NCBI GenBank assembly: GCA_963845755.1
Contig: CAWJTV010000028.1
Span: forward strand, 288,001 to 352,000
Length of the DNA: 64,000 bases
Direction of reading: 5' to 3'
DNA from: an uncultured Planctomycetota bacterium
GTDB taxonomy: Bacteria; Planctomycetota; Planctomycetia; Isosphaerales; Isosphaeraceae
Shown: positions 1-64,000 of the stretch, one piece after another
Layout of the letters: every line of letters starts with the position of its first letter
Numbering within the stretch: the stretch's first letter is position 1
Program-made: the position numbers and the translations under genes
Notes under the pieces: model-generated
Seen by the model: only the letters and a program-made list of their open reading frames with translations
Databases searched by the model: none
What the model was told of the DNA's origin: nothing

Positions 1-3000
1 CCAGGCCGCGAGCGCGGCGTCCGCCTCGTGCAGGAATTTCACGTCGCCGACCATAGGCAACTCGTCCTTGGGGAGGAAGGCCCTCGTCCAGTTCTCCCGA
101 TCGTAGGTCCGCGGAAGACTGCCGGTCTGGACGATCTCGTCACGCCGATAGGTCTTGATCCGATGGTATGCGACCCTTCGAGCTTCCCAGCGGATCTTGT
201 CACCGAGCGGATCGAGCTGATCCTGGCCCTCGACGCGGACCTGACCCTCGATGCGGAAGAGCGGATCATCGCCGGCGGTGGTGCTGACGATTGCGTTCTC
301 GGCGCGGAAATTCACGGGCGCCAGCTCGGGATCGTCGGGCGTGCTTTCGAGATGGACGAGCCCTCCCTTGACCTGTGCGGTGACCTGATCGATCCGGACC
401 TTGAGGGCGGGGGAATCGGCGGGCGGACGGCGGGGACTGCCGAGCGCGTGAAGCATGCTGCCCTCGGTGCCGAGTAGCGCGTTGGTGAGGTTCAGACTGA
501 GCTCGCGTCCCGAGCCGACGAGGACGCCATCACCTCCGGATCGCAGGAAGCTGTCGCGGATCTGAATCACGGCGCCACGCCCGGCGGCCGGGTCGGCGGG
601 GCCGGGCGGCTCGGAATCGGCCGGCGCTTGCAGGACGAATAACGAGGCTGACGGGCGCGGGACGGCCACCGTGAGCGTGCAGTCGGAGATCGTCAGCTCG
701 GTACCGGGTAGCAGGCCGATTGCGGCCAGGCGATCGCCGCGGGGCGCGTCCTGATCGGTGATCACGAGGTCGAGCCCCTGAAGGAGGAGCGAACCCGAGC
801 GGAGGTTCAGCATCACAATCCAATTGGCGGGCGACGGCGGCGGCATCTCGGGCGGGCTCAAGCGAAGACGCGGCCGGACCGTGCCCGGCACGGCGACGAA
901 TTGGTATCCGCCCGTGCTCTCGATCGCAAGGGTGGGTAACTCGAGGTCCGCGCCGGCCGCGATTCGCAGAATCCCCCCCTGCCGTCCGAGCTGCTTCAAC
1001 CTTGAGAGCAGTTGATCGACGCTACGGATCACGTCCTCATCCGACGACCCGATTACAGCCGGACGGACCGCGGCGCCGGTCTTCTCGGCATCGACCTTCG
1101 CCGGCTCCTCGCGGGCCGGGGGCGCCGGCGCGGGCGAAGTCCCCGCTGCGACGGACCCCGTCACCTCGGATTCCGCGGGCGTGGCACCGGCCGGCGTCGC
1201 CATCGGCGGCATGGTGGGCAGGTTCATCGGATCCATCGGCGTGAGCGGGTCCGGTGTCGCGCCTCCCGGCTCCGCGGAACTGCCTGGCGACGGTTCCTCC
1301 GGAGTCGGCGAGGAGACGCGGGATGCCTCCGAACCGCCCAGCGGCTGGGCCGCGGCGAGCGCGCCGATCCGGCGCCCCGCGTCCTGCGGTTCGGCCACGT
1401 CGGAGCCGGAACGATGGGCCATCCGCACATTCTGGAGGATCGCGCCGAAGGGGCCCTGATGCGCCCCGAGATCCGTCGCCGACTTGAGCCGGGGACTCAG
1501 CAGGAAGACGCGCGTCGGGTTCTCCCGCTCTTGAGCCAGCGCTTGCAAGGGGTCCGACGACTCCCAGACCGTTGCGGTGGAGGTGTGGCTGCCGAGCTCT
1601 CGGGGCTCGGATCCGCCCTGCTCCCAGCCCGCGAAATCGGTGATCGGCGACGCCTGCGGATCCGGACCGGCCGGATCCAGGTAAGCTGCGATCCGCGAAT
1701 AGACGTTGGACCGGCCGCGCCAGGTGAGGTTCCGTGGCTCGTCGATCCTGACCAGCGTGGCCGGCAGCCGGCCCGCGGGCGCGATCACGCTGTCGTCGAC
1801 CCAGGCCCGCGCGAGGCAGCCGTCGAATCGAAAGACCGGGCCGTTTGCCGCCAGGATGCTCGAATGCCCGAGCCGGAAGTCTACCGCGACCGGCGCCGAG
1901 GATCGGGCGTTGTCGAACCAGATCGATGGGAGAGCCGGCCCCATCGTGCAGTCACGAAGCACGACGTCGGCGGGTCCTTCCGCCAGGATGGCGACCTGAC
2001 CCCCATCGAAATGACAGGAATCGGCGAACACCGCCGGCGGCCGCTCGCCGCCGCCGGTCCGCGACCGGACCGTGCGCACCCGGACGGCCGCCACGTCGCG
2101 TCCCTCGGGTTCGCTGGCATCGGTCCGACGGAACGAGCAGCCCCAGAGGGTCAACTCCACATCCTCGCCCTGGATCGCGGCGACGGCCTCTTCGGTCACG
2201 GACGCGTCGAGTTCGAATTCCAGCCCTTCGAGGCGGACATGGCCGCCGACGAAGTGGAGCAAGCTGCTCAGCGGCTGATCCGGCAGTCGAGCGTCGGGGG
2301 CGAACTTCAAGAGCGGCCGGACGCCGGCCTCGGCCTTGATCGTCAAGTCGGCGTCCGTCAGGGCGCGGGCGCCCGGCCCGACCAGGACCGCCCGCCCGAG
2401 AGTTGATACGGGCCATCATCGGCCAGCACGACGACCGACCGGCGCGGCGCCGAGGCGAGGACCGACAGGAGGTCCCCATTCGAATTGACCGGGATCGTCC
2501 GCGGGTAGACCGGTTGGGCATTCACCGGCTTCGTCTCGGCCCCGGCACGCTCCGGGGTGAGCCGGGGATCCGCCCCTTCGGCGCCGCCGGCGATCTTCAG
2601 CTCCTCCGCCTCAAAGCCCAGGGCCAGCGCCGACGTGCCGGCACGGGACAAGCTCGATGACGGCCTGGTGAACTCGTATCCCCACCAGATCACGCCCATC
2701 ACCACGATGAACCCCAATGCGGGCAGCAACCATACCAGGTGCCGCTCCCACGTCGGCCGGTGGGCGTGGAGCATCCAGTACTCCAGCTCGCGGGTGGTGC
2801 GCTCCAGGCCCAGGGCGCCGGCCAGGCCCAGGAGGTCGCGAACGAGCTGCTCCGGGCTCTGGTATCGCCGGTCGCGATCCTTCGCCATCAGCTTCGTGAT
2901 GACCGCCGCGAGCTCGGGCGGGACCGCCGGATTCATCGTCCGGACGTCGGCCGGCGGCTCCTCCTGATGCTGGATCAATTTCTGGAGCACCGTCCCGCCC

Positions 3001-3832
3001 GGAAAAGGCGGACGACCCGTGAGCATGTGAAATAGCGTACATCCTAACGAATAGAGATCACTTCGCACATCCACGTCGCGCGGGTCTCGCGCTTGCTCGG
3101 GGCTGATGTAGTCGAATGTACCCAGGGTCATCCCGCTCTGGGTCAGGCCGCGGTCGCCACCCCGCTCGAAACGGCGTGCGAGGCCCATGTCCACGAGCTT
3201 GGCGCGCCCCTGGGGCGTGATGATGATATTCGAGGGCTTGATGTCGCGGTGGACGACCCCACGCTGGGATGCATGGACCAGGGCATGAGCGATCTGGAGG
3301 GCGAAATCGACCGCCTCGGCGACCGGCAGCGGCCCGGACTCTTCCACGCGCTGACGGATCGTCGCACCCTCGATGTACTCGAAGGCGATGTGATGAAAGC
3401 AGCCGTCCTGTCCGATACTGTAGACTCGTGCAATGTTCTCGTGGTCGAGCTGGGCGGCGGATCGTCCCTCCTGGTAGAAGCGTTGGACGACTTCCCCGTC
3501 GGCAGCCTGGTCGGGAGGCAACAGTTTCAGCGCGACGTGTCGGTCGAGCTTGGTATCGAGCGCCACGAAAGACCGCACCCATCCCGCCGGCGCCGATGGC
3601 GGCCTCCAGGCAGAACTCGCCGATGAGTGCGCCGGGCAGGGGCAGCGGGATCGTCCCGGGGGCAGGCGCTACCCCGCGCCGCCTCTCGGCCGAACTGCCG
3701 GATCCCCGCAGTATGGTGAGCGAGGGATCCGCCTGAGCGGCGTTCAACGCGGTCAACCCGCGCCTCGTCCTCGCGTTCGGGAACGGGCGAAGGGCTGCCA
3801 TCGGTCGTTCTGCGCGGATCGGAGCTCAACAT
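1..3832 (-). CDS. Membrane Ser/Thr protein kinase with large extracytoplasmic region (frameshifted; 3' end runs off the window)
   Basis: GAGGMGAVF lies in ORF 3058..3801 and joins after a shift at ~3565 to VALK, HRDIKPSN, DMG and GTFDYISPEQ in ORF 2358..3578. A TM segment follows (LVWLLPALGFIVVMGVIWW). After a second shift at ~2362 the reading resumes LTDADLTIKAEAGVRP, and that frame is open at both ends I translated (~2360-2120 and ~1060-1). Start is uncertain (3801 or 3832). Confidence 0.85.
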
Positions 3833-3957
3833 CGAATCTTGCTCAATAGCTGGGGATCGTCCCCGGGGATCACATCCTTGCAAGCGACCAAGAGCGATAC
3901 GTCGCGAGATGAGCCGAGACAGGATTAGTGCATGCAGTTCTGCGAACCTACACACAG

Positions 3958-3986
3958 ACTATAGATGGACCACCCTGAACTGTCAA
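3958..3986 (-). promoter_or_regulatory. sigma70-type promoter for the kinase gene
   Basis: Minus strand reads TTGACA-N17-TATAGT (plus strand TGTCAA 3981-3986, ACTATA 3958-3963), about 130 nt upstream of the kinase start. Confidence 0.7.
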
Positions 3987-4319
3987 CCTCATTTACTCAG
4001 ATTATCTACACAAGCTCAAATGCGGCAACACTCTGGGAATTGCCGTCGTGTGCGGACTTTCTTTCCGAATTGAGGGACGGGCTCGACCGGGTTGCGACTG
4101 AGGTAGGGATCGGGGAGAGGAGAACTCCATGCGTGGATACGTGTCTCAAGGACCGAGTCGGCGCGAAATGGGGATCATCCCGTCGGCCGGGAAGACCGAC
4201 TTAAGCCGCTCATCCCTCATAACCGATAGAGGAACAGTCACCGTCGGGGCTTTCACCCGGTAGGACGATACCGGAGACGGGAATCGAGGCGGGTAGCCGC
4301 GAGCCGCAGGAGGTAGCAT

Positions 4320-6233
4320 ATGTGGGACCGGATTCGGATAGGTCGCTTCCAGCCGAGACAACCCGGTAACGGGATGGGTTCTCGCGCGGGGCGCCGATCG
4401 TCCCGCCAGCCGCTCTTGGAAGTTCTGGAGTGCCGACAGTTGTTGACCGGGACGGGGCCCTCTCTGGCATCCATCTCGAACCAGACCGTCCCGTCCCAGC
4501 AGGGACTGACCCTCCCGCTCGATGGGACCGGCACCACCGATCCCCAGACCTTCACGGTGACGTCCAGCAACCCCGATATTGGGGCCGCGATCGCGGATGG
4601 CCAGTTCTGGACGCTGAACGTCACCTACACCGACCCGACGAACTCCGCCAACGACTTCAGCGGTCCGCTCACGTTCCAGCTTCTGGGCGCCCCCTCCCCT
4701 GCGAGTCCAGGCCCGGGGAACCTGACGCCGAACACCGCCGGAATGATCGAACAGTTCACCAACGACGGATATTTTAATAATACCGGCAAGTTTATCACCC
4801 GGATCATCAACGGGTTCCCCGACTCGGCGAGTTTCGTGATTCAGGGTGGGGCGCCCAATGCCAACGGCACGGGCAGTAGCGGGCAGCCGAATACCCCGTT
4901 CGCGAACGAGAACGTCCAGCAGTTGGCCTTCACCGGCACGGACCAGTTGGCGATGGCCAACGCGGGCGGAACGGATAGCAACGACACCCAGTGGTTCATC
5001 ACGACCGGGACCCCCAATAGCGAGCTCGGGTACGGCTACACCATCTTCGGCCAGCTCGTGCCGAATCCTACGTCCGAAACGTCGGCGCAGGCGACCCTCA
5101 GCAGCCTCACCAAGATTCCGGTCACGACCAACTCGGGTGGTGAGGACTCACTTCCGAAATTCCCACCGACGTACTCCACGTCTCTGTCCTCGACCAATCC
5201 CAGCGGTGTCCTGATCCTCGACACCACCCAGGCCACAGCCGGCGAGACGTCCACGATCACCGTGACGGCGACGGATTCGATCACTCACACCTCCACGAGC
5301 CAGTCGTTCCAGGTCAACGTGAGTGCCTACGCGGGGTCCACCACCCTGACGACCCTCGCCTCCCTGAACTTCAGGCCCTTCGCCAATGCAACCACGGCGA
5401 CAACGTCCGTCAACTCGGCGACGACCGTCACGCTGAACGGGCAGGGCACCTTCCCGGTCTCCGGCCAGAATCAAGCCCTGAGTTATGCGCTCGTGTCCCA
5501 ACCCGCCCATGGCACGGTTACCAACTTCAACCCGACGACCGGGACCTTGACCTACACCCCCGCGCCGGGCTTCAAGGGTTCGGATACATTCCAGTACAAT
5601 GTCACTTCGAGCGGACCGAACACGTCCGAACCGTCCGCAACCAGCAATGCGGGCACGGTCACGATCGCGGTCACCTCGACACAGCCCGTGGACACGGGTG
5701 CGGTCCGCGTGGTCGGCAACACCTTGATCATCACTCCCTTGCCGCGCCCCCTGGACCACGGGACCAACTATATCGATGTGATCCAGGTCCCCAGCACGTC
5801 GACCTCCAGCACGCCGGTCCTCCAGGTCTACGTGAACAATCAGCTCGACACGACCCAACCGGCGGTGGACACCATCGACAGCATCATCGCCTTCGGTTCC
5901 AAGGCCAACGATGTCATCACCATCGACCCCACGGTGACGATCCCGTCGGTGATCGATGGCGGTCACGGGGGTGTCAACCGACTCAAGGCCGGCTCGGTCG
6001 AGACCCGCGAGCACGGCTGGTTCGGGCACACGACCTTGATCGGGGGATCGGGTCCCAACCAGCTCATCGGCCGCGCCGGCCAGGTGAAGTTCCGACCAAC
6101 GCGTTCGACGGACCTCATCTACACGGGATCGCCGAAACGCCGGACGCACTTGCTCAATCCCGTGCCACCCAGCGGCACGTTTTACATCTACAAGAAAGGC
6201 CGCCTGATTCCCGTGCCGTCGAACAAGTTGTAG
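4320..6233 (+). CDS. Extracellular cyclophilin-type peptidyl-prolyl isomerase with Ig/cadherin-like domain
   Basis: Planctomycete extracellular motif LEVLECRQLL. Cyclophilin motifs TRII..FVIQGG, LAMANAG..SNDTQWFIT and YTIFGQLV. Ig-like segment PAHGTV..GTLTYTPAPGFKGSDTFQY. RBS AGGAGGT. Confidence 0.85.
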   Translation: MWDRIRIGRFQPRQPGNGMGSRAGRRSSRQPLLEVLECRQLLTGTGPSLASISNQTVPSQQGLTLPLDGTGTTDPQTFTVTSSNPDIGAAIADGQFWTLNVTYTDPTNSANDFSGPLTFQLLGAPSPASPGPGNLTPNTAGMIEQFTNDGYFNNTGKFITRIINGFPDSASFVIQGGAPNANGTGSSGQPNTPFANENVQQLAFTGTDQLAMANAGGTDSNDTQWFITTGTPNSELGYGYTIFGQLVPNPTSETSAQATLSSLTKIPVTTNSGGEDSLPKFPPTYSTSLSSTNPSGVLILDTTQATAGETSTITVTATDSITHTSTSQSFQVNVSAYAGSTTLTTLASLNFRPFANATTATTSVNSATTVTLNGQGTFPVSGQNQALSYALVSQPAHGTVTNFNPTTGTLTYTPAPGFKGSDTFQYNVTSSGPNTSEPSATSNAGTVTIAVTSTQPVDTGAVRVVGNTLIITPLPRPLDHGTNYIDVIQVPSTSTSSTPVLQVYVNNQLDTTQPAVDTIDSIIAFGSKANDVITIDPTVTIPSVIDGGHGGVNRLKAGSVETREHGWFGHTTLIGGSGPNQLIGRAGQVKFRPTRSTDLIYTGSPKRRTHLLNPVPPSGTFYIYKKGRLIPVPSNKL

Positions 6234-6293
6234 CATCGAGGATCGGCGACGGCGGCCGCATTCCTCATCGTCCGCCAGCGAACGGGCACCTGC

Positions 6294-8844
6294 ATGACAA
6301 CGCTTCCGATCGAGGCATGCCTACCTGCGATCCGAGAGGGACTCGCAACGGGGTCCTTGGTCGTCGTTGCGCCACCCGGCTCGGGGAAGACGACCCGGTT
6401 GCCGGCAGCCCTCCTCGACTCGGGATTGCTGCCCCCGCAGCATCCGAAAGTCCTCGTGCTCCAGCCGCGACGGATCGCGGCGTGCGCGGCCGCCGCGCGG
6501 GTTGCGGAGGAGCGGGGCTGGGCCCTCGGCGGTCCGGTGGGCTACCAGGTCCGTTTCGAGCGGAGGGTCGGCCCGGCGACCCGACTCCAGTTCGTCACGG
6601 AGGGAATCCTGACCCGGCAGCTCCTGGCCGATCCGTTCCTGGAGACCGTCGGCGCGGTGGTCCTCGACGAGTTTCACGAGCGGAGTCTACAGACGGACCT
6701 GGCGCTCGCCTTGCTGCGCGAGGTCCGGCACGACGTGAGGCCCGACCTGATCCTCCTCGTCATGTCGGCGACCCTCGACGCCGAGCCGGTGGCCCGCTTC
6801 CTGGGAAGTTGTCCGATCGTGCATGCCGAAGGGCGGTCGTATCCGGTCTCGATCGAATACTGCCCCAAAGACCGACCTGCCAGCGCCGAGGTGCTGGTTC
6901 CGCTTGTCGAGCAATGGTTGGACGAGCCCGGCGGCAGTGGTCATCTGCTGGTCTTCCTGCCCGGGATGGCGGAGATCCGGCGAGCGGCCGTTCGGTTGGG
7001 ACCGTCGGCGGAACGAGCCGGCGCGCTGGTGCTGCCACTGCACGGCTCTCTCACGTCCGACGAACAGGATCGCGCCTTACGGCCGGGTCCGCAGCGTAAG
7101 ATCATCCTGAGCACTAATGTTGCGGAGACCTCGCTCACGATCGACGGCGTGGATACGGTCATCGACAGCGGCCTGGTCCGATCCGTGCGATTCGATGCCG
7201 GCCGGGGAATCGACCGATGGCACCTGGGCCGGATCAGCCGCGCCTCGGCCGATCAACGCGCGGGACGCGCAGGACGTACGGGCCCTGGCCGTTGCATCCG
7301 CCTCTGGTCGGAGCGCGAGGAACGGGGATTGTCCGCCTTCGAGGAGCCGGAGGTCCACCGGGTCGATCTCAGCGGGACCGTGCTGGCCTTGCATTCCTGG
7401 GGCATCAACGATCCGATGAGGTTCGGTTGGTTCGACTCCCCATCGGCCGATCGGCTCGCCGCAGCCGAACGTCTCTTGGACCTGCTGGGGGCCGTCGAAG
7501 GTGATCCCGCACGGATCACCGAGTTGGGTCGCCGGATGCTCGACCTCCCGGTCCATCCCCGGCTGGCGCGGCTGATCCTGGAGACCGCCGACCGCGGCCG
7601 GCTGCGCGAGGGGGCCGCGGTCGCCGCGTTGCTCTCGGAGAAGGAAATCCTGATGCGCGAGTCCGGTTCCGCCGAGCGAGGAGCGAGAATCCGAGAGGTC
7701 GCGAGCGCTCCGTCCGACGTCCTCGTGCGGCTCGACGCGCTGGTCGAGGCGGGCTCGGCCCGTTTTTCCCCGTCCTTGCGGTCCCGGGGCATCGATCCGG
7801 CCGCCGCACGTCAGGTGGCCAGGCTCCGCGATGAGTTGGTCCGTCTGGGCCGGCGGGGCGTTCGTGGCGGTGAGTTCGACCGAGACCCATCAGACTCAAG
7901 AGGACGAGGCGATCCTCAAAGCCCTCTTGCTGGCCTATCCCGATCGCCTGGTCAAGCGGCGCGGTGCTGAGAGGACCGGAGTGATGGTCGGCGGCCGCGG
8001 GGTCCGGCTGGCGCCCGGCTCGGTCGTCCGCGATGCCGAGCTCTACCTGGCGATCGGCGCACGCGAGGACCGACGCGGCGATCAGCTCGCCGTGCACGTC
8101 GACCTGGCGAGCATCGTCCGGCGGGAATGGCTCGAGGAGCTTCACCCTCATCGCTTGAGGCGCGAGCGAGTGAGCCGCTACGACACCACGCGGAATCGAG
8201 TCATCAGCTCAACCCAGCTCTGGTTCCTGGACCTCTTGATCCGCGAGGATCTCCTCCCGGACGTGGACGACGATGAGGCCAGCAAGCTCCTGGCCGAGGC
8301 CCTGAGACCGGACTTTGCGCGCTTCTTCCGCGAGAACTCTCGGATCGCGGCCTGGCTGGCTCGCGTCGAGTTCCTCCGACAAGCCGTGCCCGAATCGAAC
8401 TGGCCGGTCTTCGACGACCTCGCCTTTGGAGACATCCTCGAGCAGATCTGCCGAGGGAAGAGCACGGTCGAGGAAGTGCGACGGGTCGACCTCCTCGCGT
8501 TCTTGCAGGGCCGGCTGGATGCAAAGCAGCTTCGCGAACTCCGCGAGAGCGCCCCGGAGTCCGTCGCGCTGCCGAGTGGACGCCGGGTCACGCTGGCCTA
8601 CGAACAGGGCCGTCCTCCCGTCCTCGCCGCCCGCCTCCAGGACCTCTTCGGCTGGACCGAGACCCCACGCCTGGCGCGGGGGCGAATCCCCGTCCTGCTG
8701 CACATCCTCGGTCCCAACCATCGACCGGTCCAGATCACCAACGATCTCCGCAGTTTCTGGACGACCACCTACCATCAGGTCCGCAAAGACCTTCGCGGCC
8801 GATATCCCAAGCACGCATGGCCTGCTGATCCTTTGAATTCCTAG
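6294..8844 (+). CDS. hrpB: ATP-dependent helicase HrpB (frameshift ~7860)
   Basis: GSGKTT, DEFH, SAT, STNVAETSLTI and QRAGRAGR in ORF 6294..7970. HrpB C-terminus (LLAYPDR, RPVQITNDLRSFW, LRGRYPKHAWP) in ORF 7831..8844. Confidence 0.92.
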
Positions 8845-8996
8845 TGGTCGGTGTTCCGTCTCAGAGAATGAGTGGTATCTCCACTGAGCACGGAAAAAGT
8901 TGACGTTCCCTTACCTGGAGGGGTCCGTTAAGATCCGGCTGCCACGGAGCAAGGATGCTCGTAGCACAGTGCAGAAGGAGAAGGATTCTAGCCTTG

Positions 8997-10198
8997 ATGC
9001 ACCGTCGGCGGCGGGTCGTTTGCGCCTGGGTATTCGTCTGCGCAGGATTCTCGGGATGCGCCACCATGCGGCGCGAGGCTCCGAGCGCGGATCTTCGACC
9101 GTGCACCGACGGGTACGCCTACACGCGCGATGGGTGGCGGCTGGGCGTTCGCCATTACAAGCCGCAGCACCCGGACCCGACCAAGCTCCCGGTCATCCTA
9201 TGTCATGGGCTGGGACTGAACGCCACGTTCTGGACGATCACCGATTACCACCTTCCCTCGCAGTTGACGTCGCGGGGCTACGATGTCTACGTGTTCGACA
9301 TCCGAGGCTCCGGGGAGAACGCCCACCTGGGCCGTTGTGACCGGCTCAACCAATTGATCCGGCAGACACCGATGCGGGAGCGCGGCGAACGGAACTGGAA
9401 CGTGGACGACCTGGTTCGCTACGACGTGCCGGCGATCCTCGACTATGTCCAGCGCGAGACCGGACGGGACAAGGTCAACTGGGTCGGCCACAGCCTCGGG
9501 GGAATGCTGCTGTTTCCCTACCTGGAACTGGACCCTCATGCTGATCGCATTGCCACATTCGTGGGCATGGGGAGCACGATCATCCAGGCGGAAACGCCTC
9601 AGTGGGATATGCTTCGCGCAACCGGGCCCTGCGGCACTCGCCCTCTTCGCCAGCCCGGGACGGCTCGGACGTCCCCTGAGCTACTTCCGGCCCCCCGGGA
9701 TGGATAAGATCGATCGGTTCTATTACTCGAATGAGAATGTTGACCCGGAGACCGTATCGCGGTTCTACGGCTACACCCTGGAGGATACCGGTCCGGCGCG
9801 CCTTGCGCCAGCTCGATCCATATCTGGAATTCGGCCACATGGTTTCGGCCGACCGGAAGATCGATTATGCGAAGCTGCTGGGCCGGGTCCAGACACCGAT
9901 CCTGCTGGTTGCGTCCGAAGGCGATATCATGTCGGACGTGCCCTCGACCGAGTTGACGTATCAGGGTCTGGGCAGTCCCGACAAGGCGATCATGTTATTC
10001 GGCAAGGCGCACGGCCACGTGGCGGAGTACGGCCACTGCGACCTGGTCTGGAGCCGCCACGCGCCCCGGGAAGTCTTCCCGCCGATGATCGATTGGCTGG
10101 ATCGACACCAGGCCCTGCCGTCCGCCCAGACCGTTTCCCGGACGACCATCTCCCCGCCGATTCCCGCCAAGACGGTTCCCGCAAGTCCGCAGGAATGA
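8997..10198 (+). CDS. Alpha/beta hydrolase, probable lipoprotein (frameshifts ~9620-9635 and ~9797)
   Basis: Lipobox-like FSGC, LCHGLG, nucleophile GHSLG and C-terminal YGHCDL, spread over three overlapping ORFs. Confidence 0.8.
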
Positions 10199-10348
10199 GT
10201 GGATCCCGTGTTGTTGGAGTCGTGCTCGTCGAATCATGCTGGAACGCACACCGGAGTGGATTCCTGGGCGCCTCTACCGGCTGACCATTCGAGCAATAGG
10301 AAGCGATTGCCGATGCTGGGATCCTCACGGCGCGTGACGAGGTGCATT

Positions 10349-10954
10349 TCAGCGTTGACTGAGCACGGAGTCGATGCAGATCTGGGACCAGGTCTCGAAC
10401 TCGTTCCGGAGTGAGTGGATCGCACCGAGATCGAGAAACCTCGCGTCGGCCAATCCCTCCTCGCGCGGGCTGACTTCGGGGCGATCGAGGTCGTAGAGGT
10501 GGACGACGCCGAGATGCACGCGCCCGACGGGCGTGGCATCGTCATTGATCAGTCCCACGCGGCGGATCCGGCCGGGGCTCGTGATAGCGACCTCTTCCTC
10601 GAGTTCTCGCCTCATCGCGGCCTCGTAGGCGTCGAGCGTCCTGGCGCCTTGCGCATCGTCCTCGGACACATGCCCGCCCACTCCCAGCGATCGGAGCCGG
10701 TGCAATCGGGCCTCGCCTTGGCTCTTGCCACGCGTGTAACAAAATACGCTCTCCGCGCAGCGGAACACGACGTAGGGGATGATCTGTTTGAGGCTCGGAT
10801 CGTCCTCGACCTGCGAGCGGGGGCGATAGTCCATCAGCTCGGGTACGAGGAGCGATGAGAGATAACGCTCGGCCTCTGGCGAGAATCCCTGGAATCGGCC
10901 CAAACGATCGAGTTCCGAACTGGGAACGATCAGGACGCGTTCGTCGGTTTTCAC
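10349..10954 (-). CDS. NUDIX-family phosphoesterase
   Basis: EDDPSLKQIIPY, SLGVGGHV, Nudix-like MRRELEEEV and INDDATPVGRVHLG. GTG start after GAGG. Confidence 0.8.
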   Translation of the reverse strand: MKTDERVLIVPSSELDRLGRFQGFSPEAERYLSSLLVPELMDYRPRSQVEDDPSLKQIIPYVVFRCAESVFCYTRGKSQGEARLHRLRSLGVGGHVSEDDAQGARTLDAYEAAMRRELEEEVAITSPGRIRRVGLINDDATPVGRVHLGVVHLYDLDRPEVSPREEGLADARFLDLGAIHSLRNEFETWSQICIDSVLSQR

Positions 10955-11096
10955 AGTGGGCCTCAATGACGGAGAGCGGCGATCTCGAGCGACTGCGTGC
11001 CAGACTCCATTATGCGCTGTGATTGCCGGTCCAGTCGGGCCCGATATTGAGTCGTAAGGCACGCCCAGCGAGAGTACGGTCGCGCCCTATTTTGCG

Positions 11097-11157
11097 GGAG
11101 TCCAGGCCTCAGGCGGAACCTCGAGGCGATCCGAGGACCGGCTGAAGCCAGGACTCC
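11097..11157. repeat. REP-like inverted doublet (GGAG type)
   Basis: GGAGTCCAGGCCTCAGGCGG (11097-11116) and CCGGCTGAAGCCAGGACTCC (11138-11157) are 17/20 inverted-complementary, with an inner CCTCG/CGAGG pair. Intergenic. Confidence 0.6.
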
Positions 11158-11264
11158 AAACTCGGTCCCCAGAACGGGTGGGCCCAGGACAGCCGCGCCC
11201 AGTTGGAGTTGCGCCCTCCGGCCCTTGGGGGGCGATTTGACGCACTCTCCTGTGCGGTGTTGTG

Positions 11265-13745
11265 TCAATGTCGGAACAAGAATTCCTTGGAGTTGACCAG
11301 CACCCAGCCCAGGTCCTCGATACCCTGACGGCGGTCCTTCGAGCCGCTGAGATGCTTCACGGCGGCCTCGAGCTCGCTGGCGCTGGGCTCACGGGAGAGC
11401 GCCACCAGGTAGAGTTCCTGCGTGATCTCCTGGGGCGTCTTGCTGCTCTTGGCAAGCTGGGCCATCCGGCCGCTCTCTTCGTGGAGCTTACCGTTGACCG
11501 TCGCTCCACCGATGAGCTGGAGGGCTTGAGAGAGATTGGATTCGCTTTCTCGCTCGCATTCACAGGCCAGCTCACGGGCAGGGCGTCCGAACGTCTTGAG
11601 GAACGGGTTCTCCATCTTGCCGTCCGGGATCTGGGTCGCGCGGGCGCCGGTGGGTAGGCCGTCGAACCGCGTCGTCGTCGCCGTGAGGGTTGAGATGGCG
11701 TCGAGCAAGACTTCCGCGGGCAGGAGCTTGGTCTGGGCATGGGAGAAGTAAAGGCCGTCGTCGACATTGAAGGAATTCGTCGTCGCGCTGAGCTGATAGG
11801 CTCGGCTCTGCAGAATGGTGCGGATCAACGACTTCAGGTGATAGCCGTTCTTGACGAAATCGGCGGTCAGGCCGTCGAGCAGCTCGTCGTTGGACGCCGG
11901 GTTCGAGTCGCGGAAGTCGTCGACGGGCTCGACGATCCCACGGCCGAGCAAGTGATACCAGATCCGGTTGACGAGGCTCTTGGCGAAGAAGGGATTCTGG
12001 GTCCCGGCGAGCCAGGATGCCAGGCGAACGCGGCGGTCCGGGGTCTGGGATGAATCGTCGAAAACCGGGCCGCCCAGGGCCTTCGGCTTCATCGTCTGGC
12101 CAGTGCGCGGCTGCCGAACGTCCCCCGCGCCGGACGGGTACACGATCTCTTCATCCGGCAGGCTCCCCTTCTTGCGGCCGATCTGCGAGAAGAAGGCGGC
12201 GAACCCATAATAGTCGTCCTGGGTCCACCGCTCGAACGGATGATTGTGGCACTTGGCGCACTGGATCCGGACCCCCAGGAAGAGTTGGGCGGTGGTCTCG
12301 ACGGCGCTCTCGGGGTCCCGGCTGATCCGGTAATAGTTCGCGGCCGGGTTCTTGTAGGTCGAGCCCTCCGACGTGAGCAATTCCCGGACGAACGCGTCCA
12401 TCGGTACGTCCCGCTCCAGGCACTCCCGGATCCAACGATGGAAGACATAAGCCCCCTTGGGCTCGATCAGCCGCCCGTTGGAACGAAGGATATCCGCGAA
12501 CTTGAGCGTCCAGAAGTCATAGAACTCGGGACGAGCCAGCAGTTCGTCGATCGCCTGTTGGCGACGCGTCTTCGCGGGCGCCTCCAGGAATCGCTTCACC
12601 TCCTCGGGCCTCGGCAGGACGCCGATCACGTCGAGAGAGGCCCGGCGAATGAACTCCCGGTCCGTACATAACTCGGAGGGACGGATCCGCATCCGGTTGA
12701 GCTTGGTGAAGACGGCGCGATCGATCACGTTGTTCTGGGGGACCTCGGCCTGGACGAAGCCCGGTACTTCCACCAGGTGGGTCAGACGGATATTGGCGAC
12801 CAGGTTGAGGTAATGGGCGATGATGGCAACCTCGCCCCGCGACTTGAATCGGACGTAACCCTCGGAGTTGACCTCGGCGATCTCGGGATTGGACGAATCG
12901 TAGTAGCAGATCGGTGTGACGTCGCGGACCTTCTGGTCGGCGTCGTGCACGAAGACGACGAGCTGCTGGGTCTCCGCGGGCGCCGTGAGGACCCGCGCTT
13001 CGGGCAAGATCGCCAATCGGACCGCCTTCGTGGCACCCGGGTCGTCTTTGGCCCCTTCCTGGATCCAGTCATGGAGGAACTCGAACGTCTTGGACGTCGC
13101 GCGAAGGCGCAGTCCCCCCTCGTGCGGCACCTGGCCGAGCGGCTTTCGGAGGATCAAGCTCGTGTCGGCCGCCAGGGGATTGATGCGACGCCCTCCCGCC
13201 TCGCGGGACAGGATCAGGAAGTCCTGGTCCGGCAAGTATCCGCGGAGGCTGAGCCGGAAGCCCCCTTTTCCCGTCGGCGTCCCGTGACAGGCACCCATAT
13301 TGCAGCCGGCCTGACTGAACGCGGGGATCACGTCGCGGCGAAAACTGACGGGCGCCGGGCGGTCCATGCCCTCGACGGTGATCGCGGCCTCAATCTCGCT
13401 GCTGCCCAGCCTGGCGACGATCCGTGCCCGACCATTGACCCGGGGGATCACCCGCCCCTTCGACGTGACCGAGGCGACGGCCGGATCGAGGCTCACCCAT
13501 TCGACGGAGCGCGTGGCGTCCCGGACCGAGGCGTCGGCGGCGCGGGCGGTCGCAATCAGTTGTTGCGTCGCACGCCGGCCGACCAGCCGGGCTTGTTGGG
13601 GCACAATGGTGATCGTGCCAAACGCGGGATCTGCCGTCAGGGCCGCCTCGCCGGCTCGGAGAGGATTCCCGATCGGGTGGTTACCGACCAGGAGAGCTGC
13701 GAACGTCAGCGTCAGGACGCACTGGCGAGGATTTCGAGCGTGCAT
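11265..13745 (-). CDS. DUF1549/DUF1553 (PSD1) protein with Ig-like domains
   Basis: GCNMGACHG, FIRRASLD, QCAKCHNHPFERWTQDDYY, VNRIWYHLLGRGIVEPVDD, CECER and NSKEFLFRH, typical of this planctomycete family. Confidence 0.9.
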   Translation of the reverse strand: MHARNPRQCVLTLTFAALLVGNHPIGNPLRAGEAALTADPAFGTITIVPQQARLVGRRATQQLIATARAADASVRDATRSVEWVSLDPAVASVTSKGRVIPRVNGRARIVARLGSSEIEAAITVEGMDRPAPVSFRRDVIPAFSQAGCNMGACHGTPTGKGGFRLSLRGYLPDQDFLILSREAGGRRINPLAADTSLILRKPLGQVPHEGGLRLRATSKTFEFLHDWIQEGAKDDPGATKAVRLAILPEARVLTAPAETQQLVVFVHDADQKVRDVTPICYYDSSNPEIAEVNSEGYVRFKSRGEVAIIAHYLNLVANIRLTHLVEVPGFVQAEVPQNNVIDRAVFTKLNRMRIRPSELCTDREFIRRASLDVIGVLPRPEEVKRFLEAPAKTRRQQAIDELLARPEFYDFWTLKFADILRSNGRLIEPKGAYVFHRWIRECLERDVPMDAFVRELLTSEGSTYKNPAANYYRISRDPESAVETTAQLFLGVRIQCAKCHNHPFERWTQDDYYGFAAFFSQIGRKKGSLPDEEIVYPSGAGDVRQPRTGQTMKPKALGGPVFDDSSQTPDRRVRLASWLAGTQNPFFAKSLVNRIWYHLLGRGIVEPVDDFRDSNPASNDELLDGLTADFVKNGYHLKSLIRTILQSRAYQLSATTNSFNVDDGLYFSHAQTKLLPAEVLLDAISTLTATTTRFDGLPTGARATQIPDGKMENPFLKTFGRPARELACECERESESNLSQALQLIGGATVNGKLHEESGRMAQLAKSSKTPQEITQELYLVALSREPSASELEAAVKHLSGSKDRRQGIEDLGWVLVNSKEFLFRH

Positions 13746-14247
13746 GGCCTGCACCTCCGTCCGTGCAAAGAGGAGGGTGGGTGTTCTCTGGAGGGAATCA
13801 CCGGAGACCGGACCGCTTCGGCGGGCATCCGGCAAGAGCTTCTCTATAGTATTCTTTCGCCACGATGGCGAAATTTTCAAGAAAAGTCAAACAATTTTCC
13901 GGGCGGCCGTCTTATGTTGGATATCGGCTCCTGGACTTGCGGGAAGCCGTGGAGCTTATACAATTAGAGTGTTCGCGCGCCGTTGGCCGGTTGTTCACCG
14001 AGGCGTGCCCTGTCTCGAACGCATGCCAGGATGTCTTTTCGCAATCCCATGGACGGCCGCGGATCGACTCCTGATGACCATGTCGGGAGCGGATTGAGAC
14101 ATCTTCAGGAAAAGTTGTGGTAGACTGAAGACGTTGGTTGCCATCGAGATTGCGGCCGCGCCCGAGGGTGCGGATGCCGATTCGCCGAGGGTTGAAATCT
14201 CAAGCTCGGAGGGAGTCGGAGAGCTGATTTCAAGGAGGAGATCTTCG

Positions 14248-14712
14248 ATGATGGGGCGAGTGGAAAACGGGTGGGCACGGTTCGGGATTCCGGGCCTGGC
14301 CCTGGGATTGGCGATCGCATGGGGGACGACTGGCATTCGAGGGGAGCAAGCCGCAGCCCAGCAGGCTCCGAGTGGCTCGGCTCGGCAAGCATCCCCGAAC
14401 GACGGAGGTCGTGGCCGCTCGGAGGCGACGAAATCGTCGTCGGCCCGGACGGTCGCCGCGAACGATACGGGGGGTACGCTGGCCCTCATCAGCAATACGA
14501 CCGGGGCGGTCCAGTGGCTCTACCTGGTCGATACCAAGCAGAAATCGTTTGCCATCTACCGCATCGACCCGACCAATCCCAAGGGGAGCCTCAAGCTCGA
14601 GGCATCGCGCAAGTATCGATGGGACCTGGAGCTGGATGAATACAACAACCATGGTCTGGAACCGTCTGCCGTCGAGGCGCGAGTCCGGACCATGACTCAT
14701 ACAACCCAGTAG
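14248..14712 (+). CDS. Hypothetical exported protein
   Basis: RBS AAGGAGG, N-terminal hydrophobic segment and a compact C-terminal region (LYLVDT..FAIYRID..RWDLELDEYN). Confidence 0.7.
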   Translation: MMGRVENGWARFGIPGLALGLAIAWGTTGIRGEQAAAQQAPSGSARQASPNDGGRGRSEATKSSSARTVAANDTGGTLALISNTTGAVQWLYLVDTKQKSFAIYRIDPTNPKGSLKLEASRKYRWDLELDEYNNHGLEPSAVEARVRTMTHTTQ

Positions 14713-14813
14713 AAGAGGGGGACTTCCGGCGTGACGGGTCGGGGTCTTCCCTGCGAGAGAGTTGACTTCCAACGAATGCGACAGGGCTGATCACGATCGC
14801 GAGGAGCACGTCC

Positions 14814-16349
14814 ATGGCTCAGTTTTATACATTAGAAGAAGCTGCCCGGATCCTGGGCATGAGCGTTGAGGAACTCAAGTCCAAGGCCCAGGCGCGAGAG
14901 GTCCGCTCATTCCTCGACAGCGGATCGTTGCGTTTCCGCGTCGTCGATGTGGATGAATTGGCCCGCCGTCGCGGGCTCGGCAGCGATGCCGAACTGCGTC
15001 TCTCCGATCTGGAGGTCCCGACGACCGGGGGTGGCTCCAGTTCCGAAGAATTGGACCTCTCCGAGTTCCACCTGGGCGTGGCCAAGCCGGACCTGGGCGC
15101 GGAGACCATGCATGTAGGCAAGGCTTCGGGTTCGGCGTCCGAGGGCTCCTCGGAGCATGACATCCTGCTGGACGACTTGTCGTTACCGCCCAATCCGGTC
15201 ACCGGTTCCAGCTCGGTGATCATCGGCGTTTCGACGTCGGGCAAGCTTCCCACGGATTCGGATGTGCGCCTGGTGCCGGATAATGTCAGCGGATCCAGCG
15301 ACTCGGATGTGCGGCTGGCCCCTTCCGATTCGGGCCTCAGGCAACCGAGCGATTCCGACGTGACCCTGATCAAGGACGACACCGCCGATCACGGCATCCT
15401 CGGCTCGGGCAGCGGCAGCGACACCTCGGTGCGCTCCACCCCGTTCCTCGGCTCCTCGGCGGAGGTCCCGGCCAGCCAGTCCGACAGCGATTTCGACCTG
15501 AATCCCTCGAGCGAGTTGATCGACGCCCTCCAGCCGGACTCGGGAAGCGATTTTGAGTTGAGTGCGCTGGACGCCAGCGACGAGTTCGAGTCCACGCCGC
15601 TGAGCAAGGCGAGCGATTCCGACGTGACCGCCGCCGATCCCAATCTTTCCGGGATCAATCTGTCTCGACCGAGCGATTCGGGGATCAATCTCCAGGCCGC
15701 GAGCGGGCTGGGACTGGGTCAAGCCGACTCGATCGAGCTGGCTCCGCTGAGCGATGAGGACATCAAGTCGACTGGGCCGGCCCGGTCGTCCGCGCCCAAG
15801 AAGTCGCTGTCGGCCACCCCGCCGCCCGCCGTGAAGAAGGGCGAAAAGGACATCTTCGACGACACCGATTTCGAGGTCGACGTCCCCTTATCTGACGACG
15901 ATTCGGACGACAAGACCGTTCAGCTCGAGGCCGCCAGCGACTTCGAGCTGGAGGAGAGCGACAGTGGCTCCGAGGTCTTCGCCATCGACGAGGAAGCCGT
16001 TGACCAGAACGCGGCGACCGCGATGGCCCCGTCGGCATTCGCCGAGGATGACGAGGATGAGGAGGACGATGGGTTCGACGCCGCGGTGTCCAGCGAGATG
16101 ACCAGTGGCTGGTCGAGTGGCGATAGCACGAGCGTGGGTGGCGAACGGACCGCGCCCGCCGTGGTCCTCCAGCGCGATACCGAGGCGGAATGGAGCGGCT
16201 TGTGGGTCGGCCTGCTGGGCGTATCCACGGTCTTGCTGATGATCGTCTCGTTTATCTCCTACGACCTGATGCGCAACCTTTACGAATTCCGCGACGGCGG
16301 GCCGGGTGCCGGTCTGGTCAAAGCCATCGCCGGCCTGTTCGGAGGGTGA
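14814..16349 (+). CDS. HTH (MerR/excisionase-like) protein with acidic repeat linker and C-terminal membrane anchor
   Basis: N-terminal FYTLEEAARILGMSVEEL, about 400 aa D/E/S-rich region, then TM WVGLLGVSTVLLMIVSFISY. RBS GAGGAG. Confidence 0.8.
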   Translation: MAQFYTLEEAARILGMSVEELKSKAQAREVRSFLDSGSLRFRVVDVDELARRRGLGSDAELRLSDLEVPTTGGGSSSEELDLSEFHLGVAKPDLGAETMHVGKASGSASEGSSEHDILLDDLSLPPNPVTGSSSVIIGVSTSGKLPTDSDVRLVPDNVSGSSDSDVRLAPSDSGLRQPSDSDVTLIKDDTADHGILGSGSGSDTSVRSTPFLGSSAEVPASQSDSDFDLNPSSELIDALQPDSGSDFELSALDASDEFESTPLSKASDSDVTAADPNLSGINLSRPSDSGINLQAASGLGLGQADSIELAPLSDEDIKSTGPARSSAPKKSLSATPPPAVKKGEKDIFDDTDFEVDVPLSDDDSDDKTVQLEAASDFELEESDSGSEVFAIDEEAVDQNAATAMAPSAFAEDDEDEEDDGFDAAVSSEMTSGWSSGDSTSVGGERTAPAVVLQRDTEAEWSGLWVGLLGVSTVLLMIVSFISYDLMRNLYEFRDGGPGAGLVKAIAGLFGG

Positions 16350-16556
16350 TTGTCGGTTCGCATCCTGGCGAGGCCCTCGGGCCTCGCCTCGACCGTTCTA
16401 GGATGCACGGGGACCGGTGTGGGTCGGCTCGACTCCACCGGCCCTGCGGCATCATTCACAGACGGTCTATCCGACACGTGAAGACCCGAGGACCGGATGG
16501 ATGGTCCGGATGGGACGAGATTTGAGAACGATCGGTCCCGAAAGGAGGCGGAACGG

Positions 16557-17078
16557 ATGGTTCATCCCTGCCACCACGTCCCGAGCTCTCGGATCCTCGT
16601 CCTGCTGCTTTTCGCTTCAACCCTCCTTCCCGGTTGCGGGATCGTTCCGCGTTCGCGCATGGACGAATGCCAGCAGCTTAGCCAACTCCTCCGAACCGAG
16701 AATGCACGCCTGAAGGACCGGGTGCTCGCTTTGCAGAGCCAGAACCGGGATTATGGCGATCGCGCGGTTGACGACCTGCGCCGACTGACGGCCCGGGACC
16801 GGGCGATCGCGCGGCTGGAACAGGACATCCAGGCCTATCAGGACGATCGGGAGCGTCTCGCCGCAGCCTATGAGCAACTGCGCGTCAGTCTGGGCCGACG
16901 ATCGGAGGACGACCGCACCGGCTCGGAGTCAGAACAGACCCGGAGAGCCACCACGCGCCGGCTTGGCGAGAAGTTGTCGTTGTCGAACGATTCGCATCGG
17001 ATACCGGTCTCGGGAAGGGATGATGAAGGGATGAGCCGACAACGATCGTCGGGACGGGACGATCAGACTGGCCCTTGA
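16557..17078 (+). CDS. Coiled-coil lipoprotein, hypothetical
   Basis: RBS AAGGAGG, lipobox LPGC and a heptad-like helical region. Confidence 0.7.
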   Translation: MVHPCHHVPSSRILVLLLFASTLLPGCGIVPRSRMDECQQLSQLLRTENARLKDRVLALQSQNRDYGDRAVDDLRRLTARDRAIARLEQDIQAYQDDRERLAAAYEQLRVSLGRRSEDDRTGSESEQTRRATTRRLGEKLSLSNDSHRIPVSGRDDEGMSRQRSSGRDDQTGP

Positions 17079-17163
17079 CTGAGGCCGGAATGCCCACCCA
17101 TAATCCAATGATTGTTGACCACGAAATTGAAACGTCGGTCTACTCGATTGGGAGCGAACTGAG

Positions 17164-17868
17164 ATGCGAATGTTAAGACCAGCGCTATGGTGCACGCTGC
17201 TGACCCTCGTTCCGGGCCTGGCGGTCGCGGCGGGTATTCGAGGCGATTACGTGGAGGCTCGGAACGCGGATGTCTTCACCGGACCCTGCTTCTCCAATTC
17301 CGAGGTTTTCACCTGCGGCAAGCAGGCCGTGATGGCCTGGAAAGTGAACGAAGGCTCCTGGCAGGGAGTGGATCTTGCCGGCTTGTGTGTCGCCGCCGCG
17401 GTGCAGGCGGACACGACCTTTTCGCTGGATCACCCCGACCGGGCCCAGGCCGTTCTGATCGTGGACTCGCAGGCGACCGAGCCGCAACGGCATGCGCTGA
17501 TCGATCTGGCCAAGACGATGGGCGGCGCCCGGCTGGGCCAGGTCAAGACGATCGCCATCACCCGGATGCGTCTGACCCTCGAGGACCACGGGACATCGGT
17601 GAACGAATCGGCCCACGCGGCGCACTCCATGCCCCACTCGCCGCGGGCTTCCTTCTGGGCCGCCGGGATCGCCCAGATCGTCACTCGCCCCCTGGACGAC
17701 CGCGACCATTTCTGCGGGAACGAAGTCATCGCGTATCCGCCGCTCTCCGAGGGCGTCTCCGTCCAGCCGGCCTTCACCCTGGGACATGAATTCAAGGGCA
17801 AGGGCCTCGATACCCGATGGGACGACCCATACTGCCGCAGCAGTTTCGTCGGTCGCTTCACCCGTTGA
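17164..17868 (+). CDS. DUF1326-like exported protein
   Basis: Signal peptide followed by GDYVEARNADVFTGPCFSNSE and HFCGNEVIAYPPL. Confidence 0.7.
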   Translation: MRMLRPALWCTLLTLVPGLAVAAGIRGDYVEARNADVFTGPCFSNSEVFTCGKQAVMAWKVNEGSWQGVDLAGLCVAAAVQADTTFSLDHPDRAQAVLIVDSQATEPQRHALIDLAKTMGGARLGQVKTIAITRMRLTLEDHGTSVNESAHAAHSMPHSPRASFWAAGIAQIVTRPLDDRDHFCGNEVIAYPPLSEGVSVQPAFTLGHEFKGKGLDTRWDDPYCRSSFVGRFTR

Positions 17869-18081
17869 TCATTGGGGCGAGGGGTGTCGGGGATCGTCGG
17901 AGACAAGACGTGCCCGTCGCTTTGCTGACACTCGACGCTCGGTGTCCGCGTCAGCCGGCAGAGAATTGATGATGGGGCATGGGGTGCCCGGCCTCATCGG
18001 AGGCAGGGCCCGCCCACGCTCTCCCGATCGCCACCCCAACCCTCCAGGCCCGAATTCTTCAGTCCCCGGGATGATTTCACG

Positions 18082-18769
18082 ATGAGACCGATCGTTCTCG
18101 CCTTGGTGTTTTGGGTCACAGGGAGCCGCTGCGCTGGCCCAGGACTCGATCAAGGTCGAGGCCCGCAAGCAGGCGCCTCCGTCCTCGCTGACGCCGGAGT
18201 TACAGGCCGCACTGACCGCCCAGAGCATCCTGATCCAGGATGGCGAGGGAAAAGCCGTCGGGGAGATCTGGCTCCGACAGGCGACTCCCAGCTCCGAGAA
18301 GCCATCTGGCCCCAAGGGAGCTATCCAGTTCCCGTTCCTCGCCGATGGTGAGCTGCTCGGCATCCTGGAATTCGCGACGGAAGGCCACGATTATCGGGAT
18401 CAGCCGATCACCAAGGGTGTCTACACGATGCGATACGGCTTGCAACCGGTCAACGGCGATCATCTGGGGGTCAGCGATTTCCGGGATTATGTGTTGCTCT
18501 TGCCCGCATCGAAGGACAAGGCATTGGCACCACCCACGCGCAAGCAATTGGAGCATCGGAGTGCCGAGGCGGCGGGGACGAGCCACCCCGCATCGTTCCT
18601 GTTATTGCTCGCGCCTCCGGAGAGGAAGTCCGAGCCCGCGGCGGTCCATGATGCGGCGAAGAACACCTGGAGCGTGGTTCTTCCGCTTCGCCTCCAGGTC
18701 AAGGGTCAGAATCCCCAGGTGATGACCTACCCGGTCCAGCTAGTGGTCGTGGGAGCCGCCGCGGCGTAA
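18082..18769 (+). CDS. Hypothetical exported protein (frameshift ~18130)
   Basis: Signal-like MRPIVLALVFWVTG joins after a shift to AQDSIKVEARKQAP..GEIWLRQ..DYRDQPITKGVYTMRYGLQPVNGDHLGVSDFRD, ending at TAA 18769. Confidence 0.7.
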
Positions 18770-18888
18770 GAGGCCGTCATGAGGGGCCCGATCGCCGAGA
18801 CGCCAAGGCGATGCCCAGTCTCATCTCTCCGGCGATGCTCGAGGAGCCGCGCCCCCTCCAGGAGTGATGGCCCCGGATTGAATCAAAC

Positions 18889-20380
18889 ATGATGCCCCTC
18901 TCCCTCCTGATCGCGCTGGTGCTCGCCTTCGGAATCGATTCCCCGAGGGCCGGGGTTCCTCCCTCGGATGTCGGCGTGCGGGTGCTGGAAACTTGCGGAG
19001 GGATCAGCATGGTCGCGGCCCTGGCGTTCGGCCTGGGCTTGTGGGTTGCCGCCCGGGTCTGGCAGACCGGGCTGGCCACCTCGCGCCTGCGACGGCGATA
19101 TGCGCTAGGAGTTCGGTTCCTGACGGGCGTCGCGCTGCTCGTGTACGGATGGATCATCCATTCGGTCGGGTGGTCTCGGTTGGTTCGCAGCAACTGGGGA
19201 CTGGGGGACTGGATCCTGCTCGACGACGTGCTGGTGTTCCTGCCGTATGTCGTGATCCAGGTCCTCATCTGGTGGGGCCTCTTCTTCGGCGAGCGGGCGC
19301 TTCAGATCCGGTCCGAGCGTGGGTCGGATGGCCGGCTGGGTCGCTACCTGATCCGCAGGGCCCGGCAATCGATCGGGCTGATCCTCCCGGTCGTGCTGTT
19401 GTACATCGTCCGGCGTGACGTCCTGGTGAGGATCTGGCCGCGGTGGGATGAGAGCGTGCTGGCCGAGCCGCTGGAGATCGTCATCCTCGGATCGTTAGTG
19501 CTGATGGCCTCGCCGCTGTTCGTCAGGCTGGCCTGGCCGACGCGACCCCTGGAGCCCGGGCCACTACGTCGCCGGCTGGAGCGCACCGCGGAGCGGGTCG
19601 GCTTCCGCTTCACCGACGTCCTCGTGTGGGATACCGGCCATTCGATGTTCAATGCCTGCGTTACCGGGGTCCTACCCCGATTTCGGTATGTCCTCCTGAC
19701 CGACGCCTTGATCGAGTCCATGACGCCCCTCGAGGTGGCGGCGGTCTTCGGCCACGAAATCGGGCACATCGCCCATCGCCACTTACTCTACTTCGGCTTC
19801 TTCTTCGCGGGGAGCCTGGGCGTGCTCTCACTCCTGGCCGAGGGCGTCGCTGCGAGCGACGCGTGGATGTCCCTATCGTCCACGCTGGCCCCGTTCAGTT
19901 CGAAGCTCCTGAGCGAGAAGGTCCTGAGCGAGACCATCCAGGCCGGCGCCCTGTTGAGCTTGCTGGGCTTGTACTTCTGGCTGGTCTTCGGTCATCTCTC
20001 GCGGCGCTCGAGCGCCAGGCCGACGTCTTCGGCAGCAAGGTCGTCTCCTGCGACCTGCCCGATTGTCCTCCGCACATCGACCGCGACAACGAATTGCTCC
20101 CCGCGCCGCCCGCGTCCAGGAGCCGTCGCTGTGTCCGGTCGGAATCCGGATCTTCGCCGATGCCCTGGCGAATGTGGCGCACTGGAACGGTATGGAATCC
20201 TCGCGGCATTCCTGGCGGCATGGCAGCATCGCCAGCCGGATCGCCTTTCTGGAGCGACTGGAGCAGAATCCCGCTCAAGAACTCCGCTTCCAGCGCGATG
20301 TGCGCCGACTCCGCGTGGCCGTGGGAATCGTACTCGCCCTGGCGATCCTGATCGAGGTATTCCGCCAATTCTCGCAGTAG
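18889..20380 (+). CDS. M48 (Ste24/HtpX-like) membrane metalloprotease (frameshifts ~20007, ~20110)
   Basis: Multiple TM segments, NACVTG, HEIGH zinc motif, SRR(F)ERQAD and HGSIASRIAFL. Confidence 0.85.
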
Positions 20381-20468
20381 TCACGAAGGACAACCTCGGA
20401 CATTCGCCGCGAACTTCGGCCTCGGGGCGACTGGATGGTCGGATGGTCTCACGGGCATGATTGGCTCT

Positions 20469-20496
20469 TTGAGCCTCCGAGGAGTTTTGTTATAGT
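20469..20496 (+). promoter_or_regulatory. Candidate sigma70 promoter (extended -10) for the sensor kinase
   Basis: TTGAGC-N16-TATAGT with TGn before the -10, 140 nt upstream of ATG 20636. Confidence 0.45.
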
Positions 20497-20635
20497 GCGG
20501 CCCTTTCGCGGTGAGTGGTCGGTCGTCGGACCTGAGGAGTCGATCGGCAGGCCGTCTGGCCCGGGATTCGGAAGCGCGGGCCGAGGACGCAAGGACTTAA
20601 GGACTCAAGGACTCTTGAGCGACAGGGAGGTCGTC

Positions 20636-22267
20636 ATGCTCCGATGGCCGATTCGGCTGAAGCTCATGGTCGGCCTCAGCCTGGTCGTGGGGATGATGCT
20701 GATCTTGATGGGCGGCTCGATCTTCGGGCTGCACTCCTTTCACATCACCAACCTGACGCTGGGTGATCAGCTACGCGAGATCGGTGCGTCAACGGATCTC
20801 TTCGCCACCGTCTTGCGGCTGTATGAGCCGAGGGAGCATTCTACCGAGGCCGATGGCCGGGAGTTGAAGCGACGGGTGATGGATGCACGCGAGGCGCTCC
20901 AGGTGTATTTCAAGCACCTGAAGAGGAACACGACTCATGGCAATCGGGGCGGCAGCGGGCTCGATGAGTTGGGTCTCGCCCTCGTCATGGACGAGGATCT
21001 GACCGCGATCCTCAACGAGCTCGACCACGATCAGGAGCCCGTCGAGCCGCTATTCCCCGGGACGACGATTTACGTCCCCGATTTGCTGTCGAAGTTCAAG
21101 CCGGCCGCCGGCGTGAAATCCCGGATCGAACGGCTCCACGAGACGGTCAGCACGCTTGCCAAAAACTTACATCTGGATTTCTGGGACGTCTTGCAGATGT
21201 CGAAGGGCCAGTACCAGACGAGCCGTATCATCGTATGGTCGTCGGCGGTGATGGTGCTGGGGATGCTGTGCGGGCTGACGTCCTTGTTCCACCGCTGGGT
21301 GCTTACGCCGGTGCGGATGCTTCAGCGCGGCGTGCGACACGTCGCGCGCGGCTCCTTCGACTACAAGATCAACCTGAAGTCGGGCGACGAGATGCAGGAC
21401 CTTGGCGAGGCCTTCAACGACATGACGGCCAAGCTCAGCGTGACCTACGCCGACCTGGAGCGTCAGGTCCAGGAGCGCAGCCGTCAGCTCGTCCGCTCCG
21501 AACGGCTGGCGGGGGTCGGCTTCCTCGCCGCGGGCGTTGCGCACGAGATCAATAACCCGCTGGCCTCGATCGCGTTCTGCGCCGAGGCCCTCGACCATCG
21601 CCTCGAGCCGTACCTGAGTCGCTCGGAGAATCCCGATGACCGTGTCGTCGCGAATTATCTGAAGATGATCCAGGAGGAAGCGTTCCGATGTAAGAATATC
21701 ACCGAGCGGCTGCTGGATTTCTCCCGCTGCAACGACATCACCCGCGAACGGATCGATCTGGCGAGTCTGATCCAGGGTGTGGTCGAGATGATCCGGCATA
21801 TCGGCAAGTACCGCGGGAAGTCGATCATCTTCAACCCTCGCGAAGCCGTCATGGCGCACGTGGACGGCCAGGAGATCAAGCAGGTGGTGCTGAACCTGAT
21901 CGTCAATGCGCTGGAGTCCATGGACGCCCAGGGCACCTTGCGGATCGACGCCCGCTATCGCCAGGGGATGGCCGAGATCGTCTTCTCGGACGACGGTTGC
22001 GGCATGGAGCCCGAGATCCTGGAGAATATCTTCGAGCCCTTCTTCACCCGGCGCCGCGAGGGCAAGGGGACGGGCCTGGGCCTCTCGATCACGCACCGGA
22101 TCATCAGCCAGCACGACGGCGAGATCATGGCGTCCAGCCCGGGTACCGGACGGGGATCGACGTTCACGGTGCGGCTGCCACTCCTTCCCGCGGAACTTCC
22201 CGAGGAAGGCCGGCCAAGACCCAGGAACGCGAGCCGGCGCCACGTTGAGCCGGTGCCGGCTGCCTGA
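20636..22267 (+). CDS. HAMP-domain sensor histidine kinase (NtrB-like)
   Basis: Two TM segments, HAMP domain, AGVAHEINNPL H-box, NLIVNA, DDGCGM, FEPFFT and GTGLGL. RBS GGGAGG. Confidence 0.92.
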   Translation: MLRWPIRLKLMVGLSLVVGMMLILMGGSIFGLHSFHITNLTLGDQLREIGASTDLFATVLRLYEPREHSTEADGRELKRRVMDAREALQVYFKHLKRNTTHGNRGGSGLDELGLALVMDEDLTAILNELDHDQEPVEPLFPGTTIYVPDLLSKFKPAAGVKSRIERLHETVSTLAKNLHLDFWDVLQMSKGQYQTSRIIVWSSAVMVLGMLCGLTSLFHRWVLTPVRMLQRGVRHVARGSFDYKINLKSGDEMQDLGEAFNDMTAKLSVTYADLERQVQERSRQLVRSERLAGVGFLAAGVAHEINNPLASIAFCAEALDHRLEPYLSRSENPDDRVVANYLKMIQEEAFRCKNITERLLDFSRCNDITRERIDLASLIQGVVEMIRHIGKYRGKSIIFNPREAVMAHVDGQEIKQVVLNLIVNALESMDAQGTLRIDARYRQGMAEIVFSDDGCGMEPEILENIFEPFFTRRREGKGTGLGLSITHRIISQHDGEIMASSPGTGRGSTFTVRLPLLPAELPEEGRPRPRNASRRHVEPVPAA

Positions 22268-22345
22268 TCGTGATTGGCTCGTCGGTCGATCCCGCGGCGG
22301 TCTCGCACAACAGCAAATCCGCAGAGAATAGGGAGGGCCCGTGAC

Positions 22346-23742
22346 ATGGAGAAGGCGCGTCAAGGAGGATTGCGGATCCTGTACGCCGATGATGAGTCCC
22401 ATCTTCGGGACTTGATGCAGATTGAATTGCCCCGGCTGGGGCATGAGGTCACGGTCTGTCCCGATGGAACGGCCGCACTGCGCGCGCCTGGAACGCGGCC
22501 TCTACGACGCCGCTCTGCTGGATTTGCGAATGCCCGGTTTGACCGGCATCGAGGTCCTGGGACAGATCCGACAGATCAGTCCGGAGACCCAGGTCATCAT
22601 CCTGACGGGTCATGCCACCGTCAACACGGCCGTCCAGGCGCTTCGACTAGGTGCGTTCGACTATCTGACCAAGCCCTGCAAGTGGGCGGAACTGGAGGTC
22701 ATTCTCACCCGCGTCGCCGAGCGCCGCGACATGGCCAACAAGGCCGTGGCCCTGGAGACCCGGCTCAAAGCCGCCGAAGGATCACCCCTGCTGATCGGCG
22801 AGACTCCGGCCATGCAGCAAGTGCGCCGGCTGATTGAAACGATCGCGCCCACGGACGCCTCCGTCATGATTCTCGGCGAGACCGGAACGGGCAAGGAGCT
22901 GGTGGCACGCAGCCTTCACGACAAGAGCCGGCGATCCGAGCGTGCCTTCATCCCGGTTAATTGCGGTGCGCTGCCGGAGAACCTGGTCGAGAGCGAACTC
23001 TTCGGCCACCGCAAAGGTGCCTTCACGGGTGCCGACGCACATCGCAAGGGACTTTTCGAGGTGGCCAACGGAGGAACGCTGTTCCTCGACGAAGTGGGCG
23101 AGCTGGACAAGAGCGTTCAGGTCAAGCTCTTGCGGTTCCTGGAATCGGGCGAGATCCGCCGCGTCGGCGAGAATGAGCCATTCCGGGTCGATGTGCGCGT
23201 GCTCTGTGCCACCAATCGCGATCTGCGCGACATGGTCGCCGGCGAATCGTTCCGCGAAGACCTGTTCTTCCGGCTCAATACCTTCGAGATCGACCTGCCT
23301 CCTCTGCGCACGCAAGGGCGACATCGTCGCCTTCGCGCATCACATGCTCGCTCGTTACGCCTCACGGCGCGGACTGAGTCAATCGACGATCAGCCCGGAC
23401 TCCCTCGATGTTCTTCAGAATCACGACTGGCCCGGGAACATTCGTGAGCTGGGCAATATGATCGAACGCGCCACGATCCTCGCGGGCGATGGGGCTATCC
23501 TGCCCGAACACCTGCCGACTCAGCTCCCGATCCGCGGCAAGGCCCACCCGACCGCCGCGTCGTCCATCGGCCCTCCTCATTTCCAGATCCCGGAAGGGAC
23601 TCCGACCCTCCGCGACATCGAGATGAAGTACATCCAGGCCATCCTGGAGAAACACAACGGCAACAAGCCGGCGGCCGCGCGGGAACTGGGCATCAGCCTC
23701 AAGACGCTCTACAACAAGATCAATCAGCTTCAGCATAGTTGA
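22346..23742 (+). CDS. Sigma54-dependent response regulator (NtrC/AtoC family; frameshifts ~22487, ~23310)
   Basis: Receiver domain (ILYADDE, LLDLRMP, KP), [29 protein letters not shown] and Fis-type HTH ([15 protein letters not shown]). Confidence 0.92.
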
Positions 23743-23744
23743 AG

Positions 23745-23774
23745 CAGTGTTCAGTGTTTGACTGAAAACTGAAA
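23745..23774. terminator. Heptamer-built hairpin between convergent genes
   Basis: (CAGTGTT)x2 followed by (ACTGAAA)x2. CAGTGTTCAGT pairs with ACTGAAAACTG at 10/11 positions. Lies between the regulator and rnhA stop codons. Confidence 0.5.
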
Positions 23775-23781
23775 ACGAAAT

Positions 23782-24261
23782 TCAGGATTCCTTGAGCGCC
23801 TTATAGGCGGCGACGGCCATGCGGTCGCAGGCTTCGTTCTCGGGGTGGCCACGGTGGCCCAGGACATGGGTCACCGTGACGCGGTGGCTCTCCAGGAGGG
23901 AGTCGAGCCGCTGCCAGAGGTCGAGGTTGATGACGGGTTTGAGGCGGCCCTTCTCCTTCCGCATCCAGCCCTGGCGTTTCCAGTTGGGCATCCATTCAGT
24001 GATCCCCTTGGCCACATACTGGCTGTCGGTGATCACCTCGACGCGGCACGGCTTCTTGAGGGTCAAGAGGCCCTCGATGACACCCATGAGTTCCATGCGA
24101 TTATTGGTCGTGTCGGGCTCGGCGCCGGACGATTCGGCGATATTGCCGCTGGCGGGGTGATGGAGGATGAACGCCCATCCCCCCGGTCCGGGGTTCCCAC
24201 TGCACGCACCGTCTGTGAATAACCGTACGAGATCTCCGGATGCTGCGGCATCCCGTTCCAT
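23782..24261 (-). CDS. rnhA: Ribonuclease HI
   Basis: FTDGACSGNPGPGGW, TTNNRMEL, TDSQYV and GHRGHPENEACD. Confidence 0.95.
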   Translation of the reverse strand: MERDAAASGDLVRLFTDGACSGNPGPGGWAFILHHPASGNIAESSGAEPDTTNNRMELMGVIEGLLTLKKPCRVEVITDSQYVAKGITEWMPNWKRQGWMRKEKGRLKPVINLDLWQRLDSLLESHRVTVTHVLGHRGHPENEACDRMAVAAYKALKES

Positions 24262-24337
24262 TGGGTCGATCCTTCCTGGGCCAGGTCACGGTGGAAGCCG
24301 GCGCCGAAAGAAACTGGCTTGCCGGCTCCTCCGGTGG

Positions 24338-24943
24338 TCAATACTTGCGGACGACGCCCACCAGGACGCCCAGGACGTTGACCCGGTCCCGGTAGATCGG
24401 CTTCATCGTCCGGTTGGCCGGCTCGAGGCGGATGCGGTTGCGTTCGCGGAAGAAGCGCTTCAGCGTCGCCTCGCCGTCGTCATCCCGGACCGCGACGATC
24501 TGCCCGTCGCGCGCCTGCTCCTGCTTGCGGATGATGACATAATCGCCGTCGGCGATGTGCTCGTCGATCATGGATTCGCCCGAGACGCGCAGGGCGAACT
24601 TGTCACCGGGCTCGACCCACTCGGCGAACGTCAGCTCTTCGTGCTGTTCCACGGCCTCCATGGGATGACCGGCTGCGATCCGGCCGACCAGCTTGAGCCC
24701 CGCGTGGTTGGGATTCACCGGGTCTTCCAGGAGCTGAATCGCGCGCGACATGTTCGGCTCGCGATGGATCAGCCCTTTCTTCTGGAGGGCCTTGAGGTGG
24801 CACATCACGCCGTTGGGGCTCTTAATCTGGAAATGCAAGCCGATTTCGCGGACGGTCGGTCCATATCCCCGTCCCTGGATCTTGCTCCTAATAAAATTGT
24901 AGATCTCCCGCTGGCGGGGAGTCAGGGAATCCATGTCGGCCAT
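24338..24943 (-). CDS. lexA: SOS repressor LexA
   Basis: LTPRQREIYNFI, PTVREIG, SPNGVMCHL, cleavage site GRIAAG, Ser (GESM) and Lys (TLKRF). RBS GGAGG. Confidence 0.95.
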   Translation of the reverse strand: MADMDSLTPRQREIYNFIRSKIQGRGYGPTVREIGLHFQIKSPNGVMCHLKALQKKGLIHREPNMSRAIQLLEDPVNPNHAGLKLVGRIAAGHPMEAVEQHEELTFAEWVEPGDKFALRVSGESMIDEHIADGDYVIIRKQEQARDGQIVAVRDDDGEATLKRFFRERNRIRLEPANRTMKPIYRDRVNVLGVLVGVVRKY

Positions 24944-25031
24944 GGTACGCCTCCAAAGTCTGGGAATCGCGATCGAAGAGTCTGCGATTGCCCTCGCACA
25001 CGGGCGATCACGTACTGACTCTTTGGTTGCT

Positions 25032-25060
25032 AATGTACACCGGTCGGCTAGCGCACGCGA
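25032..25060 (-). promoter_or_regulatory. Candidate lexA promoter
   Basis: Minus strand TCGCGT-N17-TACATT, preceded by an A/T-rich tract. Confidence 0.35.
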
Positions 25061-25200
25061 GAACATTTTTCAAAAAAATTTCGAATTCTTCTTTGACCCA
25101 TCCTTCGGTTTGGGGCAAAACACGTCGAAATCCCTGTCCCGAGGATCACCGAACTGTGGCGCCGGATGACCACTCTGACGACGTAATTCGAGGAACTCTC

Positions 25201-25993
25201 ATGTCGGAACCGATCCGGATCCTGGCCCTGCATGCTCATCCCGATGATGTGGAATTTCAGTGCGCGGGCACGCTCATCCTGCTGCGCGAGGCGGGCTGCG
25301 TGGTGACAATCGCGACGATGACGCCGGGAGACTGCGGGAGTGCGGAGCACGATCCCGAGGCGATCGCCGCCATCCGACGCGAGGAAGCCCGGTCCTCGGC
25401 CGCGCTCATCGGGGCCGATTACCTCTGTCTGGAATTCCGGGACCTGTCGATCTTCCAGGATGACGAATCGCTGCGGAGGGTGACCGAGGTCCTGCGCCGC
25501 AGCCGGCCCGAGATCGTCCTCACGGCGCCCCCGATCGACTACATGGTCGATCATGAGATGACCAGCCGGCTCGTCCGGGACGCCTGCTTCGCGGCGCCCT
25601 GTCCCAATTATGCGACCCGGCAGTGGGAGCCCGCGTCGCCGCTTGCGAAGATCCCCCATCTTTACTTCGTCGATGCGATCGCGGGCCAGGACCGCGAAGG
25701 CCTGCCGGTGCCCATCGATTTCTCCATCGACGTCTCGCGGGTCTTCGCCACCAAGCGCGCCATGCTCGCGTGCCATGCGAGTCAGCGCAACTGGCTCCTC
25801 CGCCAACACGGAATCGACGAGTACCTGGAGATGCAGGCCCGCTGGGGCGCCGAACCGTGGCGCCGAGATCGGAGTCGCCCAGGCGGAAGCCTTCCGCCAG
25901 TATCGCGGACATCCCTATCCGCACGACAACCTCCTGCCGGGATTAATCGGCCAGGACGGCCACGGCGGCCTCGTGACGGCAAATGCGCGATGA
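25201..25993 (+). CDS. PIG-L/LmbE family deacetylase (frameshift ~25851)
   Basis: HAHPDDVE, IRREEA, DYMVDHE, ACHASQ and AEAFRQY (after the shift). Confidence 0.88.
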
Positions 25994-26061
25994 ACGAACG
26001 GCGATTGATCCCGAACCCGAATCCCCAGGCAATTTTGTGGCGATCTCGCTGGAGGTGATCG

Positions 26062-26910
26062 TCACGACATCGCGTACGTGATAAGCTGGGCGATCGTGCT
26101 CTGGAGGTCCCTTCGGTGCACGATCCGATCGATGAATCCATGCTCGAGGAGGAATTCGCTGGTCTGGAACCCTGGAGGGAGCTGGACGCGAACGGTCTGC
26201 TCGATGACCCGCGGGCCGGCGAAGCCGATGAGGGCCTTGGGCTCGGCGAGGATGAGGTCGCCCAGCGACGCGAAGCTGGCCGCGACGCCGCCCATGGTCG
26301 GATGGGTCAGGACGCTGAGGTAAAGGCAGCCGGCCGCGTGATAGCGTCCCAGGGCGGTCGAGACCTTGGCCATCTGCATGAGCGAGAAAATCCCCTCATG
26401 CATCCGGGCGCCGCCGCCGGATCCGGAGACAATCACCAGCGGGAGATGCTGGCGGGTGGCTTCTTCGATGGCCCGGGTCAGCTTCTCGCCGACGACCGAG
26501 CCCATGCTTCCCATGATGAACTTGCTGTCCGTGATGCCGAAAACGATGCGAATCCCGCGGATGAATCCCTGGCCGACCACCGCGGCCTCCTTGAGCCCGG
26601 TCACGGCCTGCTCGGCCTTCACACGGTCCGGGTAGGGCCGGCGGTCGTTGAACTCGAGCGGGTCGGCCGGCTGGAGGTCGGGATACCATTCCTCGAACGT
26701 GTCGGCGTCGAGGAGCTGCGTGATTCTTTCGGCCGCGGAGACCGGGAAATGGTAGTTGCATTCCGGGCAGACGAGGAGATTCTGTTCGACCTGCTTGCGA
26801 AACAAGGTCGCCTGGCAACCGTCGCAACCCATCCAGACGCGTTCCGGGACTCGCTTGGGCTCGAAATGCCCATGCCAGGCATTCGAGGACCGTCCCTCCT
26901 TTTGTGCCAT
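26062..26910 (-). CDS. accD: Acetyl-CoA carboxylase carboxyltransferase beta subunit
   Basis: Zinc finger [41 protein letters not shown] and [12 protein letters not shown]. Confidence 0.95.
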
Positions 26911-26996
26911 AACTTGATCCCTCATCGCGACCATTCAAGAGGGCCGGCTTCGTGCTGCCCCGGAACCGGGATGACACCGGCGCGAGCGGGTGGGAT

Positions 26997-27590
26997 TCAG
27001 GCGATACCATTCCGCAGGAGCACCGGCGCGATCTGGATCCATTCGAACTCGCAGCAAGACCATTGTTCGTCAAGATGGACGCGCGGCTCGCCACGCAAGT
27101 AACAGGCAACCAGCCGCACCAGCGGCTCTCCCACAACCAGGCCGATCGACTCCTCCTGGTGCCGGCGCAGGAGCGGACGGAACGCCGTCTTGATCCGTCC
27201 CATCGCACGTTCGACGGTCTCGCCCAGCGGGGGACAGATCGTCGCGGGATCGTCGATCCACTGTCGGAACAGCTTGGTGTTTCGCCGCTTGATTTCGTCG
27301 ATCTGGAGCCCTTGCCACAACCCCTGGTCGAGGTTGCGGAATTCGTTGATCCGCTTGGGCCGGACCCCCAGGATCTTGCCGACAATCTCGGCCGTCCGGA
27401 TGACATTCTCGCCTGGCCCGCAGTAGAGCGCCGCGAGCGGCGAGTCGCCCAGACAGTGCGAGAGCTTCTGGGCCATCCGTACGACTTCATCATGACCGCT
27501 CTCGCTGAGCGGGATATCCAGAACGCCTTGAACGCGATTCTGCTCATCATAGAGCGTCGCGCCGGGGCGAATCAAAATCACTTGCGACAT
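26997..27590 (-). CDS. Histidine phosphatase-family protein with degenerate active site (RPG for RHG)
   Basis: VILIRPGAT..NRVQGVLDIPLSESG, RTAEIV, LDQGLWQGL and PPLGET follow the family pattern, but both catalytic His positions are substituted. Confidence 0.8.
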   Translation of the reverse strand: MSQVILIRPGATLYDEQNRVQGVLDIPLSESGHDEVVRMAQKLSHCLGDSPLAALYCGPGENVIRTAEIVGKILGVRPKRINEFRNLDQGLWQGLQIDEIKRRNTKLFRQWIDDPATICPPLGETVERAMGRIKTAFRPLLRRHQEESIGLVVGEPLVRLVACYLRGEPRVHLDEQWSCCEFEWIQIAPVLLRNGIA

Positions 27591-28285
27591 TTCGGATTGG
27601 ACGAGAAAAAAGCGCACGGGCCTTGTCAACCCCGTCCCAGGATGCGACATCGGTCGCAAACCCGGCTCAGTTCGAATGTATAACATGTCCTATCTTGCCA
27701 CGAAAGTGCCCTCCAGGCAACGCGCCCCCATCAAGACCGCCTCTTTCGACCTCCCGCGCCACCCCATTCCAACCTGAAGAGTCCTTCCTCTCAGATCGTC
27801 AACCCAGGGTCGGGAATTGCGTCGCGGCCCCATCTCGACAAGAATCCCACTTCAACCCGCTTCCGATAGAGCGAGGAAACGTCCGTCGAACAATTCCGCA
27901 ACCTTACTTGCAACGCTCAGTAGGATATTCCGTTTAGAGCGAACTGCCTTGTTGAATGCATGCTGTTCTCGAGTCCCATGTGATGATTGTTTAGATCATT
28001 GCTGTACGCGTATTTTGGGCAAGTCACGCGAAGAATCCGGTCGTCCGAAGGCTCGATCGTGGGAGGGAATGCGGTTTACCGGACCGAATCACCATTGGTC
28101 AACAGAATGCCATGCTCGACACCTTGACGGAATTCTCAATGCGTTATTGAATGTATTCCTCAGTTCAATCGGGAGCCACGATTCGGGGAGTCAACGCCGG
28201 GGCGGGCCGGTGACCGACCGCGCATGAATCGAACACCCGTCCACGTTCAACCTGCGATCACAATCTCTCTCGCAAGGATGCAACA

Positions 28286-29848
28286 ATGGCACGGATCGCC
28301 TTGATTAATCCGCGGTTCCAGACCTCGTTCTGGGGGCTGGACCACGGGATGCCGATCCTCGGGAAGCGGTCGAACATGCCGGTGCTGGCGCTGCCAGTCC
28401 TGGCCGGGTTGACGCCCGCAGAGCATGACGTCGTTCTGATCGATGAGAACATCGAGGAGATCGACTTCGACGCGTTGGAGTCGTTCGAGATCGTCGGCCT
28501 GACCGGCATGACGGTTCAGCGCGACCGGATGCGTGAGATCCTGGAAGAGCTCCACACCCGGGGTATCTTCACCGTGATCGGTGGTCCGTGGGTCAGTGTG
28601 GTGGAGGATTGGTTCGAGGGGCTGGTCGACGTCACGTTCGTTGGAGAGGCCGAGGAGACCTGGCCACGATTCCTCGACGAGTGGTCGCGAGGCGAGCACC
28701 AGAGCCGTTATGAACAGGCCGAGAAGACGGACATGACCAAGGTCCCGCCGCCGCGTTTTGACCTCGTCAAGTTCCGCGAGTACGCCATGGGCTGCGTCCA
28801 GACCTCGCGCGGCTGTCCGTTCCAGTGCGAGTTCTGCGACATCATCGTCATTTTCGGCCGCAAGCCGCGGATCAAGACGCCCGAGCAGGTCGTCGCCGAG
28901 ATCGATGCTCAGCACCGGCTCGGCTGTCGCGTGATCTTTCTCGTCGATGATAACTTCATCGGGAACAAGAAAGCCGCCAAGGTCATCCTCCGCGCCATCA
29001 TCGACTGGCAGCGCCAGCACGGCTACCCGTTGGCCTTCTTCACCGAGGCGTCGCTCGACCTGGCCGAGGATGACGAGTTGTTGCGTCTGATGGCCGAGGC
29101 CGGCCTGATCGCCGTCTTCATCGGGATCGAGAGCCCGGACGAAGAGGCCCTTCGCGAGACCAAGAAATACCAGAATGTGCGCGGAAGCCTTGTCGACCGG
29201 GTCCGGAAGGTGCAGGAAGCGGGCCTCGAGGTCTACGCGGGGATGATCGTCGGCTTCGACCAGGACGATGTGACCGTCTTCGATCGGCAGTTCGACTTCC
29301 TCAGCCGGTCGCGGATCGTCGGCGCGATGGCCGGCATGCTTTCGGCGATCCCCAAGACACCGCTGTACGACCGGCTCGCCGCCGAAGGCCGGCTCGACAA
29401 CGCCGCGGCGGACGATCCCCGGATCGCCACCAATGTCGTACCTCTGCACATGACCGTCAGCGAGATGCGCGACGGCTGGCTCGACCTGATGGGCCGTCTC
29501 TATGATGCGGAGAGCTACTTTCAGCGGTTCGACGATCTATTCATCACCGGAAGACTTCCCTTAGCGAGTGCGAAGATGGCCTGGTTACTCCGGCATCGCC
29601 CTCTGCGATACCTTGTGCTCCAGGCCTTGACGATCTTCGGAGCACTCGTGATGCTCGCGCGCGTCTGGTCCGATCCGCGGACGAGGCCCGATCGGCCGGT
29701 CTATGCCAGGTACCTCCGCAAGCTCCTCATCTCGGGCCGGCCGCCGCGTTATCTCTTCCAGTTCGCCTGGAAGTGCATCATGCACACCCACTTCGCCATC
29801 ATGACCCGTCAGATGGTGCGCGGCGAGAGCCGGCTGGTCAACTCATGA
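28286..29848 (+). CDS. B12-binding-domain radical SAM protein (DUF4070-type)
   Basis: N-terminal cobalamin-binding-like region (LTGM, VIGGPW), SRGCPFQCEFC, FLVDDNFIGN, FIGIES and GMIVGFD. Confidence 0.9.
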   Translation: MARIALINPRFQTSFWGLDHGMPILGKRSNMPVLALPVLAGLTPAEHDVVLIDENIEEIDFDALESFEIVGLTGMTVQRDRMREILEELHTRGIFTVIGGPWVSVVEDWFEGLVDVTFVGEAEETWPRFLDEWSRGEHQSRYEQAEKTDMTKVPPPRFDLVKFREYAMGCVQTSRGCPFQCEFCDIIVIFGRKPRIKTPEQVVAEIDAQHRLGCRVIFLVDDNFIGNKKAAKVILRAIIDWQRQHGYPLAFFTEASLDLAEDDELLRLMAEAGLIAVFIGIESPDEEALRETKKYQNVRGSLVDRVRKVQEAGLEVYAGMIVGFDQDDVTVFDRQFDFLSRSRIVGAMAGMLSAIPKTPLYDRLAAEGRLDNAAADDPRIATNVVPLHMTVSEMRDGWLDLMGRLYDAESYFQRFDDLFITGRLPLASAKMAWLLRHRPLRYLVLQALTIFGALVMLARVWSDPRTRPDRPVYARYLRKLLISGRPPRYLFQFAWKCIMHTHFAIMTRQMVRGESRLVNS

Positions 29849-29863
29849 GTCGCAACCTTCACC

Positions 29864-30544
29864 TCAGGAATAGGGCAGGTTGTGCACCAACGATTCGACG
29901 CGGGCGCGGACGAACCGGACGGGTTGGCGGCAGAGCGAGCCGAACAAGAACGGCGGCCACAGGAAGTGAACCACCTGCACGGCCTGGACCGCCTGGCCGC
30001 GGACATTGGGATGGGGGCTGGGCAGGATGTAGACGAACATGAGGGTGCAGGCGGCGACGAGCGCCACCAGGCCCAGCAGTACGAACAGCCAGCCGAATCC
30101 GAGGAGTATGCGTCCGCTCGGCATCTCGATGGCGTACTCGATGCGCGTCCGCGATCCCGAGGGAGTCAGCCGGAACCGACCGCGGCGGACGCCCGCGGAT
30201 GGACCATGCCCCGACGAGCCGGCTGTCATTCCGGCCGATTCGAAGACCAGCTCGCGACGGTCGCAGGCGACGATCTTGACAGGGCCGAACGGTCCCATAC
30301 CCTCACGTGCCAGCAGGCCGGCTAGCTTCCCCGAGAGTTCTTCGGGCACACCCGCGACCTCGGCCTCGCCGACGATCGTGTTCCTGGCGGCGGCCTCCTC
30401 GATCTCGAACCGCTGGGCAGCCTCCATAGCTCTCGCCTGGCGCTCGCTCGTGGCGCGGATCATGTACGACAAACCCGACAGCCAGGCCACGCCCCCGACC
30501 GTCGCGACCGCGACCACGATCCACTTCCCGATCTCCGGATCCAT
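29864..30544 (-). CDS. Hypothetical membrane protein
   Basis: Three hydrophobic segments; plausible RBS (GAAGGGAGA). Confidence 0.65.
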   Translation of the reverse strand: MDPEIGKWIVVAVATVGGVAWLSGLSYMIRATSERQARAMEAAQRFEIEEAAARNTIVGEAEVAGVPEELSGKLAGLLAREGMGPFGPVKIVACDRRELVFESAGMTAGSSGHGPSAGVRRGRFRLTPSGSRTRIEYAIEMPSGRILLGFGWLFVLLGLVALVAACTLMFVYILPSPHPNVRGQAVQAVQVVHFLWPPFLFGSLCRQPVRFVRARVESLVHNLPYS

Positions 30545-30655
30545 AAGTCTCCCTTCGTCTTCCAATCCTGTCAGCACGACGGTCCCGCATTCCAATCGAG
30601 CCCGATCGGCCCGTCAAGAGTCTCCCTCGGTTCCTGACGGCGACGGCGACCCGAT

Positions 30656-30901
30656 TCACCAACGAGGCCGGAGGCCCTGGATGGCATCGTCGACGGCCAG
30701 TTCGATCAGCTCGACCGAGGCGGCGGAACCGACGCGTCGCGTGATCTCGGCCACGATCGCATCGGCGGCACCGCCGACCTGCGCCGCGGCATCACGTCCG
30801 CTGGCGTGGTCGAACCGAGCGATCTCGGCGAGGCGAGCCGCTTCGCCGTATGCAATCCGATAGAGCAAGCACGATTCCAGGTCGTGGAGGAGTTCGCTCA
30901 T
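30656..30901 (-). CDS. Small hypothetical protein (81 aa), translationally coupled to the ABC gene
   Basis: ATGA overlap with the transporter stop (30898-30901); Ala-rich helical sequence. Confidence 0.6.
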   Translation of the reverse strand: MSELLHDLESCLLYRIAYGEAARLAEIARFDHASGRDAAAQVGGAADAIVAEITRRVGSAASVELIELAVDDAIQGLRPRW

Positions 30902-32656
30902 TCTCGTGCACCCGATGGAGTTGGAGTCGCAGGAGTGGACGTCGTTTGTTCGACAAGGGCCCCATCGACCGCGCCGCGTCCCCGAATCGGCGTGACTTGC
31001 CAGCGTCCTTCACCCTGGATTTCGAGCTCCGTATCATGATAGGCACCCAGGCTCCGGCGGTCGCCGATGCTCAGGTAGGTGATCGCGGATTCCCCGAGAA
31101 CCTGGTAGAGCATCCCGACCTGATCGGCGCCCAGGTCCGCGCCGATGTGATCGAGGAAAACGAAACGGGGGCTCGTCAGGAGGACGCGAGCGAAGACCAG
31201 CAGCCGCTGCTCGACGGGTGAGAGCGCGCTGGGACTGTGGACGTCAGCGTCGAGTCCGCCGACGCGTTCGACCATCGAATGCAGCCCGACCTTCTCGAGC
31301 GCCGCGAGGATCTCCCCATCGCGAAGGGCACGCTCGGAAGAGCTGGTGATCAACTGGGATCGTAGCGTGCAGCCGCACGGTCAACGGCTGCCTGGGCACG
31401 AACGTGATCTCTCCGGGACCGGGCCGGACAATGCGGCCTTCTCCGTCCTCCCAGATGCCGACGGTCGCCAGGAATAGGGCCATCTCGGCGGTCACGTCCG
31501 ATCCGGTGATCAGCAGGTTCTTGCCCGAGGGGATTTCCAGCGAGAGGTTCTGGATCAGCGGGCGGCGGTCCCGCCGCGTCCAGAGCGTGAGCCCGTCGTA
31601 AGCCACCCGGTCGGGCGCCTCGGCGACTCGGATGCCCGAGACGGCCGGTGACTGCGCCTCATCGATGGCGTCGACGATCGTGTCCAGACGCCTGGTCACG
31701 GCGGCGAACGAAGAAAGCGTTTCGAACTGCGTCACGATCAGCGAGAACGCACCCAGAAACGCCGAGAACGCCATCGCGGACTGCGTGACGACGCCGAACT
31801 CCACCTGGCCCCGGATGTACATCGGCGCCACGATCAGGAGTGGGATGAGTTGGGTCAGGTAGTTGTACCCGTTGACGAAGAAATTGAGATTCCGTGTGAC
31901 TCGGACGATGGCCTCGTTATTGGCCACCACATCGTCCAGGCGTGAGCGGAGACAGCCGCCGACCGTCCGCTCGGCGCGCATCGTCGTGATCGTCTCGGCC
32001 GTCTCCCGCGTCTGGATGAGGTGATAGCGAAGGTCGGCCTCCTTCTGAAGCTGGAGGTTGTCCAACCTGACGAGCGGGCGACCGAGCAGGATCGTCAGCG
32101 TCGAACCGACCGCGGCGTACAGCCCGGCGACCACCACCAACCACGGAGTAATGGACCAGAGGACGCCCAGGAATGCCAGTGACGTGACCAGCGCGTTGAG
32201 CGACAGGAGGAAGAACGAGAGGGTCGTTTGGGCGTACGACTTGACGTCCTCGGTGATCCGCTCGTCGGGGTTGTCGACCTCGTCCCGGGCCTTGAGTCGG
32301 TAGAACGCGTCATCGGACATGTAGCGGTCGATCAGTCGGCGCGTCATCCATCCGCGCCACAGGAGGCGGAGCCGCTCTTCGGAGAAGCGGTAGAACGCGG
32401 ACATGACCGTCGATACGGCGAAGACGCCCGCATAGACGAAGCCATAGCGGAGGAACTGGTTCCACCGGCGATCGGAGATGGCCGTCATGAAGTCGCGGCC
32501 AACGTAGCTGTTGACGACGTTCAGGCCGCTGAGCGACAGGAGCAAGGCCAGAAGGAGGGTAAACCAGCCGATGGCCGGCCGTCGGGCTTCAGATGAGACG
32601 AAGAGCCGGAGGACATTCAGAAAACGTGTCCATGCCCGCGGTTGATGGTTGATCAT
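30898..32656 (-). CDS. YddA/BacA-type (ABC_membrane_2) half-transporter with degenerate NBD (frameshift ~31370)
   Basis: The TMD has DNPDERITEDV, EADLRYHL, APMYIRG and EFGVVTQSAMAF. The NBD fold is recognisable but its catalytic motifs are substituted. Confidence 0.85.
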
Positions 32657-32781
32657 CGAGGCCACTCGTCTGTTGACGATGCAATGGGTTGGCCTCGATG
32701 AACCGACCCCAGGCCGTTGCCTCGGCCTCGCCGGTCCCGATGTCACTCTCCCGGCGCGCGCCGGAGCCAGACCCCCCTCCT

Positions 32782-34176
32782 TTAATTCTTGCCGCTCGGC
32801 CACGAGTTTTCCACGCCATCCGGTCGGCCTTCACCTTGCGATGAACGTTTCCCGCGCTCGGCGGCTCTCCGGGCTGCGGCTGGGGACGGCTTCCGCAACT
32901 TCGGCGCGGCGGTGAGCGAGTGCAGGAAGGCGAGCAACTCCTGGCGGTCGCCGTCGTCGAGCTTCCCGTAGCGGGTCGCGATCGTGGCGGCCTCGCCGCC
33001 GTGGAGCCGGATGGCCTCGTCGAGCGTGCTCGCCCGGCCGTCGTGGAGATAAGGGGCCGAATTCGCGACGCCCCACAAGGGCGGCGTGCGCCATTCGGTC
33101 TTCGCCGCCGTTCCCGCCGACTGCGCGCTCGCCCTTGCCGAGGCGATGTCACCCGGGCTTTCGGTTGTGGTCGAACTGCCGTAGTAGGTGGCGGCATCGC
33201 CCAGAGATTGGCCCATGTCGTGGAGCAGCAGGTCGCTGTAGATTCCGTTCACTTCCCCCAAACGGGGTGTATGACACGTCGTGCATCCGATCGTCTCGAA
33301 CGCCGCATAACCCGACGGCTCGGAGATCTCGTACGGTGCGGTACGGAGCACAGGTGGGGACAGTGCACGCACATAGTGAATCAGTCGATCGCACTGTTCG
33401 GCATCCATGTCGAGTTTCGGCTCGGAGCGGCTGTCCGACTCGGCGGTCGTGATGGTCGCCTGGTGGTGGCCGGGAACTTCCAGACCCAGCTCGTTGGAGC
33501 ATGCGGCCAGAACGAAGTCCCGAAGGGTCTCCGTCTGACCCTTCCACCCGAACCGTCCGATCCGGCCGCTTGGCAGCCGGCTCACCCGGCCCTTGATCTC
33601 GGGGAATCGGCGGAACTTCCGCTCCCCGGCTTCGATCAGCACCCGATCGGGAATGGCGTCGATGAGCCCCGCGCCGAAGATCGCCGGCGTGTTCCTCTCC
33701 GACGTCTTCAGATCGAGAATCTCCCCGCGACGATCCACCTGCGAGTAGGACGCGACGTCGCGGAGCAACGCCTGGAATGTCCTGGACGTGGCATGCCGGT
33801 GGAGGACGATACTGGCACTTGTCCGGAATAACTCATGAAGGTCCCCCAGGTCGCCCTGGAACGTTTCACCACCCCGCTTCGCGTTGCCTGGGGTTGCGAC
33901 GGCGGTGACCATGCGGACGTTGAGATCGTTCCCGCCCGCGCCGCCCACGCCGCCGAGGTGATGGCATGCCACACACGACTGCTCGTTATAGAGCGGCCCG
34001 AGCCCGTCGCCACCGATCGGACTGGGCTCTCCGGGCGTCCAGGTTTTCATGAAGAGCTGGCGACCTTCGTAGAATTCCCGGGAGACCGTTGTCCTTGACT
34101 TCTGACTGCGGTCGCCGGCGACGGCCACCGAGCAGGCCACGACCAGGAGGCATCCAGCCCGGAGCCAGGTCTTCAT
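32782..34176 (-). CDS. Di-heme oxidoreductase (DHOR)-family c-type cytochrome, paralogue 1
   Basis: Signal peptide, DGLGPLYNEQSCVACH, GRFGWKG, CTTCH, YSDLLLHDMG, WRTPPLWG and YLHDGRA. Confidence 0.88.
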   Translation of the reverse strand: MKTWLRAGCLLVVACSVAVAGDRSQKSRTTVSREFYEGRQLFMKTWTPGEPSPIGGDGLGPLYNEQSCVACHHLGGVGGAGGNDLNVRMVTAVATPGNAKRGGETFQGDLGDLHELFRTSASIVLHRHATSRTFQALLRDVASYSQVDRRGEILDLKTSERNTPAIFGAGLIDAIPDRVLIEAGERKFRRFPEIKGRVSRLPSGRIGRFGWKGQTETLRDFVLAACSNELGLEVPGHHQATITTAESDSRSEPKLDMDAEQCDRLIHYVRALSPPVLRTAPYEISEPSGYAAFETIGCTTCHTPRLGEVNGIYSDLLLHDMGQSLGDAATYYGSSTTTESPGDIASARASAQSAGTAAKTEWRTPPLWGVANSAPYLHDGRASTLDEAIRLHGGEAATIATRYGKLDDGDRQELLAFLHSLTAAPKLRKPSPAAARRAAERGKRSSQGEGRPDGVENSWPSGKN

Positions 34177-34635
34177 CCCGATTCTCGACGTCTCTTCCGA
34201 GGTTGTGCTGTGACACATTGTTGTCAATCTCCGACGAATGATAGGTGAGCAGGGTTCACGGATGACCTTTTTCCCTCGGTGCGCAGCGGGCCCGGACCCT
34301 CGGAGAAGGGCCGATGTTCGTAGTCGATAACCTGATGAACGGTCCGCCCGCGACCTCAGAAGGACCGATCAATCGGAATCTTCGCGGCGCGCGTAATCGT
34401 TCACCGGTCGATTGGCGAGGCCGAACCTGGACGAGACGGAGGGCGTCCCGACGCCTCGCGTTTCAGGAAAAGGGAGCTTTGAAGTGAGAGACGATCCGAT
34501 CGCCCGGATTATTCGCGACCCTGCTGCACGGCGCGCGAGGCGGCGTCCTCACCTCGTCCGGCCGCGGACCTGGTATCGAGGCTCGTCGACTCGCGTCTCC
34601 GCAAAGAGCTCGCCGGATCGTGGTGATGTCGGCCC

Positions 34636-35890
34636 TCAAGCCAGGTCCAGGTGCGGCGCCGGCGGCACGGCATGCTGGCCGGTGCTTGCAACGACTTCGG
34701 CGAGGAACGCGAGCAGCCGGTCTCGAAAGAGTGGCAGGGCGAACGCCTCGGCACGGCGGCGGCCCAGGAGGGGATCGTGGCGGCATCCGCGGGATTCCCA
34801 GGCGTCCAGGGTGTCGCGCAGGGCGTCCGAGGTGGGCTCGGCGTAGATCCCACCGACATCGGCGTCGACGGTTTCCGCCGCACCGCCGCGTCCCAGAGCG
34901 ATCACGGGGGCGCCGCAGGCCAGGGCCTCGATGGGGACGATCCCGAAGTCCTCCTCGCCGGGGAAGAGCAGGGCTCGGCAGCGTCGGTAATGATCTCGGA
35001 TCACGTCGTCGGGTTGCCAGCCCAGGAACCGAACGCTTGGCCCGGCCATTGCCTCCAGCCGTGCGCGCTCGGGGCCTTCGCCGATGACGGTCAGCCGACG
35101 CCCGGACTCGGAGCAGGCCACGACTGCCTGATCGATCCGCTTATAAGGCACTAATGCCGAGACGACGAGATAGGCTTCGTCGCGCGGCTGATCGCTCGGG
35201 TCGGGCGTGTAAAACGCGGCATCGACCGGCGGCTGGATCACCCGGCTGTCGCGGCGATAGCAGCGAGCGATCCGACCGCGGACGGTCTCCGAGATCGCCA
35301 CGAAATGCGATACCCGGCTCGATGTCGCCCGGTCCCAGCGCCGGAGACGAGAGAGCATCGTTCGGGCCAGGAGGCGCCTCACGGGCCGGTTCGACCAACC
35401 TTCCAGGTAGGTCTCCCGCGCTTGCCAGGCGTAGCGCATCGGCGTGAAACAATAGCAGACGTGGGGCACACCCGCGGGAGGAACCACGGCCTTGGCCACG
35501 CAATGGCTCAGGCTGATCACGAGGTTGACGTCCCGGGTCTGCCACGCCCGTCGCGGCCAAAGGCATGATCGGCAGCAGGTGGCGATAGTGCCGGAAAACG
35601 CCCGGGATCTTCTGGAGCGGCGACGTCCGGATCGACATCGACTCGATCGCCGCACTGAGCGAGCCTCGTCGATGGATCAGCGTGTACAGGGTGGCATCGG
35701 GGAAGGCCCGGCACAGGACCTCCAGGCACTTCTCGCCGCCGCGCATCCCCGTCAACCAGTCGTGTACCAGCGCGACCCGGAGCCCGGCCAGCGGGTGACT
35801 CGCCGCGCTCTCGATCCGCTCCAGGCTCGGCCTAGATCGGGTTCCTCGAGGGCGCGTAGCAGCCCCTCCATCGCGGTCGCTGGCATCCAT
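34636..35890 (-). CDS. Glycosyltransferase family 4 (frameshift ~35550)
   Basis: VALVHDWLTGMRGGEK, CFTPMRYAW, VPYKRID and EEDFGIVPIEALACG. Confidence 0.9.
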
Positions 35891-36193
35891 GCCGGCCTCC
35901 CGAGTCAACGGGTCATCGCGTACAGGCGTCCTGGCCGGCTTTTCTGAGTAGTTGTTGCGCCCGGGCACGACTTGAGAATGTCTGATCCGGAAGGTACACC
36001 AGATTGCCCGATCGGACAAGACGGGCTGGGATTTCTTGCGAATAGAGCGAGGCTTACTGTCGTCTCAAGAGATACCTGGGATTGCATCCTGAGACTCACG
36101 CTTCCATTCCGAACCGATTCGGAGATACAATGCGGTAACGGAGCAGGATGCGCGATCGCACACATCGTGAGCAGTTTCCTGGAGGCCTCGATC

Positions 36194-37650
36194 ATGCGCC
36201 CTGAGATTCGGATACTCGCGCTGGGAGCGGCGGGCGGGCTGTTCCTGATACTCGTGTGCTCCGCGATGCCAGTCGGGCGAGTGGCGCGGGCCGCCGATGC
36301 GGGCGGGGCGCCTCAGGCGAAACTCGCCAAGGCGATCACACAGGGCCGCGAACTCTTCAATCGGGAGTGGACGCCCAACGATCGTCGGAGCCATGGGGGA
36401 GACGGGCTGGGACCTGTTTACAATGAGCGATCGTGCGTCGGGTGCCACCACCAAGGACCGTCGAAGGGCGGAGGTGGGTCGGCCGGCACGAACATCGAGA
36501 TCATCTCGGCCACACCCGCCGGCAGCAACAACAACTTCCAGTCCTCGCCCGGGTTCTATTACGCCTTCTCGTTCAACTACGGCCCCGACGGCTTCGAATA
36601 CCGCTTCGGGGACCCGGCGCAGCGCGGGGGCGGGCACCGGCTCGCCGACCCGCCGCTGTTAACGCCAACGCGGCTAACGTCGGCACCTTGGTGCGGATTC
36701 ATCCGGGCTTTCGCGATGCGCTCGGCGTGGTCCTGCATCGGTACGGTAACGATGCCGATTACCGTGTCTGGCGCGAGTGGGTGCTGGGCCAGCACGGCAC
36801 GATCGCCATGCGATCGTCGCAGCGGAATCCCACCCCGCTGTTCGGCGTCGGCCTGATCGACGCCATCCCGGACGCCGCCATCGAGGCGGCTGCGCGACGG
36901 AAACACCCCGGCTCGCCGCAGGTGAATGGACGGATCGGACGACTGGCTGACGGACGGATCGGACGGTTCGGCTGGAAGGCTCAGACGGCGACGTTGCGCG
37001 AATTCGTCCTCTCGGCCGCTGCGGTCGAAATGGGACTGGAGGTCCCCGGGCATGCGCAAGCCGGCGATCCGCGGATCCCACCGCTCAAGCCGCCGGGACT
37101 GGACCTCGACCGCGACGAGTGCGATGCCCTGACCGCGTTCGTGGGATCGCTACCGCCTCCGAAGGTCGAGCGTGCTGCCAATGCCCGGGAAACCAAAACG
37201 CTCAAAGCAGGCAAGATCCTGTTCAAATCGATCGGCTGCACGGATTGCCACGTCGAGAAACTCGGTGGTGTCGATGGGATTTACAGCGACCTGCTGCTTC
37301 ACGCCATGGCTCCCGAGATGGCCGATACGCCCTCCTACGCTGCGTTCCTCTCCGGAGCCGACGCGCCGGCCGCGAATGCCAACCCCAATCCGGCCGGCGC
37401 ACCATTGGCCCGACGTACCGGAGTGGTCACCGAAGAGGAATGGCGGACGCCGCCCCTGTGGGGCCTGCACGACTCGGCCCCGTATCTCCACGACGGCCGC
37501 GCCGGCACGGTGGACGAAGCCATCCGTCTGCACGGCGGCGAGGCGACCGCCTCCGCCCGACGCTATCGGCAATTGACCGCGCGCGACCAGGCGGAGCTCC
37601 AGGCGTTCTTGCTCTCGCTCGTCGCACCGGATGATCTTGGCCCCAAGTGA
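36194..37650 (+). CDS. DHOR-family di-heme cytochrome c, paralogue 2 (frameshift ~36650)
   Basis: Signal peptide, DGLGPVYNERSCVGCH, GRFGWKA, CTDCH, YSDLLLH, WRTPPLWG and YLHDGRA. Confidence 0.88.
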
Positions 37651-37662
37651 TCGAGTCGCCCC

Positions 37663-38721
37663 ATGCCTCTTCGGAAACCGCAAGTTCGAACGACGGCCGC
37701 GTTCATCCTGGCGATCGCCGTCGCGATCGCTGTGAGTCGATCGGCACTTGCACAGGATCGTCCCACTGCTCCCGAACCGCGGGTCGATAAGGCCAAGCGT
37801 CAGGATGCATCGCGAACCCGCGAAGTCCCCGCACCCGAGGTCGTCAACGCCGAAGTGCATCCGAAGCAGGCACCGGATCTTCGGGAAGGGCCGCCGTTCG
37901 TCACGTCCCGGGTGTGGGCCGTCGCGGATGGTCGGACGGGATCGGTCCTTTGGGGCCATCGCGACGCGGAGGCCGTGGACATCGCCAGTACGACCAAGAT
38001 CATGACCGCGCTGGTCGTCGTGCGGCTGATGGCGAACGACCCCGCCGTGCGAAACGAGGTCGTGACCTTCACGAAGCGGGCGGATCAGACCGAGGGCTCG
38101 ACGTCGGGCGTGCGCGAAGCGGAGCGATTACCGGTCCACGAGCTGTTCTATGGGATGATGTTGCCGTCGGGCAACGATGCGGCCGTGGCCTTTGCCGAAC
38201 ACTTCGGGGGCCGGCTGAAGCCGCCCGCCGATGCGCCCGATGAGGCCGATCCGCTACCTCGATTCATCGCCGAGATGAACCGTGTCGCCGTCGAGTTGGG
38301 ACTGCATGAGACGCATTTTGCCAATCCCAACGGTCTGCCCGCTCCCGGACACCGTTCCAGTGCGCGCGACCTGGCCAAGCTGTCGAGCCAGGCGCTGACG
38401 CAGCCGGCGTTCGCTGCGATCGTCTCGACCCGGAAGCACGGCTGTACGCTGGTCGACGCCGAGGGACGGCGCCGCAATGTCGCATGGACCAATACCAACC
38501 ACCTGCTCGACATCGAAGGCTACGACGGCGTCAAGACCGGCACGACCCGGGCGGCCGGGACCTGCCTGGTGGCCAGTGGCCGTCGCGGCAAGGATCACCT
38601 CATCGTCGTCGTGCTGGGCGGCTCGAGCTCGCCGGACAGCCGATATCCGGACGCCCGGAACCTGTTCCGCTGGGCCTGGCAGATGCGCGGAAACCGGGCA
38701 TCGGACCCGGCGGCTCAGTGA
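37663..38721 (+). CDS. D-alanyl-D-alanine carboxypeptidase (peptidase S11)
   Basis: Signal peptide, SxxK (ASTTK), SxN (SGNDAA), NPNGL and KTG. Confidence 0.9.
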   Translation: MPLRKPQVRTTAAFILAIAVAIAVSRSALAQDRPTAPEPRVDKAKRQDASRTREVPAPEVVNAEVHPKQAPDLREGPPFVTSRVWAVADGRTGSVLWGHRDAEAVDIASTTKIMTALVVVRLMANDPAVRNEVVTFTKRADQTEGSTSGVREAERLPVHELFYGMMLPSGNDAAVAFAEHFGGRLKPPADAPDEADPLPRFIAEMNRVAVELGLHETHFANPNGLPAPGHRSSARDLAKLSSQALTQPAFAAIVSTRKHGCTLVDAEGRRRNVAWTNTNHLLDIEGYDGVKTGTTRAAGTCLVASGRRGKDHLIVVVLGGSSSPDSRYPDARNLFRWAWQMRGNRASDPAAQ

Positions 38722-38774
38722 AGGTAATCAGCGTCCTTCTCCGCGGGATGCCTTTGGCACGTGCACGTCTTGCG

Positions 38775-38878
38775 GTTTCCGAATTCAAGATTCCGGATTC
38801 GAGATTCCAGATTCCGGATTCGAGAATAATATAGAGCTCATTCTGTTGTTTGAATCCTGAATCCCGGATTTTGAATCC
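38775..38878. repeat. Inverted heptamer tandem arrays
   Basis: Seven units GTTTCCG-AATTCAA-GATTCCG-GATTCGA-GATTCCA-GATTCCG-GATTCGA (38775-38823), an AT-rich spacer, then TGAATCC-TGAATCC-CGGATTT-TGAATCC (38851-38878) in the opposite orientation. Confidence 0.8.
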
Positions 38879-38904
38879 CTCTTGAGTGGCGCCGGACGGG
38901 CGCG

Positions 38905-41016
<2,112 letters not shown>

Positions 41017-41289
41017 GGTTGCGGATCTTTCCCGGATCGGATGAAACCGAGTCGAACGGATTACGGGTGAGCGTCTCGACTCGCCGGGCGGCAGCCGGCG
41101 CCGCTCCATGGACTGACGATTCTAGCAGATTGCATTCCGCCGGGTCAGGTGCGTCACAATCCCACCGGATTGAAAGCCACCGAAGATGTCATTGAGGGAT
41201 GGCTGGATGTGATCAGCGAACGGGCTTCGAGAGAGGTGAAAGGCGCAATCCCGTTGATATGGGATGATTCGAGAGGGGAAGAGGAAAAT

Positions 41290-41417
41290 TGCCGTGGTGA
41301 TTGCCGACCAGCGGTTGGCGCCCCCGCATTCCGGTGTAATCGCTCAAACGATGTCCAGGCGCCCCAGGACGAGTGACTCGGCCCTAGTATTTGTGACCCT
41401 GTTCGGCCACCACGGCA
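41290..41417 (-). ncRNA. Candidate structured ncRNA (~130 nt), family unidentified
   Basis: Perfect 10-bp closing stem TGCCGTGGTG/CACCACGGCA extended by GCCGA-CAG-GGT pairings, internal hairpins, an upstream TTGACA promoter and a downstream pyrimidine tract. Confidence 0.6.
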
Positions 41418-41423
41418 GACCTC

Positions 41424-41451
41424 ATTGTTCCAGGATGCATCCGATTGTCAA
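41424..41451 (-). promoter_or_regulatory. Candidate promoter of the ncRNA
   Basis: Minus strand TTGACA-N16-AACAAT with TGn before the -10, ending 6 nt before the stem. Confidence 0.5.
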
Positions 41452-41605
41452 GGAAAATCCGAGAATTCTCGCGGATTTGTGGATTCGAGCAACGGCCCCA
41501 CCGATAAACCGCATTCTGGCTCATAAGCGGCTTCTCGACGGATAGCGGTAAGATTACTCAAATACTCAAGGAAAAAATAATCTGTAAGCAAGACAGCTGC
41601 AGACC

Positions 41606-44600
41606 TCATGAACCCGACAGTACTTCGGTACGGAGTGCTTCCTCTGCGACGCGTCGCATGGCTTTGAGGTCTAGCTTGCCGGTACCGAGCATCGGGATCA
41701 GGTTGACCTTGATGAACTGATCACGCCGGGGGATGAATAGGTTGGGGAGTCCCTGGTTGCTCAAACCCGCCAGGGCGCGTTGGAGCTGTTCGTCGTCGAG
41801 CGTGTGCAACACGGCCAGCTTTTCGCCCTTGCGTTCGTCGCCGACGGCCGTGACGGCGAAGACCTGCGTTTCGGCCCCGATGGCACGCTGGAGCGCCTCC
41901 TCGACCCGACCGTGGGGCACCATCTCGCCGCCGATCTTCGAGAAGCGCGAGAGCCGTCCGGAGATCTTCAAGAACCCGTCTTCGCCCAGGAAACCGAGGT
42001 CTCCCGTGATGTACCAACCCTCATGGAAGGCGGCCTCGGTGAGGTCGTCGTGGCCCAGGTAGCCACGCATGACATTCGGACCCTTGACCAGGACGAGTCC
42101 CTCAGCCTCGGCGCCGAGCGGCTCGTAGGTCTCGGTCTTGACGATTTTCACCGCGACGCCCGGCAGCGGCCGGCCGACGAACCCGCGGCGCGAGCCCGGC
42201 TGGAAGAAGCCCGTCTCGCGGTGGTCGAAGGTATTGACGGCCACCACGGGTGCGCACTCGGTCATGCCGTAGCCCTCCATCGGGCGGATTCCGAAGGCAT
42301 CCTCGAACGACAGCGCCAGGGACTCGGACAGTTTTTCGGCCCCGGCCAGGACCAGCCGGATCGAGCCGAATTGCGCGGCGGCACAGCGCCGGAGATAAAG
42401 CTGGAGGAATGTCGGCGTGGCCAGCATCACCGTGGCCGCATACGCGCTGGACCAACTCGCCGACCCGGTCGGCGTCCAGCGGGCTCGGATGGCAGATGCA
42501 GGCCATCCCTGAGTTGGCCGCGAACCAGAAGATGGTGTAGCCGAACGAATGGAAGTGGGGCAAGATTCCGAGCAACCGGTCGGAGGGCAGGACGCGGTAC
42601 GCCTCCCGGATGGCCTGGACGTTGGAATCGATATTGAAGTGGGAGAGGATCACGCCCTTCGGCTCGCCCGTGCTGCCGCTGCTGAAGATGATGGTCGCGA
42701 CGTCGTCAACGGTGGTCGGTCGGTCGGCCCCGGCCAGGCGTTCCAGCCATCGGATCGGAGCGACCAGCGCCATCGCGGCCGCGACAACGCGGCTCGAAGG
42801 TCGGATGCCGGCGTGCACGTCCTCCAGGAATAGCGGCTGCACTCCCGATGGGACCTCGACCTTCGCCTTCTCCAGGAAGGCCCGGCTGGTGACCACCGTG
42901 CGGAGGCCCGACTGGGCGGCCGCCGATTCCATGCCGGCTCGACCCGCGGTGAAGTTCAGGTTGACCGCAGTCTTGCCCGCCAGCGAGGCGGCCAGGTTCG
43001 CCAGGGCGCCGCCGACGCTCGACGGCAGGAGGATTCCGACAGCCGACTGATCCTTCCACTGCGGTCGCAGCGCCCGCGCGATGGCCACCGCGCCGGCAAG
43101 GGCCCGGAAATGCGAGACTCGCGGCGACTGGAAGTCGGCGAACGCCAGCCGCCACGGGTGGCGACGCACCCGGCGGACGAACTCGTGATGCAACGGGCGT
43201 CGATCCCGCTTGCGATGCGCCCAGGCCTCCTGGCCCAGCTCGCAGATCGCCTGGCGTAGATCAAACAGGGAGGACTCCGGCTGCATCGGCGCGCCGAACG
43301 AGACCGTCACGGGGTAGGGGAGTCGCTCCGGCCATCGCCGGTGGCTCGCCGGGCTGAAGACACTCCCCATCAGCCGGTCCAGGTGGACCGGGATGATCGG
43401 CGTGGTCCGACCTTTGACAATCCGCTGCAATCCGCGCCTGGAACGGCGCCATCATCCCGGTCCGCGTGAGCTGGCCTTCCGGGAACAGGCAGACGAGCTT
43501 CCCGTCGTCGAGCGCCTTGCCGGCCTCGCGGAAGGCGTGGAGGATCATCTTCGGACCGCCGCTGGAGGAGATCGGGATCGCCTTCATCGACCGCAGGAAC
43601 CAACCCAGGATCGGCCTCTCGAAATAGGCGGAATAGACCACGAACCGGATCGGTCGGTCCGTGCTCGCGAACAGGAAGAGCCCGTCGGCGAACGAGACAT
43701 GATTGGGGACCAGCAGGGCACCCCCCTCTCTCGGCACGTTCGATCGACCCAGGACCCGAACGCGATAGATCGTGTGCGCCAGGCCGATGAGCAGGAATCG
43801 GAAGAAGGCGTCGGGGACCAGGGTCAGGGCCCAAACGAAGCAACCCAACAGGACGATCGACACGCCGAGGAACGTACCCCGCGGCGAGACCCCGGCCTGC
43901 GCCAGCACGAATGCCAGGACCGATCCCATCAGCATCCCCGCATAAACCAGGACGTTCGCGAGGGCGATGATCGCGCCGCGACGGTCGGAGGGCGATCGCC
44001 ATTGCAGCAGCGCATTGAGCGGGACGAACAGGAACCCGCTGAAGATGCCCAGGAACGTCATGATGATCATGGTCCCGACGATTCCGGGGCCCAGGACGGC
44101 GAATCCCAGCGTGCCAGTGGTCAGTCCGAGCGCTCCCAGCGGAAGCAGCCCGTATTCCACCTTCGCTCCGGAAAGCTTGCCGGCCAGCACACACCCCACG
44201 CCGATGCCGATTCCGAGCGCGGCGAGCGGCAGGCCCGCTGTGGCCTCCGAGAGGTGCAAGACCTTCGAAGCATAGGGGAGGATCGGCGCGGGCACCAGGC
44301 TAGCGACCGCCCATACCAGGATCTGGCCGATGAGCGTGAGCTTCAGGATGCGATCGGCCCGGATCGATTCCCAGGCGATCTGGATCGTTCGGGCCAGTCC
44401 GCCCTCCGCCCGCGCGGCCGGAACTCGCGGGATCGTCAAGGCGGCCAGCAGACCGCCGACCGCGAACGCCGACAGGAGCACCCCCCCAAACCAGAGCGGC
44501 ACCTGCAACGTCTTGGCCGCAGTAATGATTGCACCGCCCGCAACGATCCCGCTGAGGATCGCCAGGTTCGAGCCCATCTCCAGAAGGCCGTTGCCGGCCG

Positions 44601-45051
44601 AGAGCCGTTCGTGGGGCAAGATCTCGGGCAGGATCCCGTACTTGGCCGGGCTGAAGAGTGCCAGTTGGACACCGAGCAGTGCCAGCACGCCCATGGCCAG
44701 CGGCCCGCCGGCCGGCTCGAGGAACAGGACGACGGTCCCCACCAGCATCAGCACCACCTCGTACACCTTCATACCCACGATGACTGACCGCTTGCTGACG
44801 CGGTCGGCCAGCAAGCCCGCCGGCAAAGAGATGACCATTAAGGGGATCATCAGGATGATCTGGGCGACGGCGGTGTGTTTCTGCCCTTCGACCTCGGTGA
44901 CAGCCGAGGCGATCGCCAGCAGGATGACCAGTTGTTTCCAGGCATTGTCATTGAATGTCCCGAGGAACTGCGCGAGGAATAGTCCGACCAACGGGTGCGC
45001 CCGGTCGCTTTTCATCGGGGTATCCTGCTCGAGATCGACGCCCTTGTCCAC
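41606..45051 (-). CDS. aas: MFS (LplT-like) + acyltransferase + acyl-ACP synthetase fusion (frameshifts ~43436, ~42440)
   Basis: FNDNAWK and FSPAKYGILPE (MFS); NHVSFAD and FPEG (PlsC); IFSSGSTGEPKG, EGYGMTE, YITGD and SRFSKIGGEMV (AMP-binding). Confidence 0.88.
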
Positions 45052-45604
45052 GTCACACGCTCCCTTCCCCGGGTCCGGTGCCGCCGCGAAGACTGCCAGG
45101 AAATACCGATCCCCATGCCCCTATCATGTCCGGATCGGCGCCATCTGAGCCAGCGGCAGAATGCCCCGGTGTCCGAACTGCTCGATCGCGTCGCGAGCCC
45201 GGTCCACCTCAGCATGTCCGACTCCGGCCCGACCGCACTGTCGGGACCCACAGGATGTGACTATACCGGAGCCGCGGTGCCACCAGAAGCGGGACGAGGC
45301 GCGCACGTTGCAGGCCAATGACGAAGTGCCCAACGCGGCAAAGGGAGTTTCGGAAGACCATCCGACTTACGATCGGCGGAAGTCATTTTGCCGATTCCCT
45401 TTCTGACCGAATTCGCGATGGTGTCGTCAGAGCAGAAACCAAGCAAGCAATTCGAGCGCCAGACGTTTTGGGTTGCGTACTTCCCCGACCCGATGCGAAG
45501 ACACCTCCTGGCGCTTTGTACGGGGCGCTTTGATCACCGGAGAGGACCTGGCGCGGGGATCGGACCTCACTGAGCACCCTTCGCGCTTTCGTGAGGTGAA
45601 GACC

Positions 45605-47453
45605 CTACGGAGGATCCTGAAGACTTACCGGCTGGGTCTTGTCACCCTGAGCGTCGCCTCGGATCTTGGCCATCGGGACGAGTGGAACCGCCTCAGGAAC
45701 GCCGATGTTCGGAAGACCGACGGATTCGGGAGGCTCGCCGGCTTCGATCCGGTCTGCGGCGTTGGCGAAGGCCAGTAGCCGCTGATCTCGCGGTTGCGGA
45801 TCATAGCGCAGGGGCGAACTCAACTGATAGAACATGATCCCTCGCAAGCAGATGTATCTCCACACGTTGGGGTCCAGGCCGAAGTGCTCCGCACAACGCG
45901 CCGGATCGAGGACCGGTGTGGGCGATCTCTCCGGCCAGCCGAACGCCCTCCGGTCGCGCAGGGCGTGCAAGACCGCCTGCGCCAGAGCGATCTGTCCCCG
46001 GAGCGAGGGATGCATCGCGTCCTGGAAGAGATAGCTGTCGAGCAACCCATGGTGTCCTATCGCATGAAAATAGGATTGTCCATCGATCAGGATGGCGTGG
46101 TGTCGCGTTGCCACTTCGCGGTAGACGTCCTGAAACGCGGTCAGGCAGCGCATCGGAAAGCCGTCGTGATCCCGTGCGGCGATGAAGTGGTCGTACGCCT
46201 CGTCCGAGACGCCGGCTTCCTCCAATAATAGGGCCATTCGATAGTGGGCCTCGGCGAAACCCGGCTGCCGGTCGATGAGCCGCCGATAGGCCGCGATTGC
46301 TCGCGCCCATCGACCGACTCCAACCGCCGGGCCGATTCGAACTCGCGCCGGAATGCTTCGCGCTCGGCGCGGGGTTGCGGGATGCAAGACCGACCGGTTG
46401 GGCTCGTAACCTGAGTCATTGGCCGGCGGCGAGATCAGGACCGCGATCGTCCCGAGCCGCTCGGCATAGGTGGCGATCGCCTCCAGTCGGTGCCGGAAAT
46501 CGGCCAGGAGCAGGTCGAATTCCGCGGGAGTGTACGCGGGCACATCGACCAGATTCCTGTAGCCGCCACGGGGTGGCGGAATGGCGACCCGGCACTTCTC
46601 CGCCGTCTCCCGCATCAGCGCACATGCGGGCGAGACGCTCTCTACCCATTCTGTCACGAGTTTCCAGATGCCCGGATGCTTCTGGTTGACGTAGTGATCG
46701 ACTTCGCGTTCACTGGGGAGGCGCACGCTGAACTCATTATGGCCGCAGTAGACGATCATCAGATCGGGGCGATGGGCGAGGTCCAGCAGCTTCTCATGCT
46801 GGAGCTCGAGGACCTCGCCCGCGGTGGCAACGGTCTTGAGCCGCACCTTGCGCGCCGGGATCGCCTCCTCGAGCTGCCAGGCAACGAGCCGTCCGATCGA
46901 GACCCATTGATTGTATGGGAACCCCTCGGCGCTCGATTCTCCCACGACCACCAGGTTGATCGTTGGATCGCCCGTCGGGTCGGAGAACTTGGTGGGTAGC
47001 GGGAAGTCTTTCAAGGATAGAGGCCACAGGCCCTTGTTCTGGCCTCGAAAACGCGGTAGGCCCCCGATCGGCATCACTCTCGACTGTCGAAGACGATCGC
47101 GCCAGATCCCACAAACCGACTCGGTCAGGATCAGGCCGACAAGGAGAGATCCACAGGCCAGGAGCCCGCGCGATCCTCGGCCGCCGCGCCCCGCACCTCC
47201 GCCCGCGGCTGTAGACGAAGGCCAGCACCGGTACGCCGATGATCGCGGATGCGGCTGCTGGGATATAAGCGACCTCCAGTGCCAACAGGAACCAGAGGGC
47301 CACTCGGTACGAGAAACGGATCGGAATGTGGTCCTGGAGCCAGGCCCCGGCTAGCAGCACGAGCAGCACGACCGGGGCCAGCCCGATGGTCAGCAGCACA
47401 ATCCTCGGGGCAGGCATAGCCAGTCGCACCAGGTTCGCACGAGAGATTCCCAT
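45605..47453 (-). CDS. Membrane-anchored SGNH-like hydrolase with TPR insertion (shifts ~47165; compensating pair ~46370/~46312)
   Basis: N-terminal TM segments, VVGESSAEG, YCGHNEF, TPR-like AIAAYRRLID..AEAHYRMALL and DAMHP. Confidence 0.7.
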
Positions 47454-47727
47454 CCAGACCGTCTCCGTCCGCTTCGATCGTGTACCCTGGGCCTCGTTCC
47501 AGGCCCGTGGTGAACACGTCCCTCACGTTGACAACGCTCAGTTTACCTCGCACACAAACCCGGAACAATTTCAGTCGAGTGCGGAACGAATCGCGGCTCG
47601 TGCCCGGGGACTCTCAGTCTTTCCGAAGTTTTTCGCCCACCTCACGATTGGTTGGCACCCTCCTTTCGCGTTAGAATTCATGCGACCCCCCGACAGCATC
47701 GAACCCCGTTCGATCAAGGAGTGCGCG

Positions 47728-48504
47728 ATGCGACACAGACGCTGGTTTCCTCAAGTGGTGGCCGGGTGGATTCTCCTCGGCTTGAGTCCCTCGGTCGTCA
47801 GGGCTCAGGAGATTCCCATTGAAATCCTCAACGACTGGAAGTTCTATAACAACTCGGGGTGGACGTTCCTTAATCAGGGGAGGTATGACAGGGCCGAAGA
47901 CCGGTTCAAGCGGGCAATCCGGTTGATCCGGCCGTACGAGGTGAAAGGCCGAAGACTCCTGGCGAGAAGCTACGCGGACCTGTCCAGGGCCCTGTATCAC
48001 CAGGGCCGGTACGCCGAAGCCGAACCGCTCGCCGAATGGTCGCTATCGGTTCGTGAAAAACACGTCAAGGACAATCCCGAAGGATACTTTCAGAACTTAT
48101 ACACATTGGCGATGATTCACCTCTCGCAAACCCACTTCGCCGACGCGGAGACGCTGCTGAGGCGGGCGCTGGAACTCCAGGAGCAATCGATAGGTCCCGG
48201 CCACGTCCAGATCGCGGCGACGGTGGACGAACTGGCTGGCGTCTGCGTCGAACTGCGAAAGTTCAAGGATGCGGAACAACTCTACAAGCGGGCGATCGCG
48301 ATCCACGAGAAGTTCGACCCGGATGAGAACCTCGATCTGGCCGCGTGCATCGACCGCTATATCGTCCTTCTCAAGCGGATGGATCGCACCCAGGAGGCCG
48401 CGAAGTTGCAGGAGCGGGCCGCGGCGATACGGCACTACGCGGAGACGAAGGCGGAGCGGGCTCGGTCCAAGAAATCTCAGCCAGGGTTCAAGGGATTCAA
48501 GTGA
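47728..48504 (+). CDS. Exported tetratricopeptide-repeat protein
   Basis: RBS AAGGAG, signal peptide and repeats QGRYDRAE / QGRYAEAEPL / FADAETLLRRAL / FKDAEQLYKRAI. Confidence 0.85.
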   Translation: MRHRRWFPQVVAGWILLGLSPSVVRAQEIPIEILNDWKFYNNSGWTFLNQGRYDRAEDRFKRAIRLIRPYEVKGRRLLARSYADLSRALYHQGRYAEAEPLAEWSLSVREKHVKDNPEGYFQNLYTLAMIHLSQTHFADAETLLRRALELQEQSIGPGHVQIAATVDELAGVCVELRKFKDAEQLYKRAIAIHEKFDPDENLDLAACIDRYIVLLKRMDRTQEAAKLQERAAAIRHYAETKAERARSKKSQPGFKGFK

Positions 48505-48520
48505 GACGGCCTGTGCCGCC

Positions 48521-49672
48521 TCACGGCGATCCGGGATCGAAGATCGTCGCGGCGATGTAGCGCGTGGGTCCCGAGCGGTCGCTGAAGTAGTAAACGGCGA
48601 CCACCTTGCCATCGGGGCGGACCACAGAGCGGACATAGCCGACGTCGGTACTTCCGCCATCGTCGCGCAGGTGGATCGCGTCGCTCCAGGTCTTCCCTCG
48701 ATCGGCGCTGAGACGCGCGCGGATGCCGTAGGGCTGGGCGCGGACTCCATAGATCAAGCACAGTCGGCCGTCGGGAAGGCGGACGAGGCTCGGCGGGTTG
48801 CCCTCGCCGGTGTCCGGCTCGGGCCGGGAAAGGTACGACCAGGACCGGCCGTCATCGTGGGTCGCGTACGCCTCAATCCAGCTCTTCGGCGGATCCTGTC
48901 GCCGGATCGTCGTCACGAGGTCTGTGGGCGAAATGCGGATTGTGGACGGCATGATGGCATAACCGGCCGGCTCGGGGCCGATGAAGGCCACGAAATGCCA
49001 GGTGTGTCCGCCGTCGGTGGTCCGAGCGCAGAACGGGCGCCCTTCGCGACGATTCGCCTTCGACGCCGTCAGGACCAACTGACAGTCGTCTGGGCCGTTG
49101 ATGACCGTGTCGGTCCGGCCCATGACACCAGGTTGACCGAACAGCGGAAGCGCGTAAGGGCCCTTCCACGTCTTACCGCGGTCGTACGAATAATAATAGC
49201 GGGAGATCCCATTGTTCGAGTTCTCCATCCGCACCGTCATCGCGAAGTCCGAGTGTGCGAAATCGATCCGGCGGTCGAGTGCGGCCGGCTGCTCCTCCGC
49301 GGCGCCGGGGGGCATTCGTCCATGGCGCATCCCGAGTGTGCCGATCAGTGCCCCTGGGGGTTGTGGCTGCTCGGTTTTCCAGCTTGCGCCACCGTCGCGG
49401 CTCCGCGCCAGGAGGAATTCCTCCGGGCGATCGTGGTCGATGTGATGGAACCGGCCCCGGTCCTTGTAAGTGCCCCGGCTGAAGCCGACCAGGATCTCAT
49501 CGCCCCACGACCAGATCCCGTGGTTGGCCGGCCACCCCGCGAACCGGCCCGGCTCGGCGTAGACGATCACATGGCGAACCACGCTCGGAGGCTCGGAGGC
49601 TCTCACGGAGGATGGGACCGTGAGCCCGAACAGGACCAGGGCCATGGCTTGCATTCTCGCGAGTATCGACAC
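48521..49672 (-). CDS. BNR/Asp-box (sialidase-like) exported protein
   Basis: Five Asp-boxes (SRDGGASW, SYDRGKTW, TTDGGHTW, THDDGRSW, SADRGKTW) and a signal peptide. Confidence 0.85.
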   Translation of the reverse strand: MSILARMQAMALVLFGLTVPSSVRASEPPSVVRHVIVYAEPGRFAGWPANHGIWSWGDEILVGFSRGTYKDRGRFHHIDHDRPEEFLLARSRDGGASWKTEQPQPPGALIGTLGMRHGRMPPGAAEEQPAALDRRIDFAHSDFAMTVRMENSNNGISRYYYSYDRGKTWKGPYALPLFGQPGVMGRTDTVINGPDDCQLVLTASKANRREGRPFCARTTDGGHTWHFVAFIGPEPAGYAIMPSTIRISPTDLVTTIRRQDPPKSWIEAYATHDDGRSWSYLSRPEPDTGEGNPPSLVRLPDGRLCLIYGVRAQPYGIRARLSADRGKTWSDAIHLRDDGGSTDVGYVRSVVRPDGKVVAVYYFSDRSGPTRYIAATIFDPGSP

Positions 49673-49916
49673 GTGACTTGGCCTTTCTCGGATTCGCGTT
49701 TCGCGAAGCGCCATGGTGGGCCTCATGGAGGTTCAGGAGGATGATCGTAGTGTACGGACGGCACGAGCGTCAACGATGGCCCGGCCCGGGATTTGCCAGA
49801 GTAGCCCGGCTGGGAGAATGATCGGACCCAGGAGGATCGGCCGGGGCGAGAAACGTCCCGCACCGACGTTTCATCCCGGGTTCCGGATTTTCTCGAAGCG
49901 CCGGAGATGACGAACC

Positions 49917-51401
49917 ATGCGCGACTTACGACGAGGATTCGACGGCAACGGGGTCTCGGTGGCCACCCTGATCATCCTGCTGATGTTCCCGCAAGTGGCC
50001 CGGGCCCAACTGCCGGGCTTGCCCGGAATAGCGGCGGCTGGCAAGGGTGCGGCCAATGGAAAGGCGGCCGACGTAGCCGGCGAAAAGGGCAAGGCGGCGG
50101 TCGCGGCTTCCGCGGGGCCGATCACGGTCCACCGCCAGGTCTCGGACCATGACATTCAGAAATTCCTATCTAAGTTCCTGCCCAAGTACCCGGGGATTCG
50201 CGAGGTCACCGTCGCCGTCGATGACGGCGTGGTGACGCTCCAGGGCCGGGTTGATGACGATGACTCGCGTTCCGAGATCAGCGACGTCGTCAAGCGAGTC
50301 GAGGGAGTCCGCCTGGTCCTGAACCAGTTGGCCACCGACGAGGAAGTGATGTCGGCCTGGGAGTTCGCCGGGCGGGAACTGGGCGCGTTGGGCAATTACC
50401 TCGCTCGGAAGTGGATCCTGATCCTGCTGGCCCTAACCATCGTCGTGACCTCGTGGCTCCTGGCCCGGCTGTTCGCGTCGCGGTCCGAGGTCCTGCTCGC
50501 GCCCTTCGTTCGCAACCTCCTGCTCCGGTCGGTGGTCGGCTCGATCATCAGCTCGCTGCTGGTCATCGGCGGATTGGTCCTGGCGCTCGGCACGTTGCGC
50601 CTGACCCAGGCCGTCATGTCCGTCCTCGGCGTTTCGGGGCTGATCGTCCTGGCGGTCGGGTTCGCGTTTCGGGACATCACCGAGAATTTCATCGCCTCGG
50701 TACTGCTGGGCCTCCGCCGTCCCTTCCAGATTGGCGATTTTGTCACGATTGCCGGCCAGTCGGGAGTGGTCAAGTCGCTGAACACGCGGGCCACCGTACT
50801 GGTCACGATGGAGGGGAAACACGTTCGCATCCCGAACGCAACGATCTTCAAGGAGATCATGGTCAACGCGACGGCTTCGCCGAACTTCCGGAACAGTTTC
50901 GACGTGAAGATCCCCAACGAGGCCTCGACGGCCGCCGCGATCGACGCGATCAACCGAGCCCTGCGCGAGACCAACGGCATTCTCTCCGACCCACCGCCGC
51001 GGACGCTGGTGGAGGCCCTGGAGCCCGACGGAGTCCGGCTCCGCGCCGACTTCTGGTCGCCCACTCAGAGCATCGACTGGTTCCAGCTCATGAGCGACGT
51101 GAAATTGAGGGCGAAGGTCGCCCTCCAGCAGGCCGGAGTCATCGCGCCGACGGCCGCCGCGCCGACGGGCCGGGCCGGGGACAACTCCGAGGTCGTCAAC
51201 GGCACAACCACCCCCTCGACCGCCGCCATCACGGCGCGTCAGGCCGCCGCGAACCTCAAGCGGGACGCCAGGGCCGCGACCGCCGCGCAGCCGGCCGTCG
51301 GCGAGAATTGCGAGACGCCGGTTGAGCGCGCCCTCCAGGAGCCCGAGACACGCGTCAGCGATGAGGGCACGAACCTGTTGAAGGGGACGCGGGCGGAGTA
51401 G
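49917..51401 (+). CDS. MscS mechanosensitive channel with periplasmic BON domain
   Basis: BON domain (VDDGVVTLQG..VEGVRLVLNQL), three TM segments, GFAFRDITENF, PFQIGDFV and VRIPN. Confidence 0.9.
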   Translation: MRDLRRGFDGNGVSVATLIILLMFPQVARAQLPGLPGIAAAGKGAANGKAADVAGEKGKAAVAASAGPITVHRQVSDHDIQKFLSKFLPKYPGIREVTVAVDDGVVTLQGRVDDDDSRSEISDVVKRVEGVRLVLNQLATDEEVMSAWEFAGRELGALGNYLARKWILILLALTIVVTSWLLARLFASRSEVLLAPFVRNLLLRSVVGSIISSLLVIGGLVLALGTLRLTQAVMSVLGVSGLIVLAVGFAFRDITENFIASVLLGLRRPFQIGDFVTIAGQSGVVKSLNTRATVLVTMEGKHVRIPNATIFKEIMVNATASPNFRNSFDVKIPNEASTAAAIDAINRALRETNGILSDPPPRTLVEALEPDGVRLRADFWSPTQSIDWFQLMSDVKLRAKVALQQAGVIAPTAAAPTGRAGDNSEVVNGTTTPSTAAITARQAAANLKRDARAATAAQPAVGENCETPVERALQEPETRVSDEGTNLLKGTRAE

Positions 51402-51451
51402 GGCAGGCTCGCGCCATCGGCCATTGCGATTATCTTTGAGGAGGTGCGGAT

Positions 51452-51750
51452 ATGCCGAGTCGCAAGCTGTCGCTGATCCACCCCGGCGAGATGCTTCACG
51501 AGGAGTATCTCACTCCGCTCGGAAACAGCGAGTATCGACCGACCAAAGACACCTCCGTCCCTGCCCGCCGGATCAACGAGATCGTCGAAGACTCGTAGCC
51601 GATCACGGCCGACACGGCCTTGCGGCCGGTCCGGTATCTCGGGAGGACGGCGCAATTCTGGCTGAATCTTAAAACATACCATCCTCGAGATCGAGAAGGA
51701 TCGGTTCGGAGATCGACTGGAACGCGAGGTCAAGGTCCGGCGGCGGTTAG
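51452..51750 (+). pseudogene. higA: Decayed HigA-type antitoxin
   Basis: MPSRKLSLIHPGEMLHEEYL..RRINEIV, in-frame TAG at 51596, then ITADTALR..AQFWLNL and a frameshift before LEIEKDR. RBS GAGGAGG. Not in the ORF track. Confidence 0.8.
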
Positions 51751-51807
51751 GCTCAGAACTCCTTCAACTGGCGCTGATCATTCGTCCCGGCGGGGGCGAA
51801 TCGCGAT

Positions 51808-52641
51808 TCAGGTATGAGCCTGCTTCCATGCCCGTGTCGCGAGATCGCTCGCCTCGGCGACGACGGCCGACAGGTCACACTGATAGAGCCACGACGAGCT
51901 GAAACTATTCAACTCGACCAGCCGGAGCTGATCGCTCGACTCGCAGAGATCCAGCATGAAGATGGGGTCGGGACGCCAGCTCACTCCGGCGAGCATGGCC
52001 GTGGCGAAATCGCGCACCCTGACGGGGAATGCCGGCACGATTGCCCGCGATCCGCCCTCGGCATACTGGCTGCCGGCGATGATGCGGTCCCCCGCGACGA
52101 CGAGTCTCCATTCGAGATCGATCGTCCGCGGTGTCGCGATCACGACGAGTGTTGTCGGGTCGTACCGGGTGGGCGCCAAGGCAGAGGCGAACGATTCCCT
52201 CGAGATGAGCCGGCCCACGAACAGCTTGTGGCACCCCGTCGGGCGGGCGAAAACCTCGTCATCCTCCCCGAAAACCGAGAAGAGCCAGTCGCGCTGACGG
52301 ATCGCTTCTATACCGGGCATTATGATATAATTTTGATTGAGCAGATAATTCCCGAAGTAGGCGAAGTACGCGGTACAATCCAAGTTCACCGGATGACACC
52401 AGGCCCCAGGGATCCACCGATGGTGCAACTGGATCTGGCGCGCGAAGGGATACGTGCCATAGCCGATGACGCAATCCGTCGGGCCGATCGACTGTCCGTC
52501 GACGACGATGTCGGAACCTTTCTTGAGGGCCCGATACGGCACGAAATCCGCAGCCATCCCCTGCCGCCGGATCTCGGAGCGCAAGGGTTCGGCCTCGGAT
52601 CCGTAGACGCCGTCCTCGATCAGCCAGACGGGACGCATCAC
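51808..52641 (-). CDS. ATP-grasp domain protein (DUF4343/R2K-like)
   Basis: VFARP..KLFVG, EWRLVV, SQY, FMLDLC and LVELNSFSSSWLY. Confidence 0.7.
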   Translation of the reverse strand: MMRPVWLIEDGVYGSEAEPLRSEIRRQGMAADFVPYRALKKGSDIVVDGQSIGPTDCVIGYGTYPFARQIQLHHRWIPGAWCHPVNLDCTAYFAYFGNYLLNQNYIIMPGIEAIRQRDWLFSVFGEDDEVFARPTGCHKLFVGRLISRESFASALAPTRYDPTTLVVIATPRTIDLEWRLVVAGDRIIAGSQYAEGGSRAIVPAFPVRVRDFATAMLAGVSWRPDPIFMLDLCESSDQLRLVELNSFSSSWLYQCDLSAVVAEASDLATRAWKQAHT

Positions 52642-52978
52642 CGACCCCCGATAAATCGAAAGGGAAAACCATCCGATCGACCGGTGCGATCTTAACTAGT
52701 GAGTGGACTTTCCGACAATCGCGGTTAGAATAGGCGATCTTGGCCCGAGCCTACCACAAAACCGGACCTGTTGCGGACCGCACAGGGATCCTTCCCCGGA
52801 GCGAGATCGGCGTGCCTCGGATCCTTCCTCGACGGGATACGGCATCGACGGCGATCGCGGCCTTCACCGCGAGATCTGAGGTGATGGTGCATCGGGACGG
52901 GATTTGCCAATCCAACGGATCGGCGGGGACCAACCTGGTTCGCCCGGAGCAGAAATCCTTCCGATCGGAGCCCGGATC

Positions 52979-54166
52979 ATGATCGTCGGTGTGCCTCGAG
53001 AGAGTTTCCCGGGCGAGCGACGTGTGGCCCTGGTCCCCGTCGTGATTCCGAGCCTCGTGAAGGCCGGCCTCGAGGTCGTCGTGGAATCGGGAGCCGGCCT
53101 GGAGGCTGGTTATCCGGACGGCGAATTCACGGCCAAGGGAGCCAAGGTCCTCCCCGGCCGCGCGGAGGTCTTCGGCACGGCCGACATCATCGTACAGGTG
53201 CTCTGCTACGGCTCGAATGACCGGACCGGCCGGGCCGATCTCCCCCTCCTGCGACGCGACCAGGTGCTCGTCGGCTTCCTGCGACCGTTGGGCTCGATCG
53301 AGACGATCCGGGAGATCGCCGAGAAGGGGGTGACCTCGTTCGCGGTCGAGCTGATGCCGCGGACGACGCGCGCACAAAGCATGGACGCCCTGTCATCGAT
53401 GGCGACCATCTGCGGCTACCGGGCGGCGATCATCGCCGCCGATAAACTGCCCCGGATGTTCCCCATGCTGACGACCGCGGCCGGGACAATTACGCCGGCG
53501 CGGGTCCTGGTGATCGGGGCGGGCGTGGCCGGGCTCCAGGCCATCGCCACCGCGCGCCGACTGGGTGCGGTCACCTCCGCCTACGACATGCGGCCCGCCG
53601 CGAAGGAGCAGGTCCAGAGCCTTGGCGGCCGCTTCGTGGAACTCCCTATCGAAGCCCAGGACGCGCAGGACGCGCGGGGTTACGCCCGGGCCCAGGATGA
53701 GACCTTCTACCAGCGCCAGCGCGAGCTGCTCGGCCGGGTCATCGCCGAGAGCGACATCGTCATCACGGCCGCGGTCATCCCCGGGAAGACGTCGCCCGTC
53801 CTCGTGACCGGCCAGATGGTCGCCCGCATGGCGCCCGGCTCGGTGATCGTCAACCTGGCCGCGGAGCGGGGTGGGAATTGCGAGTGGACCCGGGCTGAGG
53901 AAATCACGGTCGCCCACGGTGTGACCATCGTCGGCACCATCAACCTGTCCAGCGCGGTCCCCTACCACGCCAGCCAGATGTATGCGAAGAATCTCGGCGC
54001 GTTCCTCCTTCACCTCGTGAAGGACGGGAAGCTCCAGATGAATCTGAACGACGAGATCATCCGTGACACGCTGCTGACCCGGGGCGGCGAGGTCGTGAAC
54101 GCCCGGGTGCGGGAAGCGTTCGCGCTGCCGCCGCTGGCGGCCGCGGCCGGGGAGGTTGAGAAATGA
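52979..54166 (+). CDS. pntA: NAD(P) transhydrogenase alpha subunit part 1
   Basis: GERRVAL, RAQSMDALSS, GAGVAGLQAIATARRLGA and GGNCE. Confidence 0.93.
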   Translation: MIVGVPRESFPGERRVALVPVVIPSLVKAGLEVVVESGAGLEAGYPDGEFTAKGAKVLPGRAEVFGTADIIVQVLCYGSNDRTGRADLPLLRRDQVLVGFLRPLGSIETIREIAEKGVTSFAVELMPRTTRAQSMDALSSMATICGYRAAIIAADKLPRMFPMLTTAAGTITPARVLVIGAGVAGLQAIATARRLGAVTSAYDMRPAAKEQVQSLGGRFVELPIEAQDAQDARGYARAQDETFYQRQRELLGRVIAESDIVITAAVIPGKTSPVLVTGQMVARMAPGSVIVNLAAERGGNCEWTRAEEITVAHGVTIVGTINLSSAVPYHASQMYAKNLGAFLLHLVKDGKLQMNLNDEIIRDTLLTRGGEVVNARVREAFALPPLAAAAGEVEK

Positions 54167-54474
54167 CCGAGGAAATGACACAGCATGTGATCGCGAGCTT
54201 ATACGTGTTCATGCTTGCGGCATTCATCGGGTTCGAGGTGATCAAGAGGGTCTCACCGCTACTCCACACGCCGTTGATGTCGCTGACGAATGCCCTGGAT
54301 GCGATCGCCGTGGTCGGGGCGATCATCCTGGCCGGTGAACGCGGGGGCAGCCCGCTGGCGACGGTGATCGGCACTCTGGCGATCATCGCGGCCACCAGCA
54401 ACGTCGTGGGCGGATTCATGATCACGGACCGCATGCTCAAGATGTTCAAGGCAAGCGGCCCGAAGAGGCAATAA
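54163..54474 (+). CDS. NAD(P) transhydrogenase alpha subunit part 2
   Basis: LLHTPLMSLTNA and NVVGGFMITDRMLKMF; ATGA overlap with part 1. Confidence 0.93.
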   Translation: MTEEMTQHVIASLYVFMLAAFIGFEVIKRVSPLLHTPLMSLTNALDAIAVVGAIILAGERGGSPLATVIGTLAIIAATSNVVGGFMITDRMLKMFKASGPKRQ

Positions 54475-54479
54475 CTCCT

Positions 54480-55863
54480 ATGTTTCGCGAACATGCCATC
54501 GAGATCGTCTACCTGATCGCCACCGCCCTGTTCGTCCTCTCCTTGAAGTGGATGAGCTCGCCGAGCACGGCACGCCGCGGCGTCCGCGCCGGGGAGATAG
54601 GAATGCTGCTGGCGATCGTCGGGACACTGCTGCACAAGGAGATCGTCGATTACCGGTGGATCGCCATCGGGCTGGTCCTGGGTACGATCATCGGAGTACC
54701 GCTGGGCATGGTTCAGATGACGGCCGTTCCACAACGAACGGCTCTGAGCCACGCCTTCGGTGCGTTTTGCGTCACGGCGGTCGGCATCGGCGAGTTTCTC
54801 CTGCAGGCGCCCGATGTCCCGCGATTCACGATGGTTGTGCTCGCGATGGAGGTCATCCTTGGCTCCCTCACCCTCACCGGCAGCCTGATGGCCGCCGGCA
54901 AGCTTCAGGAAGTCCTACCGCAAAGGCCGATCACCTATAAGGGACAGAACTTCGTCAACCTCGGTCTCCTGGCCATGGCCATCGCCCTCGCGGGTTATCT
55001 CGTCTATGACCCGTCCCAGGCCATACTCTTCCCGATCATCGTGTTGATCTCGCTCGCGTTTGGCGTGCTCATGATCATCCCAATCGGTGGCGCCGACATG
55101 CCGACGGTGATTTCCTTGCTGAATTCCTATGCGGGTCTCTCCGCCGCAGCGATGGGCTTCGCCCTGGACAGCAAGCTCTTGATCGTAGCCGGGCGCTCGA
55201 CGGAGCATCGGGGTTCATCCTGTCCGTGAACATGTCCAAGGCGATGAACCGGTCGTTCACGAATGTCCTATTCGGGGCATTCGGTCAGGTCCAGACCGTG
55301 GCAGCCGCGCGCAGGAAGCGCAGCCTGTCAAGAGCGCTTCGGCGGAGGAAGCCGCGGCGATTCTCTCCGTGGCCAGCAAAGTGGTCATCGTGCCGGGGTA
55401 TGGCATGGCCGTCGCGCAGGCCCAGCACAAAGTCCGCGAGCTCTACGACGCGCTGAGCAAGCGGGGCGTTAACGTCAAGTTCGGTATCCACCCGGTCGCC
55501 GGCCGAATGCCCGGCCACATGAACGTGCTCCTGGCCGAGGCCGACATCCCCTACGACCACTTGCTGGAGATGGACGAGATCAACGGCGACCTCCCTCAGA
55601 CCGACGTCGCGCTGGTGATTGGCGCCAACGATGTGACGAACCCGGCCGTGCGCGAGGACCGCTCCAGCCCGATCTACGGCATGCCGATTCTGGACGTCGA
55701 CAAGGCGCGCACGGTGATGGTCATCAAGCGTGGCATGAGCCCCGGCTTCGCCGGCATCGACAATCCCCTCTACTATCTCGACAACACGCTCATGCTCTTC
55801 GGCGACGCCCGCGCGTTCGTCGGCTCGATCGTCCGCGAGTTGTCCGGTGGCGATGGTGGATGA
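54480..55863 (+). CDS. pntB: NAD(P) transhydrogenase beta subunit (frameshifts ~55197, ~55310)
   Basis: IGGADMPTVISLLNSY, KAMNRS, VPGYGMAVAQAQH, HPVAGRMPGHMNVLLAE and GANDVTNP. Confidence 0.93.
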
Positions 55864-55911
55864 GTTGGTAATCGTCCCGTGATGTGACGTTCGGGATCGA
55901 CATGCAGCGCG

Positions 55912-57715
55912 TCAGTGTTTGTGTCGCTGCTCGGAGGGCCCGCCTTCCTCCTGGTCGAGGTTGCGCGGTGTTTACGAGGCAGACGTGCGAGAATGCCTGC
56001 GGGAAGTTACCGAGTAGTCGCTTCGCGCCGGGATCGTATTCCTCGGCGAGTAAACCGACGTCGTTGCGGATCGCCAGCAGTCGTTCGTAGATCTCCCGGG
56101 CCTCGTCGCGACGACCCTGGAGGGCCAGGTTGTCGGCCAGCCAGAACGTGCAGGGCAAGAACGCGCCCTCGCCCATAGGCAGGCCGTCGACATCCGCGTC
56201 CGAGTCGTACCGGCGGACGAATCCCCGGTCCACCAGGCGCTGCTCGATCGCGGCGACCGTTCCCTTCATGCGCGGATCGTCAGGCGGAAGGAAGCCAACC
56301 AAGGGAATCATCAACAGGCTGGCATCCAGGTGCGGCGAGCCATACGACTGAACGAACGAATTGAGCCCAGTGTCGAAGCCCTTCTCGCAGACTTCCTCAT
56401 GGATGGCCTTGCGAGCCGCCCGCCACGGATCGAGCCGATCGGTGGAGAGGCCGAACCGCTCCACCGATCGGATGGCGCGATCGAAGGCGACCCAGGCCAT
56501 AACCTTCGAGTGGACGAACGGGCGCCGGACGCCCCGCACTTCCCAGATCCCCTCATCGGGTTCCTTCCAGGCGGTCTCGAGGAAGTGCAGCAAGATCTGG
56601 CTCATCTGCCAGGCATCGTCGAGCTCTTTGAGGCCGTGACGGTGGGCCTGATAGAGGGCGTCGGCGACCTCCCCGTAGACATCGAGCTGAAACTGCCCGA
56701 AGGCGGCGTTGCCAACGCGCACCGGCTTCGAGCCTTCATAGCCGTCGAGCCATTCTACCTCCAGCTCGGTCAGCCTGCGCTCGCCGGCGAGGCCATACAT
56801 GATCTGGAGGTGCTCGGGCCGTCCCGCCACGGCGCGGAGAAGCCACTCGCGCCAGTCGCGGGCCTCGTCGAGGTACCCGGAGTTGACCAGTGCCAGCAGG
56901 GTGAAAGTCGCGTCGCGGAGCCAGCAGAAGCGGTAATCCCAGTTACGCACTCCGCCGATCTGTTCCGGCAACGAGGTGGTCGGCGCGGCGAGAACCCCAC
57001 CCGTCGGCGCATAGGTCAGCGCCTTGAGAGTCAGCAGCGAGCGGATGACGGCATCACTTTCCTTATTACACTGTCCGTGGCAACGGCTCGACCAATTGCG
57101 CCACCAGACATCAGCGTCGCGGATGATCTCATCCGCCTCGAGCCCGGCCGGGGCTCGTTCCGTTGAAGGGTGCCAGGCCAGGCTGAACGGTAACTTCTGA
57201 CCCTCCTGCACGGTGAAGTCGGCGACCGTGGTCATTCCCTCACCTTGGTGAGAGATCCGGGAACGGAGTCGAAGCTTGTCGGGACCGGCGATCGCCGACA
57301 CACCACCCTCCTCCCAAGACACCCAGGGGACGATCCAACCATAGTCGAATCGGATGATCAAATCCGACCGCATGGGAACTTCGCCGTGCAACCCCTCGAC
57401 CACCCGCGCCACGATGGGCATGGCCGAATCGATCGCCATGGCGTCTGTGACGCGAACCCGCCCCGTACTTGTGGCGAATTCCGTCTCCAGCACCAGGGAA
57501 CCTGGCCGATACCGGCGCCGGATGTCCTTGATCTTCACCTGGTCAGCCGGAGCGAGTTTCCAGCGGCCATTGTCGGGCGTGCCCAGCAAGGCCGCAAAGC
57601 ACGCCCCAGAATCGAACCGCGGGGCGCACAGCCAGTCGATCGAGCCCTCGCGGCTCACCAGCGCGGCCGTGCGACAATCGCCGATGATCGCGTAGTCTTC
57701 GATCTGCATCGCCAT
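55912..57715 (-). CDS. Glycoside hydrolase family 15 (trehalase/glucoamylase-like; frameshift ~55963)
   Basis: IEDYAIIGD, PTTSLPE, RNWDYRFCWLRD, QLDVYGE, GIWEVRG and LGNFPQAFSH. The corrected frame ends ..EQRHKH* at 55912. Confidence 0.9.
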
Positions 57716-57911
57716 GTGGCCTCAAGGGTATGTTCCAGCGTGGTCGGGGCGCGCTCGACTCGAGGGTGGGTTTCTAGAATCGATGTGCCGCAAATGGCGT
57801 TCCAATTAACCGGGACTCGACCGTACATTCTGGTGTGAGTGAGCGTCAACTGTTAACGTAGGCCGGGAAATGAGGTTTCGATCCGTCATCCAGAGCAAGA
57901 AGGACGGTTTC

Positions 57912-59259
57912 ATGACATTCGAACACGAAGGCTTTGGGATCCTCAGCGATTGCCTTCGAACCCTTGAGGAGGGGTTCGCCCGCCTCCCCGGATTTGCCAC
58001 GCCGCTCGATCTCCGGGCGCTCCGCGGGGTGTTGATGGAGGCGACCGAACGGATGAAAAAGAATTATCCCTATCACCATCCGCTCTATATCGGGCAGATG
58101 CTCAAGCCACCGCATCCTGTGGCCCGCCTCGCCTATACCCTGGCGATGTTCCTCAACCCGAACAACCACGCCCTCGACGGGGGGCGAGCCAGCTCGGTGA
58201 TGGAGAAGGAGGCCGTGGCCGGGATCGCGCGGATGTTCGGCTGGGAGGAGCATCTGGGCCATCTCTGCGGTGGTGGGACGATGGCCAATTTCGAGGCCCT
58301 CTGGATCGGAAGGGAGCTACGTCCCGGCCGGGCTGTCGCCGCGTCCGCCCAGGCCCATTACACGCACTCGCGACTCTCGGCGGTCCTCGGCGTTCCTTTC
58401 CGGAAAGTACCCGTTGACCCCGGAGGAAGGATGAACGTGAAGGCGCTGGAGGAGGCACTCGACGGCGGCGAGATCGGAACGGTCGTCGTGACGCTCGGCA
58501 CGACGGCTGCCGGGACGATCGATCCGCTCCCCGAGGTGCTCGCCCTGCGCGAACGCTACGACTTCCGCATCCACGTCGACGCCGCGTACGGCGGGTATTT
58601 CACGCTGGCGACGAACCTTGGACAAGAATCAAGGACCGCGTTCGACCATGTCTTTGAGGCGGATTCGATCGTCATCGATCCGCACAAGCATGGGCTTCAG
58701 CCTTACGGATGTGGATGCGTCCTGTTCCGCGACCCGACCGTCGGTCGGTTCTACCGTCACGACTCGCCCTATACCTACTTCAGCTCGGCCGAGCTGCACC
58801 TTGGCGAGATCTCGCTCGAATGCTCGCGGGCCGGTGCCTCGGCCGTGGCGCTCTGGACGACGATGCGGCTTCTGACTCTTCAACCCGGTGGGACCTTCGC
58901 GCAGGGGCTCGAATCCTGCCGCGACGCGGCCCTAATGCTCCACCAGTCGATCCAGGAGGACCATCGCTTCGTCGCGCTCATGCCGCCCGAGCTCGACATC
59001 GTGGTGTGGGCCGTGCGTGCCGAGACGGCGAGCGAGTCCTCGGCGCGGGCCCGGCGGATCTTCGACGCCGCCGCCGAGAACGACCTTCACCTGGCGCTCG
59101 CCAGCTTCCCGCGCGTCATGCTCGCATCCTCGAACCCCGTTTCCATTTGGGATGTCGATGAGATCGTGTGCCTGCGTGCCTGTGCCATGAAGCCCGAACA
59201 TCGAGAGTGGATACCGGAAATCCTGAAAGCGCCTTCGCAATGCCGCGGATCAGTCCTGA
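57912..59259 (+). CDS. PLP-dependent group II decarboxylase (probable frameshift ~59227)
   Basis: GGTMAN, HYTH, GTTAAG, HVDAAYGG, DPHK (PLP lysine) and LECSR. Confidence 0.85.
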
Positions 59260-59360
59260 ATCCGGAGGGGGATCCCTTGCCGGTGACTTCCCCACTTGCT
59301 GCGAAAATCGCATGATAGACGATGCGCTTCGACGGCCTGAACCTTCACACGGGAGAGATC

Positions 59361-61681
59361 ATGATCGCGCTCTTGTTCGGGATCGCCACCGCCCTGACCA
59401 TCGCCAGTCCGTTCAACCGAGACTCTCTGGTGGGACCGCGCATGTCGAGACGTCGCTCGACCGCGACCCCTCGCACAAGAAAGCTTGGGTCCGCCTGCTC
59501 GAGGAATGCCGCCCGGAGCACAGGGCCGGGCTCGCCTACCTGTTGAGATATCTGCCCGCGCGCGATCTTGAGAGGCTGCCCCCCGAGTCGGTCGCGGCGA
59601 ACGTTGTGCTGGCCTACCGGGCGCGCGGCGAGGTCGCCTGGGGCGCCGGGTTGCCGGAGGACGTCTTCCTCGATTCCGTCCTGCCGCATGTCAGCGTCAC
59701 CGAGCCCAGACAGTCGATGCGGTCCGAGTTCCATGACCGATACGTGTCACTGATCAAGGACTGTCCGAGGCCCGGTCAGGCCGCGTTGAAACTGAATAAG
59801 GCGCTGTTTCGCGATTACAAGGTCGGCTACAACACCCGGCGGCTTCGCACCGACCAGTGCTCGAAGGAGTCGATCGCGCAGGGAATGGCGACGTGCACAG
59901 GGCTCTCGATCATGCTGGTCGAGGCCTGCCGTTCTGTAGGGGTGCCGGCGCGGTTGGCGGGAATCGCGTCGTGGCCGGGTCGGGGTGGGAACCATACGTG
60001 GGTCGAGATCTGGGACGATGGCTGGCACTTCGTCGGTGCCGCCGAGCCTGTACGAGCAAGGGCTCGACCACGGGTGGTTCGTCGGCGACGCCGCTAAGGC
60101 GATCAAGGGCTCGGCCCAGAGCGCCATTTACGCGGTCACCTACCGAACTACAGGCGCGTATTTCCCGATGGTCTGGAGCCAGTCTACCCGCGTGCCTGGC
60201 GAGGACGTGACCGATCGTTACGTGCGCAGACCCAGTCCGGCCCCGCCGCACCCCCGCCTGATGGTGGAGGTTCGCCGCGGCGGCGGGCGCGTCGAAGCCG
60301 AGGTCATGACACTCGACCGTGCGACCGGCAACAAGCGAGAGATCGGGGCGAGCCTCGGTCCGCGCGCCGACATCAATCGCCATCTGACCTGCGAGGCGCC
60401 GCTCGGTGGAACTCTCCTCGTGGTTGCCCGCAAGGGAGAAGATACCGCCGTGCACGCCGCCACCGTGGGGACGGACACGCTGGTTCGTATCGACCTCGAC
60501 CGGGCGGTCCCGGAAGAGACGCGGACCGAGCTGACCCGGGTTCTCGCCGACCGATTCGGCACGGACCAGACCAAGCGGGAGACAGCCCGTAAGCTCCTGT
60601 CCGAGTTGCCCTGGGACGATTCGATGCGAGCCATGGCCTGGGCGGCCTACAAGGCATCGCCTACCCATGAACCCCTGCGGAAAGAATATGAGGCGAAGAC
60701 CGTCGCCACCAAGGATCGGAAAAGCCCTTACTTGTGGCGGCACATCGGCGACAAACCGGCCGACGGCTGGGCGTTGGTCATCGCGATGCACGGCGGCGGC
60801 GGTGCGCCGGCGCGAGTCAACGACCAGCAATGGCGCGGCATGTTCGATCGCTATTACAAGCCGCATCCTGAGGCCGGCGGTTACGTCTACCTGGCCCTCC
60901 GCGCGCCGAACAACGAGTGGAACGGTTTCTACGACGATGCAATCTGCCCCCTGGTCGAGCGATTGATCCGCCAATTCGTCCTTTTCGGCGAGGTCAACCC
61001 GGATCGGGTCTACATCCTGGCGCATCGCATGGCGGTTACGGAGCATTCGTGATCGGTCCGAAGATGCCCGACCGGTTCGCCGCGATCCATGCCTCGGCCG
61101 CGGCGGCGACTCCGGATGAGACGCATGGTGAGAACCTCCGCGACGTCCGTTTCACGGTCATGGTCGGCGACAAGGATACGGCCTACGGTCGCGCCGACCG
61201 TTGCCGCGCGTTTAGCAAGGAGCTCGAGGTCTGGAAGGCCCGTTACGGCGGCTATCCCGGCGAAGTCGCCTTACTGAACGGTGTGGGCCATTCGGTCCCG
61301 GACCGCGACATGGTCGCGACCATGCTCAAGTCGGGCACCCGGTCCCCGCACCCGGATCGGATCGTCTGGTCCCAATCGGACAACGTCCTCAAGCACTTCT
61401 ACTGGATCGAGGCGACCCATCCCGACCCTTCAGGCCGGATCGAGGTATCGGTGCGCGACAACACGATCACCCTGAAGACCGACCATCAAGATGAGATTGC
61501 CCTCTGGCTCGACGCCCCTCTTGTGAACCTGGCTCGCCCGGTGACCATCGAGATGGACAGCGGCCATCGTCAGGTCCTCAAGGCCCGACTCAAGCCGGAA
61601 ACGTTCTGCGAAGGGCTCGAACAACGCGGCGACCCGAAACTCGCGGCCCCGGCACGGGTCACCGTGAACCTGCAGCGCTGA
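59361..61681 (+). CDS. Exported transglutaminase-like + alpha/beta-hydrolase fusion (frameshifts ~59440, ~60047, ~61020)
   Basis: Signal peptide; ATCTGLSI..VPARLAG..NHTWVEIWD (transglutaminase-like); MHGGG, (G)ASHGGYG and GVGHS (hydrolase). Confidence 0.75.
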
Positions 61682-63128
61682 GCCTAGTCCGATACCCGAC
61701 GACGCACATTGTGGAAGATCTTGGAGAACGGTGCGCATGACCGCGAAAGTGACACTGCTCGAGCGCTGCCGGAGCCGCAGGAGCCGGCTCGATCCCACTC
61801 GAGACAATCATCGACGCCAAACTCGCCCTTGACATCGAGTCAAGGCTCCGGGGCGCGAGTCGAGGCACTGGCGGAGACGGCCGACTTGCACGAGAATCAT
61901 CTCGACGGTAGGCCCGTCCCCGTGGGTGGGCCAAGATCCGCCAGGCTCGTGCCTCGTCGGAGTGTCCCATCCGCTCGCGTAGAGTGGCCATGCGCGCGCA
62001 GAATCCGGGGTGGCGAGCGTCGTCATCGTCGCGTCCGGTCTCAGCGTCCTCAAGGGCCGCACGCACCTGCTTGAACGCCTCCCGATGGATCAGGACGATC
62101 TGGTCGTAGCGTGCCGCTTCCTCGGTCTGACCGGCGAGGCGCAGGGCGCATCTCAGGCGGTAGCCCACGATCGGATCGGGCTCGAATTCCCAGGCCCGTC
62201 GATAAGCCTGGGCGGCCTCGGCCCACCGCCCGGCTTGTTGTTCCACCCAGCCCCTATGCTTGGCGAAGCGAGGGTCGGCGGTCATCTCCTGGGGCACTTT
62301 CGCGAAGTTGTCGGCGAGATCCGAATCCTCGTGCGAGATCTCCAGGCCCTTCAGTAGCCCATCCCAGGCCATCGGATCGTTCGGATGGCGTTCCACGGCC
62401 TGTCGCAGAATTCGCCCCGCTTCCTGGCGGCGACTCACATAAGCCAGCGCCAGCCCGCATGCGACCATCGTGGGGAGGTTCGCCCCGCCTCGTTGAACCA
62501 CGCCCTCGAAGCGATTCACGATCGACCACGGTTCCGGCGGGTCCACCTCGAGTCGGGCGAGTCTCAAGAGTAACCGGACACGCTCGCGCGGATCGCTCGC
62601 GCGGTCGAACTGCCTGAGGGCTATTGCGCGAGCCTCGGCCGACCGGCCCTGGAGGGTGTAGAGGTCGATGAGCCGCCTTCCCGCTTCCAGAGCGGACGGA
62701 TCCAACTGGAGTGCTTCGTCCCAGCATATCTCGGACCGATCGTATTGCGACATCAGACTGTGGGCTTTACCCCTATCGATCAGGACCCAGGCGGCAACTG
62801 CGGGCGAAACGGCTCGAATCCGCTCGAGCCGTCCCAGCGCCTTCTCCGGCTCGGGTCTGGGCCGCGCCAGCGCCAGCTCAGCCATCACCAGCAACCCACG
62901 CGCGTCGTCGGGCGACAGTCTGAGATAGGCCTCGCCTCGGACCTCTGCCTCCTCGATCCGACCAGCCTTCGCCAGGGCACACACTTCCTCGAACGTCGGC
63001 CGTGGCCAGAGTATATTGGCGATAACCAAAGAGATTCCCGCGACCAGAGGGACGACGGTCGCGATCGCCAAGATCGTCCTTTGACGCCGCAACTGCGTCC
63101 GACTGGTAAAACCTCGCATCTCGACCAT
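61659..63128 (-). CDS. Membrane-anchored TPR protein (3' end uncertain, possibly ~61897)
   Basis: One TM segment followed by TPR-like helices (WDEALQLDP, LRQAVERHP, YRRAWEFEP). The tail looks off-frame. Confidence 0.75.
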   Translation of the reverse strand: MVEMRGFTSRTQLRRQRTILAIATVVPLVAGISLVIANILWPRPTFEEVCALAKAGRIEEAEVRGEAYLRLSPDDARGLLVMAELALARPRPEPEKALGRLERIRAVSPAVAAWVLIDRGKAHSLMSQYDRSEICWDEALQLDPSALEAGRRLIDLYTLQGRSAEARAIALRQFDRASDPRERVRLLLRLARLEVDPPEPWSIVNRFEGVVQRGGANLPTMVACGLALAYVSRRQEAGRILRQAVERHPNDPMAWDGLLKGLEISHEDSDLADNFAKVPQEMTADPRFAKHRGWVEQQAGRWAEAAQAYRRAWEFEPDPIVGYRLRCALRLAGQTEEAARYDQIVLIHREAFKQVRAALEDAETGRDDDDARHPGFCARMATLRERMGHSDEARAWRILAHPRGRAYRRDDSRASRPSPPVPRLAPRSLDSMSRASLASMIVSSGIEPAPAAPAALEQCHFRGHAHRSPRSSTMCVVGYRTRLSAAGSR

Positions 63129-63586
63129 TGACTGTTGACCTTTACCGAGAGCCATGCTCCTCAGGCTTCAAACGAAGAGGGCGACTGGGTCCGAGTATTC
63201 GAGGTCCTTCTCGTCCTTCGTGTCGGAGCCTCTCAGGCTATCCGATCCCCACTCACCATCGCAACACAACGATATCTTTTAGACAGGATCGGGAGCCGAT
63301 GTACCTCAAGAGCATCATTTCTAAAAACGACACGAAATCGCATATATATCAGCTCGTAATTGAATTGTGCGCGAACTACCCCCTTTCGCTTTGATAAGCA
63401 ACATGATAGGTTCTAGCCGCTTGTGCGCGGATCGTGGCTTCTCTTGGTGATACGACGCTCGTGTTCTGTCTCATGGACGACTGCGGCCCACCTCTCTCTC
63501 GTCGCAGTCTGATGCTGAGCAATCGTCTCGGATCGTGTCTCTCGGCCTCTCTTCTACTCATCTTCTATCTGACGAGGGAGCCTCCT

Positions 63587-64000
63587 ATGCGTAGACGAGC
63601 CTTCACTCTGATCGAGCTACTGGTGGTCATCGCGATCATCGCCGTATTGATCGCCCTGTTGTTGCCGGCCGTCCAGGCGGCGCGCGAGGCTGCTCGCCGC
63701 GCCCAGTGCGTCAACAACATCAAACAGATCGTCCTGGCCTGTTTCAACTACGAGAACCAGATCGGCAGCTTCCCGCCCGACTCGATCGCCGACGACCAAT
63801 GGAACGGCACCTGGTGGGCCTGGCCGTCGATGATCCTGTCTCAGATGGAGCAGGCGCCGATCTACAACGGCATCAACTTCTCCTGGAGCTGCTGCAACCC
63901 CAGGAACCAGACGGCCTACCTGACCCTCATCTCCAGCTACTTCTGCCCGACCGATGACTCGTTCAAACTCTACAGCGACCGGGTGTACATCGATGTCAAC
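63587..64000 (+). CDS. DUF1559 prepilin-type N-terminal cleavage/methylation protein (partial)
   Basis: [52 protein letters not shown]. Runs off the window, so it is absent from the ORF track. Confidence 0.95.

Follow-up and report, generated by a model that had tools for sequence, protein, structure and literature searches.

Alternating access driven by ATP is the defining property of ABC transporters, and the gene at 30898..32656 of the analysed window (a 64,000-nucleotide stretch of DNA from an uncultured soil planctomycete) raises the question of what a half-transporter of this kind may do when canonical ATPase motifs of its nucleotide-binding domain (NBD) have been substituted. The gene is split over two minus-strand ORFs (31244..32803 and 30898..31353), which form a single gene of 585 amino acids once read through a frame break, starting at the ATG at 32656, where its homologues begin. 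Two of these, P0002 and P0003, which share 86% and 80% identity with the window protein, are unbroken, 584-586 amino acids in length, and have an equivalent Met start. The gene and its parts are located as follows:

30898..32656, minus strand: whole gene, an ABCD/YddA/Rv1819c-type half-transporter whose NBD is putatively dead as a catalyst (stop at 30898..30900)
31652..32656, minus strand: transmembrane domain (TMD), residues 1 to ~335, with an elbow helix and six long TM helices (PF06472; AF2 helices of P0003; Foldseek)
30988..31630, minus strand: predicted non-catalytic NBD homologue, residues ~343-556 (alignment to the Rv1819c and ABCD4 NBDs; AF2; dN/dS)
30901..30987, minus strand: C-terminal tail, poorly conserved and predicted to be disordered (dN/dS ~1; pLDDT <55 past residue 560 in P0003)
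31373..31374, minus strand: frame break, where 'gtg cgG ctg' contains a surplus G (short-read contigs; reading of the homologues)

The TMD matches the Pfam family PF06472 (ABC_membrane_2; E=7e-38; 131 bits; gathering cut-off 24.4), to which P0003 also aligns (123 bits), and contains the family motif DNPDERITEDV. When the AF2 model of P0003 (pLDDT 90.6; pTM 0.83) was compared by Foldseek, the best match was Rv1819c (6tqe_A; TM-score 0.78), in agreement with the YddA/Rv1819c-like character attributed to the TMD in an earlier note on this DNA, while ABCD1, ABCD3 and ABCD4 were matched with TM-scores of 0.70-0.80. The C-terminal piece scores 15 bits against PF00005 (E=0.038), below the gathering cut-off of 25, and intact P0003 does not match PF00005 at E-values up to 0.01; TIGR00954 gives a score of 143.6 (cut-off 918.9). 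The NBD is well folded in the P0003 model (pLDDT ~85-98 in this region), in which the type IV fold and its RecA-like NBD at the C-terminus are retained. A two-copy NBD complex prediction (P0003 residues 338-560), run without controls, gave no answer, its scores of 0.20 and 0.14 staying below the mark of 0.42, and no weight is placed on it. Automatic annotation labels genes of this kind either 'ABC transporter ATP-binding protein/permease' or 'vitamin B12/bleomycin/antimicrobial peptide transport system', and these labels probably misstate their energisation. The NBD motifs, read against Rv1819c (6tqe) and ABCD4 by alignment, are:

31475..31510, minus strand: Walker A remnant, LLITGSDVTAEMALF / ITGSDVTAEMAL (canonical ITGxxGxGK[ST]xLL; Lys replaced by Glu, both later Gly gone)
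31385..31402, minus strand: Q-loop region, FVPRQP (canonical FLPQ[RK]P; Gln moved one position)
31207..31224, minus strand: signature, LSPVEQ (family norm LSPGEQ; the sole change is Gly to Val)
31147..31164, minus strand: Walker B remnant, FVFLDH (Asp retained; catalytic Glu replaced by His, and by Arg in most relatives)
31057..31071, minus strand: H-loop remnant, SIGDR (canonical SVGHR; His replaced by Asp)

All motif strings quoted in the earlier note were located in the window gene. As read from the alignment to Rv1819c and ABCD4, the Walker A, Walker B, H-loop and Q-loop motifs are truly non-canonical, as the note had claimed. Its wider statement that every motif is substituted is overstated with respect to the signature, which is not counted as a lost motif because the family norm is LSPGEQ, as in LSPGEQQR (Rv1819c) and LSPGEMQR (ABCD4). 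Among the relatives, LSPGE is kept by P0005, P0010 and P0011, with the signature Ser and Glu retained and the second Gly variable. The Walker A region reads GSDVTAEM in the window gene and GPDxxAE[TS] in L002, L003, L004, L006, P0002 and P0003, the Q-loop Gln is absent from L002 and L004, and the relatives carry LD[RH] or LER at Walker B and [ST][IV]GD at the H-loop.

A broken frame and a degenerate NBD could point to a decaying pseudogene, in which the frameshift would be real and the NBD substitutions would have arisen by drift. The frameshift in the window, the different frameshift carried by P0004 (99% identical, on another contig) and a C-terminal tail with a dN/dS of ~1 are all consistent with decay. 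However, homologues read PLTVRCTLRSQL across the break site, and the window therefore carries one surplus base, which is missing in 3/3 short-read contigs spanning the site; P0004 likewise reads here as though the extra base were missing. The frameshift at 31373, which the earlier note had taken as real, thus probably stems from an error in the assembly consensus. Among the relatives, frame breaks fall in records named 'contig_N' (7 loci): seven of the eight multi-piece loci are MAG or chromosome records of this type with frame changes, and no frame-broken locus is found among those titled k141, k127, k107 or NODE. Furthermore, intact orthologues of 560-590 amino acids bearing the same substitutions are numerous. 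The substitutions, which close homologues share, are not accounted for by the single frameshift, as the note had also argued.

Selection on the domain was evaluated by pairwise dN/dS, using NG86 estimates that are rough in high-GC genomes and, for some pairs, rest on nearly saturated dS. For the NBD, dN/dS is 0.24-0.40 in seven pairs, and 0/500 bootstraps reached 1 or above, so that the neutral evolution which the note had set as a test of its proposal is not observed. The corresponding values are 0.14-0.43 for the TMD (0.14-0.28 in five pairs that have lost Walker A) and 0.03-0.26 for canonical NBDs (9/10 pairs computable). With short-read contigs lacking the extra base and an NBD under purifying selection, decay into a pseudogene was rejected as an explanation and is considered very improbable. 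Such selection implies that the NBD still has a function, which may be an unusual role in the binding of a ligand or nucleotide.

The substitutions are, moreover, a trait of a larger group. The 72 single-piece loci (of 80) comprise 48 with a canonical and 16 with a non-canonical NBD, four complete NBD-less genes and four cut by a contig end. All 16 loci with a non-canonical NBD derive from planctomycete MAGs, and their degeneracy occurs in graded steps. Among the best 150 representatives of 50%-identity clusters, 82 are canonical and 45 bear an NBD in which at least one catalytic motif is lost, all three being lost in 22 of the latter. The 45 are, if anything, an undercount, because the H-loop was scored loosely, with any His in the scoring window accepted, and P0094, P0126, P0136 and P0139 were falsely scored as 'ok'. 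The proposal that the gene belongs to a subfamily keeping an inactive NBD, rather than being a case of isolated decay, is upheld by both results: close homologues are likewise non-canonical, and their NBD is under purifying selection. Walker A GK[ST] is retained in five clade members (L015, L017, L021, L036 and L054), which could still be ATP-binding. The gene is patchily distributed, being present in 5/37 family genomes searched, the window's own included, and its role is therefore accessory.

The TMD-only tree, a quick search that used ExsE as outgroup, inferred no root and left some forks open, contains a planctomycete clade (SH-aLRT 86) whose 25 rows are all non-canonical. L016, L022, L024 and L020, which have no NBD, cluster in this tree (99* and 100*) with L015, the NBD of which is partly dead, and the complete NBD-less genes nest inside the clade. 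No NBD remnant was detected by tblastn (E up to 10) in the flanks fetched around the NBD-less genes (up to 6 kb per side). These genes are under purifying selection, with dN/dS values of 0.13-0.15 and of 0.46 for L020 against L016.

A dead NBD could be complemented from elsewhere, and the earlier note had suggested a heterodimer with an intact paralogue. The search for such a paralogue covered the PF06472 family. Each of the five carrier genomes (5/5) holds a single PF06472 gene, and no intact paralogue of the same family was found in any of them. Furthermore, no ABC gene adjoins the window gene or is conserved beside its relatives, and clustering of stop-to-stop ORFs of at least 80 amino acids from 33 sources (32 loci and the window) yielded no clade-wide partner gene. 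A heterodimer with a same-family paralogue was accordingly rejected. The heterodimeric exporters TM287/288, TmrAB and BmrCD resemble the window protein in overall fold (TM-scores 0.67-0.75) and in having non-catalytic substitutions of the Walker B Glu and the H-loop. They differ, however, in that two adjacent genes contribute and one site is catalytic, and the known degenerate subunits of heterodimeric exporters retain the Walker A Lys. The window gene, in contrast, is a single gene without a partner in which Walker A is destroyed, and as judged from its motifs a homodimer would have no live site.

The protein may nevertheless still work with nucleotides, either through a remodelled pocket that binds ATP or another nucleotide in a non-canonical way, or with one working site supplied by another ABC half-transporter or a free NBD, to which its own almost unaltered signature would contribute. 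A signature of the form LSP[GVA]E, near the family norm and with a Glu that is invariant in 14 clade members, would be in keeping with this, as would the retention of the NBD fold and of the coupling-region motif NPD[EQ]R, the NBD dN/dS below 1 and the presence of Walker A GK[ST] in the earlier-branching members of the clade. The replacement of Lys by Glu and the loss of two P-loop glycines, the catalytic Glu and the H-loop His, however, remove every canonical ATP contact; a second PF06472 gene is absent from all five carrier genomes, as is a conserved adjoining ABC gene from the loci, and relatives without any NBD persist under selection. A nucleotide-dependent mode of action is consequently regarded as unlikely.

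It may also be asked whether the protein is still a transporter, or whether its ABC fold now serves a different purpose, that of a channel, receptor or regulator comparable to CFTR or SUR, with the dead NBD as the part that signals. An NBD kept under selection without its catalytic residues would fit such a function, and there are clade-specific changes in the TMD, such as Arg to Glu at position 93 and Trp to Val at position 253 of P0003, and a sigma-54 response regulator upstream of the gene in a Gemmataceae subclade. The TMD is, however, the most conserved part of the clade proteins and keeps the hallmark motifs of the family: mean column conservation in the clade is higher in the TMD (0.73) than in the NBD (0.60), whereas in canonical members it is lower in the TMD (0.63) than in the NBD (0.68). 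The NBD-less forms, furthermore, would have lost any NBD-based signalling yet stay conserved, and no partner is conserved clade-wide. A non-transport function on this evidence seems quite improbable.

On balance, we lean towards the reading that the gene, intact in nature, encodes an ATP-independent homodimeric transporter, of type IV ABC fold and ABCD/YddA/Rv1819c descent, in which a non-catalytic NBD has been kept. Counting against it are the missing SbmA ladder glutamates described below, the purifying selection that keeps the NBD in use, the clade members with Walker A GK[ST] and the patchy distribution of the gene. The motif losses and their conservation, purifying selection acting on NBD and NBD-less genes alike, the retained fold and the lack of an intact same-family paralogue are shown by the data; we infer the homodimeric state, the ATP independence, the direction of transport, the substrate and the energy source of this transporter. 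In the route envisaged, the catalytic Glu and the H-loop His of the NBD would have been lost first within the planctomycete clade, followed by the glycines and the Lys of Walker A, the latter becoming Glu in the Isosphaeraceae core, and the whole NBD would then have been deleted in some Gemmataceae lineages. The TMD would alternate access without an ATP cycle, acting as a facilitator or an ion-coupled carrier, and its cargo may be large hydrophilic solutes, as in the ABCD/YddA/Rv1819c family. Where it is retained, the NBD would constitute a folded, non-catalytic cytoplasmic module, possibly one that latches the structure, or one with a part in regulation or in the sensing of a ligand.

The closest characterized counterparts belong to the Rv1819c/human ABCD4/YddA/BclA group (TIGR00954, '3a01203'), whose members, like the window protein, combine a PF06472 TMD with the NPDxR..ED motif and a signature of the LSPGE type in a TMD-then-NBD half-transporter architecture. 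The solved structure that matches best in sequence is that of Rv1819c (mycobacterial BacA; 6tqe/6tqf; E=3.5e-45 for P0002). Rv1819c and ABCD4 differ in that their Walker A, Walker B and H-loop are canonical, the Lys, catalytic Glu and His of these motifs all being replaced in the window protein, and proteins of this type are described as ATP-driven, with canonical motifs (PMC12003926, PMC13316013). A search of PMC12003926 returned 0 matches for 'degenerate' or 'Planctomycet', and no description of ATPase-dead YddA/BclA-like clades was found in the literature searched, subscription journals and supplements lying outside that search.

A second comparison is offered by SbmA/BacA (SLiPT; 7p34), which shows that this membrane fold can also be powered by a proton gradient. 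The TMDs are related (PF05992, E=2.4e-11; 7p34, E=9e-5), the window protein is presumed to be ATP-independent, as SbmA is, and NBD-less relatives occur within the clade. SbmA itself lacks an NBD and coupling helices, has TM0 helices, and carries a glutamate ladder (E193, E203, E276, E287 and E378) (PMC13316013). The window gene, in contrast, has an NBD homologue, absent only in the nested L016, L020, L022 and L024. At the ladder positions, assigned from a MAFFT L-INS-i alignment at low identity, the clade keeps the equivalents of E193 and E276 and has L, R and S/T at E203, E287 and E378. A ladder of the SbmA type was rejected for the clade, as 3/5 glutamates are missing, and since the retained E193 and E276 equivalents are also kept by canonical ATP-driven members, there is no sign of proton coupling as in SbmA. 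The intracellular-loop motif NPDER..ED has been kept, and canonical YddA-like ABC proteins stand far nearer to the clade than SbmA does. The suggestion in the earlier note of an intermediate between ABC and SbmA types thus survives in part, as a parallel case with NBD-less descendants, but the clade lies off the SbmA lineage.

A 2026 proposal derives the SLiPT carriers from YddA-like ABC proteins after loss of the NBD, the intermediates being left unnamed there (PMC13316013). If the reading favoured here is true, a large, selected clade with a dead NBD and nested NBD-less genes would supply such intermediates. More tentatively, and with less than even confidence, we suggest that living planctomycete lineages preserve the successive stages by which a primary ABC transporter gave up its dependence on ATP, from the catalytic residues through the Walker A site to the entire NBD, with the coupling-loop motifs kept and independently of the SbmA/BacA lineage; the clade would then provide a natural test bed for the origin of SLiPT secondary transporters from YddA-like ABC transporters. 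The group may show how an ATP-driven pump turns into an ATP-independent transporter, and the clade makes ATP-free transport by the TMD, its energisation and the contribution of a non-catalytic NBD testable.

Partial or full degeneration of the NBD is also seen in two full-length rhizobial proteins of the same superfamily. ExsE of Sinorhizobium meliloti, encoded in the pSymB exs cluster, carries GDPRAGKT, LGDDEQ and a His-less H-loop, while a homologue on a chromid of Rhizobium sp. CB3060 carries GDDNAAAT and FFEN; an 'EQRLLxFAR' form of the signature helix is common to both and to the clade. ExsE differs in its low identity (~27% over residues 8-521), in keeping the Walker B D-E pair and in forming the long, separate outgroup branch, and the CB3060 protein (43% identity) falls on a long branch that is not part of the planctomycete clade. 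The gene for the latter comes after genes for a glycan phosphorylase and an acetate kinase.

An additional small ORF adjoins the window gene at its 3′ end:

30656..30901, minus strand: 81-amino-acid ORF of no known family, its ATG overlapping the transporter stop codon (ATGA)

Its predicted product has no match in Pfam or NCBIfam. Counterparts lie directly downstream of the transporter gene in L002, L004 and L006 (72-75% identity), and one is clustered in L083 as well, so that the ORF recurs in five close loci, close relatives only, and is a possible accessory gene. Other recurring neighbours, likewise in close relatives, are GT1 and DHOR genes.

By its sequence, the transporter gene belongs to a conserved, selected and predicted ATPase-dead branch of the ABCD/YddA/Rv1819c lineage, within which derivatives lacking the nucleotide-binding domain (NBD) are nested. 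Two minus-strand ORFs (31244..32803 and 30898..31353), which overlap by ~110 bases in different frames, together encode one protein, with the start in homologues (560-590 aa) corresponding to the Met at position 32656 (MINHQ...). The N-terminal 335 residues match the Pfam family ABC_membrane_2 (PF06472; e-value: 7e-38) and, more weakly, SbmA_BacA (PF05992; e-value: 2.4e-11), while the C-terminal piece reaches an e-value of only 0.038 against ABC_tran, under the cut-off.

The frame break lies within 'acc gtg cgG ctg cac' at ~31373, where intact homologues read PLTVRCTLRSQL, indicating one extra base in the window sequence. Contigs from four soil-metagenome runs of one study were compared over 30600-32900, and the base at 31373 is left out in all three short-read contigs covering the site (runs X1, X3 and X4; 0-2 further differences each). 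As the study is possibly the window's own source, these contigs speak for the reads of this population rather than for an independent organism. The claim of the earlier note that the single frameshift is not the source of the NBD substitutions is supported. P0004, a protein of 99% identity encoded on another contig, translates as though the extra base were absent, and carries its own, different frame break upstream. More than one tblastn piece was obtained for eight of 80 related loci. Frame changes split seven of them, all MAG or chromosome records with 'contig_N' names, while L018, the eighth, comprises two tandem genes; no locus titled k141, k127, k107 or NODE is split in this manner. Taken together, the short-read contigs, P0004 and the pattern of contig names point to a consensus indel error as the most likely source of the frameshift, and to an intact gene. 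Single or compensated breaks in the transporter gene are seen in many MAG records with large contigs from this clade (the C-terminal tail of P0002 / L082; P0026; L005, L012, L013, L023, L025, L038 and L042). Indel errors are the likely cause, and protein catalogues built from such records contain shortened or garbled versions (353-473 aa).

The closest intact homologue, P0002 (86% identical), has Rv1819c (6tqe) as its top phmmer match among PDB sequences (e-value: 3.5e-45), followed by ABCD4, ABCD1 and ABCD3, with a weak match to SbmA (e-value: 9e-5). The AlphaFold2 model of another homologue, P0003 (112-row alignment; mean pLDDT 90.6; pTM 0.83), has a confidently predicted NBD (pLDDT ~85-98) and a tail that is disordered past residue 560; Foldseek places 6tqe_A first (TM-score 0.78), then ABCD1, ABCD3 and ABCD4.

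All strings quoted in the earlier note are present, namely the Walker A region LLITGSDVTAEMALF, FVPRQP, LSPVEQ, FVFLDH and SIGDR, and its observation on the ATPase motifs is confirmed. Its wording that every motif is substituted holds for the Walker A, Q-loop, Walker B and H-loop motifs, but is too strong for the signature, where LSPVEQ is one residue off the family norm (LSPGEQQR or LSPGEMQR); several close relatives retain LSPGEQ.

ATPase motifs of canonical members and of the clade
Walker A: canonical ITGRSGAGKTTLL, ITGNTGTGKTSLL; clade ITGPDVTAETALF; Lys to Glu, two Gly lost
Q-loop: canonical FLPQKPF; clade FVPRQPL
Walker B: canonical LDE; clade, including relatives, LER, LDH or VDR
H-loop: canonical SVGHR; clade, including relatives, SIGDR

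These losses are a trait of the subfamily. From 593 confirmed relatives, 80 loci were listed, and motifs were tabulated for the 72 with a single tblastn piece, leaving out L005, L012, L013, L018, L023, L025, L038 and L042. A canonical NBD (GxSGxGKSSLL, LPQRPY, LSLGEQQR, LDEATSALD, SVGHR) is encoded in 48/72 loci, from cyanobacteria, Verrucomicrobiota, Pseudomonadota and one Pirellulaceae MAG. Sixteen encode a non-canonical NBD, all of them in planctomycete MAGs, four are complete NBD-less ORFs (342-368 aa) and four are cut by contig ends. The sharing of non-canonical motifs by 16 planctomycete loci upholds the proposal of a subfamily with an inactive NBD over isolated decay, and the alignment of homologous motifs which the note had called for reveals a graded series of loss. 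In L014 and L019 the Walker B LDE pair is still present, but the H-loop His is missing and Arg takes the place of the Walker A Lys (GxGR). L015, L017, L021, L036 and L054 keep GK[ST], with the catalytic Glu and H-loop His lost; L069, likewise counted as partly degenerate, keeps GK[ST] and the Glu, with Walker B Asp replaced by Asn and no H-loop His. Walker A is eroded in L008 to L011 (GPDSGAKT, GPNATAKA, GPNDAAKN and GPNGPAAS), and the core form GPDxxAE[TS] is common to L002, L003, L004, L006, P0002 and P0003, with GSDVTAEM in the window. Searching 1.84 billion 50%-identity representatives with a profile recovered 2305 proteins at an e-value of 1e-30 or better. Among the best 150 of these, all three sites are canonical in 82, the NBD is kept with at least one site lost in 45 (all three in 22/45), and it is absent or partial in 23 (12/23 of at most 400 aa, some possibly fragments). 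Within the top 33 ranks, only P0141 (rank 23) is neither non-canonical nor truncated.

A quick IQ-TREE search on the columns of the transmembrane domain (TMD) only (49 rows, including 20 of the 48 canonical loci; outgroup ExsE) placed 25 planctomycete rows in one group without a canonical member (SH-aLRT 86). Fifteen rows make up a Walker-A-lost clade (99*), inside which lies a Lys-to-Glu core of seven (99*). The NBD-less L016, L022, L024 and L020 group with L015, whose NBD is partly dead (99* and 100*). The fetched flanks of the NBD-less genes showed no trace of an NBD (up to 6 kb per side; tblastn with the L015 NBD, e-value up to 10), and the dN/dS of these genes is 0.13-0.15 (0.46 for L020 against L016), showing that selection in the planctomycete clade keeps the membrane domain even without any NBD. 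In the window, the NPDQR family motif reads NPDER (DNPDERITE; ~32247..32273), placing an additional acidic residue three positions ahead of the equivalent of SbmA E193. NPDER also occurs in the NBD-less L016, L022 and L024 and in the branch of the Lys-to-Glu core with L008 and L010, with Q retained in their nearest relatives L015, L020, L009 and L011; a convergent change close to the cytoplasmic gate is possible.

The dN/dS check on the NBD (Nei-Gojobori with codon bootstrap) argues against neutral evolution. Seven pairs with a degenerate NBD gave 0.24-0.40 for this domain (upper 95% bounds at most 0.59; 0/500 bootstraps at or above 1) and 0.14-0.43 for the TMD, while the canonical NBD gave 0.03-0.26 in nine of ten pairs, one being saturated. 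The dN(NBD)/dN(TMD) ratio is 1.7-2.6 in the five Walker-A-lost pairs versus 0.5-1.8 in canonical pairs, and column conservation in the clade (TMD 0.73, NBD 0.60) reverses the order in canonical members (TMD 0.63, NBD 0.68). The clade NBD is thus relaxed about two-fold, yet clearly maintained; the C-terminal tail evolves near-neutrally.

Heterodimerization with an intact paralogue of the same family, as raised in the earlier note, is not supported given a single PF06472 gene in each of the five carrier genomes, namely the window's own (14.3 Mb, 87.9% complete) and four others, of which G015 is 99% complete and G003 has two matches that are pieces of one gene. Orthologs (e-value below 1e-90) occur in 5/37 genomes of the window's family, its own included, and in 0/24 genomes from other families of the class, which gives the gene a patchy distribution.

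For type IV ABC proteins, PMC13316013 describes ATP-dependent NBD dimerization as driving the switch in TMD state. With the P-loop Lys replaced by Glu, no catalytic base and no H-loop His, the ATP cycle cannot run in the normal way, which, together with the viability of NBD-less relatives, favours an ATP-independent carrier. The transporter would act as a facilitator or ion-coupled carrier for large hydrophilic solutes, with the retained NBD as a structural or regulatory module; speculatively, the old pocket might be filled by a salt bridge arising from the Lys-to-Glu and Glu-to-Arg/His swaps. PMC13316013 proposes that SLiPTs arose from YddA-like ABC proteins via loss of the NBD and coupling helices. 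Of the five-glutamate ladder of SbmA, just two positions, the equivalents of E193 and E276, are present in the clade, and these are common to canonical members as well.

Dead-NBD forms extend beyond Planctomycetota. ExsE of Sinorhizobium meliloti (~27% identical) is itself partly degenerate, keeping the Walker A GK and the Walker B D-E pair but not the Q-loop, signature or H-loop, and a chromid protein of Rhizobium sp. CB3060 (43% identical) has fully eroded Walker A and Walker B motifs. The latter is encoded by the third gene of an apparent operon (L102 975..6650 (+)), after a glycan phosphorylase (PF00343) and an acetate kinase (PF00871), with an MFS sugar transporter downstream. A literature search found no published description of ATPase-dead clades in this superfamily; PMC12003926 classifies SbmA/BacA, BclA, Mycobacterium BacA and ExsE, and the terms 'degenerate' and 'Planctomycet' are absent from it. 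In a Polyangiaceae MAG, L018 harbors tandem NBD-less homologues (5842..7059 and 7354..8397 (+); 405 and 347 aa) with 50-53% identity to the query TMD and a dN/dS of 0.19 between the two, which could constitute a heterodimeric NBD-less transporter outside Planctomycetota.

No clade-wide conserved neighbour of the transporter was found. In the window, a 243-aa ORF of unknown family and the following genes are located nearby:

28286..29848, plus strand: B12-binding radical-SAM gene with DUF4070, convergent with the transporter operon
30656..30901, minus strand: 81-aa ORF, its ATG overlapping the transporter stop codon (ATGA)
32782..34227, minus strand: di-haem oxidoreductase (DHOR; PF06537), upstream of the transporter on the same strand
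36433..37650, plus strand: second PF06537 DHOR gene

The B12-binding radical-SAM gene is found in no planctomycete-clade locus, its one match (32% identity) being in the canonical locus L028, and its B12 link to a cobalamin-transporter-like family is thus probably coincidental. The 81-aa ORF has no family in Pfam or NCBIfam, immediately follows the transporter in L002, L004 and L006 (72-75% identity) and clusters in L083 too; in the Isosphaeraceae core clade it may encode a small accessory protein. DHOR genes are also found near the transporter in L005, L002 and L025, while a CCP_MauG gene (PF03150; L018 8601..10238 (-)) adjoins the tandem Polyangiaceae pair, and this adjacency of di-haem c-type oxidoreductases/peroxidases may be fortuitous or may reflect a loose functional association. 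A sigma-54-dependent response regulator (PF00072, PF00158, HTH_8) recurs upstream of the transporter in L016, L022, L024, L015, L042 and L058, which represent a Gemmataceae subclade, NBD-less forms included.
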